NCBI RefSeq assembly: GCF_036365525.1
Contig: NC_090416.1
Coordinates: forward strand, 13,630,323-13,694,322
Reading direction: 5' to 3'
DNA from: Heterodontus francisci
Taxonomy: Eukaryota
DNA: 64,000 nt
Below the pieces are notes generated by a model. It had not been told where the DNA came from. It did not search any database and worked only from the letters and a program-made list of their open reading frames with translations. How positions within the stretch are numbered: the first letter of the stretch is position 1; each line of letters starts with the position of its first letter. The position numbers and the translations under genes are program-made. Shown here in pieces: positions 1-64,000 of the stretch.

Positions 1-190
1 TGGGGAAGCCAAGGGATGACCTGAATGATTGAATGGGGAGTGCCGTCATCCACGAAGCTGTCTTCAGCTGTAGCGTAATTTTAGAGAGGTGGGCAGTCTA
101 GTACGCGTGGGTTTTTCCAGCCAATACTGAGTGCAGATCTCCCGCTTGAAGCCGCGACAATGCTGATGGGTGTCTCCCTTTTTAATCAAG

Positions 191-438
191 AGTTGAAAAA
201 CCAAACAGAATCTTCAGTCCACAGTCCCTTCGCTCAGCGGCAGTCCTTCTCCAACTCCAGCATGATGGAGGTCTTCATCCCCACCAAGCAGCCGACAGCG
301 ACTCCAAACTCCCCCCTGCAGAACAAATCCAGCACCGCCCAGGCCTCTCCTGGCTGCTCGGAGAACCAGTCCTCCAGTCCCCAGCCTGCACAGCAGAAAC
401 TCAAGCCCCAGAAGAAAAAGGCGTCGATTTCTTCAAAG
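191..438 (+). CDS. UBAP2L: UBAP2L internal exon (ELKNQTESSVHSPF...QKKKASISSK)
   Basis: AG at 189-190, GTAAGA at 439; peptide matches recalled human UBAP2L LKNPSDSAVHSPF...SSSPQPAQQKLKQQKKKASLTSK. The gene starts upstream of the window. Confidence 0.93.
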
Positions 439-1189
439 GTAAGAGTTAACTCTCTGATGAAGGGCAAAAAAAAAAATGCATTTCTGTAGCACCTTTCACC
501 GCCTCAGGATGTTCCGAAGCGCTTTACAGCCAATGAAGTATTACTGAAGAGTAGTCTCGTTGCTGTGTAGGAGATGTGGCAGCCAATTTGAGCACAAGAC
601 CCCACGAGCACTGATGTGGTGATGACTAAGTTGTCTTTTTCTTTTAAACTGATGTTGATTTAAGGGAGCTCAGGGAAACTGCACTCTGAAAGATTTGGGG
701 TGAGTAGTATTGTGCCCGTTGGTTCTCAACAGGGTTCTTCTTTGCAGCCCTGTTTGCTTCCCATTTTGAGTTAAGAGCATGGGGCAGGTGTAGGCCATGC
801 AACCCCTCAAGAAATCATCCCACACCACCCCGCCCCCCCCGCCACTCCACCTCCCCTTTCTGGTTACTAACTTGCTCGACAGTGGGAGTAGTTCTTCCCA
901 ATTTGATCTTTGTAAAATCACTAGTTTTAACACCTTCTATCAGATCTCATCTTAACCTCATTTCTAATATCACTGTCTCCTTTTAAAGCCTCGTGTGTTT
1001 TCCGCAACCCTTTTCTGACCTGTTTTTTGCGCGCTCGCTTTCACCAGTCTCCACATTGCCTAGCTTCTCATGTCAGCCGTGGCTCAGTGGGTAGTGCACC
1101 CCTCTCAGAGCCCGAAGTTTGTGGGTTCAAGCCGCCCCCCCCCCCCCCCCCCCCCCAGAGCCTTGAACACACGCCCAGGCAATACATAC

Positions 1190-1880
1190 AAACGTAGACT
1201 GGGGAGCGGGCGTAGGCCATTCGGCCCCTCGAGCCTGCTCTGCCACTTGATTGTGGCCTCAACCCTACTTCTTGTCTACCCCCATGACCTTTGAATTCCT
1301 CGTCAATCAGGAATCTGTCTAACTCGGCCTTTAAAAATATTCAATGACCCAGCCTCCACTGATCCCAGGGGAAGAGAATTCCACAGACTAACAGCCCTCA
1401 ATGGGAAAAAAAATTCCTGCTCACCTCCATCTTAAATGGGAGACCCCTTTTATTGTTAAACTGTGTCCCCTAGTTGTAGTCTTTCCCATAAGGGGAAACT
1501 TGCTTTCAGCATCCACCCTGTGAAGTTCCCTCAGGATCTTGTATGTTTCAATAAGATCACCTCTCATTCATCTAAATTCCAATGGGTACAGCCAAACCTA
1601 CTCAACCTTTCCTCATAAAATAACCCCTCATCCCAGGAATGAGGTCGTGAACCTTCTCTGAACGGCCTCTCATGCAATTATATCTTTAGGAGACCAAAAC
1701 TGTACACCGTAAACCATATGCGGTCTACCTAAGGCCCTGTACAACTGTAGCAAAACTTCCCTACTTTTATATTCCATTCCCCTTGCGATAAAGGACAACG
1801 TTCCAATTTGCTTTCCTAATTATTTGCTCTACGTGCATACTAACCTTTCCTGATTCATGTACCAGGGCACCCAGATCCAT
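1190..1880 (-). mobile_element. CR1 LINE 3' fragment
   Basis: Reverse strand carries decayed RT C-terminal motifs and the ggccattcggcccctcgagcc tail shared with other copies. Confidence 0.75.
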
Positions 1881-2232
1881 CTACTGCAGAGTTCTGCAAC
1901 CTGGATGAGATGTTAAACTGAGGCCCCATCTGCCCTCAGACCCTGCAGCCATTATTTTGAAGAGCACGGGAGTTCTTCCCAGTAGTGTCCTGGGCCAATA
2001 TTTATCCCTCGGCATCACTGTGCAATAAAAAAAAAAACTGGGTCATTGTTTCATTGTTTGTGGGAGCTTGCTGTGCACAAATTGGCTGGTATGTATTCTA
2101 CAACAGTGACTCGACTTCAAAAAATAGGTTGTAAACGGCTTTGGGAACGTTCTAAGGTTGTAAGTGTGAAGTCTTTTCGGCTGGCACCCGGAAATATGTG
2201 CTTAATGTCTTATTCTCTTCACCCCTGTGTAG

Positions 2233-2405
2233 ATCCCATCTTCTGCCGTGGAGATGCCTGCTTCGGCAGACATCGCAGGGTTAAATCTGCAGTTTGGGGC
2301 CTTGCAGTTTGGTTCTGAGCCTATGCTATCAGAGTATGAATCAACACCGACTACCAGTGTACCAGTGAGCCAGCCCCAGAGCAGTCTGTACACCAATGCT
2401 GTCAG
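2233..2405 (+). CDS. UBAP2L: UBAP2L exon, DUF3697/G3BP-binding region (IPSSAVEMPASADIAGLNLQFGALQFGSEP...)
   Basis: Acceptor tgtgtag, donor GTAAGC at 2406; diagnostic AVEMP...LNLQFGALQFG motif; phase 0 to 2. Confidence 0.97.
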
Positions 2406-3801
2406 GTAAGCCAGAATGCATTTGATGCTTTGATCTGTGCAGATCAGTCAAATGCAGGAGGAGGTGTTGGAAGGATAGTGTGAAGTGGGAATGCTACTGT
2501 TCAGCTAAAAGGCTGGCATCTGTAGCAATTGTACTCTTTCATGCATTTCAGTTTAAGTATGAGGGGGTGAATGGAATGGGACCATTTGCTTTTAGCGTGC
2601 GCTGCATGCACTAAGTCCGCCTACTTCTATCTCTGTAACATCGCCCGACTCTGTGTCCCTGCTTCAGTTCATCGGCTGGAACCCTCGCCTGTGCCTCTGT
2701 TATCCCCAGACTTGACTATTCCAACGCGTTCCTGGTTTGCCTCCCCTGCCGTACTAAACTTGAGGTCATCGAAACCTGTACTGCCCCGTACGCTAACTGG
2801 CACCCAACTCCTTCACCCATCACCCCTGTCCTGCTGACTTGACATTGATTGCTGGTTAAGCCCCGCCTCAATTTAAAAGAAATTCTCATCCTTGCTCTCA
2901 GTTGAGAGATGAGCAACAAACACTGACCTCGCTGGTGATGCCTACGTCCCATGAATGCATTTTAAAAAGCATCTCAACTGGGGATGGCGGGCGTGGGTTT
3001 CAAATTGAGCTCAGCGACTCCTCACGACGTTGTCATGGAAGTCCGCTTGGGACAAGTAATAAGGCGGCTTGCCATCACTGCTATGAGCTGGGCCCCCTTG
3101 AGACTGCACTTCAGGAGTGGAGAACAGACAACTGGCAACAGCTGGGGGGGCGGGAAAACACAACAGATGTTCCAACTTCAGTTCGAAACAACGTTTGACA
3201 ATTTAAGCCGACGGCAAAACTTGCTGAAGACTGAGCGAATCCACCCTGTCTGCAGCAGCACGATACTGTAGGCCGCGTGCACATCATTTACAGCACGGGA
3301 GCAGGCCCCCTCGCGTCGTCGCCACAGATCCCACAGCCACTGTTTCGAAGAATAGTGGTTGGGGGGAGAGGGGCAAGTTCTCCACAGTGCCCGATGTTTA
3401 TCCCTCAACCAAAATTACTTTCTTTTTATAAAAAAAAAACACATTATCCGTTTTTGTCACGTTGCTGGTGGGATCTTGCGTGCACAGATCGGCTGCGGCA
3501 TTTCCTGCCTCAATAGTGGCTGGCACTCCAGGTTTAAGTGTGCTTACTTCCGTGATGTCAGCGTGTCTATGCTGCATAGCATTACGCATTGGAACAGGCC
3601 ATTCGGTCCAACTGGTCCATGCGGGTTTTTAATGCTGCAGGCCAGCGTCCTCCCGACCCTTCTCCCCCTATCAGCATATCCTTCTGTTCCTTCCTCCTTC
3701 ATGTTTATCCAGCTTCCCCTTAAAAGCATCTGCTCTGATCGTGACCGTGAAACCGTGGTTGCGGCCGGTTCCGCGTTCTTACCGCTCCCGTTCTCTTGCA
3801 G

Positions 3802-3991
3802 TGAGTCACCGTCAACGATCTCCTCGAATCAGAGTCAAGATTCCGGGTTCCAGCCCAGCACAATCACGACCTCAGCGTTTACAGCCCAGAACAGTGCTGT
3901 GGGGGCGCAGTACGAGCAGAGCTCCAGCCAGCGGGCAGCGTACTCCAACTCCCTGTCCTCCTCTCCTCAGAAAGACCTGACGCAAGCCAAG
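3802..3991 (+). CDS. UBAP2L: UBAP2L exon (SESPSTISSNQSQDSG...SSSPQKDLTQAK)
   Basis: Acceptor ttctcttgcag, donor GTATTC at 3992; phase fits neighbours; SSSPQKDLTQAK as in human. Confidence 0.95.
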
Positions 3992-4099
3992 GTATTCAGC
4001 GGCTCCCGCCTTCAGAGTGGCCTTCGGCTTCGTTTTCGTTCCCTGCCTTCTGAAACGTAGCACTCTTGGCTAACGTGTGATTTTTTTTTCCTCTTTCAG

Positions 4100-4139
4100 A
4101 ACGGCTTCAGCACGATACAGACGCCGCAGTCCATCGAAG
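4100..4139 (+). CDS. UBAP2L: UBAP2L small exon (NGFSTIQTPQSIE)
   Basis: Polypyrimidine tract plus AG at 4098-4099, donor GTGAAT; human counterpart NGFSSVQ...QSVE. Confidence 0.9.
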
Positions 4140-5035
4140 GTGAATGAGGCTTCAAGCATTCATTGAGAAGGGGGAAGTGGGGGGGGGGCGGTGACCTGAT
4201 AGAGATCTTTAAAATTACAAAGGGGTTCGATTGGGCAGATGTCGGGGAGATGTTTGCACTTGGCCAAGACTAAACTTTGGAATAGAGGAGGCTGAGTGAT
4301 TTAATTGAGGGGCCTAAGTAGCGTGGGATAGGAAGGACCTATTTCCCTTAGCAGAGAGGTCAATACCGGGGGCGTAGTAATTGGCAGAAGGATTAGAGGG
4401 GAGTTAAGAATTTTTGAGGGTGATGGTCACCTGAAACTCACTACCTGAAAGGGCTTGTCCTGGCAGAAACCCTCATCATATTTAAAAAGCACTTGCAGGC
4501 TAAGGTGCTTCCAAGTGCTTATCCAAGGCTACGGGCCAAGAGCTGGAAATTGGGATTAGCCTGGATAGCACTCTTTTGGCTGGCATGGACCTGATGGGCC
4601 AAATCCCCCTCGCCCGAGTTCAGACGTCGCAGGTATCATAGCCAGGGCCTGACCCCGGTTGCCGCACATCCTCCACGTGTGCCCATCCCAGAACAAGAGC
4701 GGGAAACGTTCAGCAGGCCAGGCAGTACCTGGGGAGAGCGGAACAGAGTTGCTGGCGCGGGGCGGTGAGCTTCCTTTTGGAAGTTGTTTGGGGGGGATCC
4801 ACCAGCGTGGCAGCTGGTACCTGTGGCAGCACACGTGGGCACTTCTGGGGTGGGAGGAGACCATCAAAACGCAGGTGCAGCAATCACAACTGAGCTTGGA
4901 GCTTTTCCCATCGTGGGCTGAGAACAGGTGACCTTCAGAAGGATGCGCGCTGCGTAGGTGGCAAGGCAACAAATGGAGAGGGCGGACAAACCGACCTCAC
5001 TTGGCTAACCTACGGCGTCTCCTGTTTTTGTGCAG

Positions 5036-5210
5036 CTGCAGCTGGTTCTGCAGTGAAGTCTGACTCGCCCGCGGTCCCCAGTATGGCTTCACTCTCGAAT
5101 GCAGTATCTGCATCGCCGCTATTAACATCGAACAGCCAGCATCCCACAGGGTTGACCAGCCTTAGTCACACCGAGGAGCTCCCAAGCACGACCACCACAC
5201 AGCAGAGCAG
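5036..5210 (+). CDS. UBAP2L: UBAP2L exon (AAAGSAVKSDSP...TTTTQQS)
   Basis: Acceptor tgtgcag (a second in-frame CAG lies 6 nt downstream), donor GTGAGC at 5211; GSAVKSDSP conserved. Confidence 0.93.
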
Positions 5211-6086
5211 GTGAGCGGCTCATCTCCATTTCCACAAGTTCCCTTCCGACGAGTCATTTTTAACTTTACACTTCGAATCGCGGCATGATTACAGCACAGA
5301 AAGCGACCGTTCCGCCTGTCGTGTCCATGCTAGGCAAAGAGGAGCTCAGCTAGTCCCGCCACCCTCCCGCCCTTTTCCCTTCGATCATAATAAGAGCAGG
5401 AGTAGACCATTCGGCCCCTCGAGCCTGCGCTGCCATTCAATAAGATCGTGCCTGCCCCCCACCCCCCCCCATAACCCTCGACTCCCTTGTCGATGAAAAA
5501 TCTGTCTAACCCAGTTTCCACTGCTCTCTGGGGAAGAGAATTCCAAAGATTAATGACTCTCTGAGAGAAGAAATTCCTCCTGATCTCCGTCTTAAATGGG
5601 AGACCCCTTATTCTGAAACTGTGCCCCCTGGTTCTAGATTCCCGCACGAGGGGTAACATCCTCTCAGCATCTACCCTGTCAAGCCCGCTCAGAATCTTCT
5701 TTCAATATGATCCTCATTCTTCTAAATCCGAGCATAGGCTAACGCCCCCATGTTTGAGTCATTCCTCGCTGAGCAACTTGCAGGAGGTGCGGGTCCATTG
5801 CACGTGGAAAAGTCTCTTGCCTTTCTGTTGTACTGGAGCATGACAGTCTCCTGTTCGAGTTAGTCACACTTGCACCCACTCTTTTTCCCCCCCCCCCCCC
5901 CACATTAAATACTGCCAGTCTGCCTTTGCTCTCCGGCGAAAGGGAAGGAATTGCAGTTGCGCACTCAACTGGTGTAATGCTAAAATTCTTCCTGGCAGGA
6001 GCAAGTAGCTGGACTTGACAAAATGCACTTTCCCCATCGGTGGTGCGGCTATGGGTTTGTAATTTTTCTCCTGTTTGCTCTTTCAG

Positions 6087-6156
6087 TACTGCGTCCACCC
6101 AACAGAGCAGTAGCCTGTCATCTTCCTCAGCACGCACTTCAACGTCAACCCACTTG
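6087..6156 (+). CDS. UBAP2L: UBAP2L exon (STASTQQSSSLSSSSARTSTSTHL)
   Basis: Acceptor tttcag, donor GTAAGT at 6157; phase 2 to 0. Confidence 0.92.
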
Positions 6157-8040
6157 GTAAGTTTGTTCTTTTTTTAAACCTCACCCCCAGTAGTCATTCC
6201 TTGCTCCAAAGGTGTGCAGGTTACCAGCCCTTGACCTACATGTACTGCTCCACCTGCCTAACAGGTGTATTAATGCAGGGTGACTGCTTGCTATTCCACT
6301 CCCCCCCCCAAAAAGAAAACCCTGGGCAAGAAGAGCACAAGCTTCTCCATCTAATCGCACAGCTTGCATCGATGTGAAACGTAACCAAGTAAATCGTCCC
6401 ATCGGTCGACATTCCTGCTCTGATTGCTTTTTTTTAAAAAAAAATTCATTCTCGGGATGTGGGCGTCGCTGGCAGGGCCAAACATTCGTTGCCCATCCCT
6501 TGAGAAGGCGGTGAACTGCCGCCTTGAACCGCTGCAGTCCGTGTGGTGAAGGTGCTGCCGCAGTGCTGTTCAGGTGGGAGTTCCAGGGTTTTGACCCAGC
6601 GGCGAGCGAGGGAGGAACGGTCCGTTTTTTGAGACGGAGGGGAATCTGCATAGCTTGGCCTGTGCACCTGCAGTGCTCCTCCTCTGCTATGGCGGAGGTT
6701 TTGGACGGTGCTGTCAAAATCGGTGCAGGCGGCTCCAGTTTATCAGGGTGCGGAGATTGGGCATCGAGGAGGTCAGGGGCCAGCTACAACGGGAACAATG
6801 GCCGTTGTGGACAAGGTGGTGAGAGTGTACGTGACTGATTCCTGTGGACGTGTGTCCCGGCAAGAGTTAGTACCTTGGAGAGAGATGGTGGGGGCGGTGG
6901 GGAGATAGAATCTTTCAAAATTTGATGTGTTGGTTTTCAATGTGGCAGAATTTGTAGGAAGTGACTAATTGTGCGCGGTTGAAATGAAGCTGGTCATAGC
7001 AAGGTATTTCTTTTCAAATGGGTGAAAATGAGTCTCCCTGGTGTAGCAGAAGTGCATTGCTCATCACGTCTTAACGTTGGGTTTAGTTCAGACAGACTGT
7101 CTGCTGAGATGAAGCCTGATGAGTCAAGTGTTATGTAAACTTGATTAACTTCCCTCGAGACCTCTGAATATCATTGAACACAGTCTCTTTGCAATGGGAT
7201 AGATGTTTGTTAAAGCCTTCGGGTGCTTGTGCAATGCTGTTGGACTTGGCTTTTTTTTTTCTGCCGCACTTGTGTCTTCTCCCCACACTGTGACTCCCTG
7301 CTACCTGGCCTCTGCTGCATCGGGTTTCCTGAATCCACGACACAATTCTCCTTGTGGTTTCCTCTGCTTCCACCAGTCCCTCGAAATCCCTATTGCAAAC
7401 TGGTCTCTGCGCTCCTCCAATTCCGGCCTCTTGCCCATCCTCCCGATTCCCATGGCTCCACCATTGGCGGCCGTGCCTTCAGCTGCCGGGGGGGCCCTAA
7501 GCTCTGGAATTCCTTCCCTAAACCTCTTCGCCTCTCTCTGTCTCCTCCTTTAAGACACTCCTCAAGACTGACCTGTCCTAATATCTCTTTGTGTGTTTCT
7601 GTTAAATGTTGACTGATCACTCCTTTGAAGTACCTTGGGGTGCTTTACTATGTTAAAGGCGTTATATAAATGCAACTGGTTGGCAGCAGTGCAAATGGGG
7701 ATGAATGGTGAGGAAGGACTGGGAAAACCTATAGCCTCAAAAGAAGCAAATGAGGGGTAAATGTGCACAGAAATGTTGCAAAGAATAATACAGGAGAGCT
7801 CCTCCAAATTAAACATTGACTTGGGTACAAAATGGTGAAAGGCAAGTTCAAGAATGATGCCTACCTTGATTGGGGGCACAAATCTGTGTGGCGATTCTGC
7901 AAGAAACACGCCTGTAGGTAGCAGGTTGCAAATGTCGCGTTTTGCATCTCAATACTCTGTCTTGCAATTTTGCCAGGTTTTTGAGTGACCCCGTTCGTAA
8001 CCTTTTCGCTTTTTGAACATCCTCCCTTTCCTCTTTGTAG

Positions 8041-8233
8041 CACACAAGTGTGGAAAGTGAAGTGAGCCTCCACTCATCCCCCAGCACTTTCGCCACGGCA
8101 GCAAGCACAGTGTCGGTGGCTCCATCACCAACCGTCTCCAACACCCTGGGAGGCGTGAGCAACCTGGGTCTGAGTCTGGTCAGTAACTCCACTGTGACGG
8201 CATCGTCCCGCAGCTCAGTAGCAACTACTTCAG
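8041..8233 (+). CDS. UBAP2L: UBAP2L exon (HTSVESEVSLHSS...RSSVATTSG)
   Basis: Acceptor ctctttgtag, donor GTAATG at 8234; matches human HTSVESEANLHSS...RSSVATTSG. Confidence 0.95.
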
Positions 8234-8743
8234 GTAATGGGGCAACGTGAGCAGAGGGCGCCAGCGGGAAAGGGAAATATCTCTCACATTTTCCCTGCAA
8301 TTGGACAACCCAGTAGTTTCTCCTCTAGTGACCCAAACATAGCGCTCAGTCATCATCAAGCCCAGTAGGCCATGTCTTGCCCCCAAGTCAGAAGGCTGTG
8401 TGTTCAAGTCCAGCTCCAGATTCTTGAGCACAAAAGTATCCAGGCTGACCCTCCCAGTGCCAGTACTGGGGGGAGTGCTGCACTGTCGGAGGTGCTGCCT
8501 TTCAGACGAGACGTTAAACCTGGGACCCCGTCTGTCCCCTCGGGTGGGGGTGAAAAACCCCCATGGGCATTATTTTGAAGAGGACCGGTGACTTCTCCTT
8601 GGTGTTCCAGCCAACATCTATCCCTCGACCAAATGACTGAACAAAAAAGGGACAATCTGATCCTGGATCTCACTACTGTTTGTGAGACATTGATTGCTGT
8701 GTGTGAATTAGGTGTGTCATTTCCCTTCAGTTCAACAATGACT

Positions 8744-9074
8744 GGGGCGGCGCAGTGGTTAGCACCCCAGCTTACAGCTCCAGCGACCCAGGTTCAGGTC
8801 TGGGTACTGTCTGTGTGGAGTTTGCTCGTTCTCCCTGTGACCGCATGGGTTTCTGCCGGGTGCTCCGGTTTCCTCCCACAGCCAAAGACTTGCAGGTTGA
8901 TAGGTAAATTGGCCATTGTAAATTGACCCTAGTGTAGGTAGGTGGTAGGAGGATTGAGGATGTAAGGGAATATGGGATTAATGTAGGATTAGTATAAATG
9001 GGTGGTTGTTGGTCGGCACAGACTTGGTGGGCCGAAGGTCCTGTTTCAGTGCTGTATCTCTCTATGACTATGAC
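8744..9074 (+). mobile_element. tRNA-derived V-SINE (HE1-like)
   Basis: tRNA-like head ggcgcagtggttagca...ggttca, V-domain tgtgtggagtttgc...ctccggtttcctccca, CR1-type 3' tail. Confidence 0.8.
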
Positions 9075-9756
9075 TACAAACTATTGTCTGTGAAACACAT
9101 TGGGGTTTGCATTGGTGAGCCAGAGCTTTTAGTGTTTGGTATTTTTAGCCTACAAAATGATAGCCTATAAATTTGAGATTTATTGAATTCATGACACTTG
9201 CTATGATGGGATTCAAACCAGTGACCTATTAGTCCAATGCAATAACCACTGGACTGCCTTAGTATTAAGGTGAATAATAACAAAAAAGGGGACTGAAAGT
9301 GGGTTTTTTTTTTGTCTGGGTGTCTGGAATTTTACCCTTCCAATTGGATATAATGAGTGAGTAGGGGTCTGGACTGTAATAGATTTTTTTAATGGACTCC
9401 TCCCCGTGTCACTTAAGATGAGGTATCAGTGTCTGCCATCTGCCTCGCAAGGGTTGACACCTGCCCTCGTGAGTTGCCTGATGAATACTGAATGGCCTCG
9501 GAGCGGAGGTTTAAGGGTGAGCAGTGCGGATGTGGAGTCAGCGCCCATCTCCTCGATGATGTGCCTGATGCTGGGAGATTGACACCTGTGCTCCAGACAC
9601 CCAAAGCAGGTTGTGGCTGTGAGCGCACATCACAAAATGGTTTGTGATTCAGCGCTGACTCATTCAGCCTGCAAGGGGGTGCTGGAAGGTGTTGTCTGGC
9701 ACCGTTTGAAAGCTACTGCTCGAGGTTGGGATTGGGGCTCATTGCAACTGGTAAAA

Positions 9757-10266
9757 GAAGCTTTACTCCCCAGCTAACCTGTGATGTACCTGTCCTGGGA
9801 GTGTTTGATGGGGACAGTGTAGAGGGAGCTTTACTCTGTATCTAACCCCTGTGCTGTACCTGTCCTGGGAGTGTTTGACGGGGATAGTGTAGAGGGAGCT
9901 TTACTCTGTATCTAACCCCGTGCTGTACCTGTCCTGGGAGTGTTTGACGGGGACAGTGTAGAGGGAGCTTTACTCTGTATCTAACCCCCGTGCTGTACCT
10001 GTCCTGGGAGTGTTTGATGGGGACAGTGTAGAGGGAGCTTTACTCTGTATCTAACCCCCGTGCTGTACCTGTACTGGGAGTGTTTGATGGGGACGGTGTA
10101 GAAGGAGCTTTACTCTGTATCTAACCCCGTGCTGTGCCTGTCCTGGGAGTGTTTGATGGGGACAGTGTAGAGGGAGCTTTACTCTGTATCTAACCCCCGT
10201 GCTGTACCTGTACTGGGAGTGTTTGATGGGGACATTGTAGAGGGAGCATTACTCTGTATCTAACCA
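9757..10266 (+). repeat. ~70-bp minisatellite, ~7 copies
   Basis: Unit gtgctgtacctgtcctgggagtgtttgatggggacagtgtagagggagctttactctgtatctaacccc, read directly. Confidence 0.97.
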
Positions 10267-10389
10267 GTATTACATTTACGTTGGGATGCTCGACAGTGAG
10301 TCAAGTGCAATAAAGTAGAAGCGGGGCTGGCTCTCCCTAAAGCATCCTGTGATGAACGGTGTGCATTAACATTTCTTTCTAATTTTCAG

Positions 10390-10478
10390 GGAAGGCTCCT
10401 CCAAATCTTCCTCCAGGGGTTCCACCATTGCTGCCTAACCCATACCTCGTGGCACCAGGCCTCCTGCCAGCATACCAG
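10390..10478 (+). CDS. UBAP2L: UBAP2L exon (GKAPPNLPPGVPPLLPNPYLVAPGLLPAYQ)
   Basis: Acceptor ttttcag, donor GTGAGG; highly conserved UBAP2/UBAP2L peptide. Confidence 0.97.
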
Positions 10479-11268
10479 GTGAGGAACATGACGAGAGCCA
10501 AATGTGTGCAAGCCTATTTTGGCATAGCGAGTGACCCCCCCCTGTAAACAGGGAATACCCGGATGTGTATTTCCCTCATGATGTGTATAGCCCTGCCCGT
10601 ACATGGGTGGGCGAGTTTTACCCCCTCCACCCATTTCTTTCTGCTCCCGCCACCGATCCATTCAAATCGTTTGCAACGCAGACTGAAAATCTAGGCCAAG
10701 ATACTTTCCTGAGCACTATTCCGCTACCCTGGGGTGAAAGGTCAAGGGGCGCAGGGTCAGGGTGTGAAGGGCAAGTTTAAGTTCAATGCCAGAAAGTGTT
10801 TGGGTGATCAGTGGTGGCCAGGACATTTGTCATATATTGATAAACAGATAAACGGCAGGAGGCCATTCCTCCCCTCGAGTACGTTCTGCCACGGTCGATC
10901 TGTACCTCGGCTCCATTTGCTCCCTATCCCACCAACCCAAACCTGGACGTCTATCTACCAATCTCAGTCTGGTCCTCCAGCACCCACAGCCTTTTTAGGC
11001 TGGCATGGCAGGAAGGTTGGCATCAGAATGGAACAAATGGGTCTGAATTGAGCCACCTTCATTTCAAGCCAAGCTCGAGGCCACTTTCCCGACACAGGCG
11101 ACGCTACTAAATCCCAGGTTGTTGGGAATTGGAGCTCCCGGTTGAAATGGAGAGGCAATGCTGGGACTCGAAGGCCTGCGGATTGACCTGCCACACACAC
11201 ACGGTTCAGTTTGACTTGTACGCTGGATTAAACTTGGGCAAATTCTGTTAACTTTTTCTTTGTCCCAG

Positions 11269-11322
11269 CCTCAGGTGTACGGCTATGACGATTTGCAAAT
11301 GCTTCAGACCAGGTTTCCTTTG
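11269..11322 (+). CDS. UBAP2L: UBAP2L exon (PQVYGYDDLQMLQTRFPL)
   Basis: Acceptor tcccag, donor GTGAGT; identical to the recalled human peptide. Confidence 0.97.
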
Positions 11323-13390
11323 GTGAGTGTGTGTGTTTTTTTTTTCTTTTTGCCGGTTTCCCCTCCTAAAGGAATGTTTTTTTTTAAGGATACGCGGGTG
11401 ACTTTGGATTGGTTCGGCCTCAACTGGAGTCTTGTGTCCAATTCTGACACATTTTAGGAAGGATGTTAAGACATTAGAGGGGGGGGGGGGCGCAGAAAAG
11501 ATTTGAGAATGATTCCAGGGATATGAGACTTCAGTTACGGGGATAGACTGTAAAGGCTGGGGCTGTTCCCCTTAGAGAAGGAAAGGTTGAGAGGAGATTT
11601 GATAAAGGTGTGCGAAGCCATAGGGTCTGGACAGAGTAGATGGGGAGAAACTGTTGGCATTGGCGAAGTGTCGGGAACCAGAGGACACTGAGTTAAGGTG
11701 AATGGCCAAAGAACCAGAGGCGACAAAGGGAGAACTTTTGTTTTTAACACAGCGAGTGATTAGGATCTGAATGTGCAGCCAGAGAAGATTGTCGTGGCTT
11801 TCAAAAGGGAATTGGATAATTAAAGGAAAATTTTCAGGGCTGCGGGGAGCAGGCGGTGGGGAGTGGGACCAGCTGAGTACTGCTTAGAGAGCCAGCATGG
11901 GTGCGATGGGCTGAAGGTCTGCCTCCAGGGCTGTAGGTTTTATGATTCTGATCACTGAGCTGGTGCTGAGGTCGCTAGACAGTGATCAGGAGATCCCCTA
12001 TTAATCACGTGTGGTCAGGCAGTAGTTTATTGCCAGCTTGCCTCAGTCAGTGGCCCCCTCGCCCCTTTGTTCTGAAGGTTGCGGACTGTAGTCCCACTCC
12101 AGGACTTGGAGTGCTGACAGCCAAGAGCAGTAGTGGCAGGTGTATCTGCATTGTGGGTTGTGTGTCATTATTTGAAGAGCAGGAAGGCCACCTGTTCTCC
12201 GGTCAAGGTTCCACCCTCATTTAACAGCCGCCAAAAAGATGTTTTAACTGTTGGTTGAGCTTGATGCTCGTGAGATCGTGCTGTGCATAACGTGGATCGG
12301 TCTGCCATTATTAAATGTATGAAGACAGTAACTGTGCTGAGTATTTGATTCTGTATAAAGTAATTTGGTGGACTATAAATGCAAGGTCTGATATCTTTGT
12401 GACTAAAGAATGAAAGTTGACTTAAAATTCATCTTAAGCCAGCGACTAAATCAAGGTATTGTAAGGACGTGTGACTGGAAGTTGCCGTGTTGAAAGACTC
12501 CTGTGATGCAGCCGCCTCCACGTGGGTAAATTTCACAGAAACTGTTTCCCGTGCAAGGGTGAAGCCTTTTGAAAGTGGATCCAAAAGGAGTGATGTTTTG
12601 GGGGAGCACTTCAGGGTACCGGGCGGCGCTGTATTCATTGTATTCCGGTGCAGCGAAGTCATACGCTCTCCCGGATCCCCTCCCATTCCGTCTGCCCTAT
12701 CCGACATGAATGGAACTTGTGTTGCGTTAAGTGTTTGACAAGTTGAAGTTGTTTGTGTCCTGGCGTCAGCCCATAACTGATCCAAGTCGTGCCAGCTTGG
12801 GAGGACTGCTAGACCGATGCCAGGTGCTTTCCTGTGGGCGGTGAAGGGGCATCTTTTGCTTCTGGGCTACTTTTTAATTTATTTTTCAGCCCGTGAAAGC
12901 GCCGCTTTGACGGAGCTACTGAGGGTAGATTGTGTGCGCCTTCCGCACAAAGTAGACATGGCGAGGAGCGGGCTGAAATGCCTTTTCGGAGAAGCTGTGG
13001 AGGGGGTGAAGCTCTGCTTCTGTGTGTCACGGGGGTGGGGTTACAGAGTTGGCCACAGTAGCTTACTGATGTCTGCCGCAAGGACAGCTCCATTAACTCT
13101 AAGGGAGTAAGGGCAGACAGGATACACGGCTGCGATTTCTAGCTTGAGATCCAAGTGCGATAGGTTGCGTGTCTCGCATTATGATGAGCACTGGTCGAGC
13201 CCCTCTGCGCAGAAACCATTTTCTTCCCCCGGGTTGGCTCAGTGCCAGGCCACGCATCTAGTCTACCCACTGATTCCACCAGGGCGTAGGTTTTAGTTCA
13301 AAATGTTGGTTTTGGTTAACGTAACATAGTGATCCTGTGTATTGCAAGACCCTAGCCAAGTGTCTAAACTGTGTGTGATCTCTCCTTCAG

Positions 13391-13472
13391 GACTATTACG
13401 GAATTCCGTTTGCCACTCCTACCACTCCGATTACTGGAAGGGAAGCAAGCTTGACGAATAATCCATACTCTG
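13391..13472 (+). CDS. UBAP2L: UBAP2L exon (DYYGIPFATPTTPITGREASLTNNPYS)
   Basis: Acceptor ccttcag, donor GTAAGA; conserved peptide. Confidence 0.96.
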
Positions 13473-13587
13473 GTAAGAGATTTGAGGGTGGATGTTGAAA
13501 ATGCACGGGGGCTAAATTGGCGCGGAGCCTCAAAGTCCAAAACTTCCAACAACAAAAAAAAAGTTCTCTCCCTCCTTCTCTTTGCAG

Positions 13588-13805
13588 GGGACCTCACCAA
13601 ATTTGGCCGAGGGGACGCGTCCTCGCCAGCCCCAGCTACCACCCTGGCACAACCTCAGCAGAGCCAAACCCAGACCCACCACACCACGCAGCAGACATTC
13701 CTAAACCCGGCCTTGCCACCCGGTTACAGCTACACCAGTCTGCCGTACTACGCAGGTGTCCCCGGCCTCCCCAACACCTTTCAGTACGGGCCTGCCATGT
13801 TTGCT
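13588..13805 (+). CDS. UBAP2L: UBAP2L exon (GDLTKFGRGDASSPAP...FQYGPAMFA)
   Basis: Acceptor tttgcag, donor GTGAGT; near-identical to human. Confidence 0.97.
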
Positions 13806-16165
13806 GTGAGTATAATCTCCCTTGGCGCCTGGGTGAACAACCAGAGGACCTAGATTTAAAACCATCGGCAAAAGATCTTGTGGGGGGTTGGGGGAGGGAT
13901 TATGAGGGAACATTTTTCACTGCGCGTGTTGTCGGGATCAGGAATGCTCCACCTGGAAAGGTGGTGGAAGCTGATTCAATGTTACGGACATTCTCCCTGA
14001 ATTGAACCCCACTGTGCTATAGTCATTTTTACAACAGGGAGACAACACTGGAAACGTTCAGCCGGTCAAGGCAACTGTGGAGAGAGAATAACAGTTAACA
14101 TTTCAACTCCAATAAATTCTCCTCGGCGATCGCTTTTTAACTCAACAAATTGCCCTACTGCCTCCAAGGGCGGTGGAAACCGGTTCCAAACTTTCAAAAG
14201 GGATTTGGATAAATACTGGGAAAGGGCGATGGGATATGAACGTCGGGGTGGGGTGGCGGTCTGTGGTAGCTCTTTGCGAGCCAGCACAGACACCATGGGT
14301 CGAAAGTATCATTCTGTGACTTAAAACATTAATTCTACCTTGTTTTTTTTTTCTCTCTCCCTCTCTCTGCACAGATGCTGTCTGACCCGCTGAGCGTTTG
14401 TAGCATGTCCGATTTCCGCAGTATTTTGCTTTCCTTTCCGTACATTATATTCACATCGCTTGCCTTTATTTTTTAATAACTGCTTCCCGAATCCTTACTG
14501 CTTCCATGAAGTTTATGGGGCAGTTTTTCCTGTTCCTGCTTCCCGGGGCCTCTGAAATGCCCAGGGGGATTCAAACAGGACGAGCGGGCTGGCACACATG
14601 CCCACAAGGAAGTTCGCTCCGTTTTCTGGTCAGTTCAATTACTGATGGCAATTCGGAATTCCCCGGGGACAGGCAAATCTGCCCCTTGGTTCTATAGACT
14701 TAATTTGTGCTGAATGTATTCCTTGCCCTCATGTTGTTTTCTCCCCGCTTCCCCCTCATAGGGACAAAAGTAGGCCAGAGTTAACATGCAGGTGCAGCAA
14801 GCTATTGGAACACAAGAACTAGGAGAAGGAGCAGGCCATTCGTCCCCTCGCGCCTGCTCTCCCATTCAATAAGGTCATGGCTGATCTGATTGTGGCCAGG
14901 TTGGGCCTGTACTCATTGGAATTTAGAAGAATGAGAGGTGATCTTATTGAAATACGTAAGATTCTGAGGAGGCTTGCCAGGGAGGGTGCTGAGAGGGTGT
15001 TTCCCCTCATGGGGAAATTGAGAACTAGGGGGCACAGTTTCTAAATAAGGGGGTCGCCCATTTACGATGGAGACGAGGAGAAATTTATTCTGAGGGTCGT
15101 GAATCTTTAGACTTATTTACCCCGGAGAACTGTGGGTGCTGGGTCATTGAATATGTTCAAGATTGAGATTGCTGGACTGTTGGGGATTAGATGGGAAAGT
15201 GGAGTTGAGGTAGGCGATCAGCCGTCTTATTGAATGGTGTCGAGTGGCCTCCTGTTACATTATTTCACCCATTGAGCTTGCTTTGCCCTTTTGCAAATAG
15301 TGTAGCATTCCTTGTGTTTCCTTTAATCCCACTGCCCTTTTTTCTCTCTGCCCCTCACATTCCCAAGTGAATGAGTGTCTCCCTCCGATTCCTCAGTCAA
15401 GTTCAGGGACTGTGTTCCCTCAGCTATGCGTGAATCAACGTTTCTCATCCTTGCTGGTGCCAAACTTGGATTCTGCTGTAGCTGCTGTCTGCTTGTTGAG
15501 GTGTATTTTCAGGGGCACTTGATAGCCTAGACAGTGGGGCTATTCAGCCTTGGAAGAGGGGGGCATCTCGACGCTCATCCCGTCCATACCTGACGTCCAC
15601 ATGTATACTTTCCATCATGGATTGCCATCAGGGACTTTGAGATTTGCTTTCCTCTCTAGGCCCAGGAGCACAGTCTCATTACAGTACCCCCAACCTGCTG
15701 CCTTGTGACAATCCGCACTTGAGCATGGACCAAGAATTGAACCCTGTAACCTTGATGGTCAGTAGGGCTCCGCTGTACACTTGGGGCAGCTTTGTCTAAA
15801 ATTTTTGATTTGGGCTAGACGAGGGTAACATACCATGACAACAGATCTCCTCGAGAGGAGTCGCTGCAAGCAGCAGCAGTGCATCTTCACATGAAATGGC
15901 TAGTCGGAGGTCAGTCTCCTGTTCGTCATATTTAACTGCTGCAAATTACCTGCCCCTTTAAGACCATTATCCCTTTAAGAATCGGTCTAGAGGGTCTGAC
16001 ACAGCTGACTGTAGCTGGGATTACACAGGCGAGTTCAGTTGTGAACTTCAGGCTCCCAGTGAGTTAACCAAATGTGCCGCTCTGGCGTGCGCTGGGCATT
16101 GGCCAGGCGCTGGACGTTGTGTGAGGTTTGCTGACTGGCGTGTGGGTCCGTTTTATTTGCCACAG

Positions 16166-16265
16166 GTCCCTCCTACGTCGTCGAAGCAGCACGGCGTGAA
16201 TGTGAACGCGCCGGCCACCGCCTTTCAGCAGGCGAGCGGATACGGAACGCACGGATACAGCACTG
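16166..16265 (+). CDS. UBAP2L: UBAP2L exon (VPPTSSKQHGVNVNAP...GYGTHGYST)
   Basis: Acceptor ccacag, donor GTAAGT; SSKQHGVNV conserved. Confidence 0.95.
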
Positions 16266-19200
16266 GTAAGTGACGCCCGCCGAACCATTCCTCATTCGCC
16301 CACCGAGCTGTTAAACCACATCTGGCAACTTCTGAGCCGCGACACAGCCTTCGGTCAAGGTCCAGCGTGAGAGCTTCGAGGTGGAATCCTAGCTTAAGGA
16401 ACCTCAGCTACTCTGGAGCAGTGTAAACTTCGAGGGGAACTGATAACAGGGTTGCTAGTGTGCCAATTGAGAGATTATTCTGGATTAGGGAGGACCAGGG
16501 GTCACCAGTTGGAACTATATAGAAGTAGGAATGGGCTGGATATTGGGGCTGTGCCTCGAATACATAGCTGACTGGTACAGTCAGTGCTGACTCTGTCTCT
16601 CTAGCTTCAAGAAGGAGCTGGACGAGTTCTTGAGCGGACTAGAGATCACATAGCGAAGGGAAGCGTCTCTATCGACAGGACCTGGCCCGTCAAATCTCCT
16701 TGTTTGGTTACCTGAGAGGGTTGGTGAGGAATTTTCCTTGAGCGTGTGTTCCTGTGAGAGGCATCTATTTGTGATGCTCCAGCCGAACGTGGAGGGTGGG
16801 CCAGCTGGGCCTCGCCCTGCCCGTCAGTTTGGGACGGTCACAGATCATTTCGGGGACCTGAGCTTAAAAGCGAGAGGTTAAATTGTAATTCGGCTCCCTT
16901 GGCAACAGTGCAGCACTGGTAGGATGATGGCAGTGCCTGGCTGCTTCAGCCAGGAACTGCCAACTTCTGCTCATGGGAGTTGTGGAATTACTGACGATGG
17001 AGGGCAAGGAGAAAAAGGAAGTGTTTGAATTTGGGGATTGCTCGTTGGGGGGCCTCGCTGGTTTGTCGTGACTGACTTGAGGTCGGAATGCTGTTAACCT
17101 TACTAACAAGGTGTTCGAGCCCCACTCCGGTCCACTGCATTTTGAAGTGCAGCCCTACCGATGCAAAGTTAAAGCGAAGACATCCCTGCCCCCCCCCCCG
17201 CCCCCCACACAGCTTTGAAGAACACTAAGCTTCCCTGCTGTTCCCGGCCAACACTTCACCCACAGCCCACTCCAACGTCAGATCAACTGGTCACTCTGTG
17301 CTTGCTGAAGGGATCACCCACCCGATCAGCAGAACCTCCTCCTGCGCTCTTCAGAGAATCACAGAATGGCAACAGCCCGAAGGAGGCCATTCAGCCCATC
17401 GTGTCTGTACCAGCTGTCCGCAAGAACAACTCACCTACTCCCACCTTCTCTTTCCCCCCCCCCCCCCCCCCCCCACCTTTTCCCGACAGCCCTGCAAATT
17501 TTTCTTAAGATAATTATCCAGTTCCCTGTTGAAAGTCTAGATTGAATCTGCCTCCACCACACTCTGGGGCAGTGCATTCCAGATCCTAACCGCTCACTGT
17601 GTAAAAAAAAAAAGCTGCTTCCTCATGTCGCTGTTACAACTTTTGCCAATTACGTTCAATCGGTGTCCTCTGGTTCTGGATCAATTAACCAATGGGAACA
17701 GTTTCTCTCTACCTCTGTCCAGACCCCTCATGATTTCAACCCTCCAGCTCTGCCCTTGTATGTTTTCCTCCCTTCCTTTGTTACCCCCGCTCTCTGAAAC
17801 TCCTTTCCCCGAACTCCCCTACCTCCCCATTTCTCTACTTTTTTTTTCCAAAAAAGAAACTTTCGCAATATCTGCCCCATTGACCAAACATTGGGCTTCC
17901 CTCCCTCCCTCCATGACTTTTGGGAACACGGGCTAGAGGAAGCCCTTGACCCTGTTGCACGTTCAGTGAGATTATCTGATATATCACTTGACTCCATCTG
18001 CTTCCTTTTGCCACGTGTTAACAGAAACTTCATCGATCTCCGATTTTAAAAATTACCAATTGACCCAGCACCCAAATGCAGTTTGCAGAAGCCGGTTTCA
18101 AACCTCTACCTCCCTCTGCATGTGGAAGCGATCCCTAACCTCACTCCCAAAGGGCCTAGCCCTAATTTTTAGGCTACGTCCCCTAGGCCAGTGGTTCTCG
18201 CTGAGGGTCCGCAGGCTGCTGGGGTTCCATATAGACTTTCCATGGGTGTCCACAAAGTGTGTAGATGTGAGCAGCTGCCACTTGTGCAGTGCAGGGTCTC
18301 ATCTGGGGAGGGGGGGCGGGGGGTTGGTGGTGAGAAAGCTTGAAGTGCTGAGAACAGCAGAAAGGTCGATGCCCGTTTCCTTAAAAGTATTCAAATGCTC
18401 TTCAGCTGCAGTATTTGAGTATTTGGTACAATTTAAATGAAGGGGCTCGGTGTTTGCTAATCCATTTGAAATTGGATTCCTCAACCCAAGAAGGTTGAGG
18501 ACTGCTGTCCCAGTGGAAGACTCCCCGCACCATCGAAACCATTTCTATCTACCCGATCTGTTCTGCTCAATATCTTAGACTGCGATCAAATCGCCCCCAG
18601 CCCCCTCAATTCCAGGGAATGCAGGCCTAGTTGCTGTCGACCCCTCAACTCCACCAACTTTGAATGCCTTCTGCCTGCCCAGTCTTGGGTGCTAATTCTC
18701 ATGATGCCCAAATGTGTTTGCCCAACAGTCATGCGGAAGTTCCTGCCGCACTTGCTGATGTTTGTGGGTAAACCGAATGCCAAGAGCTTGTATTCGGAAG
18801 TGCTGCGAGTGCAGCTGGAAAGTTTTGAACTGTTTGGGTCCCCTCCCCAGTTTGGGGCCGATTTGTTTTCCACCCCCCCCCCCCCCCCCCCCAAGTTGCC
18901 TGGCATTGGGCTCGTGCCTTGAGACAGCATTGTCAGGAGTGCAGCCTCCCTTTCCGCCAGCACCACAACCTGCAGCAGCAGGCAGTCCATTAAAAGATGG
19001 CTATGAGCATTGGGCTATTTTTAGGGTTGCGTAGGAAGGCGAGACGACGAACGCATTTGTAATCTGTTTACATAGAATTTGCACAGTGGCCATTCGGCCC
19101 AGCTGGTTTATGCTCAGGGTGAGCCTCGTCTCATCCTCTCAGCATATCCTTCTATTCCTTTCTCCCTCGTGTGTTTATCCAGCTTCCCCTTAAATGTATC

Positions 19201-19577
19201 TCTGCTATTCCCCTCAACCGCTCCCTGTGGTAGCGAGTTTCACATTCTCACCACTCTCCGGGGAAAGAAGTTTCTCCTGAATTCCTGATTGGATTTATTA
19301 GTCTTACATTGATGACCCCCTAGTTCTGGTCTCCCCCACAAGTGGGAACAACATCTCTACGTCTAGAGATCGAAACCCTTTTTCATCATTTTAATGACCT
19401 CTATCAGGTCACCTCTCGGCCTTCTCCGTTCTAGAGCCTGTTCCGTCTTTTCTGGTAGTTGCAGCTTCATCCTCGTAAATCTTCTTTGCGCCTTCTCGAG
19501 TTTCCTCTTCAAGTCCTTGTCGTCTGGAGTGAGTTGTTCATTGCACTTTTTCTTTTTAAAATGTTTTGGCATTTTAG

Positions 19578-19651
19578 CTGGTGTGTCAGTGACTTCAAGC
19601 AACACGGGTGTCCCAGACATCTCAGGATCTGTGTACAGTAAGACCCAACAG
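19578..19651 (+). CDS. UBAP2L: UBAP2L exon (AGVSVTSSNTGVPDISGSVYSKTQQ)
   Basis: Acceptor attttag, donor GTAAGT; core identical to human. Confidence 0.96.
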
Positions 19652-20480
19652 GTAAGTGTGCCAACAGCATTCGGAAGATGACTGAAATCTGTTAGTTTTT
19701 AAAACCAACTCTCTTGGCCAAGAAGTAGAATGAGAATCCTGTGTCCTATTTTTTTTTTTTTTAAGAGGTCATGATCTCCGCATAAAGTAAGTTGTCGGGG
19801 CCACAAGCAATTGAGTGAGGTGTGGGAGGGGAAGATTTGGGGTTTCTGTACTTGCATTTGGCATTGGGAGGCTCTTGGACTCTATCCCTTTCCTTTTAAG
19901 CAAGCAACACCTTTGGGTATCTGGAAGGGTACGGTAATTGGAGTATGGTGGTGGTATCTTGAGGGCATGACTTCCTTCTAATTTACAGTCCAAAGCAAAA
20001 TACTGCAGACGCTGGAAATCTGAAATAAAAGCAGACGGCGCTGGAAATACTTAGCGGGTCAGGCGGCATCTGTGGAGAGAGCAACAGTTAACGTTTTGGG
20101 TCGATGACCTCTCGGCAGAACGTTCTAACTGGTCACTCAACCCGTGTTGAAGTCCGGCTGTGGAATTGAGCCTATAATCCGACGCCGCGGTGCAGGCCTG
20201 AGGGACTGCTGCCTTGCCAGCGATGCCCTCTTTCAGGCAAGATGTTAAACCAAGCCCTACCGCCCACTCGTGGGCGTGATAGGTCCTATGACGCCAGAGA
20301 GAGAGAGAGAGCAAGAGAAGAGGGCTGGGAGTATGAGCTGAGTCATGAGAATGTGCCGCAAGACACTGGGTGCTGTGGTTTGAAAGGAGAGTGGTTGGAG
20401 TGAGGGGTGGGGGGGGAAAGGAGCGCATTCATTTGCTTCGGACTTGACCTTTAACCTTTTTGGTTTCTCTTCCGCCCCAG

Positions 20481-20669
20481 TCTTTCGAGAAGCAGGGCTT
20501 TCACACTGGAACTCCAGCAGCCTCATTCAACCTGCCCTCCGCTCTGGGCAGCGCGGGCCCCGTGAACCCAGCCACCGCTGCTGGCTATCCTCCTCCGTTC
20601 ATGCACATCCTGGCGCCTCACCAGCAGCAGATGCACTCGCAGATCCTGCATCTCCAACAGGATGGCCAG
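20481..20669 (+). CDS. UBAP2L: UBAP2L exon (SFEKQGFHTGTP...LQQDGQ)
   Basis: Acceptor ccccag, donor GTAATT; conserved peptide. Confidence 0.96.
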
Positions 20670-21449
20670 GTAATTAAAAAGGCTGATTGCCGGTCTTTTA
20701 TGTCGAGAGGGTTAGAATGCAAAGGATCGAAGTTCTGTTATGGCTCTGCAGAGCTCTGGTTAGACCCCATGCGTTAGTGCATTGTATTCCGGGCCCTGCA
20801 CCTCAGGAAGGATATACTGGCCATGGAGAGGGTGCGGCACAGATTCACCAGAATGATCCCGGGGATAAAAGGGTTAAATTGAGACAGGTTGCACAGACTG
20901 TGCTTGTATTCCCCTGAGTATAGAACATTAAGGGGTGATCCTATCTGGGGGGGAGGGGGGGGTGCGGGTTAAGATGATTAAAGGATTCAATGGGGTCGAC
21001 AGAAAACTCTTTCCTCTGGTGCCAGTCCAGAACCTTAAAATTCGAGCCAGGCCGTTCAGGGGTGATGTCAGGAAGCACTTCTTCACACAAAGGGGAGTGG
21101 AAATCTGGAACACTCTTTTCCCCCGAAAAGCTGTCGAAGCTGGTGAGCCATTGGAAATTTCCAAACCAATTTTTGTTAGGTTAAGGATATTGAGGGTTAT
21201 TTCTGGAACCAGGGCGGGGGTAGGTGGAGTTATGATAACAGGTCAGCCAGGATCCCACTAAGTGGCAGTGGAACAGCTCGAGGGGCCTCCTCCAGTCACT
21301 ACGTAGGTGCGTGCTCGTTCTGTACTCCTTGCTGATGGGTTGACAGGGCAGGAGACTTGTGACATTTCCACAGCTGTGAAGAGGGAATTGGTGAGATTGA
21401 GCTCCAGAATCACGTCGAAGGGGGCTCCAAAAGAGCATTACACCTAGTG

Positions 21450-22550
21450 CCACTCCCCCTGCCTTCTCCCCATAACCCTGCACGTTCTTGCTTTTCTTAT
21501 AACATTCTAACTCCCATTTGAAAGCCTCGATTGAATCTGCCTCCACCGCACACAGGCAGCGCAGTCCAGACCTTAACCACTCACTGCGTGAAAAAGTTTT
21601 CCCTCATGTCACTTTTGCTTTTATCAAATTGTTTAAATCTGTGCCCTCTCGTTCTCGATCCTTTGACGAGTGGGAACAGTTCCTCCTATCTGCTCTGTCC
21701 AGACCCCTGTGTGCATACCTCTATCAAATCTCCTCCCAGGCGTCTCTTATCCAAGGAAAATAGTCCCAACTTCTCCATTCTGTCTTCAGAACTGAAGTTC
21801 CTCATCCCTGGAATCATTCTTGTGAATCTTTTCTGCGCCCTCTCTAACGCCTTCGCATCCTTCCTAAAGCATGACACCCAGAACAGGAAGCAATTCTCCA
21901 GCTGAGGCCAGGCTAATGTCTTACACAAGTTCTATATAACCCTTTGTTCTTGTACTCTGTGTGCCCCTGTTAATAAAGCCCAGGATACTGTATGCTTTAT
22001 TAACTGCGCTCTCAACCTGTCCTGCCACCTTCAATGACTTATGTACATATACACCCAGGTCCCTCTGCTCCTGCACCCCCTTTAGAATTCTACTCTTTAT
22101 TTTATATTGTTCTCCATGTTTTTCCTACCAAAATGAATCACTTCACATTTCTCTGCATTGAACTTCATCTGCCACTTGTCTGCCCATTTCACCAACTTGT
22201 CTATGTCCTTTTGAAGTTCTACACTATCCTCCTCACAGTACACAATGCTTCCAAGTTTCATATCATCTGCAGACTTTGAAATTGTGCCCTGTACACCAAG
22301 GTCTGGGTCATTAATATATATCGGGAAAAGCAAGGGTCCCAACACTGATCCCTGGAGAACTCCACTACAAACCTTCCTCCAGCCCGAAAAACATCCATTA
22401 ACCACTGCTTTGTTTCCTGTCACTCAGCCAATTCCGTATCCATGTTGCTACCGTCCCTTTTATTCCATGAGCTACAAGTTTGCTCACAAGTCTGTTGTGC
22501 GGCACTGTATCAGACACCTTTTGGAGGTCCGTGTGCACCACATCAACATC
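21450..22550 (-). mobile_element. CR1 LINE ORF2 (RT) fragment
   Basis: SGVLQGSVLGPLLF...SADDMKLG...WQMKFNAEKC peptides on the minus strand. Confidence 0.9.
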
Positions 22551-22802
22551 TGGGCAGGTTGTTCACTGGAATAGCTCAATAACAAGGGGTGCCTGTTTTT
22601 AAAACAAACAAAAAAAGTGCCTAGTAAGATGGGAAGTCAGTGCAACAGATTGACTTGAGAGGTTAGAGAGTCATAGAATAAGTTACCAGGCTGAGTTTCT
22701 GGAGGGAAAGAGAAAAGGAGCCAAAGGCCCTTTTAACTCTTGTCAGCAGGTCCCAGTCCTGAGATGCTAACGCACAATCCAAACTGGCAGCATTACTGAC
22801 TG

Positions 22803-25800
22803 AGGAGGCAGTGGCGTAGTAATCCAGCGAGGCTAATACTCTGGGGACACGGGCTCAAATCCCACCACGGCAATCTGGAATTAAAAGCTACATTAGTAAT
22901 GGTGCCATGAATGGTATCATCAATTGTTGTAAAAACCCATCTGGTTCACTAATCTTTTTTAGGGAAGGAAATCTGCCATCCTTACCTGGTCTGGCCTACA
23001 TGTGACTCTAGACACTCTGCAATGTGGTTGGCTCTTAACTGCCCTTTGAAATGGCCTAGCAAGCCATTCCGTTGTACAAAACTGCCACACAAAAGTTGAA
23101 AAGTAGTAAAACTGGGCAGGACATCGGGAATGACCGCTGCAAGCCCACCCTGTTGACCCTGCAAATTCCTCCTTACTGACATCTTTGCCAAAATTGGGGT
23201 TGTTTGTCCCACAGACTAGTCAAGCAGCAGCCTGACATAGTCATACTCATAGAATCATACCGTACATCCAATGTCCCAGACATCACCATCCCCTGGTATG
23301 TCCTGTCCCACAGGCAGAGGTGGCGGCACAATGGTATACAGTCAGGAGGAAGTTGCCCTGGGAGTCCTCAATCTTGACTGCAGACCCCATGAATTCACGT
23401 GGCTTCAGGTCAGACATGGGCAAGGAAACCTCCTGCTGATTACCACCTACTGCCCTCCCTCAGCTGATGAATCAGTACTCCTCCATGTTGAACATCATTT
23501 GGAAGAGGCACTGAGGGTGGCAAAGGCACAGAATGTACTCTGGGTGGGGGACTTCAATGTCCATCAGCAGGAGTGACTCATTAGCATCACTACTGACCGA
23601 GCTGGCCAAGTCCTGAAGGACATAGCTGTCAGACTGGGGGCCAACAAGAGGGGAAAAACTTACTAGACTTGGTCCTCACCAATCTACCTGTTACAGATGC
23701 ATCAGACAGTATTGGCAGGAGTGACCACCGCACAGTCCTCGTGGAAACAGTCAAATCTTCACGTTGAGGATACCCTCCATCGTGTTGTGTGGCACTACCG
23801 CTGCTAAATGGGATAGATTCAGAACAGATCTGACAGCTCAAAATTGGGCTTCCATGAGGTACTGTGGGCCTCCAGCAGCAGAATTGTACTCGACCTCAAT
23901 CTGTAACCTCATGACCTGGCATATCCCTCACTCTACCATTACCATCAAGCCAGGAGACCAACCCTGGTTCAGGGAAGAGTGCAGGAGGGCATGCCTTAAA
24001 AATGAGGTGTCAGCCTGGTGAAGCTACAACCCAGGACTATTTGCGTGCCAAACAGCAGAGGCAGCATGCGATAAGAGCTAAGCAATCCCACAACCAGCAA
24101 ATCCGATCAAAGCTCTGCAATCTTGCCACATCCAGTTGTGAATGGTGGACAATTAAACAACTAACAGGAGGAGGTGGCTCCACAAATAACCCCATCCTCA
24201 ATGATGGAGGAGCCAGTACATAAGTGAAAAAGTAAAGGCTGAAGCATTTGCAACAATCTTAAACCAGAAGTGCAGAGTTGATCCGTCTCTGCCTCCTCCT
24301 GAGGTCCCCAGCATCACAGATGCCAGTCTTCAACCAATTTGATTCACTCCACGTGATATCAAGAAACGGCTGAATGCACTGGGTACTGCAAAGGATATGT
24401 GCCCTGTCATGTCCCGGCTGTGGTACTGAGGATTTGTACTGTAGCCCCTAGCCAAGCTGTACCAGTACAGCTACAACACAGACATCTTCCCAACAATGTG
24501 GAAAATTGCCTAAGTATGTCTTGTCCACAAAAAGCAGGACAAATCCAATCTGCCCAGTTCCTGCCCAATCAGTCTATTCTCGATCATCAGCTTAGTGATG
24601 AAAGATGGTGTCGACAGTGCTGTCAAGCAGCATTTACTCCGCAATAACTTTCTCAGTTTGGATTCCGCCAGGGCTGCCTACCTCCTGACCTTGCTACAGC
24701 CATGGTCCAAACAAGGACAAAAGAGTTGAGTTCAAGAGCGACAGCGCTTGACATTAAGGCAGCAAGGAGCCCTAGCGAAATTGAAGTCACTGGGAATCGG
24801 TGAGAACTCTTGACTAGTTGGAGTCATGCCTAGCAGAAAGATAGATGGTTGTTGGAGGCCAAACTTCTAAACCGCAGAACATCACTGCAGGAGTTCCTCA
24901 GGGTAGTGTCCTCAGCCCAACCATCTTGAGCTGCTTTATCAATGACATTCCCTCCAGCATAAAGTCAGAAGTGGGGATGTTCACTGTGCAATGTTCAGCA
25001 CCATTTGCAACTCCTCAGATACTGAAGCAGTCCTTGTCCACATGTAGCAAGACCTGGACAACATCCAGTCATGGGCTGATAAATGACAATTAACATTCGT
25101 GCCAGGCAATGACCATCTCCAACAAGAGAGAATCTGACAATCTCCCCCAGAAATTCAGTGGCATTACCATCACTGAATTCCCCCACCATCAACATCCTGG
25201 GGGTTACCATTGAGCGCAAAACTTAACTGGGCGAGTCATATAAATAGCGTGGCTACAGGAGCAGGTCAGAGGCTGGGAATTCTGTGGCAGTAACTCACCA
25301 CCTGTCCACCATTTACAAGGCACAGGTCAGAAGTGTGTTAGAATACTCCACTTGCCTGGATGGGTGCAGCTCCAACAACACTCTGGAAGCCCGACACCAT
25401 CCAGGACAAAGCAGCCCACTTGACTGGCACCCCCATCCACAAACATTCACTCTCTCCACCACTGACGCACAGTGGCAGCAGTGTGTACCATCTACAAGAT
25501 GCACTGCAGAAACGCACCAAGGCTTCTTCGACAGCACCTTCCAAACCCGTGACCTTTACCACCTCGAAGGACGAGGGCAGCAGATGCATGGGAGCGTCGC
25601 CACCTGCAAGTTCTCTTCCAAGTCGCACACCATCCTGACTTGGGACTGTATCGGCCGTTCCTGCATTGTGACTGGGTCATAACTGCACTGTGGGTGTAAA
25701 TACACCAGATGGACTGCAGTGGTTCAAGAAGGCAGCTCACCACCACCTTCTCGAGGACAATTGGGGATGGGTAATAAATGCTGGCCTGGCCAGTGACGCT

Positions 25801-25815
25801 CATGTCCCATGAAAA
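22803..25815 (+). mobile_element. ~3-kb degenerate LINE (APE endonuclease plus RT) with a tRNA-like 5' head
   Basis: LLITTYCPPS...WVGDFNVH (endonuclease) and AGVPQGSVLSP...FINDIP (RT), frameshifted; 3' tail aataaatgctggcctggccag. Confidence 0.88.
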
Positions 25816-28800
25816 CATTTTTTTTTTTAAAGTCCCAGTAACGAGGGAGTACTGCACTGTCAGAGGTGCCATCTTTTGGATGAGAAGTTAAACAGAAGTC
25901 CTGTCCACCCATGGCCACTATTGGACGAAGAGTAGGGAAGTTCTCTCCAGTGTCTTCAATTCATTGTGGCACGGAGGAGGCCATTTGGCCCACCGAGTCC
26001 TTGCCAGCTCTGTCGAGGAATCCAATTTGTCCCATTCCCTCATTCAGTCCCTGTAGCCCTGCAAGTTTATTCCCCCCAAGTGCCCATCCAGTTTCCTTTT
26101 GAAGTCCTTCATAGTCTCCACTTCCACCACTCGGATAGGCAGCGAGTTCCAGGTCATTACCCTCACTGCATTAACAAAGCCTTCAATCTGAGTCCCCCAG
26201 TCCTTGTATCATCAGTTAATGGGAACAGCTTTTCTTTGTCTACCTTATCTAAATCTACCATCTTGTCCACCTCGATCAAATCTCCCCTCAATATAAAATA
26301 TTTATCACTCAACTAGCGTCACTTAAACAGATTATCTGGGTCATTGTCACATTGGGGTTTGTGGGAGCTGGCTGTGTGAAAATTGGCTGCCACACTTCTG
26401 ACAATACAATCGTAACTACACTTTAAAACTGTATCATTGCCTGTAAAGTGCTTCAAGATATCGTGAAAGTCAGTGTAGAAATCTGAGTTCGAAGACCTGT
26501 TGGAGGCCTTCAAGATAATGTAAGGCTTTGATCGGGTAGACGTAGAGATGATGATTCCACTTGTGGGAGACCAAAACTAGGGGCCATCGGTGTAAGATAG
26601 TCACTAATAAACGCAATGGAGAATTCAGGAGAATGTGGAACTCGCTACAGTACAGCAGTGACTACACTTCAAAAGTACTTCACTGGCTGCAAAGAGCTTG
26701 GGGTGGGGGGGGGGGGGGCGGTGTCTGGTGATGGTGAAAGTCGCTATAGAAATGCAAGTCTTTCGTGAGGAGTGGTTGGAGCAGATAGCTGATGTGGGAA
26801 GCTAGATGGTACAGAAGGGAGAAAGGAATGGAATATGCTGATGGAGTGAGACAAGGGGAGGGGTGCGGAAGGAGAGGAGGCTCGTGTTGGAGCATAAACA
26901 CCGGCCTGGGCCAAGTGGCCTGTTTTGTTCTGGGGATACTTCATAAAGCTTTGTAAGTTATCAAGAACAAAAACTTGCTCCTTTGCCTGAGAATACCATG
27001 TTACCTGGGCTTGTCTGCTTGGCAGTATTGGTTCAGCATTGATGGCTTCCCCCCGCCCTCCCTCAACACCTTCCCCTGCTACCCAACCAGAAATTAGACG
27101 ATGTGAGGTATTGGTTGAGGTGGGGGCGGGGGGGTGCTCCAGCTGGCCACCAGGAGTCAGTGGGATGAACCATTGGACTGGCTAAGCTGGCTGGTGACGT
27201 CCTGGCTTTCTGCCAGAGACTGAAGTCAGTGTGTCAGTTCGATGCACCACTCTTGATCTATTTCAGGCTCTTAATAGCTTTTCAGCTCTGAATTCTCAGG
27301 GCAAGTTAACTAATTGCCTTGGGTCCATAACTGTGCTGCGAAGTGAAATAATCTCCAACCAGAAGCGACGTGAGAAAAGAATGTACCTGATGAGTTGTGA
27401 TCCGGAACGCGCTGCCTGAAAGGGCGCTGGAAGCAGATTCAGTAGTAACTCACAAATGGGGAATAGGATAAATACCTGAAGGGGAGAAATTAGCAGGGGT
27501 TAATGGGACTAACTGAACAGCTCTTTCCAAAGTGGGCTGCCCACTCTGTTGAATCTTGATTTTCACTGGCAGCTGCAATTGTATATTGAGCGGAATTGGG
27601 CTGATCTTGGCCAAGACAGCCTGGAGGTAATGGGTGAATCCTGCTGTGCAGTGATGTCGGGATGCAAGCCAGCAGTGAATGGGGTCTTTGCTCACAGGGT
27701 GGTGGAAGAGTAGAGGAGCAGTGAACTGTCGGTGCTGGGGTGGGAAGCACAGTCCACCGGACGACTCAAAGCGATTTACAGCCAGTGAAGTACTTTTTAA
27801 AATGTAGTCACTGTAATGCAGGAAATGTGGCGGTCTGCGCACAGCAAGATCTCACACGCTGATGACCAGGTAATCCTGTTTTGGAGATATTGATTGAGGG
27901 ATAATTACTGGCCAGGACTCCGGGATAAACAAACTTCCCCTGCTCCTCTTCGAAATTGGTTTTAAGGATTTTTCCTTTTACGCTCAAGCCCTGGAGTGGG
28001 ACTTGAACCTTGTGACTCGGGCGTGAGAGTGCAACCAACTGAGCCGCAGCTGAACACCGCTACCGTACGTACTCGGTTACAAGGCCAGAAATGTTTGCGC
28101 GCTCAGGGTTGAAAGTGGATGCGTTTTGTAAGATTGAGGTATTTACAGCACAGAAGTGGGCCATTAACTCATTTAGTTCCACCTCTTCATCTCTCAAGTG
28201 GAAAGTCTTCATCTCTACCCTGGCCATCCCTTTAAAGACCTCTCGATCAGGTCACCCCTCAGCCTTCCCGTTTCTAGAGGAAAGACCCCCAGCGTTTCAG
28301 TCTTTCCTGATGCCATTGTGGCATCATTCAAGTAAATCGTTTGCACCTTCTCCTGTGGCTAAGGCGTGACCTTAGATGCAAGTTCCTGTTAATTTAAAGG
28401 ATTGCTATTTACTCAGCTGATTTCAGTTGTCGCACACAAACCTCTCTTTATACGCAGGTCGGTGGTTGTATTTGCAGCTTGATGGTTCTGTTTGGAGTGT
28501 TGCATGCATCTGCTCCATGCTGGTCCTTCTGTACCCTCCCGGCCTCCTGCAGATCCGATTTTGGGGGCACTCTGCTCTCCTGTCTCCCCCTGCCTGCAAA
28601 GAGATGTCAATGGGGTGGCACGCTAATGTCAAACTCTGTGCAGCGATGGGCGCATGGGTTGTCTTTGCCCCCCCCCCCCCCCCCCCCCAATGCGAATTTT
28701 CAGGTGGCTCGCAGGGATTCTGTCTGCTTATCAGAAAACGGCTGGGGTTGTGGGTTGGAATGTGCCTGTTGGAAATGCTTTGGGTGACAGCTGAAGTAAC

Positions 28801-28846
28801 AATCTTTTTTTTTTTCCCCCTCTCTCTCTCTTTTTGCTCTTTCAAG

Positions 28847-28945
28847 AGTGGAACAGGACAGCGTACCCAAGCCAGCAGCATTCAGCAGAAATCCCAGGGG
28901 AATAAATCCGCCTACAACAGCTCGGGCTACTGGGGTCCTAACTGA
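28847..28945 (+). CDS. UBAP2L: UBAP2L terminal coding exon (SGTGQRTQASSIQQKSQGNKSAYNSSGYWGPN*)
   Basis: Long polypyrimidine tract plus AG, stop TGA; matches human TGSGQRSQTSSIPQKPQTNKSAYNSYSWGAN. Confidence 0.95.
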   Translation, partial: SGTGQRTQASSIQQKSQGNKSAYNSSGYWGPN

Positions 28946-29735
28946 GCAGAGCCGAGGGCCCCCCTCCTTGTCCTCACCCTCGTCGGCCCCACTTTGCAAC
29001 ATATATCCGCTTTAAAAGAAACCGAAAGAAAAAAAAAAAGAGATTTAAGTTACAAGCGTGGCTGTAACCTCATCCACCACTGTGGTCAATCCACACCTAA
29101 CGGAACAGGACATCTGTGCGAAGTTAAATAGCGAAGTTTTAAAAAAAAAAGCTCTGCGTTGTGTCTGTGATGCCCACCTTACTGTTGTATGTAATATAGA
29201 GTTTGTAATTTCTCCTCTCTGCATTCAGATAACAAGATGCTTGTTTGTTTTTTTTTTTTAAAACCCCGTCTCGCCCACCCTCCCCAGTCCCATTCCCAAT
29301 GAAGGAGTTTCTCAAGACCTAGTGCGATTTTTTGATTTATCCCCGCCACACACACACACACATCCTTCCTCCTTTCTCCTTTCTTTAGGACTTCAAGTGA
29401 TATGGACAATGTGGAGTTACATAGCTTCTTTGAGGTGTTTTTTTTGTACTGTGTTTCAATTCAGTGAATGATGTATCTCTTGTGTATATATAAAAAACAC
29501 AAAGAACTGTAGATGGACCTGGTTTCTCACCTGCTCCCTGGCTTTTTTGTAATTAATTTCAATGACATAAAAAGTCAAAAAAGGAAGTGCATTGGACAAC
29601 TTTTTTATGGGGTTTTATTTGTTCTTTGGACAGTCATATGCCACTGTAAGTATTCTATTTTTTTTTTCTCTTCTATGCAGTGCTACTTCCTGCGGCCACT
29701 GATGTGAGGAACCGTGGTGTTAACTGAATATAAAT

Positions 29736-29741
29736 AATAAA
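29736..29741 (+). terminator. UBAP2L: Poly(A) signal of UBAP2L (3'UTR ~28946-29760)
   Basis: AATAAA at the end of an AT-rich, repeat-free UTR, followed by GT/T-rich sequence; a PUF-type TGTATATA lies at 29483. Confidence 0.7.
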
Positions 29742-31869
29742 AGTCGCAAAATGATGTGCGTATTTTAATATCAAGCCACCAGGCCTCGCCATTGTGTTGC
29801 AAGGTTTCTCGCTTTTGTCAGCTCAGGAGCTGTCTTTTATTTATTTATTTTTTTTTCCCAGCCAGTTTTTCTCGACCCAGGTCCCATTCCCCCTTGGACG
29901 CAGTGCCAGTTTCAGATTCCAGTGCTCTGCTACCCGTCCCCCCTGCCCCCACGCCCCCCCCCCGCCCCCAACCACCGTCCCCTCGCATCCTAACTGGCGC
30001 CAAGTCCCCTTTGCCCGTCTCCCCACTGTGCTTGCTGATTCGCATCAGTCTCTGTAACCTGCTGCAGCCCTACAACCCTCCGCAATCTCTGCGCTCCTCC
30101 AGTTCCGGCCTCTTGCCCATCACCCAGATTCCCATCAGTCACCATTGGAGACCGTGCCGTTCAGCTGCCTGGGCCCTCAGCTCTGGAATTTCCTCCCCTC
30201 TCTCTTTCTCTCGCTCTCCCCTTCAAGGCGCTCCTTAAAACCGACCTCTTTGACTGAGCTTTTGGTTGCCTGTGCCCACTATCTCCTTACGTGGCTCGGG
30301 GTCAAATTTTGTTTGATAACTGCTCCGGTGAATCACCTTGGGGAACGTTTTACTTTGTTAAAGGAGCTGTATTTAATAGAAGTTGTTGATGGCATTTGTG
30401 AAACCAGAAGCCGGGGACTATCCCTCTATGAATCTAAGTTGCAAGCTAATCGGAGGGATTGTCACTTGTCTGTAACCAAACCTGAGCTCCGAAATCATTC
30501 AGATGCTTTTTGCCTCTCCCTGAGAGCAGGATATGGTTCCACTGTTGCCGTCCACCACTATCCTGAAGATTAGTGGGCTGTTGGGCCACGGCCGGTGGAG
30601 TTAGGTACGTAATTGGTATCCCGAGCTTTAAAGGTCTGCCTGCCCCTTGCCATTGCTTTCCTGTTGCATGTAGCGGAATCTGTTGCCACCAGTGGCTTAG
30701 GGGCTCATGATTTTCCATCCAGAAATCTAAGCTTGCCTTGAATTAATCCTCTAATGGAGCTGTCTCATCTCACTTTTCCCAATGTCTGGAAAAATAAGGC
30801 TGCGTTCGCTGGGGCAGAGTAGGTTAAGCGGAATCTAGTCATGTTCAAAATCCCCGGAGTCAGTCTTGAGCCTGCAGCTGACTGAGACTAGAGTCGTACC
30901 CCCTGATACTCAGTGTAAGCTGCCGCCATTGTCTACCCAGGCATTTTGCGTAGAACTGACAGCATGGAAACAGGCCATTTGATCATCTGCTCCATGCCGT
31001 TGGCGCCTGTTCTTCCTTCCTTCATCTAACCCCATCAACATGTCATTCTGTTCCTTTCTCCCTTATGTACTTAGCTCGCTTCCCCTTACGCTGTTTGCAT
31101 CAACCACTTCCTGTGGTAGCGGGGTAAAGCAGTTTCTCCTGAATTCCTTGCCACTATTTATGGACGATAATTCTGGTCTCCGCCAGTTGGAAACCGTTCC
31201 ACGTCTACCCTATCGAACACCTTCTTAAATTTTACAGACCTCATATCAGGTCATCTCTCAAGTCTTGAGTGAATAAGCCCCAGTCAGGTCAGTCTTTTCT
31301 GATAGTTATACAGCACCGAAACAGGCCCTTCGGCCCATCGTGTCCATGCTGGCCGTCAAGCACCTATCCTAATCCCATTTTCCAGCACTTGGCCCGTAGC
31401 CTTGTATGCTATGGTGTTTCAAGTGCTCATCTAAATACTACTAAAATGTTGAGGGTTCCTGCTTCTACCACCTCTTCAGGTAGTGTGTTCCAGATTCCAA
31501 CCACTCTCTGGGTGAAAACATTTTTCTTCAAATCCCCTCTAAACCTCCTGCCCCTTACTTTAACTTAAATCTATGCCCCCTGGTTATTGATCCCTCCGCT
31601 AAGGGAAAAAGTTTCTTCCGATCTATCCTATCAATGCCCCTCATAATTTTGTACAGCTCAATCATGTCCTTCCTCAGCCTTCTCTGCTCTAAGGAAAACA
31701 ATCCTAGACTTTTCAGTCTCCTTAGCTGAAACGTTCCAGCCCAGGCAACATCCTGGTGAATCTCCTCTGCACCCTCTCCTGTGCAATCACATCCTTCCTA
31801 TAGTTGCTTTGACCTCATTTCGTACCTTGTTGCAGTCTTTCTCTGCATTAACTATGCCCTTTACCTTTT

Positions 31870-32360
31870 TTTTGGCCTCCTCGTCTCGAGAGACAATGGG
31901 TAAGCGCCTGGAGGTGGTCAGTGGTTTGTGGAGCAGCGTCTGGAATGGCTATAAAGGCCAATTCTAGAGTGACAGATTCTTCCACAGGTGCTGCAGAAAA
32001 AATTGGTTGTCGGGGCTGTTACACAGTTGGCTCTCCCCTTGCGCTTCTGTCTTTTTTCCTGCCAACTGCTAAGTCTCTGAGTTGCCACACTTTAGCCCTG
32101 CCTTTATGGCTGCCTGCCAGCTCTGGCGATCGCTGGCAACTAAATCCCACAACTTGTGATCAATGTCACAGGACTTCATGTCACGTTTGCAGACGTCTTT
32201 AAAGCAGACACATGGACGGCCGGTAGGTCTGATACCAGTGGCGAGCTCGCTGTACAATGTGTCCTTGGGGATCCTGCCATCTTACATGCGGCTCACATGG
32301 CCAAGCCATCACAAGCGCCGCTGACTCAGTAGTGTGTATAAGCTGGGGATGTTGGGCGCC
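31870..32360 (-). mobile_element. RTE-clade LINE 3' fragment
   Basis: Minus-strand LGHVSRM...IPKDTLYSELATGIRPTGRP...FKDVCKRDMK, typical of the RTE C-terminus. Confidence 0.8.
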
Positions 32361-33511
32361 CTTTACCCAATGTTTATATAACTGAGCATTTGATGCAAAT
32401 ATTTGTACCTGCCCCTGCACCCTCATCCCATTCCCATCCAACCACCCGGCTGCACTTTTCCCACCAGGATCCAAATTTCCAGAGGGAGAAAATTGAAGCC
32501 GTCGGTTAAAAGTGACTGCTAACAGCAAGGAAGCTCTGAACAGTGGAAGTGGAGATGATTTGTTAGCCTGCCTCTCCAGATGAAGGGGAAGTGCCTGGCT
32601 TGCAAACATCAAAATCATTCTCCATTCTGTTCTCCGTTTTTGCGTATCACATCAATCTTTTACCGCACGTTTGTTGTCATTGGCTGTCTGCTGACACGGG
32701 AGCTGCAGCAGTTGCCTAAATTCCCCAACAGGAACTGAGGGGCTGCCTCGATAACAAGGCAATGGCTTATTAAGGAGCGTGGTCAACGCTTGTGTTACTT
32801 TCTCAAGTGACCAGTGACTTAACGGGCACCTTCGTTTGGGTCCTGAGGTAGGTCTTGATGAATTGGGAGTTTGCAACCTATCTTTTTTTTACAGTCTGAT
32901 TGTTACACTGGCAAAGGGTAGCTACGGCTGAGGCAAAAAGCGCAGGCCTCGGGGACGAGGAAGTGTTTTCAAAAGGGGAACCTACATATGCAGAGGAGCT
33001 AGGTTCTCGCTGCAGGTTATCTCCAACTTCAGTCATTAAATATTTGGATTATATCCCTCGACTACAGGAGATTAAAGGATGATCAATTTGAGATGTTTAG
33101 GTTGATTAAAGGAAACTGTTTCCTTTAGGGGTGGGGTGAGGGGGAACTCCAGAACAAAGGGGGCAGAACCTTAAAATTCGAGCCAGGCCGTTCAGGGGGT
33201 GATGTCAGGAAGCACTTCATACAAAGGGGAGTGGAAATCTGGAACTCTCTCCCACCCCACCCCCCCAAAAAGCTGTTGAGACTCGGCGGGGAGAGGGTCA
33301 ATTAGAGATTTCAAAACAGATTTTTTTTGTTGGGTAAAGGTTATGCAACCAAGGCGTGTAAATGGAGTTGAGATGCATGATTTAGACAGAGCAGACTCGA
33401 AGGGCCGAATGGCCTGTGATTATATGCTCTCTTGAAATTCTCCATCACGTTTCTCAAGAGCGGACAACCCCTGAACAGAGGAAGCACATGATAATGAGCT
33501 GTGTACTGTTT

Positions 33512-33830
33512 TATTTTATATTTATTATTTAGAGATACAGCACTGAAACAGGCCCTTCGGCCCACCGAGTCTGTGCCGACCAACAACCACCCATTTATAC
33601 TAACCCTACAGTAATCCCATATTCCCTATCACCTCCCTACACTAGGGGCAATTTACAATGGCCAATTTAACTATCAACCTGCAAGTCTTTAGATGTGGGA
33701 GGAAACCGGAGCACCCAGCGAAAACCCACGCAGACACAGGGAGAACATGCAAACTCCACACAGGCAGTACCCAGAATTGAACCCAAGTCGCTGGAGCTGT
33801 GAGGCTGCGGTGCTAACCACTGTGCCGCCC
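33512..33830 (-). mobile_element. V-SINE (HE1-like), reverse copy
   Basis: Reverse complement of the 8744-9074 element. Confidence 0.8.
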
Positions 33831-34910
33831 AAGTGAAGGTTAAAAGCTTACCCATTGTCTCCTGAGACAAGGAGGCCAAAGAAAGAAAGGGTAAAGGGCA
33901 TAGTTAATGCAGAGAAAGACTGCAACAGGGTACGAAATGAGGTCAAATCAACTATTGGTGAGCAAGTTTGCCAGCATTCCCCTGACTTACCTGACCATTC
34001 AGAGCTGTACGTGCACTGAATAGTCGAAAGTGAGTCGATTGATTGACAGAACACAGTTTACTATTTACACACAAGCTGGATTATAGCAAGCGCAGATTGC
34101 AGTACACAATTTCAAATGATCATACTTTAAATGCCTCCCAAAAGAGGGTCTCCCCGGGTATTCCCTTCCCCTCCCCTAGGGGTTAGCCTGGAAAATATTT
34201 GTTCACGGGTCTGTTACGTTGCATCAAATCGACTGCCCGTTACGCTCCACGTGAGAGAGTTTATTTTTAAAATTTCATTCATGGGATTTGTTACCCATCG
34301 CCAACGACAACTGAGTAACCTGTAAAGCCAGTTCAGAGGGCAGTTAAGAGTCAACCTGTGGGTCTGGAGTCACATATTGGCCAGACCAAGTAAGGACAGC
34401 AGATTTCCTTCCTTACCGGGCAGCTGGGATTTGTTTTTTTTTACAACGGTTGATGATAGTTTCATGGTCATCGTTACTAGTTTTCAGTTCTAGCTTTTTT
34501 TAATTAATTGAATTTGAACTCCACCAGTTGCCAGGGTGGGATTTGAACCCAGCTCTCTGGGTTAGTATTTCATTGACATTAGCACTATGCCACTTTCCCT
34601 TACCCGCGGATGCGAGGGTGCCCATTTGCCTCCATCCAAGATGATTTCCCCCTCCGTTGTGCTCTTACATGAAATGGTACAGCACAGAAAGAGCTTTGCA
34701 ACCTGTGGAAGTCCTGACCACCTCACAGCCAATGAGGTGCCTTCTGACGTGTAGTTGCAAGACATCCTTGGGGGAGGGGGAGGGCACATCGAGAACCCGA
34801 GAGCAGATAGAAATTCAGAGCTGGACCCTTTTCATTTGTTCCTCTCCAGATCTGGCCTGCCTTTCAACAGGATTTCTTCAGGGAGAACCTTCCGTGGCCG
34901 AGTTACCGGC

Positions 34911-36145
34911 ATGGAACCCAAGTTCAGCTGGTCTTTCCGGGGAAGCAAGGTGGCGTCTTCCGAATCCAAAGCATCGTCGAGGCCTTCCCTGACTAAATCA
35001 GCCAAGCCTTCCGAGGTTACTCCGCCCAAAGCCAAGGTGTTGGGCCCGAGCAAACAGGAGGCACCGGAAGAGCAGAAACCTCGGAGCTCGTCCTTGTTCT
35101 CCGGGAGATCCGGCGATTCGAGGGCCCCGAGCGGAGGGATCGCCCCGCGGAAACTCAGCCTCCACGAGCAGTGGAAGGGCGCGGGCTCTCAATACGCCGG
35201 CCTCGGCGGGCACCATCGCTCCTCGAGCATGGGCGCCACTCAGTTCTGGAAAGCCATGGAATCCGGGAAGCAGAAGGACGGGGAGAAGGGGAAGAAAGCG
35301 GACGAGCCCAACGCCGGGCAGCGGGGCGTGAGGTTCCGAGGATCGGGCGTCCTGGGCCTGACGGAAAGCATCAGGAAAAGATGCGAAAGCTTTGTGACGC
35401 CGAAGGCGCCCGCCCGGGACGTCGGCGCGCCCGCCAAGAGGGAGGAAGGGCGGGGAAGCAGGGTCGCCGAGACCAGCGGGGCGGGCAACCCGGAAAAGCA
35501 GAGGGCTCGCTCAAACTCGGCGGGACCGGTTCCCGAGAGGCCTTCGTTAGTCATGCAGACAATCCATTCGTTTGAGCAGGCCATGAGGCAGAGGCACACC
35601 AGGAGATGTTCCCGCCAGGAGCATCCGGCTAAAACGTCAGCTGACGGCTCCTCTGCCCCGCCCCCGGGGAAAGCCGAGGACGATGTGGCGACGGACCCGC
35701 AGAGGGCCAAACAGCCATCGCGTGCGTCAAACGACTCAGTCGCCGGCCTCCCCCGGGCGACATCTACATCACAGCCCGCATCCGAAGACCCAAGGGCGGG
35801 CTCGTCCGCTCCCGAGGGATTAACCGGCCGCCAGTCTGAAGACTCGAGTCAAAGTCTTCCATCAAACGCAAGTCCTGCTGCACGTCGCTCGTCTCCAGAG
35901 GTTGAAGCTGGGGCTTGTAATCTGGGACAGTCCTCCAGGGAGAATGATGCAATGGTCCTCGAGGTCCACAGTCAGTTAATGGTGGAAGTGCCCAGGGCCT
36001 CCAGCCCTTGCGGCGTTTGTTCTGAAGTTAACAGTCCTTTGGGCAAAGTTGTGCTCTCCCCGTCTGTCAAATCCGATGATGAGTGGTCACTGTCAGACGA
36101 GACCCACAGCGACATAAGCCAGCTGGACAAGAGTTACTCCATAAG
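34911..36145 (+). CDS. Pro-interleukin-16-like gene, large first coding exon (disordered S/P/R-rich N-terminus ending DKSYSI)
   Basis: 1.39-kb open frame, CpG-rich; strong acceptor at 34848-34849; ATG 34911 in ggcATGg context; donor GTAAGG at 36146 in phase with the next exon. The start could instead lie in an upstream exon. Confidence 0.8.
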
Positions 36146-36769
36146 GTAAGGCCACCCCACACCCAAAGCCAAAGCTCAAACTGCACTGAGCTGGCGATCG
36201 CTGACGGCCGACAGAATCCACGCTCATTTCTTTTGCGTCAATTAAGGTTTCCAGTTAACTCAGAGAATTAGGGTGCCCAACGTTTGATGTAACTGTAATG
36301 GCTCCCCTCCCCCTTCCTGCTCCCAGTCCCACCTTCCCGAACTGGCCCTCAACGCCAAAGCCAACTCCTTTCTATTTGCACCTCTCATTCCAAGGTGTCG
36401 AATGTCCTGGGCCTGGAGGTTAGGAACGCGCCATTAAGCTGACCAATGCCAGTAGCGAGGGAGTGCCGCATTGTCAGAGGTGCCGTCTTTCGGGTGAAAC
36501 ATTAAACTGAGGCCCCGTCTGCCCCTCTCAGGTGGATATAAAAGATCCCACGGCTGCTATTGGAAGAAGAGTGTGGGGGTGGGGGAGGGGGGGAGTTCAC
36601 CTCGGGGTCCTAGGGCCCAGTATTTATCCCTCAACCAACTTCACTAAAAAACAGATTCTGCAGTAGCCCCATTACCCCACATTCCCCACAGGAAGTGTGA
36701 CGAAAGCAGTGTTGTTCTTGGCTGCAATAGTCAAACTATCCTGCCTGGTACACAAATTAATGGCCAATT

Positions 36770-37574
36770 GAGTGTAGAGGGAGCTTTACTCTGTATCTAA
36801 CCCCCGTGCTGTACCTGTCCTGGGAGTGTTTGATGGGGGACAGTGTAGAGGGAGCTTTACTCTGTATCTAACTCCGTGCTGTCCCTGTCCTGGGAGTGTT
36901 TGATGGGGACAGTGTAGAGGGAGCTTTACTCTGTATCTAACCCCGTGTTGTACCTGTCCTGGGAGTGTTTGATGGGGACAGTGTAGAGGGAGCTTTACTC
37001 TGTATCTAACCCCCGTGCTGTACCTGTCCTGGGAGTGTTTGATGGGGGACAGCGTAGAGGGAGCTTTACTCTGTATCTAACCCCCGTGCTGTACCTGTCC
37101 TGGGAGTGTTTGATGGGGGACAGCGTAGAGGGAGCTTTACTCTGTATCTAACCCCCGTGCTGTACCTGTCCTGGGAGTGTTTGATGGGGGACAGTGTAGA
37201 GGGAGCTTTACTCTGTATCTAACTCCGTGCTGTCCCTGTCCTGGGAGTGTTTGATGGGGACAGTGTAGAGGGAGCTTTACTCTGTATCTAACCCCGTGTT
37301 GTACCTGTCCTGGGAGTGTTTGATGGGGACAGTGTAGAGGGAGCTTTACCCTGTATCTAACCCCCGTGCTGTACCTGTCCTGGGAGTGTTTGATGGGGGA
37401 CAGTGTAGAGGGAGCTTTACTCTGTATCTAACCCCCGTGCTGTACCTGTCCTGGGAGTGTTTGATGGGGGACAGTGTAGAGGGAGCTTTACTCTGTATCT
37501 AACCCCCGTGCTGTACCTGTCCTGGGAGTGTTTGATGGGGACAGTGTAGAGGGAGCTTTACTCTGTATCTAACC
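36770..37574 (+). repeat. Same ~70-bp minisatellite, ~11 copies
   Basis: Same unit and orientation as 9757-10266. Confidence 0.97.
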
Positions 37575-37690
37575 TGGCTAGTTCTTGCTTTTGAAGCACT
37601 AAGTATGTGGAAAGCAGATAAAGATGATGAACTGCTGAATCCTTTGTGAAAGTGGAACTGAACGTTTCTGAAAGCCCTGTCCCTGTGTAG

Positions 37691-37874
37691 CCTGGCAGAG
37701 CTCCAAGAGTGCGGTATGGAGTGCAGAGAGGAAGTGAGGAGAGGTGACCGGCTGAACCACTCCGCCTCCCTCAACTCCAACATGTCCTTCATGTCTGTCG
37801 TCTCGCTGATCCCAAATGATGAACTGGACAGACTGTTGGATGAGGTCAAATGTCTGGAAGAGGGAGCACTACAG
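37691..37874 (+). CDS. IL16-like exon (SLAELQEC...SVVSLIPNDELDRLLDEVKCLEEGALQ)
   Basis: AG/GT boundaries; aligns with human IL16 NLSELREY...[27 protein letters not shown]. Confidence 0.93.
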
Positions 37875-38179
37875 GTATGTCACACTCCCGCTCCCACCTT
37901 TGGAGAGAGAGAGATAGTCCCGTTTCCGATATAACACTTGTGAAACTCACACAGCATTGCTCAGAATTTCTTTGCCCGCTGAACAAATTGTCACAGTCGG
38001 GTGGGACGAGTCTGGATGGACCACAGAGTCGTCTCCTTGTTCGGACGTACCTAAATCGTGGCCTGGGTTTGATGGTAGATCCAGAGTGGGGAGAGGTGCT
38101 TGGGCCCTCGCAGCCCTACCCCCTATTCTATTCTAGAAAGTCAGCTGGTGAAGGATCAAACTGGAGCCAATCTTGACGC

Positions 38180-38336
38180 ACACGTATATTTATTTACAGA
38201 GTTTCACACTGCAAGCATTCATCTCCTAATCCAACAACCATAGTTTCATTCTGTGTCTATTTATAGGGGCTCGAGTGAATCCCCAGTTAATGCCCACCCC
38301 CTGCATACAATTAAATGCAATTAATATACAATTAAC
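38180..38336 (-). mobile_element. Possible solo LTR fragment
   Basis: Reverse strand starts TGTTA, then a TATA-like cctataaat and an AATAAA in LTR order. Confidence 0.4.
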
Positions 38337-38603
38337 ACACCCCCCAACCCCCCCTCACACATACTGGGATTAGTCCGCTGAACAAGCTCGCTCACAAGCT
38401 GTCAAATGCACATTGAAAGTGAGGATGAGAATTTTAAAATCGAGGTGTGTTAGGACACGGGGGTGGGGGTGGATGGGCAGCAGAGTTTAGGCAGAGCTGA
38501 AGTTTTTGGATCGGCGTTTTTTTCAGTGGTAAAAAATGAACGGGACGGCACTGAAACCGGGAACCCTTTCCCCCTGTCTTAACAATGGATCTGTTTGGTC
38601 CAG

Positions 38604-38705
38604 TGTGCGGAAGATATCCAGGTGGTGGTGCTACACAAGGAGGAGGGAACTGGGCTTGGTTTCACCATTGCAGGAGGAATGGATCACGAAAACAAAATGG
38701 TCACT
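38604..38705 (+). CDS. IL16-like exon, first PDZ N-half ([34 protein letters not shown])
   Basis: GLGF loop; human IL16 [30 protein letters not shown]; donor GTAAGT. Not called by the ORF track. Confidence 0.95.
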
Positions 38706-38719
38706 GTAAGTAACTGAAA

Positions 38720-39330
38720 AGGAAAGGAAGACTTGCATTTCTATAGCACCTTTCACCACCTCAGGACGCCCCCAAAGCGCTTTATAGCCAATTAAGTCCT
38801 TTTCCCACAGAGCGTACTGACTGCTGTAACGTCGGAAACGCGGCAGCCAATTTGCGCACAGAAAGATCCCACAAACAGCAATGTGAGGATGACCCAGACC
38901 GTCTGTTTTTCGCGATGTGGGTTGAGGGATAAATATTGACCCCCCCCATGACACCGGGGAGAACTCTTTCCCCTCCCCCGCCCCCCAGTACTGACCCTCA
39001 GACAGCGCGGCGCTCCCTCAGTACTGTCCCTCCGACAGCGCGGCACTCCCTCAGTACTGGCACTGGGACTGTCGGCCTGGATTTTGCCCTCGAGTCTCTG
39101 AAGTGGGATTTGAACCCACAATCTTCCGACAGAGGCGAGAGAGAGAGAATCACTGAGCCATGGCTGACACAAGGTCAATGGAGGATTATGGACTGGACCA
39201 GATCCTGACTCCTGTTCAAACCGAGCCATGGGATCCTTAACCTGCATCTCTCGGGGCAGTTAGAGCCTCAGTTTAATGTCTCTCCTGAAGAGCAGCATTC
39301 CAGCCCCCCCCCCACCACCCCCCAGCCCCG
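38720..39330 (-). mobile_element. Deu-domain SINE (SacSINE1/AmnSINE1-like); many other copies, e.g. ~470-660, 1900-2160, 8360-8740, 27770-28050, 54120-54425, 56645-57035, 59400-59700, 63215-63545
   Basis: Recurrent ctgtgcgcaaattggctgccgcgtttcc core and gcgctatataaatgcaag tail; family name from memory. Confidence 0.7.
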
Positions 39331-39397
39331 CACTGGAGTGGTAGCCGATCGCTCCCCTGCACCTCTCTCTGAACGACCGTTCTCCTTCGCTTTGCAG

Positions 39398-39656
39398 GCT
39401 CACAAGGTTTTCCCAAACGGCCTCGCCGCTCAAGAAGGGACCATCGAGCACGGAGACGAGATCTTGTCCATCAACGGGAACTCCCTCAAGGGCGTCACCC
39501 ACAGCGAGGCCTTGTCCTTCCTGCACAAGGCCAGGCCTCCGAAGCAGGCCATTGTCGTGGTCCGGAAGATGACTGAGGCAGAGAGGGCCACCTTGCGAAA
39601 GGCCAGCGTGTCCAATGACAAGCCACGTGGCAGTGTTGACCTCAGTGCTGTGCCTG
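39398..39656 (+). CDS. IL16-like exon, first PDZ C-half plus linker ([27 protein letters not shown]...)
   Basis: Matches IL16 [32 protein letters not shown]; donor GTACGT in phase 1. Confidence 0.95.
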
Positions 39657-39990
39657 GTACGTAAAGTGCCTCTTGTACCGAGAGGCGAAACATTCGGTTC
39701 CAGTATTCATATGTACGCCAGACCGGGTAAGGATGGCAGATTTCCTTCCATCCATTAGTGTATGGGATTTGAAGACGATTCAGTAGTTCACCATTCCTGA
39801 GACGAGCTTTTTAATTCCAGAATTATCTTAATTAACTGAATTTAAATTCCCGGGCGGGATTCGAACTCGTGTCTTGGGATAATTAGTCCGGGCCTCTGGA
39901 TTACTAATCTACTGTGCCTTCGCTGGGTCAGCACTTGGAGAATGGGTTCCCCAGGGCTGTGACTAATGGGCCTTCTCCCCTTCCACGCAG

Positions 39991-40116
39991 AGAGCTCGGG
40001 AGAATCAGTCACGGTGGAGCTAATGACGTCTGGAGCTGGGCTCGGCTTCAGTCTGGACGGGGGAAAGAGTTCAAGTCAAGGGGACAGACCGCTCACCATC
40101 AAAAAGGTTTTCCCAG
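39991..40116 (+). CDS. IL16-like exon, last PDZ N-half ([42 protein letters not shown])
   Basis: Matches IL16 [26 protein letters not shown]; acceptor cgcag, donor GTAGGA. Confidence 0.95.
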
Positions 40117-40742
40117 GTAGGAAGGCATCGTCCTTAATTGTTTAACGTTATCCCGTATGTTAGATACTGAGATATTCAAAGCTTTGAAGTCCGTGCACCC
40201 CAAGGTTTCCCGGTTGAGGTCTTGCACCCGTCTTGCCTCTGTACGGTTTGTTACTTTCATAAGTGAAATTACCCTTACCCACGGCTGATATCCTTTATCC
40301 CATAAGTCTGTCCATTCCTCCCTCTCTCCTCCCTCCACCTCTGCCCTCCTGTCCCTTCCTCCATCTATCCCTGGTTCAGTCCCTTGGTCTGTGCTATGTA
40401 TTGACAATAGAGTCACAACAGCACACTACTGTCCCCTTGGGATAAGATTGTGGGGGGGTGGAAACCAACCAGCATTCCCATTCCTGATGGCTATCCCGTG
40501 AACCCCTCGCTCCCTCCCCCGGCTTTGACGTCGGGATGGGATAGGATGGGGCAGGAGCTGAGGTTGAAGTGCCCGCCTGCCAACGCTCACGGCCAGGGAA
40601 GAATGAATGGTCGACTTGGACGAGGCACTCAAACGGGGGGTAACCCAGCAGGTCCAAGTCCTTGGGGATGGGGGGAATGGGTGGCGGGTGGGCTTCGAAG
40701 GGAGCGCAGTTCCTTAGCCTTGTCGTCTCTGCTTGATTCCAG

Positions 40743-40924
40743 GTGGGCCGGCTGACCGAAACGGTTTGATCCAGCCCGGGGACCGGCTGGTGAAGGTACG
40801 GGACCAGGATTATCAGGAGCTGACCTGTTACGAGGCCTGGAATCTGATCAAGTCGCTTCCCGCGGGCCCTGTGCGGGTTGTCATCCGGAAAAAAGCCGAA
40901 GGAACGAGCGGGCAGCAGTCGTAA
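40743..40924 (+). CDS. IL16-like terminal exon (GGPADRNGLIQPGD...YEAWNLIKSLPAGPVRVVIRKKAEGTSGQQS*)
   Basis: Matches IL16 VQPGDEIL...[22 protein letters not shown]; stop TAA. Confidence 0.95.
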
Positions 40925-41662
40925 GATTCAGGAGGTTTTTTTTTTCCTTGTGTTTTTGCCCGAAAGACACAATGGCTGTTTCCGATGCCCTTTCCTAACT
41001 TGACATCCAGCTCAACCCCCGGAACGTCAGGAGGCGGACCTGAGGTGCAACTCATTTAGCCTCAAAGGGAAGCAGAGGGACTGGGGCTCCAAGAGCCAAA
41101 ATGACTGAAAGCTCGCGAAGAGGTCCGAGAAAAAGAAATTCTTCAGAAGGCCAATGGATTGTTGACCTCCCAAGTTGAGGGCCTGAGTGCATTGGCCCCC
41201 ATTGTTGGGCAAGGGGACTAAGCATTACGGAGCCTAGTCGGGTCGATGGGAGTTGAGATACAGAACAGTCATGGCTTCATGGATGGCGGGACCAGCTCGA
41301 GGGGCTGAATGGCCTTCTCACGGTCGCTGCATGGAAGGACCATTAGGGTAGAGTGTTGTAATTGCGCTATAGTGTTAAACCAGCCATCGTGTGTATCGCG
41401 CCCACACGGATGCACCCACTATTAGCAGTGGGGATTTGACCTTTGGAAGGAAGTCCATCACAGTTGAATACCGGGCACATTACCAGGGCGCAAGGCTCAT
41501 GGTGGGATCTTGCAGTATTACTTGCAGGACTGCTGCGAAGTAACTAAGGCCGGGTGATTTGGTGACGCCATTGGGGATCGCTGACTAGTCTGCAGGGTTC
41601 CTGCTGAGCCCTACAGCTGATGTAATATTTATGTGTCGTTGACTTCATGTTTTTTTCTTTTT

Positions 41663-41668
41663 AATAAA
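41663..41668 (+). terminator. Candidate poly(A) signal of the IL16-like gene
   Basis: First AATAAA I found after the stop (~740 nt downstream), in U-rich context. Confidence 0.55.
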
Positions 41669-43169
41669 ATCAGTTTTCTAATAATCCTGCGTGAAAATGA
41701 TGCCTCGCGTTGTGAATTTTTCGAAATAGACTTGTCGCCGGTGGAACAGCATTTTGGTCGCCTTGCTCCCCTGTTGTCCCTGTCTTGGTGGTGTTGCCCC
41801 CCCCCCCTCCCCCCGCCACGTTGGGTGCTGCCCGCCCTCTGGTTCCTCCTCCCAAATGTGTGAGCCTGTTGGTCAACACCGGGAGCCATCACAGCCCCAG
41901 AACTGAGAGGATATAACTATCAAGGAAGACCGAACAGGCCGGGGGCTCTTTTCTCTAGGGTAGAGAAGGCTGAGGGGTGACCTGATCTAGGGCTTTAAAA
42001 TGATGAAAGGGTTTCGATAGGGTAGACGTTGAGAAGATGTTTCCACTTGTGCGGGGAGACCAGAACTAGGGGGCCATCAATATAAGACAGTCACTGATAA
42101 ATCCAATGGGGAATTCAGGAATTCTTTCCCCAGAGAGTGGTGAGAATGTGGAACTCGCTACCACAGGGAGTGGTTGAGGGGGAATAGCAGAGATACATTT
42201 AAGGGGGAAGCTGGATAAACACATGAGGGAGAAAGGAATAGAAGGATATGGGGATAGGGTGAGATGAAGAAGGAGGAGACTCGTGGGGAGCAGAAACACC
42301 AGCACAGAGCAGATGGGCCGAATGGCCTGTTTCTTGCTATAAACACTGAGTACTATGCCCTGACCAAGGGACAGAGTGGGTCAGCTCTTTCTACCTAGGG
42401 TACAATTGCAGCATCTCACTCACGGACCTGGCTCAGAGCAGCGATTCAGCTCGGGGTTGAATCTGGGAACTCCCCTGCCTACGTGGCTCGATACCACACG
42501 AGGTAGCACTTACCCAGTAACCAGTCCAGGGGAAACATCTCCGTCAGAGATGCTTACAAAAAACACCGCGGGACAATGGACAACATGTGGCCAGTTGTGA
42601 CAATGATTCTATCCAAAGGAGACCAACCATCCTATTGGGAACTCCGGAACGCCAGTGAAGGCATCTCCACAGCCACAGTCTCTTCCAGCTGCCCTGGAGC
42701 CTGCTCTGCCATTCGGTAAGTTCACGGCTGGTCCTCTACGTCAACTGCACTTTCCCGCCCGTTCCCCACAGCCCAAATAGCGACCAATCTCAGTCTTGAA
42801 CATACTCAATGACTGAGGATCCGCAGCTGTCTGGAGTAGAGAATTCCAAAGATTCACAACCCTTTGAGTGAAGGAATTTCTCCTCCTCTCAATCCAATTT
42901 TATGTTTCAGTGAGATTCCCTTTAATTCTCCAAAATCCAGAGAATATCAGTCCATTGTACTTCGTCTCTCCTCATTCCAGGAATCCCTCCCCCTGCTCCA
43001 CAAGGAAATGACCCCCGAGCTGGGACCCTGGTGCCCCAAGTTATCAACAGGGTTGTGAGTTTACCCTTAGGCATTGTGGAGGAGCTAGAACAAGGGAAAC
43101 CAATGGGAAAAACTCTCCACCCAACCCCAATGTCCTCGTGATGGGAGGATTGTGGAACTAGTTTGGGGA

Positions 43170-43950
43170 GGAGTGTGAGGTGATGCATTTTGGGGAGGTC
43201 AAACAAGGCAGAGGAATGCACGATTAATGGGAGAATACTGAGAGGTTTAAAGCAAGTGAGGGACCTTGGAGTGAATGTCCACAGATCTCTGAAGATAGCA
43301 GGACAGGTTGATAAGGTGGTTAAGAAGGCATATGGAATCCTAGAATATAGAATACAAGAGCAGGGAGGTTCTGCTGGAACTGTACAACTTATTGGTTCAG
43401 CCACAACGTGAGTACTGTGTGCAGTTCTGGTCACCTCATTACAGAAAGGATGTAATTGCACTAGAGAGGGTACAGAGGAGATTTACGAGGATGTTGCTGG
43501 GTCTGGAAAAATGCAGCTATGAGGAAAGATTGGATAGGCTGGGCTTGTTCTCCTTGGAACAGAGAAGGCCGAGGGGAGGTTTGATTGAAATGTACAAAAT
43601 TGAGAGGGGCCTGGATAGAGTGGATGTAAAGGGCCTATTTACCTTAGCAGAGAGGTCGGTGACGAGGGGGCATAGATTTAAAGTGATTGGGAGAAAGGGG
43701 ATGTGGAAAACGTTTTCAGCCAGAGGGTGGTAGGGGTCTGGAACTCACTGCCTGAAAGGGTAGTTGAGGCAGAGACCCTCAACTCATTTAAAAGGTGTCT
43801 GGATAGGCACCTCAAGTGCCATCCGTAACCTGCAGGGCTACGGACCCAAATGCTGGAAGGTAGGATTAGATTGGGTGGCTCGTTTATGGGCCCGCGCTGA
43901 CACGATGGGCCGAGTGGCATCTTTCTGTGCCATAAACTTTCTATGATTCC
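43170..43950 (+). mobile_element. CR1 LINE 3' fragment
   Basis: RDLGVNVHRSLK...EYCVQFWSPHYRKDVIALERVQRRFTRML peptides. Confidence 0.9.
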
Positions 43951-44159
43951 GCCACCCCCCTCCTCCTGCTGTCTCTTAATTCCCACATTTTGAGCCATGC
44001 ACCGAAAATCAGAAGCCTTGGTTGAAGCGTCATGAAAATTATGCCAGCTGGGGAAGGGAAAGCTCTTGCATGATGAAGAGGTGAGAAGCAGCCCTGCATT
44101 GCCAAGGGAGCCACGGAAAGTTCATGACTTTTTTGACTGGGGGTGGTGTGGGGGCGCCT

Positions 44160-44266
44160 TTAAATGGCACTGACGTCATTGCGCCTCTGCTTTACGACAG
44201 CCAGCGTAAATGGGCGGGGCCTTTGGTGGCAAAACGCGTTTACGGCAGAAGGTCGGCGGCGCCGCG
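44160..44266 (+). promoter_or_regulatory. HAX1: HAX1 CpG-rich promoter/5'UTR
   Basis: Perfect CRE TGACGTCA at 44171-44178 and GC box GGGCGGGGC at 44212-44220; CpG-rich, directly upstream of the ATG. Confidence 0.7.
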
Positions 44267-44328
44267 ATGAGTTTGTTCGGTTTGTTTCGCGGATTCTTCG
44301 GTTTCCCGGAGAGAGGCGGCGGGAGAGA
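44267..44328 (+). CDS. HAX1: HAX1 exon 1 (MSLFGLFRGFFGFPERGGGR)
   Basis: Matches human MSLFDLFRGFFGFPG; donor GTGAGA at 44329, phase 2. Confidence 0.93.
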
Positions 44329-44394
44329 GTGAGAGAGCGGGAAAAGACCGGGAAAATACCGCGGGAACCGGGAAAACCCGGGAGAAAAACCGAC

Positions 44395-47300
44395 TCCCCC
44401 CCCTCCTCCCTCCCTACCCCCTCCTCCCTCCTCCTCACTCCCTCACTCCCTCCCCCCTCACTCCCTCCCCCCTCACTCCCTCCCCCCTCCTCCCTCACTC
44501 CCTCCCCCCTCCTCCCTCACTCCTCCCCCCCTCACTCCCTCCCCCCTCCTCCCTCACTCCCTCCCCCCTCCTCCCTCACTCCCTCCCCCCTCCTCCCTCA
44601 CCTCCCTCCCCCCTCCTCCTCACTCCCTCCCCCTCCTCCCTCACTCCCTCCCCCCTCACTCCCTCACTCCCTCCCCCCTCCTCCCTCACTCCCTCCCCCC
44701 CTCCTCCCTCACTCCCTCCCCCCCTCCTCCCTCACTCCCTCCCCCCTCCTCCCTCACTCCCTCCCCCCTCCTCCTCACTCCCTCCCCCCTCCTCCCTCAC
44801 TCCCTCCCCCCTCCTCCTCACTCCCTCCCCCCTCCTCCCTCACTCCCTCCCCCCTCACTCCCTCCCCCCTCACTCCCTCCTCCCTCACTCCCTCCCCCCC
44901 TCCCTCCCTCACTCCCTCCCTCCCCCTCACTCCCCTCCCCCCTCCTCCCTCACTCCTCCTCCTCACTCCCTCCCCCCCTCCTCCCTCACTCCCTCCCCCC
45001 TCCCCCCTCACTCCCTCCCCCCTCCCCTCACTCCCTCCCCCCCTCCTCCCTCACCCTCCCCCCCTCCCCCCCCTCCTCCCTCACCCTCCCCCCTCCTCCC
45101 TCACCCTCCCCCTCCTCCCTCACTCCCTCCCCCCTCCTCCCTCACTCCCTCCCCCTCCTCCCTCACTCCCTCCCTCCCCCCCTCCTCCCTCACTCCCTCC
45201 TCCCTCCCCCTCACTCCCTCCCCCTCCTCCCCCTCACTCCCTCCCCCCCTCCCCCTCACTCCCTCCCCCCTCCTCCCTCACCCCTCCCCCTCACTCCCTC
45301 CCCCCTCCTCCCTCACCCTCCCCCCTCCTCCCTCACTCCCTCCCCCCTCCTCCCTCACTCCCTCCCCCCTCCTCCCTCACTCCCTCCCCCCTCCTCCCTC
45401 ACTCCCTCCCCCCTCCTCCCTCACTCCCTCCCCCTCCTCCCTCACTCCCTCCCCCCTCCTCCCTCACTCCCTCCCTCCCTCCCCCCTCCTCCCTCCCTCC
45501 CCCCTCCTCCCTCCCTCCCTCCCCCCTCCTCCCTCACTCCCTCCCCCTCCTCCTCACTCCCTCCCCCTCCTCCCTCACTCCCTCCCCCTCCTCCCTCACT
45601 CCCTCCCCCTCCTCCCTCACTCCCTCCCCCTCCTCCCTCACTCCCTCCCCCCTCCTCCCTCACTCCCTCCTCCCTCCCCCCTCCTCCCTCACTCCCTCAC
45701 TCCCTCCTCCTCACTCCCTCCTCCTCACTCCCTCCTCCCTCCTCCCTCTCACTCCCTCCCCCCCTCCTCCCTCACTCCCTCCCCCCTCCTCCCTCACTCC
45801 CTCCCCCCCTCACTCCCTCCCCCCCTCCTCCTCACTCCCTCCCCCCCTCCTCCCTCACTCCCTCCCCCCCTCCTCCCTCACTCCCTCCCCCCCTCCTCCC
45901 TCACTCCCTCCCCCCCTCCTCCCTCACTCCCTCCCCCCTCCTCCCTCACCTCCTCCCCCCACCTCCTCCCTCACTCCCTCCCCCCTCCTCCCTCACTCCC
46001 TCCCCCCCTCCTCCCTCACTCCCTCCCCCCTCCTCCCTCACTCCCTCCCCCCCTCCTCCCTCACTCCCTCCCCCCTCCTCCCTCACACCCTCCCCCCCTC
46101 CTCCCTCACTCCCTCCCCCCCTCCTCCCTCACTCCCTCCCCCCCTCCTCCCTCACTCCCTCCCCCCTCCTCCCTCACTCCCTCCCCCCTCCTCCCTCACT
46201 CCCTCCCCCTCCTCCTCACTCCCTCCCCCCCTCCTCCCTCCACTCCCTCCCCCCTCCTCCCTCACTCCCTCCCCCTCCCCCTCACTCCCTCCCCCCTCCC
46301 TCCCCTCACTCCCTCCCCCCCTCCCCCCTCACTCCCTCCCCCCTCCCCCCTCACTCCCTCCCCCCCTCCCCCCTCACTCCCTCCCCCCCTCCCCCCTCAC
46401 TCCCTCCCCCCTCCCCCTCACTCCCTCCCCCCTCACTCCCTCCTCCCCCTCCCCCTCACTCCCTCCCCCCCTCCCCCTCACTCCCTCCCCCCTCCTCCCT
46501 CACTCCCTCCCCCCTCCTCCCTCACTCCCTCCCCCTCCTCCCTCACTCCTCCCCCCTCCTCCCTCACTCCCTCCCCCTCCTCCCTCACTCCCTCCCCCCT
46601 CCTCCCTCACTCCCTCCCCCTCCTCCCTCACTCCCTCCCCCTCCTCCCTCACTCCCTCCCCCCCTCCTCCCTCACTCCCTCCCCCCCTCCTCCCTCACTC
46701 CCTCCCCCCCTCCTCCCTCACTCCTCCCCCCTCCTCCCTCACTCCCTCCCCCCTCCTCCCTCACTCCCTCCCCCCCTCCTCCCTCACTCCCTCCCCCCTC
46801 CTCCTCCCCCCTCCTCCCTCACTCCCTCCCCCCTCCTCCCTCACTCCCTCCCCCCCCCTCCCTCACTCCCCTCCTCCCTCACTCCCTCCCCCTCCTCCCT
46901 CACTCCCTCCCCCCCTCCTCCCTCACTCCCTCCCCCCTCCTCCCTCACTCCTCCCCCCTCCTCCCTCACTCCCTCCCCCCTCCTCCCTCACTCCCCTCCC
47001 CCCTCCTCCCTCACTCCCTCCCCCCCTCCTCCCTCACTCCCTCCCCCCCTCCTCCCTCACTCCCTCCCCCCTCCTCCCTCACTCCCTCCCCCCCTCCTCC
47101 TCACTCCCTCCCCCCCTCCTCCCTCACTCCCTCCCCCCCTCCTCCCTCACTCCCTCCCCCCCTCCTCCCTCACTCCCTCCCCCCTCCTCCCTCACTCCCT
47201 CCCCCCCTCCCTCACTCCCTCCCCCTCCTCCCTCACTCCCTCCCCCCTCCTCCCTCACTCCCTCCCCCCTCCTCCCTCACTCCCTCCCCCCTCCTCCCTC

Positions 47301-49518
47301 ACTCCCTCCCCCCTCCTCCCTCACTCCTCACCCCTCCTCCCTCACTCCCCTCCCCCCTCCTCCCTCACTCCCTCCCCCCCTCCTCCCTCACTCCCTCCCC
47401 CCTCCTCCCTCACTCCCTCCCCCCCTCCTCCCTCACTCCCTCCCCCCCTCCTCCCTCACTCCCTCCCCCCCTCCTCCCTCACTCCCTCCCCCCTCCTCCC
47501 TCACTCCCTCCCCCCCTCCTCCCTCACTCCCTCCCCCCCTCCTCCCTCACTCCCTCCCCCCTCCTCCCTCACTCCCTCCCCCCCTCCTCCCTCACTCCTC
47601 CCCCCTCCTCCCTCACTCCCTCCCCCCCTCCTCCCTCACTCCCTCCCCCCCCTCCTCCCTCACTCCCTCCCCCCCTCCTCCTCACTCCCTCCCCCCCTCC
47701 TCCCTCACTCCCTCCCCCCTCCTCCCTCACTCCTCCCCCCCTCCTCCCTCACTCCCTCCCCCCCTCCTCCCTCACTCCCTCCCCCCCTCCTCCTCACTCC
47801 CTCCCCCCCTCCTCCCTCACTCCCTCCCCCCTCCTCCCTCACTCCCTCCCCCCCTCCTCCCTCACTCCTCCCCCCTCCTCCCTCACTCCCTCCCCCCTCC
47901 TCCCTCACCCCTCCCCCTCCTCCCTCACTCCCTCCCCCCCCTCCTCCCTCACTCCCTCCCCCCCTCCTCCCTCACTCCCTCCCCCCCTCCTCCCTCACTC
48001 CCTCCCCCCCTCCTCCCTCACTCCCTCCCCCCCTCCTCCTCACTCCCTCCCCCCCTCCTCCCTCACTCCCTCCCCCCTCCTCCCTCACTCCCTCCCCCCC
48101 TCCTCCCTCACTCCCTCCCCCCCTCCTCCCTCACTCCCTCCCCCCTCCTCCCTCACTCCCTCCCCCCCTCCTCCCTCACTCCCTCCCCCCCTCCTCCCTC
48201 ACTCCCTCCCCCCTCCTCCCTCACTCCCTCCCCCCCTCCTCCCTCACTCCCTCCCCCCTCCTCCCTCACTCCCTCCCCCCTCCTCCCTCACTCCCTCCCC
48301 CCCTCCTCCCTCACTCCCTCCCCCCCTCCTCCCTCACTCCCTCCCCCCCTCCTCCCTCACTCCCTCCCCCCCTCCTCCCTCACTCCCTCCCCCCCTCCTC
48401 CCTCACTCTCCCTCCCCCCCTCCTCCCTCACTCCTCCCCCCCTCCTCCCTCACTCCCTCCCCCCCTCCTCCCTCACTCCCTCCCCCCCTCCTCCCTCACT
48501 CCCTCCCCCCCTCCTCCCTCACTCCCTCCCCCCCTCCTCCCTCACTCCCTCCCCCCCTCCTCCCTCACTCCCTCCCCCCCTCCTCCCTCACTCCTCCCCC
48601 CCCTCCTCCCTCACTCCCTCCCCCCCTCCTCCCTCACTCCCTCCCCCCCTCCTCCCTCACTCCCTCCCCCCCCTCCTCCCTCACTCCCTCCCCCCTCCTC
48701 CCTCACTCCCTCCCCCCCTCCTCCCTCACTCCCTCCCCCCCTCCTCCCTCACTCCCTCCCCCCTCCTCCCTCACTCCCTCCCCCCTCCTCCCTCACTCCC
48801 TCCCCCCCTCCTCCCTCACTCCCTCCCCCCCTCCTCCCTCACTCCCTCCCCCCTCCTCCCTCACTCCCTCCCCCCCCCTCCTCCCTCACTCCCTCCCCCC
48901 CTCCTCCCTCACTCCCTCCCCCCTCCTCCCTCACTCCCTCCCCCCCTCCTCCTCACTCCCTCCCCCCTCCTCCCTCACTCCTCCTCCCTCACTCCCTCCC
49001 CCCCCTCCTCCCTCACTCCCTCCCCCCCTCCTCCCTCCTCCCTCCCCCCCTCCTCCCTCACTCCCTCCCCCCCTCCTCCCTCACTCCCTCCCCCCCCTCC
49101 TCCCTCACTCCCTCCCCCCCTCCTCCCTCACTCCCTCCCCCCCTCCTCCCTCACTCCCTCCCCCCCTCCTCCCTCACTCCTCCCCCCCCTCCTCCCTCAC
49201 TCCCTCCCCCCCTCCTCCCTCACTCCCTCCCCCCCTCCTCCCTCACTCCCTCCCCCCCTCCTCCCTCACTCCCTCCCCCCTCCTCCCTCACTCCTCCCCC
49301 CCTCCTCCTCACTCCCTCCCCCCCTCCTCCCTCACTCCCTCCCCCCCTCCTCCCTCACTCCCTCCCCCCCTCCTCCCTCACTCCCTCCCCCCCTCCTCCC
49401 TCACTCCCTCCCCCCCTCCTCCCTCACTCCCTCCCCCCTCCTCCCTCACTCCCTCCCCCCCTCCTCCCTCACTCCCTCCCCCCCTCCTCCCTCACTCCCT
49501 CCCCCCCTCCTCCCCCCA
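44395..49518 (+). repeat. 5.1-kb CT-rich degenerate tandem array (unit ~ccctcactccctccccc(c)tcct) in HAX1 intron 1
   Basis: Almost entirely C/T with a periodic A; runs into the assembly gap. Confidence 0.98.
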
Positions 49519-49718
49519 NNNNNNNNNNNNNNNNNNNNNNNNNNNNNNNNNNNNNNNNNNNNNNNNNNNNNNNNNNNNNNNNNNNNNNNNNNNNNNNNNN
49601 NNNNNNNNNNNNNNNNNNNNNNNNNNNNNNNNNNNNNNNNNNNNNNNNNNNNNNNNNNNNNNNNNNNNNNNNNNNNNNNNNNNNNNNNNNNNNNNNNNNN
49701 NNNNNNNNNNNNNNNNNN
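49519..49718. other. Assembly gap (200 N)
   Basis: Run of exactly 200 N, a placeholder of unknown true size. Confidence 1.
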
Positions 49719-49874
49719 TCCCACTCCCTGATTCCAGTGCTGGGAAATTGTACGAGGGCAGAATGGTGATGCTCTTCACAGTTGAGTAGCTGGCTGCCAT
49801 TCAGCGAAATGTAATAGTAGTCCCCCGGAGGTTATAATAAGCTTGTTTTATTTCTTTTTCCTCTCCAAACACAG

Positions 49875-50122
49875 AGCTTCCCGGTATTGCACCTTACCCT
49901 TATGCCAGAGGCCAGGAGGAGGAGGGCAGCAACAGCAGGCGAGCCCCTCGCGATTGGATGTTGAAGCAGCCGGACAGGGACCAGCCCGGCTCGTTCGAAA
50001 GGGGTACAGGGGAGGACCGTGGCCCGGAGTCTGGCACCCGCCCGTGGGATAGACCCGCACGGGATGAGCCGAGTGGCGGGCCGCTGACTCCCTACCGAAG
50101 ACCCTGGAATCCATCCAGCACT
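49875..50122 (+). CDS. HAX1: HAX1 exon 3 (ELPGIAP...PRDWMLKQPD...)
   Basis: Matches human ELPGP...LRDSMLKYPD; acceptor acacag, donor GTAAGA. Confidence 0.9.
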
Positions 50123-51095
50123 GTAAGATCTGGCGGCATTGTAGTCGCTGACTAAAAGCAACTGGGCACGCTTCAATTGTTACGGGAGCATAGGAACAGG
50201 GGGCCATTCTGCCCCTCTGCCTATTCTGTTCCAGCATTCAATTCGGTCATGGCTGATCTGTATCATAACTCCATCTACCCACCTTAATCCCTTTCCCCAA
50301 CAAAAGTCAGTTTGGAAATTGCCAATTGATTCCCCCGCCCCCCCCCACCCGCCCCCCAAGCCTCGACAGCTTTTCGGTGGGGGGGGAGAGAGTTCCAGAT
50401 TTCCACTCCCCTTTGTGTGAAGAAGTGCTTCCTGACATCACTCCCTGAACAGCCTGGCTCGAATTTTAAGGTTCTGCCCCCTTGTTCTGGACTCCCCCCA
50501 GCAGAGGAAATAGTTTCTCTCTATCGACCCGATCGAATCCTTTAATCGTCTTAAACCTCCTCAGATCCCGTGGGAGTACAAGCCTATTCTACGCCACCGG
50601 CCCTCGTAATTGTAGCCTTTTACGTCCGGTGTCATGCTGGTGAATTTGCTCTGGGCCCCGTCCCGTGTGTCACGCCCCAGCTCGGGAATGCGACGGCGGA
50701 GAGCTTGACCGCACCTCCCCATTCACCTGGGTCGGTTGCTCCCTCCGTGCCACCCAGTCGTGCCGCCGTCCGCCGGCATTTTCCCCTCAGGAAGACACCG
50801 GAGCCCAGGAGGCGACGCAGGGAACAGCGTGGGAACGCAGAGGACAAGGGCAGAGTGTTCAGGCTCAGCCAAGGGAAGGCTGCTGAGCGAAAGCCCCGTT
50901 AACTTCCCATGTGTGGCCCCCCCCGGGTGTCGCAGCCCTCTCTGTTTGGTATCTAGACTCGCGGGCAAATGGCGGTGACTTGAATGTGATATGAGGGGAC
51001 GATGGCAACCCTGGGACCCCAGCCCAGAGAGGCTGGTGCGAAGGTGTTTCCCCGACATCGACAGAATCTCCAATCACACCTCTCTCTTTTTCCAG

Positions 51096-51150
51096 TTCGA
51101 AGATTTTTGGAAGTCTTTGAGACAGGGAGACGCCGTGAAAGAGGACAAGG
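51096..51150 (+). CDS. HAX1: HAX1 exon 4 (FEDFWKSLRQGDAVKEDK)
   Basis: Matches human FDDVW...REDN; strong acceptor and GTGAGT donor. Confidence 0.9.
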
Positions 51151-51790
51151 GTGAGTCACTGTGGGGGAGAGAAAAGAACCTACGGCCTTTCAGCTTTCCG
51201 GAGTACCAGCCAGGGGGCAGACTGCCGGCTGCCAGTCTCGGGAGAGCTCCTTGTACCGGGTGGCGCGCGTAAATTCACCCGGGACTGCAGGAAAGGAAGT
51301 GACCTGTGCCGGTGCTTGTGTAGCTGACCGGTTGGCAGTGCGCGATGTCGGGTCAGTCGGAGTGATTGGAGCCCTCCTGCTCACCTCTTTTCCAAATCTG
51401 CGTCAGGAAACGTTTTTCACGCCGCGCGTGGGTTAAGGTCTGGATTGCGCCGCCCGAGAGCGTGGTTCAGTTGAAACCTTCAAAAAGGGAATTAGACAGT
51501 TCTCTGAAAAGGAGGAATGCGCAGGGTGGCGGGGGAATGGAAGTGGACCGGAACGGACGCGGTGGGCCGAATGGCCTCCCCCCCTGCACTGCAACGACTC
51601 TTTGTGAGTTTGTGATTAACCTACACAGCACAAGAGTGGGGATTAAACAGAGTACCTCGCCGAGGGATGTCCCGTCCCATCGGGAGCGCTGCTGCAGGTG
51701 AAAGGTGGCATTCCCGTTTGCCGATACTTGTGTTAGGATAGTGGGAGTCGCTGGAGAGCTGCAGTAACTCCAGTCCTGTTTCCTCCACAG

Positions 51791-51905
51791 ACCTGGACTC
51801 CAGGGTGAACTCAGAAGGCCTGGATGATATCCTGAAGCCCTCGGAGCCCAAGACACATTCCTCCTTCAAGACCGTCTCCATATCGAAAGTGCTTCTTCCG
51901 ATGGG
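51791..51905 (+). CDS. HAX1: HAX1 exon 5 (DLDSRVNSEGLDDIL...FKTVSISKVLLP-DG), apparent 1-nt deletion near the 3' end
   Basis: Matches human DLDSQVSQEGL...FKSISVTKITKPDG; the GTGCGT donor at 51906 is one base out of phase with exon 6. Confidence 0.88.
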
Positions 51906-52780
51906 GTGCGTGTGGTTTTTCACGATGTCCCCCCTCTCCTCTTTACGTCGCAGCCCCCCCCCGCCGACCTATCCTTCGCAAGTCCCCATCGAATACTTTC
52001 ACCCCATTGGAACCTCACTGTGAGGGGGTGGTGCACAGCAGCAGATTAGACTCAGTCACTGGGCGACCCAACTCCCCTCACACGATCAGCAATGGAGATG
52101 GCGCACACGTGGTGTCTGCCGTTGCTGGGGACCTTTGCCTGTCGGCGGGTTGCCGTGGTTGACTGTGTCTCGCCGGGGCGCGGGTTCCCCCGCCCTCTGG
52201 CAGCCGCGCTTCGCTGGTGAGACGAAGCAGTAAGGGTCGGCCGTCTATTCGACCGTGCGGGGCATCGTCGCCGAGCCCCCACCCTGCCCTCAGCCCACGT
52301 TTCAGGATGGGAGATGGGGCCGTGAGGCAAACGGGCCTCTGGTACGTCCGCTCCCCAGTGGACATCACCCAACTGAGTCGGCAGCCAGTGCACTGGGTGC
52401 TGACTCTGCATTGCCTTCGAGAGGGAGCTGCATGGCTTCATTTTGGAGTTAAAGCACCTCCAGTGTGGACCAGGCTCAGAGAACCACCCGATCATTCCCT
52501 GCCTGTCATTTTTGCACGCTCGGGTGTGTATCGGTCTGTCACGATGCCCCTTACAGCTGAATAGCTAACTGTCGAGGCTCAGTGGCTGCCTGCCTGTGAA
52601 ACCGCAACAAACCCCCCCCCCCTCCAGTTATGAGTGGGGGGGCTTTCAAGAGGGAAAGATGGATGAGGTATGGCCTTTGTAATGAGCGCCTCTAACTTTC
52701 AGTGTGAAAATGCTCTCAAAATATGTCTTTTTTTTTAAAAAAAAAATTCCCCCCCCCCCACCACCCCCACCTTTTCCTAG

Positions 52781-52934
52781 ACTGTGGAGGAGCGACGGGT
52801 AACGCGAGATAGTGAGGGTAACGAGGAAACCAGAATAACACGGGCCCAAGGAGAGCAGTCATACACCACGGTGACTCGACGGGACCCGCAGGGGAAGGAG
52901 GAGCGGACTGAACAGATGGTCAACATGGATGACC
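52781..52934 (+). CDS. HAX1: HAX1 exon 6 (TVEERRVTRDSEGNEETRITR...MVNMDD)
   Basis: Matches human [21 protein letters not shown]; donor GTGAGT. Confidence 0.93.
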
Positions 52935-53434
52935 GTGAGTGTCCGGGAACCGGCGGGGGACATGTTTCTCGGGAGGTTTGAGACGGTGTGTCTGGAAATA
53001 ATTGGTGCAGCCGAAGGCGGCCAGAGTGGCAACTGGGTGGAGGGGCAGACAGTCGGCACACATTGACCCCGGGGTGAGGAGAGAAGTCTGCTGTGGTTCT
53101 CGTTTCTGATCGTTACTCGGTGACTCTCGCGAGGGTGCCTGTGCCAGCTCCTGTCTGTGTGCGAGTCTGGTGCGGACAGGATCACTGGGCTATCCATGAT
53201 CACCGCCTCACAGCGGGTAGGGATGGACTGTATAAATGCGTCCTTGTTAGTGCCGCCCGCGTGTCAAGAACAAATGGTTAAGCGCGCGAAAGGTGGGACA
53301 GTGCCCTCGAGCTCACCTTTGTCCGCCCTGTCGGCTGTGGCTCAGCATTCTCGCTTCTGCGGAGAATAGCCGAGCTTTGAATCCCCCCGCCAGTGATTGT
53401 TTTCCTTTCTCTCTCTCTCTCTGTGTCCTCGCAG

Positions 53435-53565
53435 GAGATCTGCAAAGGTTTGCCGAGCGATGGGAACGCCAGGAGGGCAGTGACGCTCTCGGTGAGCGGC
53501 AGGGTTTCCGTGACTCGTTGTCCTTCCTCAACAGGCTGCTGAAAGGGATTTTCTCGGGCCGCTGA
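53435..53565 (+). CDS. HAX1: HAX1 last exon (RDLQRFAERW...DSLSFLNRLLKGIFSGR*)
   Basis: Strong acceptor; amphipathic C-terminus like human DAFSILDLFLGRWFRSR; stop TGA. Confidence 0.9.
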
Positions 53566-54002
53566 ATGTCGCCTGGCAACTCGGGGAGGTGTGGCGGCGG
53601 GGGTGGGGTGGGTAATTTAAAAAGCGAAGGGATCGCAGTTCAGTCGTTTTGTGTGTGTGCGCGCGTGTCTTGGAAGAGATTGTCGAGCCTGTGATTCAAA
53701 CAGAGGGCACCGCCCTCGTGCTGTTTGTCAGCGTTGCCGGCTTTCACTCACTCGTAAACACGTGTGGGATTCTCTTTTGCTGACACTTCCAGCTTCCTGT
53801 GATGGTCCTGGGGCTCTTTGGGGGTGTCTAGGGAGCACCCCCAGTGTGTGTCTGCCTTGCTGAATTGTTCCCCAGCTCCGTACTCCTGTATGACGGGTGA
53901 GGTTGCACAATTTCTGCTGCAGGGGCCATTCCGCAGAGATTGCCTGCACAAGGTCAGCTGGCCTGCACTTAACCTGCCGATGGTTGAATTGTAAATCGGT
54001 GC

Positions 54003-54008
54003 AATAAA
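54003..54008 (+). terminator. HAX1: HAX1 poly(A) signal
   Basis: AATAAA ~440 nt after the stop, followed by a GT-rich tract. Confidence 0.7.
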
Positions 54009-54431
54009 AGCAAAAGATTGTTCGTTTTGTTTTAAATCTGATGGTTTCTTGTGATTTCACCCCCCCCCCCCCCCCCCCGCCCGATTCCCTCCCCACCCCG
54101 GACTGTTCTTTGTCAGCCCCTGTCTCAGTGAACAGCAGTCATGCTGCGTGAGTCTGAAAGTCGAGGGTTCGAGTCCCCCCCCCCCCCCCCCCAACACTCC
54201 AGACTTGAGCTCCATAAACCAGGCCGACGCTCCCAGCGCCAGCACTGAGGGAGTGCCGCACTGCCAGAGGTGCCGTCTTTCCGATGAGCCGTAAAACTGG
54301 GAGCTTGCTGTGCGTAAATTGGTTGCCCCGTTTCCTACATTACAAGAACAGGGCGCGCGACGTTGGCTTTGAAACGCTTTGGAACGTTCTGCGGTCGTGA
54401 GCGGCGCTATATAAATGCGAGTCTTCTCAAA

Positions 54432-54784
54432 GAGGAATGGGTGGCGTAGTGGTCGCTAGTAATCCACAGGCCCAGGCTAATGCCCGGCGGAGGTTCCAAT
54501 CCCGCCACGGCAGCTGAAATTGAAAGCTAGTCTCAGTAATGGTGTCAAGAAACTATCACTGTCGTTAAAAAAAAAAAACATGTGCTTCACTAATGCCCTT
54601 TGGGGAAGGAAATCTGCCTCCCTTACCCGGTCTGGCCTACATGTGACTCCAGACCCACAGCAATGTGGTTGACTCTTAACTGCCCTCTGAAATGGCCTCG
54701 CAAACTGCACCCAGTTGCTGAGGGGCAGTTGGCAAAGGGCAGCAAATGCTGGCCTTGCCAGCAATGCCCACATCCCATGAAAGA
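54432..54784 (+). mobile_element. SINE made of the head and tail of the 22803-25815 LINE
   Basis: Shares gtggcgtagt...ctcttaactgccctctgaaatggcc with the LINE head and aaatgctggcc...catcccatga with its tail; reverse copies at ~34260-34560 and ~39700-39910. Confidence 0.75.
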
Positions 54785-54909
54785 GTAATCAAGGCAATTT
54801 AGGGTGCTGGAAGGACGGGCTGAATGGTCTTTTGTTGTGTGTCATTGAGGAGCGTGGAAGAGCTTTCTCCCGTCATATCAGCTCTCGGACAGTGAGAGGC
54901 ACTGTCATA

Positions 54910-55950
54910 CAAAGAGCAGTACAGCACAGGAACAGGCCATTCGGCCCTCCAAGCCTGCGCCGATCTTGATGCCTACCTAAACTAAAACCTTCTGCACTTC
55001 CGGGGTCCGTATCCCTCTATTCCCATCCTATTCATGTATTTGTCAAGGTGCCTCTTAATCGTCTCTATGGTACCTGCTTCCACCACCTCCCCTGGCAGCA
55101 AGTTCCAGGCACTCGCCACCCTCTGTGTAAAGAACTTGCCTCGCACATCCCCTCTAAACTTTGCCCCTCGCACCTTAAACCTATGTTCCCTAGTAACTGA
55201 CTCTTCCACCCTGGGAAAAAGCTTCTGACTATCCACTCTGTCCATGCCACTCATAACTTTGTAAACCTCTATCATGTCGCCCCTCCACCTCCGTCGTTCC
55301 AGTGAAAACAATCCGAGTTTATCCAACCTCTCCTCATAACTAATGCCCTCCAGACCAGGCAACACCCTGGTAAACCTCTTCAATACTGTCTCCAAAGCCT
55401 CCACGTCCTTCTGGTAGTGTGGCGACCAGAATAGCATGCAATATTCTAAGTGTGGTCTAACTAAAGTTCTGTACAGCTGCAGCATGATTTGCCAATTTTT
55501 ATACTCTATGCCCCGACCGATGAAGGCAAGCATGCTGTATGCCTTCTTGACTACCTTATCCACCTGCGTTGCCACTTTCAGTGACCTGTGGACCTGTACC
55601 CCCAGATCTCTCTGCCTGTCAATACTCCTAAGGGTTCTGCCATTTACTGTATACTTCCCAACTGCATTAGATCTTCCAAAATGCATTACCTCACATTTGT
55701 CCGGATTAAACTCCATCTGCCATTTCTCCGCCCAAGTCTCCAACCGATCTATATCCAGCTGTATCCTCTGACAATCCTCATCATTATCCGCAACTCCACC
55801 AACCTTTGTGCCGTCCGCAAACTTACTAATCCGACCAGCTACATTTTCCTCCAAATCATTTATATATACTACAAAGAGCAAAGGTCCCAGCACTGATCCC
55901 TGCGGAACACCACTAGTCACATCCCTCCATTCAGAAAAACACCCTTCCAC
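54910..55950 (-). mobile_element. Young 5'-truncated CR1 LINE with an uninterrupted 325-aa RT C-terminal ORF
   Basis: ORF 54982-55959: SGVPQGSVLGPLLF, FADGTK, RDLGV, LYRTLVRPHLEYC. Confidence 0.93.
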
Positions 55951-57539
55951 TGATATCATTACCTACGTAACACACCACCAACCCTCCCGATCCTGCCACA
56001 CTCCGTGGCGGTCGAGCAGCTTTCTCCACCTCCCACTCCCCGGTCTCCTTGCACCATCTCTCTCATTCGTCCCTGTCTTTGAACGATGAAAAATCCCCTA
56101 TGTTGACCGAAAGATCAATAACTCTAGCTCGGTACCATCTCTTTCCATCTCCTCTGTTTACAGACGGGACGTGAATCTTGAATCTCTGCCGTGCTGTTGC
56201 CATCTGACACCCTGTTGTCAGTTTACCTCAACCCCCTCTACCTCCCTCCCTCCTTTCAGACCCTCCTTAAAAACCCATCTCGTCCCCCCCCCCCCCCCCC
56301 CCCACCAATATCTCCGCTGGCCCGGCGTAGATTTCTGTCCGATTAGGCTTCGGTGGACTTCCTGCAGCAGTTTACCATGGTAGAAGATTCAATTATAAAT
56401 GCACATTGTTCTTAACTTCAGGCAGGAATATGCAAAGTGCTTTGGAATGCAAATTATTTCTCGGCCGGTCGCATTCCCAAGTTTTTGTACTGCCCTGTGT
56501 TCACTAACTTCAATCCAAGAGCAATACAGATCGAAAGGAGACCATTCGGCCCATCGTGTCTGTGCTGGGCTCTGTGAAAGAGCTATCCAATTAGTCCCAC
56601 TCTTTTCCCCCCACCCCCCATATCCCATTAAATCTCTCCCCTTCGAGTCACAAGGTTCTGGGTTCAAGTCCCAGTACCAGCGCTGAGGGAGTGCCGCACT
56701 GTCGGAGGTGGTATCTTTTGGATGAGACGTTAAACCGAGGCCCTGTTTGCCCTCTCGGGGCGGGGGGCGGGCGGGGGGGGGGGATGTAAAAGATCCCGCG
56801 GCAAGCTATTTTGAGCTCTTCCCCTGGAGTCCTGACCAATATTTATCCCTCAATCGACATTGCGTAAACAGATTATTCGGCTATTAGCACAGCTGGGATC
56901 TTGCTGTGCACAAACCGGCTGCTGCGCTTCCTACATTACAACCGTGTCCGCGCTTCAAAAAAAAAAAGTGCTTCATTGGCTGCAAAGAGCGCGTTGGGAA
57001 CGTCTGGAGGTCGTGAAAGGCGCTATATAAACGCAACTCTCTCCACGTCACGGAGACTCCCTCGTCCGTGGTACGGTTCTAATAAATCTCTTCTGCGTTC
57101 TCTCCAAGGCCTTGACGTTCTTGCGAAAGTGCGGTGCCAGATTTGGACTCAGTACTCCAGCCGGGGGCCTACGCCACCTCTGCCCTGAGGGGGAACAGTC
57201 CCGCGCTCTTTAGCCATTCCACGTCGATAACCTGCACTTGGCTTTGCCAGTGATGCGGGCGGTAGATTGGACGTAGACTCCTCAATGCCAGAGGGACCCG
57301 TGCACTTGCGATGAAAAGGAGACGCGGAGCCTAGAGAGTCCGAAGTGACCAACGTCGCGGAGAGGTATCAGAGTCATGGTGACGGAGTGAGATTTGGAGT
57401 GGGGGGAGGTTTTTTGGAGGTGCTCGAGATTGGGCTGACTTGGCATCGAGGGGGTGGGGGGGGGTCACTGGCCCATCACTGGCTCCCACTGTTGGAAAGC
57501 TAAGTGCAGCTTATCGACGTGGAATGACTAAATAGTTGC

Positions 57540-58550
57540 AAAGACTGAAGCCATTGTTTTCGGTTCCCGCTTCAAGCTCTGTTCCCGAGCTGCCGGTTCT
57601 ATCCCTCTCCCCGACAACAGTCTGAGATTCAACCAGCCTGTTCGCGACCTTGGTGTCACATTTGACCCCGAGGTGAGCTTCCCACCTCATAACTGTGCCA
57701 TCACTAAGACCGCCTATTTCCGCCTCCGTGACCTCGCCCTCCCTGTCGCAGCTCGTCGGCTGCTGGAACCCTCGCTCATGCTTCCGTTACCTCTCGACTT
57801 GACTGTTCCAACACGCTCCTGGCCGGTCTCCCACATTCCACCCTCCGTAAACTGGAGCTCGTCCAAAACTCTGCTGCCCGTGTCTTAACTCGCACCCAGT
57901 CCCGTTCACCCGTCACCCCCCCCCCCGCCTCCCCCCCCACTGCTCTCGCTGGCCTACGTTGGTTCCCGGTCGAGCAACGTCTTGATTTTAAAATTCTCAT
58001 CCTTGTTTTCAAATCTCTCCATGGCCTCGCCCACCCCCATCTCTGTCACTTCCTCCAGCCCCACAACCCCGACAGATATCTTCACTTCTCCAATTCCGAC
58101 CTCTTGTCCATCCCCCCGATTCCCATCGCTCCACCATTGGCGGCCAAGCCTTCAGCTGCCTGGGGGCCCGAAGCTCTGGAATTCCCTCCCTAAACCTCTC
58201 CGCCTCTCTCTGTCCTTCTTTAAGACGCTCCTTAAAACCGACCACATGAGATATTAGGGGGACGGGCGACCTAAGGCTCGGTCAAAGAGGTCGGTTTTAA
58301 GGAGCGTCTTAAAGGAGGAGAGAGAGAGAGACGGAGAGGTTTAGGGAGGGAATTCCAGAGCTTAGGGCCCCCCAGGCAGCTGAAGGCTCGGCCGCCAATG
58401 GTGGAGCGATGGGAATCGGGGGACGCGCGAGAGGCCGGAATTGGAGGAGCGCAGAGATCTCGGAGGGTTGTAGGGGACGGAGGAGGTGACAGAGATGGCG
58501 AGGGCCATAGAGGGATTTGAACACAGGGATGTGAATTTTAAACTTGAGGT
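57540..58550. mobile_element. Two L2-like LINE 3' fragments in tail-to-tail orientation
   Basis: KTEAIVFG...RDLGVTFDP-type RT remnant on the + strand, then a reverse copy of the same 3' end. Confidence 0.75.
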
Positions 58551-61500
58551 GTGAGCAACTATACAGACAGGGGAAGGGGGGAGGCCAGGAGAATTTTGCG
58601 TTTGAACTGCGTGGAAGAGAGTGCAGTTTGGGCTGTAGGCGTCCCACACCCTAAATGCTGGCACGTCCTTTCTCTTTGTCAGATGCGGCTCTCGTAGAGA
58701 AAAACTGGTCGAGTCTCGGTCAACCCGAGTCGGCCTCTGCTAGTGGCTGCAGAACCAGAGGTACCAGAATTACTGGTTGGGTGATTCAGTGCCTCTCCCA
58801 ACCCCCAAAAGAGGGTCATGCTGTGAATCTCCTCTGTCTCTTCGAAGCATCACAGGAGCCATTCGACCCATCACGCCTGTGCTGGCTCTTTGGCAGAGCA
58901 CGTGTGGCGGGACCCTGCTGCCGCTGGAAACAGTTCCTCTTGATTTACTCGGCGAAAACCTCCCTCAAATCTCCCATTAACCACCTCTGCTGTAAGGAGA
59001 ACAATCTTCTCCAGTCTCTCTCTTTCCACATTAACTGAAGCCCCTCATCCCTGGGAACATTCTCGTAAATCTTCTACACCCTCTCCCAGGCCTTGACATC
59101 TTCCCTAAAGTGCGGTGCCCAGGATTGGACGCAACACTCCCGCCTAACCAAAGGTTTGGTGATGACTTTTCTTGGTTTCGTACTCTGTGCCTCTATTTGG
59201 AAGGTTTGCCTTGCCTGTTACACAATCCGCTGCGCTGTAAACTTCCAACACTCTCCTGGTTTTCTCGGTGCGTCCCTTTCTCGCTCCCCCGGTTGTGGGT
59301 TAGTTCTGTTCTTATTGCCTTGTTGAAGAATTCTATACGTGAGAAGGGTTCACCTTGAGGTGAACATGGTTCACTTAACTCTGACAAGCAGCTGAAACAT
59401 AAAGAAAGACCCGCATTTATATCTCAACTTCCGTGATGTCAGGACGCCCAAGTACTTTACAGCCAATGACGTGCTTTGACATAACGTAGGCAGCACGGCA
59501 GCCAATTTGCGCACAGTAAGCTCCCACAAACGGCAGTGTGACGACGATCCTTTTTATTGATGTCGGTCGAGTGATAAACGTTGACCCGAGGGAGAATTCT
59601 CTCCCCTCCCCCCCGCCCGCCCCAACTCTTCTTGCAAGTAGTGGCCATTGGATCTTTTACATCCCCCACCCACCCCGACACGCAGTGGGCGGTTTTCTCC
59701 CCCTCCCTGTGAATGTGTAGGATCTTTCTCGGAGCGCAGGTGGCCCAGCCGGGGCGGGAGGGGAGGGTGAGTCAGAAGGGTACGGACTGAAAATCTGATT
59801 AATTACAAGCAAGGCTAAATCGGCTGACCCTGCCTGCTTCAGGTGTGTCGTTGAATGATTGTATATGGCACACCCACTCCAGGCACTGAGAAGTAGAGAG
59901 AGAGAGAGACAGAGCAGCGTCAGCAGACTTTGCCTCACACAGACCACAGAGGGAAAGCAGACAGCCCACACTAACCCAGTTCCCAGGTAAGGCTGTACAC
60001 ATTCTTGTCAATTCCCCAGGCTCCCCCAGGAGCTAGTGTCATTCTAACGCGCTTAGAAGGGTGAGTTAGCTGCTGAAACGTCTCTGTACTGTTTCAAAAG
60101 CTTTAGCATTTCCAGGTCCTTCTCTGTAGTGTAGAGGGGTTCATTTCTCCCTTTTAGCTAAGGCCCAAAGCTCTGGAATTCCCTCCCTCTGCCTCTTGAG
60201 GTGCCCTCTTGCGGGAAACCTTTGCTCGCCTGTCCAACGTCTCCTTTGCGTATCATTTTCGTTGGCTTGCGGGCTCGAACCCACAGTCTTCGGACTCTGA
60301 GGCTGAGCCGCAGTTGGAGGACGCTGAGTGGCAATCCTGGTCTTCCCTGGCGCGCACACGGAGGGGGGGGGGGGGTGGAAATGTGAAAAAAGAGGTACGC
60401 CTTGGTTTAACCAGTTCCCAACTCGAACCCTGTGCGTCCTTCGTAACCCGGCACACGAGCTGTGGTGGGCTTGGAGGAGACGGCAGCTGAAAATGTCCCT
60501 GAATGGGCGCGCGGCAGAGAGTTCACGATCTACTTCGCAAGGTAAAAGACTTGCATCTCTATAGCGCCTTACGCCATCTCGGGATGCTCCAAAAAGTGAC
60601 ACGAGGAAAAACTTTATCTCGCAGCGAGGGTTTAAAGGTCTGGCGTGCGCTGCCTGAGAGTGCGGTGGAGGCAGGTTCGACTGGAGCGTTTGAAAGGGAG
60701 TTAGACTGTTATAGGAAGAATGTGCAGGGTTATGGGGGGGGTGGGGGGTGGAGAAGTGGCACAAATTGAATTGCTCTTTCGGAGAGCCAGTGCGGACACG
60801 ATGGGCCGAATGGACTCTGTCTGCACTGTAACAGTTCTGCGATTCTGGAAATGCAGCGGCCAAGCAAGATCCCCCCCCCCCCCCACACCCAGCATTGTGA
60901 TAATCTTGGGGTGTTTTTTTTTAAGTGATGTTGGTTGAGGGATACATATTGGGGTGAACCCGTCCCCCCCAATCTCCAGTAGTGCCCGTGGGATCTTTTT
61001 TGAACGTGAATTCTGCAAGGGTCTGACTGTGGGCCCCCCTGGTTCATTCTCGCAGTCTTGTTTTCCCCCTCTCTCTCTCGGGACATGCTGCTGCTTCAGG
61101 TGAGTGAGATGCAGGTGCGGTCGGTTGTCGCACAGTGACATTCCTGGCCTGGGTGCGGTTCTTGTTCGGCAACCTGCCTGTCTTGCCTGCGTGGCTCTCT
61201 CTCTCTCTACACAAGAGTGTGAGGGCTGAAGGAGGGGGGGGGGGGGAAGCAAGAATAGGGAGTGCGGAGCGATCAGAGATAAGGTAGGGGAGCCGAAAGA
61301 TTGCGAGAGACACCGTAAACGTGACTAGCGAGCGCCCGCAAGCAGCAATGAGATGATGTGCAGATAATCTGTTTCCGTGATGTTGGTTGTGGAATAAATA
61401 ATGAACCAGGGCTTCAGGGAGATCCCACATGCCCCAACTACCCGCACCTCTTGGGGAAAAGTGACAGTGGCAGCTTTTACATCCTCCCGCGTGAGGCTCA

Positions 61501-61749
61501 CAAGGCCTCGGTTTAACGTCTCATCCGAGAGGCGGCACCTCGGACAGTGCAGCACTCCCTCAGTACTGGCACTTGGGAGAGTCGGGCCTGGATTTGTGCT
61601 CGGGTCTCGGGAGTGAGGGGCGCGAACCCACGGCCTCCTGACTCAGAGGCGAGGGATAAACCCCCACCAATGGATCACGGCAACGCCCTCTCTCTTGGCT
61701 GTTGTGGCAAACGCGGCAGCCCACTTGAGCACAGCAAGATCCCACAAAC

Positions 61750-63000
61750 ACAAGAAATAGGAGCATTCGGCCCCTCGAGCCTGCTCCGCCATTCAATACA
61801 ATCATGGCTGACCTTGGGCTTCAATTCCACTTTCCTGCCCACTCCACATATCCCTTGATTCCCTGCGAGACCAAAAATCGATCCATCCCAGCCTTAAATA
61901 TATTCAATGATGGAGCATCCACAACCCTCTGGGATAGAGAATTCCGAAGATTCACAACCCCCCCGAGTCAAGTAATTTCTCATCATCTCAGTCCTGAATG
62001 TTTGACCCCTTATCCCGAGACTGTGTCCCCGTGTTCGAGATTCCCTAACCAGTGGGAACAATCTCTCAGCTTCTACCCTATCAAACCCTTTCAGAATCTT
62101 GTATGTCTCAATTCGATCACCTCTCATTCTCCTAAACTCCAGAGAATATCGGCCCAATTTACTCAGCCTCTCATTACAGGACAACCCCCCTCATTCCAGG
62201 GACCAATTTAGTAAATCTTCACTGCAATGCCTCCAGTGCAAGTATATCCCTCCTTAAATGCGGAGACCAAGACTGCACACAGTATTCCAGGTGCAGTCTC
62301 ACTAAAGCCCTGTACAATTTTCTTAAGACTTCTTTATTCCTAAAACTCCAATCCCCTTGCAATAAAGGCCAGCATGCCATTTCCCTTCCGAATAGCCAGC
62401 TGCACCTACATGTTAACTTTGTGCGTTCCTCGTACGAGTACCCCCAAGTCTCTCTGAACATCAACACTTAACAGTTTCACACCTTTTCAAAAAAAAAAAT
62501 TCTACTTTTCTATTTTTACGACCAAACTTCACACTTATACTCCATCTGCCATCTTGTTGCTCATTCACTTAACCTGTTTACATCCCTTTTCAGCCTCTCT
62601 GCATCCTCCCCGCAGCTTACCTTTCCACCGAGCTTTGTATCATCAGCAAACTTAGATACATTACTCTCTGTCTCTTCATCCAAGTCATTAATATAGAGTG
62701 TAAATAGCTGAGGGCACAACACTGATCCTTGCAGAACCCCACTATTCACTGCCTGCCAACGTGAAAATGACCCATTTCTGCCCACTCTCAGCTTCCTGTC
62801 TGTTAGCCAATCCTCTATCCCCCAACACCATGAGCCCTTCTCTTGCCTATTAATCTTTTGTGTGGCACCTTATCGAATGCCTTTTGGAAATCCAAGTATA
62901 CTGCATCTACTGGTTCCCCTTGATCTACCCTACTCGTTACACCCTCAAAAAAAAAACTCTAATGAATTTGTCAAACAGGATCTCCCTTCAGTAAAACACG
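61750..63000 (-). mobile_element. CR1 LINE fragment
   Basis: SGVLQGSVLCPQLF...FADDTKLGG and LYRALVRLHLEYC peptides. Confidence 0.9.
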
Positions 63001-63747
63001 GTGAGCAGATCATCTGGGTTTTATTTTTGTTAATACTGGATGAATCAGTGGAGATACCGGGCAAGCATTGCAATGAGTTTCAACCACTCCTGCGATGCTG
63101 GGCCTGACCCAGTGACTCACTGCTGCTCCCAGTATTGTTACTGTGACACAAGCCACTCCTGTCATTATAATCCAAGGCAGGTAGCTTCCACCTGCATCAT
63201 CTGTAGCAATATAAAGTCTTGCATTTCTATAGAGCCTTTCATGACCTAAGGATGTCCCAAAGCACTTTGGTGAAGTAATTTTTGAAGTGTGGGTCACTGT
63301 TGGAATGCAGGAAACGCGGCAGCCAATTTGCGCACAGCAAGATCTCACAAGCAGCAATGTGATGATGACCAGGCTCATCTGTTTTGTCAGCGATTGTTGG
63401 TTGAGGGATAAATATTAGCCCCCAGGACCCTGGGGTGAACTCGCCTCCACCCCCACCCCCCCCCCCCCTTCGCCACCAAGCCCTTCTTCAAAACTTTCTT
63501 TCACATCCGCCTGAGGGGGCAGACGGGGGGGCCTCGGTTTAACACTGGCCGAAATTGGCTCCCGGTTAAGCATTTTTAAAATTCCCATTCTTGGTTTCAC
63601 AGCCCTTCGTGGCCACACAACCCCCTCCTTCCCTCCCCTCCTCTCCAGCCCCGACAACCCTCCGAGATCTCTGCGCTCCTCCAATTCCGGCCTCTTGCCC
63701 ATCCCCGCCCCCCACCGATTCCCATCGCTCCACCATTGGCGGCCGTG

Positions 63748-64000
63748 CGACAGTGCAGCACTCCCTCTCCACTGCCCCTCTGACAGTGCAGCACTCCCTC
63801 TCCACTGCCCCTCTGACAGTGCAGCACTCCCTCTCCACTGCCCCTCTGACAGTGCAGCACTCCCTCTCCACTGCCCCTCTGACAGTGCAGCACTCCCTCT
63901 CCACTGCCCCTCTGACAGTGCAGCACTCCCTCTCCACTGCCCCTCTGACAGTGCAGCACTCCCTCTCCACTGCCCCTCTGACAGTGCAGCACTCCCTCTC
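63748..64000 (+). repeat. 33-bp tandem repeat (gacagtgcagcactccctctccactgcccctct), more than 7 copies, continues past the window
   Basis: Read directly; the unit resembles the cagtgcagcactccctc segment of the local SINE family. Confidence 0.95.

Follow-up and report, generated by a model that had tools for sequence, protein, structure and literature searches.

The window, the whole 64,000-nucleotide stretch of Heterodontus francisci DNA analyzed here (contig NC_090416.1), carries HAX1, the Kostmann neutropenia gene, on its forward strand. The peptide singled out by an initial annotation lies at the 3' end of this gene. The window protein finds its best sequence matches among HAX1 proteins and falls with shark HAX1 in the gene tree; exon 52781-52934 is 100% identical to the NCBI model (P0001) labelled HAX1 of this species. 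The RDxMLK motif, the DLDS motif and the terminal helix are all present. Upstream on the same strand (about 35000-40925) lie the C-terminal PDZ exons (PF00595, E 1.6e-8) of a gene that may resemble pro-IL-16/PDZD2; one of its introns contains a tandem repeat with a unit of ~60 bases, seen by eye at about 36780-37570. The reverse strand carries a reverse-transcriptase ORF fragment (54982-55962; RVT_1, E 1.3e-11), likely from a LINE.

HAX1 exon 1 (44267-44328, +) opens with ATG, reads MSLFGLFRGFFGFPERGGGR, ends at a putative donor and corresponds to the start of P0001. The interval that follows (44329-49874, +) contains a CT-rich repeat and a run of N (49519-49718). An acidic N-terminal box is found in other sharks, but its acidic/FG-rich exon is missing from this assembly, across the 5-kb repeat and the 200-base N gap: tblastn of P0008 and P0004 leaves about residues 20-85 unmatched in the interval, and P0001, which spans it via a short doubtful exon, is gapped there in alignment A1. 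Three exons taken from spliced contigs come next, all on the forward strand: 49875-50122, with the RDWMLK motif (49949-49966), whose M-L-K is invariant in 30 of 30 rows of A1; 51096-51150 (FEDFWK...KEDK), also read from the sequence; and 51791-51905, with the DLDS motif and, according to the model, predicted strand 1 (residues 155-163). The assembly is short of one C near 51897 (51897-51905), the extra base being present in DNA run X4 and in spliced contigs of runs X1 and X2. P0001 makes up for the missing base with an artefactual 'MGC' where relatives read P-D-G.

The exon at 52781-52934 (+) is homologous to a core exon of the myeloid leukemia factor (MLF) family. It has 154 nt, runs from phase 0 to phase 1 between an AG at 52779-80 and a GT at 52935-36, and codes for TVEERR...MVNMDD, spanning predicted strands 2-5. 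The one base left over from 52934 joins the exon at 53435 (AG at 53433-34), which reads R-DLQRFAERWERQ...IFSGR and then stops. Thus, the segment highlighted by the initial annotation has two parts, both on the forward strand: 52844-52934, which covers the N-M-D helix cap along with strands 4 and 5 as predicted; and 53435-53472, with a predicted helix that holds conserved F225 and W229 and where the Pfam match described below ends. The remainder (53473-53565, +) encodes a linker, a terminal amphipathic helix that short forms retain and that lies outside the MLF match, and the stop codon. Runs X1 and X2 are RNA-like by a tool's guess, none is on record as RNA, and they are taken solely as a source of spliced contigs. 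In these contigs a single record contains exons 49875-50122, 51096-51150, 51791-51905 and 52781-52934; a contig piece begins at the 53435 acceptor, and the 52934-53435 joint is not among the rows shown.

The stretch is very probably the second half of an MLF-type domain in an ordinary shark HAX1 gene. The segment adds strands 4-5 and a helix, which are predicted to complete a five-stranded sheet. Ray-finned fishes, a frog, lepidosaurs and therian mammals likely lost this part separately.

The shark protein shares with vertebrate HAX1 orthologs the N-terminus, RDxMLK, DLDS, strands 1-3 and the terminal helix. Compared with human HAX1 it is about 36 residues longer after strand 3 (70 residues follow that strand in the shark, 34 in human P0228), the excess being predicted as two more strands and a helix. 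This bears out the claim that the segment lacks a human counterpart, and a profile of the segment scores 3 bits against human HAX1 and 72 bits against the shark protein. Among 105 long forms, residues G192, G206, E212, N216, F225 and W229 are 83-99% conserved, and position 217 is hydrophobic. These are the very letters (G..E, N.D......F...W) first noted as common to the HAX1 segment and MLF. The turn, cap and aromatic residues of the segment are conserved from insects to sharks.

AlphaFold, run with the 105-sequence alignment, predicts strands at residues 155-163, 169-178, 183-191, 194-202 and 208-215, and a helix at 219-235. This block has pLDDT 87-98, and the remainder of the protein is low. 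For shrew HAX1, run with an alignment of different depth (44 sequences), the model has three strands and no such helix. Judging from these models, long-form HAX1 probably folds stably. A homodimer prediction for residues 150-238 scored 0.01, which is evidence neither way. Searches of the PDB by sequence and by fold found no relative; the best Foldseek E was 0.21, and the best Z, 7.8, fell among generic meanders and barrels. This null result argues neither for a novel fold nor for a distinct one. Structure neighbors in the Atlas (TM 0.55-0.62) are an arthropod HAX1 cluster and clusters from Fornicata, Streptophyta and Parabasalia. These neighbors, on which the HAX1-MLF structural comparison rests, serve as leads, and agree with the pan-eukaryote range of Mlf (the accessible part of PMC11527388). 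The same source describes for MLF a predicted central sheet with helices; in HAX1 here the prediction is a sheet plus a helix.

PF10248 is the Pfam family at issue; its title, 'Mlf1IP', is misleading for the MLF family according to the available text of PMC2914655. It is the top Pfam match of all seven shark and ray HAX1 proteins (E 1.4e-7 to 0.058), each below the Pfam cut-off of 34.5. Window HAX1 scores 24.7 bits against this curated cut-off, and MLF loci score 91-189 bits. In P0001, residues 165-232 align to profile positions 106-174. The match follows the segment: in alignment A1 it occurs in 10 of 11 long or eroded rows versus 1 of 19 short rows, and in A4 in 1 of 44 short forms (E 0.21). 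All 35 long forms chosen from 150 representatives match, 21 of them at or above the cut-off; a hint of an EF-hand appeared in one of these 35, under its cut-off. The window segment by itself (44 residues) has PF10248 as its sole Pfam match (E 9.6e-4), as an isolated segment it matches in eight of eight proteins (the seven others having been picked for high full-length scores), and none of the window's four single exons matches PF10248. PipA, Caskin-Pro-rich and Ntox17 also gave weak Pfam matches, which were too marginal to accept.

Comparisons outside Pfam used an MLF sample from a motif scan of metagenome contigs, which gave 25 loci, 23 of them reading as MLF. Ten of the 23 were scanned with PF10248 and account for the 91-189 bits; one of the two non-MLF loci was also scanned, with no match. 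HHalign of the 105 long HAX1 forms against 11 MLFs gives 97.4% and E 1.2e-11 over 80 columns at 19% identity, so the profile-profile match to the MLF family that the initial annotation called for is significant. The 44 short forms reach 3.5% over 17 columns, and P0001 alone against the MLF alignment 3.4%. The profile match is reciprocal. The MLF profile scores at least 15 bits in 84 of 105 long forms, in none of 44 short forms and in none of 105 reversed proteins, and gives 10.4 bits on the window protein; the HAX1 profile scores 23-44 bits on the 23 MLFs, and at most 7 on reversed sequences. As judged from sequence, the HAX1-MLF signal is a family-level one, much of which comes from the extra segment. 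A word-based search with P0137, aimed at MLF, found three HAX1-like proteins only, and, of 401 representatives with E 0.001 or better, the 150 that were listed look HAX1-like by eye rather than MLF.

The two families have common glycine turns, an N-x-D cap, and a helix with F and W (the MLF side being MLF1, MLF2, Drosophila MLF and Giardia Mlf). They also differ. HAX1 covers only about positions 99-174 of the 174 in the profile, and carries motifs of its own, DLDS and RDxMLK; upstream, the MLF rows show another stretch that looks like a strand. The IGHHI motif, typical of animal MLF, is invariant in the MLF rows, partly by selection of those rows, and the aligned HAX1 position reads ITRAQ.

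Exon boundaries provide a separate line of evidence. The shark exon starts after P-D-G in phase 0, and ends one base past N-M-D-D. In five MLF loci (L008, L011, L018, L024 and L025), a 160-nt exon lies between an AG before [IV]RET and a GT one base past N-x-D-[DE]. The 3' intron (GT, phase 1 after N-x-D-x) occurs in 16 of 23 MLF loci: five have both introns (the other with its AG in phase 0 before [IV]RET), and 11 the 3' intron only; the remaining seven read through. Several of these loci are near-identical, insect-like copies and therefore not independent, so the count amounts to a few independent intron cases, not 16. The helix with F...W opens the next exon in four of six MLF loci examined. 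The 154-nt shark exon can be aligned with the 160-nt MLF exons over the full length, with two gaps of one residue each. Among them is L025, a vertebrate MLF2-like locus. The L025 alignment scores 50, versus -4 +/- 9 for shuffles; with each of the five MLF sequences, 0 of 2000 shuffles scored as high. Pfam, HHalign, the reciprocal profiles, the model and the exon alignment together support the proposal of a shared ancestral domain rich in beta-hairpins, and that HAX1 and MLF are homologous is close to certain.

The kinship itself is already known, contrary to the novelty that the initial annotation implied. Kokoszynska, Rychlewski and Wyrwicz described C-terminal homology of HAX1 and MLF in 2010, using PSI-BLAST and secondary-structure prediction (PMC2914655, available text), and PF10248 is already precomputed on three of the seven shark and ray HAX1 records. 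That account treats three strands and the terminal helix as common, and an additional strand and helix as an MLF feature. Here, by contrast, the MLF match stops at the segment helix (residue 232-233), and the terminal helix (242-259) lies beyond it. The available main text mentions no intron, exon, shark, bird or loss, although long insect forms may be included in its Figure 2. The 2010 link seems to have seen little use, since papers of 2020 and 2024 still describe HAX1 as being without homology or known domain (PMC7670567 and PMC12406527, in the parts available). The present analysis adds exon-level evidence, loss in multiple lineages, and a likely foldable ortholog. In searches of mostly non-subscription journals, no published report was found of the shared intron positions and phases, or of the repeated loss.

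The long form is widespread: 121 of the 150 listed representatives (of 401) reach through the segment. In a set of 47 labelled proteins, the segment profile separates 22 that score at least 31 bits from 25 that score at most 9; 20 of the 22 were in the profile, and the two held out scored 58 and 53. The segment is intact in nine sharks and rays, lungfish, coelacanth, a caecilian, the turtle Emydura, pigeon and parrot, and, among invertebrates, in amphioxus, three molluscs, a brachiopod, an annelid and a cockroach. Softshell turtle, gharial and a woodpecker (a partial model) have an eroded version. It is missing from ten ray-finned fishes (bichir to bass), the frog Spea, tuatara, four squamates, two marsupials, three placentals and P0196. 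Helix remnants persist in sturgeon, bichir, gharial and softshell turtle. P0196, perhaps from a chimaera, lacks strands 4-5 but keeps the helix tryptophan as a remnant, and is placed beside sharks and rays in the gene tree (99/96).

On the accepted vertebrate tree, this pattern of presence and absence requires at least four separate losses, five with P0196, as counted from gene models in which frogs are one species and the named samples do not include monotremes, salamanders or lamprey. A tree built without the segment rejects a single clade of the 17 short forms (p-AU 4.3e-5) and has five state changes. We are highly confident that the segment was lost repeatedly in vertebrates. Mapping the loss, as had been proposed, also broadens the idea that mammalian HAX1 partly lost the domain. 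The idea holds for therians but is not wide enough, as the segment is also absent from ray-finned fishes, a frog and lepidosaurs, whereas pigeon, parrot, a turtle, a caecilian and sharks kept it.

Alternative gene models of one species (tuatara, teleosts) diverge in this region, and where they do the last intron seems to be kept. This suggests loss by shrinkage on both sides of that intron, not by exon skipping. Four models (P0178, P0143, P0113 and P0124) skip strands 4-5; two keep the helix, and three are named as birds. These models could illustrate an internal splice donor as a route to loss, or be annotation artefacts. P0178, P0143 and P0113, known from UniRef only, were excluded from the loss count because they may be isoforms or model artefacts. 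Separately, the Albula model P0058 fuses HAX1 to an aquaporin-family domain (PF00230), likely through a merge of neighboring genes.

Function is best described for the human protein. A preprint (bioRxiv 10.64898/2026.05.24.727526), in its accessible text, describes helix 125-130 as the element by which human HAX1 engages and activates CLPB; the shark RDWMLK motif corresponds to this helix. Removing one or two of the structured elements changes little, but disaggregase stimulation stops once all five are removed. The protein elutes as a dimer-like species that needs the structured elements. Intermembrane-space location and CLPB activation are shown for human HAX1 only. Other partially available sources add that human HAX1 is mostly disordered with some sheet, and is ordered by lipids (PMC12406527); that DNAJA3 co-purifies with it (PMC7670567); that the Drosophila MLF domain binds the C-terminal region of DnaJ-1/Hsp40 (PMC5549762); and that an MLF1-HAX1 interaction is cited in review (PMC9939472). 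Because human HAX1, a short form, co-purifies with DNAJA3, the segment is not needed for that association.

These observations suggest a history. Duplication of an MLF gene before the bilaterian split would have given rise to HAX1, which may then have become a mitochondrial chaperone cofactor recruited to CLPB. The RDxMLK helix would engage CLPB, as the preprint describes for human HAX1. The MLF domain, by analogy with Drosophila MLF, is likely an accessory surface for clients or J-proteins, and the segment helix likely stabilizes the sheet by packing M217, L222, F225 and W229 against it. Since CLPB activation tolerates loss of single structured elements, the domain is likely under relaxed selection, and relaxed constraint would allow repeated truncation. 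The mostly disordered behavior of human HAX1 would be accounted for by its three-stranded remnant.

Beta-meanders with G/D turns and strands rich in T, V, E and R can resemble one another without common descent. Indeed, generic meanders match many unrelated folds (Z 6-7.8), identity here is low, and a single window sequence scores weakly (the single-exon Pfam scans, and HHalign with P0001 alone). However, the profiles match reciprocally with reversed controls at background, the match takes in the N-x-D...F...W helix, and both exon ends coincide with MLF introns in position and phase. Two coincident exon boundaries are hard to reconcile with convergence, which is largely refuted by the shared introns and is very improbable. 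Granting homology, long and short HAX1 might still be two old paralogs with reciprocal loss, or the long forms a separate gene beside a single loss. The poorly supported deep nodes of the gene tree leave room for this, as does the upstream neighbor here, a PDZ gene. Yet long and short forms interleave by taxon: a clade of amniotes (100/99) holds both, and short P0196 falls with sharks and rays. The single short-form clade is rejected, and the helix remnants in sturgeon, bichir, gharial and softshell turtle also count against old paralogs, which are a very unlikely account of the pattern.

The role of the domain is a harder question. Homology and losses may be real, and the intact domain may no longer have an MLF-like chaperone role, serving instead self-association or membrane binding, or only stabilization of the protein. 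The dimer-like species of human HAX1, which needs the structured elements (bioRxiv 10.64898/2026.05.24.727526, accessible text), fits this account, as do the ordering by lipids (PMC12406527, part available) and the lack in HAX1 of IGHHI, whose invariance in the MLF rows is partly due to selection. Conservation of the turn, cap and aromatic residues between insects and sharks points the other way; it shows constraint, and does not tell the roles apart. We regard this account as less likely than not but deserving of attention. Retention of a J-protein or client role by the HAX1 MLF domain, argued by analogy, is quite possible, though short of an even chance. A broader reading is that HAX1 is a mitochondrial MLF paralog with a stably folded ancestral domain, which in vertebrates was independently truncated to three strands on at least four to five occasions and is eroding in three more lineages; human disorder would be a recent, repeatedly evolved state, and long forms may keep a J-protein or client activity coupled to CLPB. 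We advance it tentatively, at not quite even chances.

The shared introns and reciprocal profiles put the 2010 link on firm ground, and tie together two chaperone cofactors: MLF with Hsp40, and HAX1 with CLPB. Where human HAX1 is disordered, long-form orthologs offer a predicted folded domain to crystallize, and the PDB searches turned up no solved relative. Repeated loss provides a natural deletion series for the role of the domain. If the broader reading is true, the first solved HAX1/MLF fold would come from HAX1 of a shark, bird or insect.
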